Positions 1 to 11,961 of a DNA stretch of 11,961 bases are shown here, in pieces. This DNA comes from Promethearchaeia archaeon. Its GTDB lineage: Archaea > Asgardarchaeota > Lokiarchaeia > Sigyniarchaeales > SOKP01. The notes under the pieces are model-generated. The model saw only the letters and a list, made by a program, of their open reading frames with translations, was not told the origin of the DNA and did not search any database. The DNA lies in the NCBI GenBank assembly GCA_029856155.1, contig JAHQWL010000006.1:1-11961 (forward strand), in the 5' to 3' direction. The translations under genes and the position numbers were made by a program. The stretch's first letter is position 1, and each line of letters opens with the position of its first letter.

Positions 1-1
1 G

Positions 2-1435
2 GTAATAGGAGTCATTTTAGAGTATGAATTTACGTGGATGTATCTTTTTTTAATATTCTATCCTATTCTAAGAGGAGTTTATTTATATCTAAAGAAAAAA
101 GGGATGTTTAGTTCAAATAAATATAGATATATCTCTTACCCTATAGTTGATGTGATTTACTTTTGTTTCAAAGTTTTAAGCCTTTCTATTTTGATAGTTG
201 CAATTTATATTCTTTTTGGATATTTAATCCAAGGTTATTTCTTTGTGGGTAGATATTTTATGATTCCCATACAATTAGCTGTTCATTTAAGCATGATTCT
301 TATTTTCTTAAAAATTGCTTTTGTGCTACTCAAATTATTTCATCCTAAACTATCACTTAGCCTGTCCAAGAAATTCTTAAAACAAAAAACTCAAAGAAGG
401 GCAAAAATACAAGTAATAAAGCGAGAAACTGTTTTCTACGTTGGAATAGGTGTATTACTTCTAAGTGCAAATATAATTTTAATCTCCACTCCCTTCACGC
501 CTCATCAAATAAAACCCACAGTACCACTCGAAGATGATGAATTTTTATTCGATTTTCATGTTCATACAATCTTTAGTGATGGCTGGCTTACAGTTGAAGA
601 AAGGATTAATTGGTACATACAGCAAGGAATATCGGGAGCTGCTTTTTCTGACCATGACAATATAAGAGGTGCAACAATGGCTCAAAAATATGTAGAGCAA
701 TATGGATTAGATTTTATTGTGTTCATGGCAGAAGAATGGACACAAAATGCAGAAAATCCAGGAGAAATCCATATGAATTATTTTGGATTAGCAGAAGAAA
801 TTGTACCATTAGAGTCTTATACTCCTGGTGGTCCATTGGCGATGAACGCTTCTGATACAATAAGTTATGTGAAAGCGAACGGTGGTTATATTACAGTTAA
901 CCATTATAATTATGATCTAAATCCAAATGGTGGTCATGGTGTCCCATATAGCTTGGGTCAATTAAGAGATTGGGGTGTTGATGGCTTTGAGATAGTAAAC
1001 TCTGCGAGTTATGGATCGAAATACCAACAAATAAGGGAGTATTGTTTGCTTAATAATCTTACATGTATGGGAGGATCTGATATCCATATAAACGAGGATT
1101 TGAATACGTTTATAAAATTGAAATTATCTGATCCTACAAATCTAACTATTGCGAATATCTTTGAAACTTTAAAAGCTAATGAGCATGAAGTTATTGCGAT
1201 TAGTTTTTATCCCAAAGATGTAGATTTTCCTAGTGATTTGAATAATTTTGGGTTTTATGTTTTAGAAGATTTTATAAATTATATTTTAAATATGGAGGTT
1301 GGTCAGGCTTTATCTTGGATAATCTGGGGCGGTTTAGTGTATGCATTATTCTTTCTGGTATACCGAAAAATAAAACATACTAATTTGAGGTTTTTAAAAG
1401 ACAAAATCTATAGAAGTAGCGATAATCTAAATTAA
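2..1435 (+). CDS. Polytopic membrane protein with PHP (polymerase/histidinol phosphatase) metal-dependent phosphoesterase domain; probably 5'-truncated by the window edge
   Basis: PHP motifs DFHVHTIFSDG, FSDHD, AEEW, HMN, NHY, GFEIVN, GGSDIH. Several hydrophobic N-terminal segments and one C-terminal TM helix. The frame is open from position 2 (VIGVILEYEFTW before the ATG at 38), so the real start may lie upstream of the window. Confidence 0.85.
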   Translation, partial: VIGVILEYEFTWMYLFLIFYPILRGVYLYLKKKGMFSSNKYRYISYPIVDVIYFCFKVLSLSILIVAIYILFGYLIQGYFFVGRYFMIPIQLAVHLSMILIFLKIAFVLLKLFHPKLSLSLSKKFLKQKTQRRAKIQVIKRETVFYVGIGVLLLSANIILISTPFTPHQIKPTVPLEDDEFLFDFHVHTIFSDGWLTVEERINWYIQQGISGAAFSDHDNIRGATMAQKYVEQYGLDFIVFMAEEWTQNAENPGEIHMNYFGLAEEIVPLESYTPGGPLAMNASDTISYVKANGGYITVNHYNYDLNPNGGHGVPYSLGQLRDWGVDGFEIVNSASYGSKYQQIREYCLLNNLTCMGGSDIHINEDLNTFIKLKLSDPTNLTIANIFETLKANEHEVIAISFYPKDVDFPSDLNNFGFYVLEDFINYILNMEVGQALSWIIWGGLVYALFFLVYRKIKHTNLRFLKDKIYRSSDNLN

Positions 1436-1439
1436 GAAT

Positions 1440-1898
1440 TCAAATATAATAGCCCGTATTATCTTCCTTGTAGTTGTCTTTATCATCATCATTGTCATCA
1501 TCATCTTCTCCAAGGAGTTTTTTATAGAAGTATTTCAGCATATCTTCGGGATCTCCTTTAAAATCTTTAAGATCTCTAGGATCAATTCTTATAATACCAC
1601 CTCTTTTCAATGGCATTACTTTATCACGAAGTTCTTTTTCAATTTTTTCTTGTCTTCTTGCATTTAGTAGTAATTCCTTCTTCATCAGTTCTTTTAATTC
1701 ATTTACCACAAGATTATCTAAATAGCTAGGTTCAAAGTTCATAAGTGCTTTTGGGCTATAAAACTTCGTAATCCTTTTTATTGCCTTATCCCTTTTGTAT
1801 TCTGGAATCTGGCTAATACTTTCGAGGTTTAATAATGATAAAATGTTTAGCCAATCGAGTTTTATTGTCCAACCGTATTCTTTATTGTCTTCTTCCAT
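1440..1898 (-). CDS. Hypothetical protein, 152 aa, with Asp-rich C-terminal tail ending GYYI
   Basis: ATG-initiated ORF with no competing overlap, charged helical composition, ends 4 bp from the convergent PHP gene. No family recognised. Confidence 0.8.
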   Translation of the reverse strand: MEEDNKEYGWTIKLDWLNILSLLNLESISQIPEYKRDKAIKRITKFYSPKALMNFEPSYLDNLVVNELKELMKKELLLNARRQEKIEKELRDKVMPLKRGGIIRIDPRDLKDFKGDPEDMLKYFYKKLLGEDDDDNDDDKDNYKEDNTGYYI

Positions 1899-2118
1899 TT
1901 TTTTTAATTTTTTTTTATCTAATTAATGAAATCTAAGAAATGAAATAAATTTTTTCACTTACTTTTATATTGTAACCAATAAATGAACCTTATAAATTTA
2001 TTTATTTTGTTCTATAATATTCAGAATAATACAATAATCTTAGATTTTTTCCCAACTTAAAAAACTTTTAAATTAAAATTAGTATAATATAAGATAAAAA
2101 GGAATTACTTTGAAGGAA

Positions 2119-2955
2119 CTAACTTTGAATGAATTCTCGAATTTTAGATGAGACAAATTCAGGGGCATCATGAGTTATCCAATGGGAAGATTTTTCATGT
2201 CTTTCTATTCGTAAATCGTTAACATAATTGGATAATCCTTCTAGTAATTGAGGTTTCAAAGCAATATCTTTCATTCCCCAAAGTACTAGGGTAGGAACAT
2301 CTATAATTCCTTTCCATTCTTTAAAACTAACATTTGCTCTATAATAATTCACTCCTCCCACTATTGCCCCAGGCTGAGACCACGCTTCAATATATTTTTC
2401 TTTATCACTCTCACTAAAATCTTTTGTAAAAACGGCTTTTTTAAGCCAACTATAATCATCTTCAATTATAAACTTCTCTCCATTCGGTTTTAAAAACTCA
2501 AAAATATAGAAACTAGCTTTTTGTTGCTCCTTATCTGTCCTTAATTTTTGTTGAAAAATTATATGATGAGGGGCATTTAAAATTATTAATTTCTTTAAAA
2601 GCTCAGGATATTTTTCGGCAAAGATCCAAGCTACAGCACCACCCCAATCATGTCCAGCAAGGTTAAATTTTCCCAATTTTAATTCTTCACTCAAACCTTT
2701 AATATCTTCTATTAAAATTTCTACTTTATAGTTTTCTACATCTTTCGGTTTATCAGATAAATTATATCCCCTCATATCCGGTATAATTAATTTAAAATCA
2801 TCCTTAAGGAGGGGAATTACTTTTGACCAACAATACCAAAACTCTGGAAAGCCATGAAGTAAGATTAAGGGTTCTCCAGTTCCTATTATGATAGTATGAA
2901 GTCTAATTCCATTGGTTTCAATAAATACCTCTTCGATTTCATTCAATAATCCCAT
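2119..2955 (-). CDS. Alpha/beta-fold hydrolase, epoxide hydrolase-like
   Basis: HGFP oxyanion motif, DMRGYNLSDKP, GHDWG nucleophile elbow (Asp), lid tyrosines in FYI and NYYRAN, WGMKD acid and SSHW catalytic His. GGTG SD-like motif upstream. Confidence 0.9.
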   Translation of the reverse strand: MGLLNEIEEVFIETNGIRLHTIIIGTGEPLILLHGFPEFWYCWSKVIPLLKDDFKLIIPDMRGYNLSDKPKDVENYKVEILIEDIKGLSEELKLGKFNLAGHDWGGAVAWIFAEKYPELLKKLIILNAPHHIIFQQKLRTDKEQQKASFYIFEFLKPNGEKFIIEDDYSWLKKAVFTKDFSESDKEKYIEAWSQPGAIVGGVNYYRANVSFKEWKGIIDVPTLVLWGMKDIALKPQLLEGLSNYVNDLRIERHEKSSHWITHDAPEFVSSKIREFIQS

Positions 2956-3116
2956 ATTTATACACCAACAATTGTAATTTTGAGAAAAATGATTATGTTA
3001 TAAACTTAAGGAATTTTAAAATAATAAAAATCTAAAAATTAGGGTTTATAGTTAAAAATTAAGAAAATAAAAACAAGAAATATGTTTTATATCATCAAAA
3101 AGTTATATTTAAAAAT

Positions 3117-3329
3117 TTATTCAAAATAACTCAAAAAAGAACGAGTAAAATCCTTTACTAAAGAATTATCAATTTCACCGAACTTGTACCTTCCACGTGG
3201 CATCTTCTTTTCCCGAATTGAAAAGTAACGCTTTAAAGCACGTTCAAAATCATTTATCGGCATGCTATTTTCTTCTGCGAATTTTATCTCACCAAATTTT
3301 AAGAGAAAATCCGGATTCAAAATACTCAA
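3117..3329 (-). CDS. Small hypothetical protein, 70 aa, with internal two-fold repeat
   Basis: TTG start preceded by GAGGTGA (minus strand, about 8 nt spacer), upstream TTTATATA box, higher GC than the flanks, and a repeated KFGEI...NS..DF.R....YF pattern. Confidence 0.65.
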   Translation of the reverse strand: MSILNPDFLLKFGEIKFAEENSMPINDFERALKRYFSIREKKMPRGRYKFGEIDNSLVKDFTRSFLSYFE

Positions 3330-3412
3330 CTATTTTTTCACCTCAATTATTCGTGTTTTATTCAAATGTTTTTTTAATTAAATAATTATTTCTATTAATA
3401 AAGACAGTCGAC

Positions 3413-3428
3413 TATATAAATTTTTTCC
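3413..3428 (-). promoter_or_regulatory. Putative archaeal BRE/TATA for the 70-aa gene
   Basis: Minus strand reads GGAAAAAA-TTTATATA, about 85 nt upstream of the TTG at 3329. The AT-rich background weakens significance. Confidence 0.4.
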
Positions 3429-3471
3429 TACACTTGCAAAGGTTAAAATTTCTTAAATTTTACCGAATCCC

Positions 3472-3496
3472 CATTCACTGAATGAACGTTCATTTA
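3472..3496. promoter_or_regulatory. Overlapping inverted repeats; candidate TetR-family operator
   Basis: Perfect 14-bp palindrome AATGAACGTTCATT (3481-3494), extendable to TGAATGA-ACGT-TCATTTA (3479-3496), overlapped by CATTCA-C-TGAATG (3472-3484). Lies in the divergent region upstream of a TetR gene. Confidence 0.5.
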
Positions 3497-3780
3497 TTTT
3501 TTTATTATCTTTATTATTCAACGAAAAATAAGGTAAAGATATAAAAATAACACTATTTTAAGAATTCCCATTATTTTCCCTTCCTTCACCTCTTTTTTTT
3601 ACTCTCTCCTTAAATTGTATATAGCTTCTTACTACTTATAGATAGATATAGATATTGAAGATAAGAAGATGATAGAGTCCCCAAAAACATAATAAATCTA
3701 TAGGAATTTGAAAATTAAAAAGTAATAAATTTTAACATAATTTCTTAACATGTAATAATAATTTTAATGAATTTTGAAAT

Positions 3781-3788
3781 TTTATAAA
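3781..3788 (+). promoter_or_regulatory. Putative TATA box of the TetR gene (leaderless or short-leader transcript)
   Basis: TTTATAAA preceded by GAAA, 29 nt before the GTG at 3818, which is typical archaeal spacing. No SD motif. Confidence 0.5.
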
Positions 3789-3817
3789 TTGTTCATGATT
3801 TTGTGAGTTGATTGTAA

Positions 3818-4432
3818 GTGTTTTTAAGAGAAAAAAAGTCTGAAATAATAAAGAAGGAAAAGAGAAATCTGTTTTTAATATCATCTCTATCTGTTTTTGA
3901 ACAAAAAGGATTTAATAATACTCGAATCAAAGATATCACAAAAAAGGCAGGTACATCTGTAGGAAATTTCTATAATTATTTTAAAAGTAAAGAGGAAGTT
4001 ATCGAAGTCTTAATTAGTGGATTAGCGGAACTTATGATCAGCAAATTTCGAGAGTTATTCGTTTATTTTAAAGATAAGAGAATTCCTCCAATTTCTGCTG
4101 TTAAAAATCTTTTTCGAGGATATGCAAAAATGTTTAAAGCAAAAAAAGAGACTTTTTTAATTTTCTTCGAGCAAATGGGAGGGATGGATCAAAAATATCG
4201 AAACAAAAGAAATGAGATTATTGACAATTTTACGAATGAGGTGGAAAAAATAATCTCAAGATTAATAGAATTCGGAACTCGAGATCAAAATCCTAAAATA
4301 ACCGCTAGAGTTTGGACATCTACGGTACTTGGAGTCTTTATTTGGTGGATTCGGAGTGATTTTGAACTTGAAGAGGAAGAACTTATTGAAAATTTGACAG
4401 AAGTTCTTGTTAAAGGGACAATGTCAAATTAA
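3818..4432 (+). CDS. TetR/AcrR family transcriptional regulator
   Basis: N-terminal HTH signature VFEQKGFNNTRIKDITKKAGTSVGNFYNYFKSKEEV, 204-aa length, helical C-terminal ligand domain. GTG start. Confidence 0.92.
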   Translation: MFLREKKSEIIKKEKRNLFLISSLSVFEQKGFNNTRIKDITKKAGTSVGNFYNYFKSKEEVIEVLISGLAELMISKFRELFVYFKDKRIPPISAVKNLFRGYAKMFKAKKETFLIFFEQMGGMDQKYRNKRNEIIDNFTNEVEKIISRLIEFGTRDQNPKITARVWTSTVLGVFIWWIRSDFELEEEELIENLTEVLVKGTMSN

Positions 4433-4529
4433 GTTAATGAACAATTTTTGCAACAGTTATAATTATAAGCAATATATTCAAATTATATTTGGAGAATTCA
4501 CAATTTAAAATTATTGGGCTTGATTTAAA

Positions 4530-5477
4530 ATGAATAAAGAAATAGATGAAAGAACTTACTTGAAATTTCTTTTACAGTACTTAGGTGTTGATGATTTGAA
4601 ACAGATATGTCGAGATTTTGAAATAAAAGGATTTTCAAAATTGAAGAAATCTGAGATTATTGATTTTGTTCTTGATTCATTAGCAGAAGAAGAATTAAAG
4701 GAGCTCTTACAGCAAAAAGAAATTGAAATTATATCTGCTGGAATTGATTTAGCAATTAAGAAAATTAATGGTGAAGATAGAGAGAGTATTGCTGAAATTA
4801 AGATTGTAAATCGGAGCAAGCATGAAATCGAGTTAAAATTTAAAGGATGGAATTGGGAAACGCAATCTTATTTATCAATTAATTCAAAAAATATAGTGAA
4901 TCCTGAACGTGACTGTGATTGTAAAATAGGGGCTAATATGGGTTTTTGTAGTCATTTTTGGATTGGATTCATCTATTCGTTAAAACAAAATTGGTTTAAA
5001 CTTAAAGATTGGACTTTAACAGCTCTACCTGTTGATTTTGAAAAAAAAATTAAGACTATTAAACTTGCTGAAGCTCAAGAAGGGGTAAAAAGTAATGGAA
5101 TCCGAGAAACAGCAGTTTTGATTGATGAATCATCATCAAGTGCGAAGATAATGAAATATCTTGATTCATCGATAACTGTATATGAGGCAATTATTACTGA
5201 TATTGTTGAAAAGGAATCTGAATTTCAAGGAAATATAACAACTTTTTTTATGGCTTCACTTGGAAATCTCAAACTAGGTCCTAAATTAAAAAAAGCAAGC
5301 GATTATCGTGAAACAGATACTGAAAACGTTGAAAAATTAAAAGTACGAATTAGTGACAAATTGCAAAATGAAAACCATTTTATAAATGGAGATAAGATCA
5401 GTTTTAGTGGAAAACTTGTAAAAGATAATTTTTGGGGATTCACAGTTAAGAATGTAAGGAAAATTACTAAGAAATAA
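4530..5477 (+). CDS. Putative nucleic-acid-binding protein: Rho-N/HEH-like domain + SWIM zinc finger + C-terminal OB-fold-like domain
   Basis: VDDLKQICRDFEIKGFSKLKKSEIIDFV resembles a Rho-N/SAP helix-extension-helix. C129-x-C131-x8-C140-x-H142 preceded by beta strands fits SWIM. The C-terminal ITDI...LKVRI...GDKISFSGKL pattern is OB-like. Domain calls are by eye. Confidence 0.7.
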   Translation: MNKEIDERTYLKFLLQYLGVDDLKQICRDFEIKGFSKLKKSEIIDFVLDSLAEEELKELLQQKEIEIISAGIDLAIKKINGEDRESIAEIKIVNRSKHEIELKFKGWNWETQSYLSINSKNIVNPERDCDCKIGANMGFCSHFWIGFIYSLKQNWFKLKDWTLTALPVDFEKKIKTIKLAEAQEGVKSNGIRETAVLIDESSSSAKIMKYLDSSITVYEAIITDIVEKESEFQGNITTFFMASLGNLKLGPKLKKASDYRETDTENVEKLKVRISDKLQNENHFINGDKISFSGKLVKDNFWGFTVKNVRKITKK

Positions 5478-5616
5478 AAAATCAAATTACACACCTATGT
5501 AAACTTTTCTTATAATTAATTCCTTTATTTTGAAATCAGAAAAGTTTTATTAGTATTACTTTATTCTTCTATATATCCTCTTTTAATTAGGAATTTATTC
5601 TTGCGGGATACTAATA

Positions 5617-6524
5617 ATGGCTAAAATTACTAATAGTAAATCTAATATTATGAAAGGAAAAATCTGTATGATTACAGGTGCTAATTCCGGAATTGGTAAA
5701 GCAACCGCAATAGGTTTAGCAAAATTAGGGGCGACATTGGTTTTAGTTTGTCGGGATCAAGCTCGAGCAGAAAAAGCAATAGCCGAAATAAAGGAAAAAT
5801 CCGATACAGATTCAATCGATCTAATCCTTTCTGACTTATCTTCTCAAAAAGACATTCACAATCTAGTAATGGAGTTTAAAAAAAAGGATGATAGATTGCA
5901 TGTTCTAATTAACAATGCTGGAGTTAATTTAAAAAAACATACGTTAACCGAAGATGGAATTGAAACAACTTTTGCAGTAAATTATTTGGCTCAATTTATG
6001 TTAAGTATTTTATTTTTTGATATCTTAAAAAAAGTGCTCCTGCACGCATTGTAAACGTGGCATCAAGTGTCCAAGCAAAATCAATTGATTTCGATAATTT
6101 AAATGGTGAAAAGCATTATAGTCAATTAAAAGCATATGCGCAATCAAAGCTAGCAGTAGTTCTCTTTACTTACGAATTTGCCAAAAAAATCACAGGAACA
6201 GGGGTTTCAGTAAATTGTCTTCATCCAGGATATGTAAAAACGAATATGATACGTAATTTTCGACCCTTTGTCAAATATTTTTACCATTTAGTGGGCTTAT
6301 TTATGAAAAACCCGAAGCGTGGGGCTAAGACTTCAATATATTTAGCGTCAACTCCCGATATAGATGGATCAAGTGGAAAATATTTTAAAAAGAGAAAAGA
6401 AACGAAGTCTGTTGAGATATCTTATGATGCTACTTTATCGAAACAATTGTGGGATGTAAGTGTTAAACTAACAAATGTTGATCTTAAAAGAAACTTATCC
6501 CAACTAATCGAAAATAAGACTTAA
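5617..6524 (+). pseudogene. Short-chain dehydrogenase/reductase (retinol dehydrogenase/WWOX-like) split by a single -1 frameshift; pseudogene, recoded gene or sequencing error
   Basis: ORF 5617-6054 has TGANSGIG, NNAG and TFAVNY. ORF 6057-6524 has the catalytic YAQSK and LHPG. Adding one A to the A7 run at 6027-6033 gives the canonical DILKKSAPARIVNVASS and a single 302-aa protein. Confidence 0.85.
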
Positions 6525-7900
6525 GGATATTTGCTTTTCAAAGAATTTGTAAGATTATCTAATTTTTCTGATATCTTGAGTTTGAAAAGATGAGCTTCCT
6601 CTAATTTCAAATAGGAATCGGGTAAGTACCTAATATTGTTTAAATAAAATTTCTGTATATCATCTAATTTCGGCAATTTAATGGTTAATTTCCCCTTTTT
6701 CATAACTGGTAATAATAACGCTTCGGAGTTGGGAGGAGCAGGCTCACCTTCAAGTGCTAGTATATCTTCTTTAAATTTATTATCTTTATCGAAAATTCGG
6801 TATACTTGTTTTTTCCCTGGATATGTTAATTTATCTTCACTGATTTTTATTTTTGGAATTCCATTATATTCAATTAATTTATATACTCCTGCGATTGTTG
6901 GATCGTCCCGCGAGGTTGCTAATTCAGTTCCAACACCAAACGCATCAATTGGTGCATTTTTATCAATAATCTCTTTTATTTTATACTCATTCAAATCTGA
7001 GCTTGCAACAATTAATACCTTTTCACATCCATTATTATCTAAAATTTTTCGCACTTTTTTCGCATGGTCAATTAAATCACCAGAATCTAATCTTACACCT
7101 CTTATTTTATTCCCAAATTTGCTAGACATCTCGGCTCCTTTTTCTGTATCATAGGTATCTATCAAGAGGATAGAGTTTTCGTTATAAATTTTATAATATG
7201 ACTTAAAACTTTCTAGCTCATTTTCGAATTTCTGAACAAAACTGTGAGCCATAGTACCAGTAGAATTAATCCCTAATTCAAGATCTGCTATAACATTACT
7301 AGTGCCGTTGAATCCCGCAATGTAACTTGCTCTAGCAGCATATACTCCTGCGAGGGGACTGTGTGATCTTCTTGTGCCAAATTCAAGAAATATTTTATCT
7401 GGAGCTAGATTTTTAATTCGAGATGCCTTAGACGCAACTAACGTTTGAAAATTAATTACATTAAGTAAATAAGTCTCTGCAATTTGAGCATGAAATATTG
7501 GTCCTTGGACTCTCAATATTGGTTCATTTGGAAAGAAAAAATTTCCTTCTCTCATTGCCCATACGTCAATATTAAATTTAAAATTCGGTAAGTAGTCATC
7601 AAAAAACCGTGTATCAATATTTTTGAAAACTGTCTTATTTCTTAAAAATTCAATTGATCGTTTTGTAAATCTAGCGTTAAGTAGATATTGAATTGCTTGT
7701 TCCAAACCTGCAAAAATTAAATAATTACGATTTCTAGGCAATTTTCTAATGAATAATTCAAAGGTTGCGATATCATCTTCTTCTTTAATTTTATTTTCAA
7801 GGTTATACTGATAATAAGCAGCACCCATTGTCAATTGATAAAAATCAGTAGCTAAAATCATATTTTGATCGTTTACAAAACCAGAGTTCACATTACTCAT
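6521..7900 (-). CDS. pncB: Nicotinate phosphoribosyltransferase
   Basis: Motifs LATDFYQLTM, EFGTRR, GTMAHS (phospho-His), LLIDTYD, GVRLDSGD, FGVGT, GVYKL, PGKKQVYR. Its stop overlaps the SDR stop in TTAA at 6521-6524. Confidence 0.95.
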   Translation of the reverse strand: MSNVNSGFVNDQNMILATDFYQLTMGAAYYQYNLENKIKEEDDIATFELFIRKLPRNRNYLIFAGLEQAIQYLLNARFTKRSIEFLRNKTVFKNIDTRFFDDYLPNFKFNIDVWAMREGNFFFPNEPILRVQGPIFHAQIAETYLLNVINFQTLVASKASRIKNLAPDKIFLEFGTRRSHSPLAGVYAARASYIAGFNGTSNVIADLELGINSTGTMAHSFVQKFENELESFKSYYKIYNENSILLIDTYDTEKGAEMSSKFGNKIRGVRLDSGDLIDHAKKVRKILDNNGCEKVLIVASSDLNEYKIKEIIDKNAPIDAFGVGTELATSRDDPTIAGVYKLIEYNGIPKIKISEDKLTYPGKKQVYRIFDKDNKFKEDILALEGEPAPPNSEALLLPVMKKGKLTIKLPKLDDIQKFYLNNIRYLPDSYLKLEEAHLFKLKISEKLDNLTNSLKSKYP

Positions 7901-8170
7901 TTTTTTCTCATCGAATTTACTTATATTTTCCTAAGTATTTACTTTACTTTTTATTATTATAAACATTTACAAATTAGTTATAGTAAAAATAACAGACTCC
8001 AAAAAATGCTAATAGAACCCAAAAAAGCCTAATTTTTAAGTTTATTTACAAATAATATTCTCAAAAGTAGGAAAAGTAAGATTAACTTTAAAAGTAAAAA
8101 AAATTGATCTTTGTATAAATACTTATTTTAATAAAGTAAGACTAGTTATTTTAAAAGAAAAAGTGATTAT

Positions 8171-9907
8171 ATGTACCATTTAGACGATGATGAATATTTA
8201 AAGATACCTTATTATCGCAAAACGCGTAGCGTTTGTCCAGAATGTTTAGAACCAATTGGTGCCGAAGTTTATGAAGATAATGATGAAATTTGGATGAAAA
8301 AAACTTGTGAAGAACATGGTGAATTCAAGGATAAGATAAGCAGTTCTGCTAAATATTATAAATGGACCCATTGGGCCATAAAAGATAAAGATGGAAAGAT
8401 TATTTGGAAATTTGATAAAGATGGAGAAGCAAATCCTCCTGATTGCGGTGGTGATGATCCACGAGGTTGTCCTTACAACTGTGGTCTATGCCCAGAGCAT
8501 CTTTCAACTTGCTCCTTAGCATTAATTGACTTAACCAATCGCTGTAATTTTAATTGTAATTTCTGTTATGCAAACGTACAAAAATCTGGTTATTTAGTTG
8601 AACCGTCTTTAGAAGAAATTGACAGAATTATGAAGCATTTCAGAAGTAAGCCTATCCCCGCGATTGCAATAATGTTTACCGGTGGAGAACCAACAGTTAG
8701 AAAAGATTTTCCCGAAATTTGTAAAATGGCAAAAGATAATGGATTCAAAGAGGTTATTGTAGCTACAAATGGTTATGGTTTTCAACAGAAAAATGGTGGT
8801 CTTGAGTGGACTAAAAAAGTAAAAGAGGCAGGATTAGATACACTTTACTTCCAATTCGATGGAATCAACGATATTACATATGAAAAAACGAGAGGTATTA
8901 AGAATCTCATGGTATACAAACAAAGAGTCATCAATAATTGCCGTAAGGCTAAACTTGATTCTATTGTATTAGTTGCTACAATTGCTAAGGGAATTACTGA
9001 TATTGAGGTTGGAAATATCATTCAATATGCTATTGATAATGTAGATGTTGTACGAGGTATTACCTTCCAACCTGTATCTCTATGCGGGCGTATCGCATTT
9101 GAAGAAAGACAGGATTTAAGAATCACCAACGCAGATGTGCTAAAGGTTATAGAGGAACAAACTGGTGGAAAAATAGCGATGGAAAATGCGTGGTATCCTT
9201 TAAGTACTATTGTGGAATTTGGCAGAGTCATAGCCTATTTGGCGGATGTTGAACCGATAGAATTTACTTGTCATCCTGATTGTGGTTTTGCGAGCTATAT
9301 GGTAGTAGATCCAGATTCGGGCGAAATGATGCCGATAATGGAATATTTCGATCCTTTAAAAGTCATAGATTTTGCTAACCGTTTTTGGGAGAAAATTAAA
9401 CATAAAGAAAAGAAAGAACTCAGAGTTTTTGAAGATTTATTAGGTGATTTTGGTAAAACTTTAGATAAAGGTTTAAATTTTCTTGATAAGACTCAATTAA
9501 GAGCAAGATTTTTATTAGGAATACTGCAATATATGAAAAAACCGGGAAAACTCATGGAAATGTTTTCAAGACTTTTAATGCGTGGAGATTGGGAGAGTGT
9601 AAGCTCTTTTAGTTATGGTGCGTTGCTACTTTCCAGTATGCATTTTCAAGATGCTTATAACCTGGATATCGAAAGAACAAAAAGATGCATCGTACATTTT
9701 GGAGTTGCAATGCCAGATAAAAGCGTGAAGGAAATAAGTTTTTGTACAATGAATACACTTCATAGGCCTATAATTGAGAAACAAATAGCAAAACAAATAA
9801 CAGCAAAAGTTAAAAATGAGTTTGACACCACCACAGGTCAATCTGTAGAAGAAATTGAACAAGAAGTAGCCCGTAATGGTGGAATTACTAAGGAGGAGGA
9901 TACCTAG
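8171..9907 (+). CDS. tes: Radical SAM enzyme of the tetraether lipid synthase (Tes / GDGT-MAS, MJ0619) family
   Basis: N-terminal rubredoxin-like site (SVCPEC...KTCEEHG), auxiliary cluster motif CPYNCGLCPEH, radical SAM CxxxCxxC (C125/C129/C132), TGGEPT, ATNG, QFDG, FQPVS, and C-terminal cluster region CHPDCG...MHFQDAYNLD.ER..RC..H...FCT.N. Confidence 0.85.
   Translation: MYHLDDDEYLKIPYYRKTRSVCPECLEPIGAEVYEDNDEIWMKKTCEEHGEFKDKISSSAKYYKWTHWAIKDKDGKIIWKFDKDGEANPPDCGGDDPRGCPYNCGLCPEHLSTCSLALIDLTNRCNFNCNFCYANVQKSGYLVEPSLEEIDRIMKHFRSKPIPAIAIMFTGGEPTVRKDFPEICKMAKDNGFKEVIVATNGYGFQQKNGGLEWTKKVKEAGLDTLYFQFDGINDITYEKTRGIKNLMVYKQRVINNCRKAKLDSIVLVATIAKGITDIEVGNIIQYAIDNVDVVRGITFQPVSLCGRIAFEERQDLRITNADVLKVIEEQTGGKIAMENAWYPLSTIVEFGRVIAYLADVEPIEFTCHPDCGFASYMVVDPDSGEMMPIMEYFDPLKVIDFANRFWEKIKHKEKKELRVFEDLLGDFGKTLDKGLNFLDKTQLRARFLLGILQYMKKPGKLMEMFSRLLMRGDWESVSSFSYGALLLSSMHFQDAYNLDIERTKRCIVHFGVAMPDKSVKEISFCTMNTLHRPIIEKQIAKQITAKVKNEFDTTTGQSVEEIEQEVARNGGITKEEDT
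9891..9899 (+). promoter_or_regulatory. Shine-Dalgarno for the 95-aa ORF, embedded in the tes 3' end
   Basis: AGGAGGAGG ending 8 nt before the ATG at 9908. Confidence 0.6.
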
Positions 9908-10195
9908 ATGCCTGAAGAATTCGTTGAAGATAAAGATGGGATGAAAATCCGTAAACTAGCAGAGCTAAGAACCGTTACGAATAAAGATTATGAAGAAGCT
10001 ATGATTAAGCGAGTAGATGAATTTAAGGAACAAAAGAAAGAAAAGTCACAGTTCAATGATGTCCTTCAAAACACGTTTTTTAAAGCTTTAAGTACTGCTT
10101 TTGATTTAAAAGTGCAAGTTGATAAAGCTATTGGAGAAGATAATTTAAAGAAGCTTCATAAGGCAATTGATGAAATTCTATTATTAGGGCTTTAA
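9908..10195 (+). CDS. Hypothetical helical protein, 95 aa, probably co-transcribed with tes
   Basis: ATG directly follows the tes TAG with a 0-bp gap, strong SD, protein-like composition, T-rich tract after the stop. Confidence 0.85.
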   Translation: MPEEFVEDKDGMKIRKLAELRTVTNKDYEEAMIKRVDEFKEQKKEKSQFNDVLQNTFFKALSTAFDLKVQVDKAIGEDNLKKLHKAIDEILLLGL

Positions 10196-10229
10196 TTTCA
10201 CCTTTTAATTTAATTTTTATTTTCTAATT
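10196..10229 (+). terminator. T-rich tract, putative archaeal terminator of the tes-orf95 transcript
   Basis: TTTCACCTTTTAATTTAATTTTTATTTTCTAATT immediately after the stop codon. Confidence 0.35.
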
Positions 10230-10376
10230 CACATCCCTTTGTTAATACTTCTTTTTAAGTTAAGCAATTATTGTATTCAGAAATTAAAACTATAAATATC
10301 TTAAAAAAAAAGTATAATATAACAAATTTTTCTCAAATTTTTAGAGAGATAATTTAAAACAATAAAGTGTTTTAAT

Positions 10377-11639
10377 ATGGAAAAAGAAAATTCTGGAAAA
10401 GGTTCATATTTTAGATATATGTTTTTTATTTTAATGTTGACACAGATTCTCGATTCTTATGCTACACTTTTTCCTGGAGTAATTCCTTCGGCAATCGCGG
10501 GTGATTTTTTAACTGGCTTATCAACTAATAGACAAGACTCTATAATGGCTTTTGCGAGCGCTTTAGTTACAATTGGTATGGTTTTTCTCTTTTTTAGTCA
10601 ATATTTATCAGATAAACTTGGAAGAAAGAAGATGCTCGGGATTACAGTAGGGGGAATTGCGGTTGCATCATTAGGAATGTTTTTATCTACAAACTATGTC
10701 ATGTATATGATTTTTGTATTTTTCTTATACTTTTTTTTCTCATCAGATATATGGTTGATTTATATTAACGAAGAAGTTGAGTCGAACAAGCGTGCATTTT
10801 ACTCTAATATAGTTATGATGGTTGGCTTAGTGGGGGCTATTATAATGGTGATATTTCGATTGATTTTCATAACAGAAACGGATCCTTTTTGGCAAGGGAT
10901 GACGTTATTCCCGATGGTTTTCGGGTTCTTATTATGCATGATAATTTTCTTAACATTAAAAGAGCCATCGAAATTTAGGTTAATGAAAGAGAGTGGATCG
11001 TTTGAATCGAGATCATTTAAAGAAGATGTCAAATCAATTTTTAAAATAGAGAATCGCAAACCCTATCTGTTTCTTTTACTTATCGTCTTTCTACGTGGAG
11101 GATCATCAATATATCTAAATTTATTTGAAAAATATATTCATAACGTTGGCACTTTAACTCAAGACCAAGTTACAAGTATTTTTTTCCTTACAATTTTTAC
11201 AGTTTTGATTGCATATGGATTGAATGGATTCCTCGCCGATCGAATTGGAAGAAAACCCTTATTATATCTCTGGTTTTCTTTAGCACCTGTATCAGTAATA
11301 ATATGGGTAATTGGAGCTCAAAATACCAAAAATGCTTATGGTATCGTCATGTGTGGATATGCAATGAGTCATATCGCTTTCTGGGGTTCTATAGGGATTA
11401 TTAGACTTATTACGATAGAAACACTTCCCACTGATAGAAGGGGTACTGGTGTAGGATTTAGGAGTTTAATAGGAGCGGTGGGAGGCACAATAGGATTATT
11501 ATCTAGTAGTGTTGTTATTTTATCATTGGGATTAGGTCCTACGTTCATTATATTTGTGATGGGCAATTTAGTGGTTATACCCTTAGCTGTTTTATTCCTT
11601 AAAGAAACTAAGGGCGTTGAGCTCTCTGAAATTAAATAG
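10377..11639 (+). CDS. Major facilitator superfamily (MFS) transporter
   Basis: About 12 hydrophobic segments, motif A in both halves (LSDKLGRKK; GFLADRIGRKP), ETLPTDRRGTG and terminal LKETKG of sugar-porter/SHS-like MFS. Substrate not assignable. Confidence 0.92.
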   Translation: MEKENSGKGSYFRYMFFILMLTQILDSYATLFPGVIPSAIAGDFLTGLSTNRQDSIMAFASALVTIGMVFLFFSQYLSDKLGRKKMLGITVGGIAVASLGMFLSTNYVMYMIFVFFLYFFFSSDIWLIYINEEVESNKRAFYSNIVMMVGLVGAIIMVIFRLIFITETDPFWQGMTLFPMVFGFLLCMIIFLTLKEPSKFRLMKESGSFESRSFKEDVKSIFKIENRKPYLFLLLIVFLRGGSSIYLNLFEKYIHNVGTLTQDQVTSIFFLTIFTVLIAYGLNGFLADRIGRKPLLYLWFSLAPVSVIIWVIGAQNTKNAYGIVMCGYAMSHIAFWGSIGIIRLITIETLPTDRRGTGVGFRSLIGAVGGTIGLLSSSVVILSLGLGPTFIIFVMGNLVVIPLAVLFLKETKGVELSEIK

Positions 11640-11757
11640 TGAATAAATTATATAGGAAATAACTCATACTTTTTTTTATAATTTTTTACTCGAAATTCAT
11701 CTCCTTGTTTGCATTTTTTTTCATAACTTATTTTTAAAATCACAGTTTAGTTATACT

Positions 11758-11961
11758 ATGGTTTATAACTCTCTCACCTTACCAGTTACAATTTTTTATA
11801 TAGGTAATGGGTTTGTTCACCTTTATTATGCTCAAAAGTTAAAAAAGAAGTATCCAGAGCATAATTTTATAAATTCATTTTTAATATTTTTATTATGGAT
11901 TGTAGCTGGTGTTTCTTTTCCTATCTTTTTTATAAGAGATACGAGTCAAGTAAGATGGTTT
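11758..11961 (+). CDS. N-terminus of a membrane protein, truncated by the window end (not in the ORF track)
   Basis: Open frame from ATG 11758 to the end: MVYNSLTLPVTIFYIGNGFVHLYYAQKLKKKYPEHNFINSFLIFLLWIVAGVSFPIFFIRDTSQVRWF. Two hydrophobic segments flank a basic loop, with TTTTTAAA about 20-27 nt upstream. Confidence 0.65.
   Translation, partial: MVYNSLTLPVTIFYIGNGFVHLYYAQKLKKKYPEHNFINSFLIFLLWIVAGVSFPIFFIRDTSQVRWF

Follow-up and report, generated by a model that had tools for sequence, protein, structure and literature searches.

A tetraether lipid synthase gene with an altered active-site residue

We analysed a window of DNA, here meaning the whole stretch of 11,961 nt (30% G+C), in which an intact ORF encodes a full-length homologue of the tetraether lipid synthase Tes/GDGT-MAS (Table 1). 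The translated protein matched the NCBIfam equivalog model for Tes (NF045702) at 475.2 bits against a cut-off of 450, covering positions 1–485 of 486, and scored 308.7 bits with the TrsS model NF045646, below the cut-off of 490. Pfam detected an HMPTM-type N-terminal zinc ribbon (PF23545, residues 14–58, E = 3.6e-19) and a radical SAM domain (PF04055). The closest solved relative found with HMMER was GDGT-MAS of Methanocaldococcus jannaschii, MJ0619 (PDB ID: 7tol_A, E = 6e-114), which shares 38–40% identity with the window protein over residues 16–539. An AlphaFold2 (AF2) model of the protein (pLDDT 83.5) matched PDB entry 7tom in a Foldseek search, with a target TM-score of 0.91, an rmsd of 2.3 and E = 5.5e-52. 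Collectively, the predicted product of the intact ORF is a radical-SAM tetraether lipid synthase of the Tes/GDGT-MAS family.

All 15 metal-ligand columns of an hmmalign alignment were kept in the window protein and in the clade to which it belongs (see below). Residue numbers in chain 7tol_A are those of MJ0619 plus 20 owing to a 20-residue tag, so that C29 of the chain is C9 of the paper and Q300 of our query corresponds to Gln268. With this conversion, the SAM-binding residues Gln268 and Ser271 of MJ0619 were retained as Q300 and S303. The C-terminal cluster of MJ0619 is held by three cysteines and a labile methionine; M490 aligned with Met439, and C371, C506 and C525 occupied invariant columns, which together with the alignment makes these cysteines the probable remaining ligands.

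The other ORFs of the window encode a PHP-domain protein (38–1435), a protein of 315 aa whose N-terminal domain is Rho_N-like (4530–5477), an alpha/beta hydrolase, a TetR regulator, a nicotinate phosphoribosyltransferase and an MFS transporter. In this window, tes is not adjoined by any gene for lipid synthesis. A short-chain dehydrogenase (SDR) gene was split into two ORFs in different frames (5617–6054 and 6057–6524, plus strand), with its RIVNVASS motif readable in the second frame ahead of the start codon; this frameshift reflects either a pseudogene or an assembly indel.

Table 1 Features of the Phe-type tes locus, in window coordinates
Feature	Position	Strand	Remarks
Phe-type tes	8171..9907	+	578 aa; stop TAG at 9905–9907
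Rubredoxin-like Cys3His site: C22, C25, C46, H49	8234..8317	+	PF23545; ligand columns kept
N-terminal auxiliary [4Fe-4S] ligands: C100, C104, C107, H110	8468..8500	+	align with MJ0619 C73/C77/C80 and His
Radical SAM motif CX3CX2C: C125, C129, C132	8543..8566	+	PF04055; align with MJ0619 C98, C102, C105
M168 (MJ0619 Gln141)	8672..8674	+	just 5' of the GGE motif; clade-specific departure
T276 (MJ0619 Asn244)	8996..8998	+	GVND motif; clade-specific departure
C371	9281..9283	+	probable C-terminal [4Fe-4S] ligand; invariant column
M490 (ATG; MJ0619 Met439)	9638..9640	+	labile ligand of the C-terminal cluster; HMMER alignment
C506 (TGC)	9686..9688	+	probable C-terminal cluster ligand; invariant column
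F510 (TTT; MJ0619 Tyr459)	9698..9700	+	HMMER alignment
C525 (FC.MN)	9743..9745	+	probable C-terminal cluster ligand; invariant column
Shine-Dalgarno-like AAGGAGGAGG	9890..9899	+	within the tes 3' end; 9–18 nt upstream of the partner ATG
Partner gene (P0271)	9908..10195	+	95 aa; ATG abuts the tes stop codon

Phe stably occupies the Tyr459 position

The HMMER alignment to 7tol_A paired CIVHF of the query with CCIHY of the chain and MHFQD with MHFMD. It thereby agreed with an earlier note on this DNA, which had placed F510 at the position of Tyr459 and M490 at that of Met439, 20 residues apart; translation of the window confirmed the codon assigned there to F510. Tyr459, a conserved feature of the family, is thus Phe510 in the window protein. 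The note had further argued against a one-base error, and the homologues bear this out. Phe was present in 120 of the 120 nearest homologues (76–100% identity), which came from many independent assemblies within a collection of 5.8 billion proteins, and at 49 of 50 orthologous loci from other genomes of the class. The codon was TTT at 36 loci and TTC at 14, and the persistence of Phe through this synonymous turnover indicates that the residue itself has been kept.

We then assigned the Tyr459 column in other Tes proteins by hmmalign to the window protein. Tyr occupied this column in all 78 sequences covering it among 80 named Tes homologues, a sample that was not chosen on Tyr or Phe and included Bathyarchaeia, Hadarchaeota, Thorarchaeota, methanogens, Thermoplasmata and Acidobacteriota, among others. 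Across 60 representatives of 50%-identity clusters in which the Met and Cys ligands aligned, we found Tyr in 52 and Phe in 4, the others having Asn, Met, Gln and a gap (one each). Tyr459 has been reported to be strictly conserved in 1,000 archaeal homologues (PMC9433317); judged by our alignments, this statement is nearly true, and the Phe clade is a genuine exception to it.

Structural and biochemical work on MJ0619 bears directly on this residue. Tyr459 sits 4.2 Å away from the carbon at the substrate's terminus, and the Y459F and Y459L variants, built by Lloyd et al. (2022) to test an olefin mechanism, showed "robust activity" and formed both macrocyclic archaeol and GDGT (PMC9433317). A sulfur-containing lipid arose in assays with 1 equivalent of SAM and not in the Tyr459 mutants (PMC9433317). 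These data contradict the statement in the earlier note that such variants are impaired and build up sulfur-containing lipids. In a 2026 review of radical SAM enzymes that modify lipids, no role is given to Tyr459. Judged by the mutants, Tyr459 is conserved without being essential for catalysis, and since both variants are active in MJ0619, a Tyr-to-Phe change alone predicts neither a thio-lipid nor a new macrocycle.

The Phe-type enzyme belongs to a paralogous clade of one Lokiarchaeial order

The genome that contains the window (G000) carries a second Tes on contig C70 (P0121; locus L002, 991–2724, minus strand), a protein of 577 aa that shares 41% identity with the first and has Tyr at the Tyr459 position. 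Each paralogue was used to scan 161 genomes of the class, and both were found in most of the 134 species of family f1; more than 100 species retain the Phe-type together with the Tyr-type. When 400 genomes of the phylum were scanned, the Phe-type was confined to one order of Lokiarchaeia, in which it was detected in 115 of 134 genomes of family f1, 1 of 1 of f2, 4 of 14 of f3 and 4 of 4 of f4, and it was absent from all other families of that scan. Three single-contig genomes, from genera g18–g20, have one Tes each, of the Tyr-type. To our knowledge, no cultured organism carries the Phe-type clade. The Phe-type is apparently the only Tes of G067, a single-contig genome about 90% complete by markers, and the Tyr-type is the only Tes of G057 and G113, which are 99–100% complete. 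In the single-contig genome G066, the Phe-type tes match spans residues 1–309 only (G066:C1:2224361-2225287) and a partial match to the partner gene described below lies 1.7 Mb away (G066:C1:508691-508900); decay or rearrangement of the module is possible in this genome.

A maximum-likelihood tree of 89 sequences, obtained by a quick rather than careful LG+G4 search, recovered the Phe clade as monophyletic (SH-aLRT = 100). Its sister (support 96) was a group including the Lokiarchaeial Tyr-type enzymes, with which it forms one well-supported clade of the family tree. Identity between genomes was 73–75% for the Phe-type versus 65–68% for the Tyr-type at the family level, and 60–64% versus 49–54% at the order level. 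The Phe-type is thus at least as conserved as its paralogue, which points to purifying selection. The proposal of a divergent subfamily made in the earlier note is borne out by these results, as the protein belongs to a monophyletic paralogue clade with signature residues and a partner gene of its own.

On the same tree, Phe arose at least four times, on the stem of the Phe clade, in the metagenomic sequences P0124 and P0140 and in locus L092, and reverted to Tyr once, in locus L072. Such repeated interchange is the pattern expected if Tyr and Phe are nearly equivalent at this position. L072 and L092 come from a single genome, G012, in which the residues are swapped: the Phe-clade copy (L072) has Tyr, the Tyr-clade copy (L092, on contig C122) has Phe, and both frames are intact. 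Gene conversion was considered as the cause of the swap and ruled out, since each copy keeps the loop sequence of its own clade; the swap therefore consists of point changes. Both Tes copies of G012 also have Cys in place of His49 of the rubredoxin-like site.

The Phe clade departs from other Tes proteins at several core positions

We searched for positions at which the Phe clade has one fixed residue and other Tes proteins conserve a different one. There were few, namely C114, N130, V136, M168, T276, E349 and F510. The column of M168 is Met in 100% of the Phe clade, whereas 100% of Tyr-clade sequences and 77 of the 80 named homologues have Gln there. T276 is Thr in 94% of the Phe clade, and 79 of the 80 named homologues have Asn. 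N130, which corresponds to Pro103 of MJ0619 and lies within CX3CX2C, is Asn in 96% of the Phe clade and Pro in 69 of the 80. Beyond Tyr459, the clade therefore departs at several near-invariant core positions (Q141M, N244T and P103N in MJ0619 numbering), as read from these alignments.

The idea that F510, M168, T276 and N130 form one hydrogen-bond network whose members change together was weakened by the two copies in G012. L072 combines Tyr at the 510 column with the Met, Thr and Asn of the Phe clade, and L092 combines Phe with the Gln, Asn and Pro of the Tyr clade. As a separate observation, C114 (8510–8512) is an extra cysteine conserved in the Phe clade, four residues past the His that ligates the N-terminal cluster; in this column, Thr or Pro is found in other Tes proteins.

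A 95-aa partner gene is coupled to the Phe-type tes

The ORF immediately downstream of tes begins at the nucleotide after its stop codon and is preceded by GGAGG, as read from the sequence. Searches with tblastn and a profile placed this partner ORF directly 3' of the Phe-type tes in all families where the clade occurs. When the class was scanned with the profile, the partner was detected in 115 of 134 genomes of f1, 1 of 1 of f2, 4 of 14 of f3 (the same genera) and 4 of 4 of f4, at adjacent coordinates. These tallies are identical to those of the Phe-type Tes, and the mismatches between individual genomes occur at contig ends. The partner is single-copy in the genome of the window and was absent beside 30 Tyr-type loci and beside the 80 named Tes loci. 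The gene 3' of the partner varies: here it encodes an MFS transporter, many genomes have an ORF of ~360 aa without a Pfam match, and one has a radical SAM protein gene. The partner was also matched strongly (1e-34) in a genome of another family, f5 (G002:C253:605-886), in which no Phe-type Tes was detected at E ≤ 1e-150; lying near a contig start, this match may reflect contamination in binning or truncation of the module.

In G012, the partner is fused in frame to the Phe-clade Tes (L072/L195; G012:C267:600-4164, minus strand), giving an open frame of 693 aa in which the linker is a Glu/Lys repeat and the tail matches the partner profile at E = 1e-15. The conserved adjacency, together with this fusion in one lineage, is good evidence that the two proteins associate physically, and we infer that the enzyme works in complex with the 95-aa protein. 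No family match for the partner was found in Pfam, and the ESM Atlas returned no usable match. Modelled alone with AF2, the partner gave three helices at low confidence (pLDDT 56, pTM 0.22), as one would expect of a protein that takes up its fold on the Tes. The literature that we searched yielded no description of an accessory protein of Tes. We regard the partner gene, more than the Phe, as the notable feature of this clade.

Comparison with characterized and related enzymes

The Phe-type enzyme has the four-domain architecture of MJ0619 (PDB IDs: 7TOL and 7TOM) and all of its metal ligands, including the labile Met. It differs from MJ0619 in having Phe, Met, Thr and Asn in place of Tyr459, Gln141, Asn244 and Pro103, a longer loop separating the CxxH[YF] motif from the last Cys, ~50 extra residues in the helical region of the lipid pocket, and the coupled partner gene. 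The Tyr-type P0121 from the same genome and the single Tes of other Lokiarchaeia share the length, the long loop and the FCxMN ending of the Phe-type, whereas at the four signature positions P0121 retains Tyr, Gln, Asn and Pro, and no partner gene lies near it. The changes around F510 that the earlier note took as signs of divergence are accordingly specific to the Phe clade only in part: the loop insertion and the FCxMN ending (YN to MN) also occur in P0121 and in many other Tes representatives, and the P-to-S change is found in part of the Phe clade only.

TrsS (NF045646) and the related bacterial branch resemble the Phe-type in the N-terminal ribbon, the radical SAM core and the C-terminal cluster region. 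The Tyr column of this more distant 'MAF' branch contains Val, Ile, Gln or Glu. At its Met ligand, the window protein reads MHF rather than MAF, and in the tree it falls within Tes proper.

Discussion

The reading that we favour, and consider probable, is that the Phe-type enzyme is a Tes that carries out the ordinary tail-to-tail coupling of archaeal diethers with the help of a dedicated small subunit. The enzyme is probably active, and its sequence relationships lead us to expect that it makes tail-to-tail C–C bonds in archaeal diethers. Following the published Tes mechanism, the radical SAM cluster would cleave SAM, and the resulting 5'-deoxyadenosyl radical would abstract a hydrogen from the terminal methyl of a phytanyl chain. 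The first substrate radical would then be parked on the C-terminal [4Fe-4S] cluster, of which M490 would be the labile Met ligand, and a second hydrogen abstraction would lead to the C–C bond. The Tyr hydroxyl is not used in this scheme, with which Phe is therefore compatible. The Phe at position 510 is most likely functionally silent, although MJ0619 is a distant relative, so its tolerance of Y459F may not be fully transferable.

In favour of an error in sequencing or assembly, or of a pseudogene in decay, TAT and TTT differ by a single base, and the SDR gene in the same window is indeed frameshifted. Phe nevertheless recurs in nearly all orthologues, in independent assemblies and with both codons, and the gene has an intact frame, all of its ligands and high conservation, leaving this explanation a negligible chance. 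It is also very improbable that catalysis is impaired or redirected by the missing Tyr hydroxyl as such, for instance towards sulfur lipids or a different macrocycle. The proximity of Tyr459 to the substrate carbon and its near-universal conservation, both in the published set and in the 78 sequences examined here, speak for such a role, which mutagenesis has largely refuted: Y459F and Y459L remain robustly active, and the sulfur lipid accompanied limiting SAM (PMC9433317). The at least four independent origins of Phe and its one reversion likewise speak against it. The suggestion in the earlier note that Phe signals altered chemistry or a thio-lipid product hence finds no support, with the mutants active and Tyr and Phe toggling independently of the other signature residues.

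A difference between the paralogues is possible on other grounds. The Phe-type and its partner may form a sub- or neofunctionalized synthase that differs from the Tyr-type in product balance, substrate or regulation; it might make macrocyclic archaeol or GTGT rather than GDGT, or act on another head group or chain, with Phe as one of several co-fixed active-site changes. This alternative, which we hold to be clearly less likely than ordinary coupling, draws on the retention of both paralogues in most f1 species, the extra signature residues, the exclusiveness of the partner gene to the clade, and a precedent, and not on F510. The precedent is MA_1114, a second Tes copy that Methanosarcina acetivorans has beside its main one; in M. 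maripaludis, it produced macrocyclic archaeol in trace amounts only and did not yield GDGT (PMC8941075). Co-retention and the changes Q141M, N244T and P103N suggest that the two paralogues are not simply redundant. However, each type can apparently stand alone, as in G067 on one side and G057 and G113 on the other, the Tes equivalog model favours the Phe-type (475 bits versus 436 for the Tyr-type), and position 510 toggles without a change in the other signature residues. More speculatively, and in our estimate a little less likely again, the Phe-type and the 95-aa protein could constitute a two-subunit lipid synthase with a non-canonical product or substrate range, found in one order of uncultured Lokiarchaeia. 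Such a range might mean that macrocyclic, tri-alkyl and di-alkyl tetraethers are made in other proportions, or that chains or head groups differ.

Tes is the enzyme of archaeal monolayer membranes, and the membranes of Asgard archaea are central to the debate on the origin of the eukaryotic membrane. Our results show that conservation of the Tyr close to the substrate is not universal, and the natural Phe agrees with its published dispensability. Many uncultured Lokiarchaeia possess a second Tes accompanied by a small protein of its own, which in one genome is fused to the enzyme; this pair constitutes a testable object. Should the partner prove necessary or product-changing, the reading of tes as a GDGT marker in environmental genomes would alter. 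Should a two-subunit non-canonical synthase be confirmed, these Asgard archaea would have a repertoire of membrane-spanning lipids that their cultured relatives lack.

Finally, the Lokiarchaeial Tyr-type enzymes miss the NCBIfam Tes cut-off of 450 bits, P0121 just narrowly (436) and others at 426, 371 and 357 bits, whereas the Phe-type passes. Automatic annotation would consequently call the unusual copy 'Tes' and the usual copy 'radical SAM protein'.
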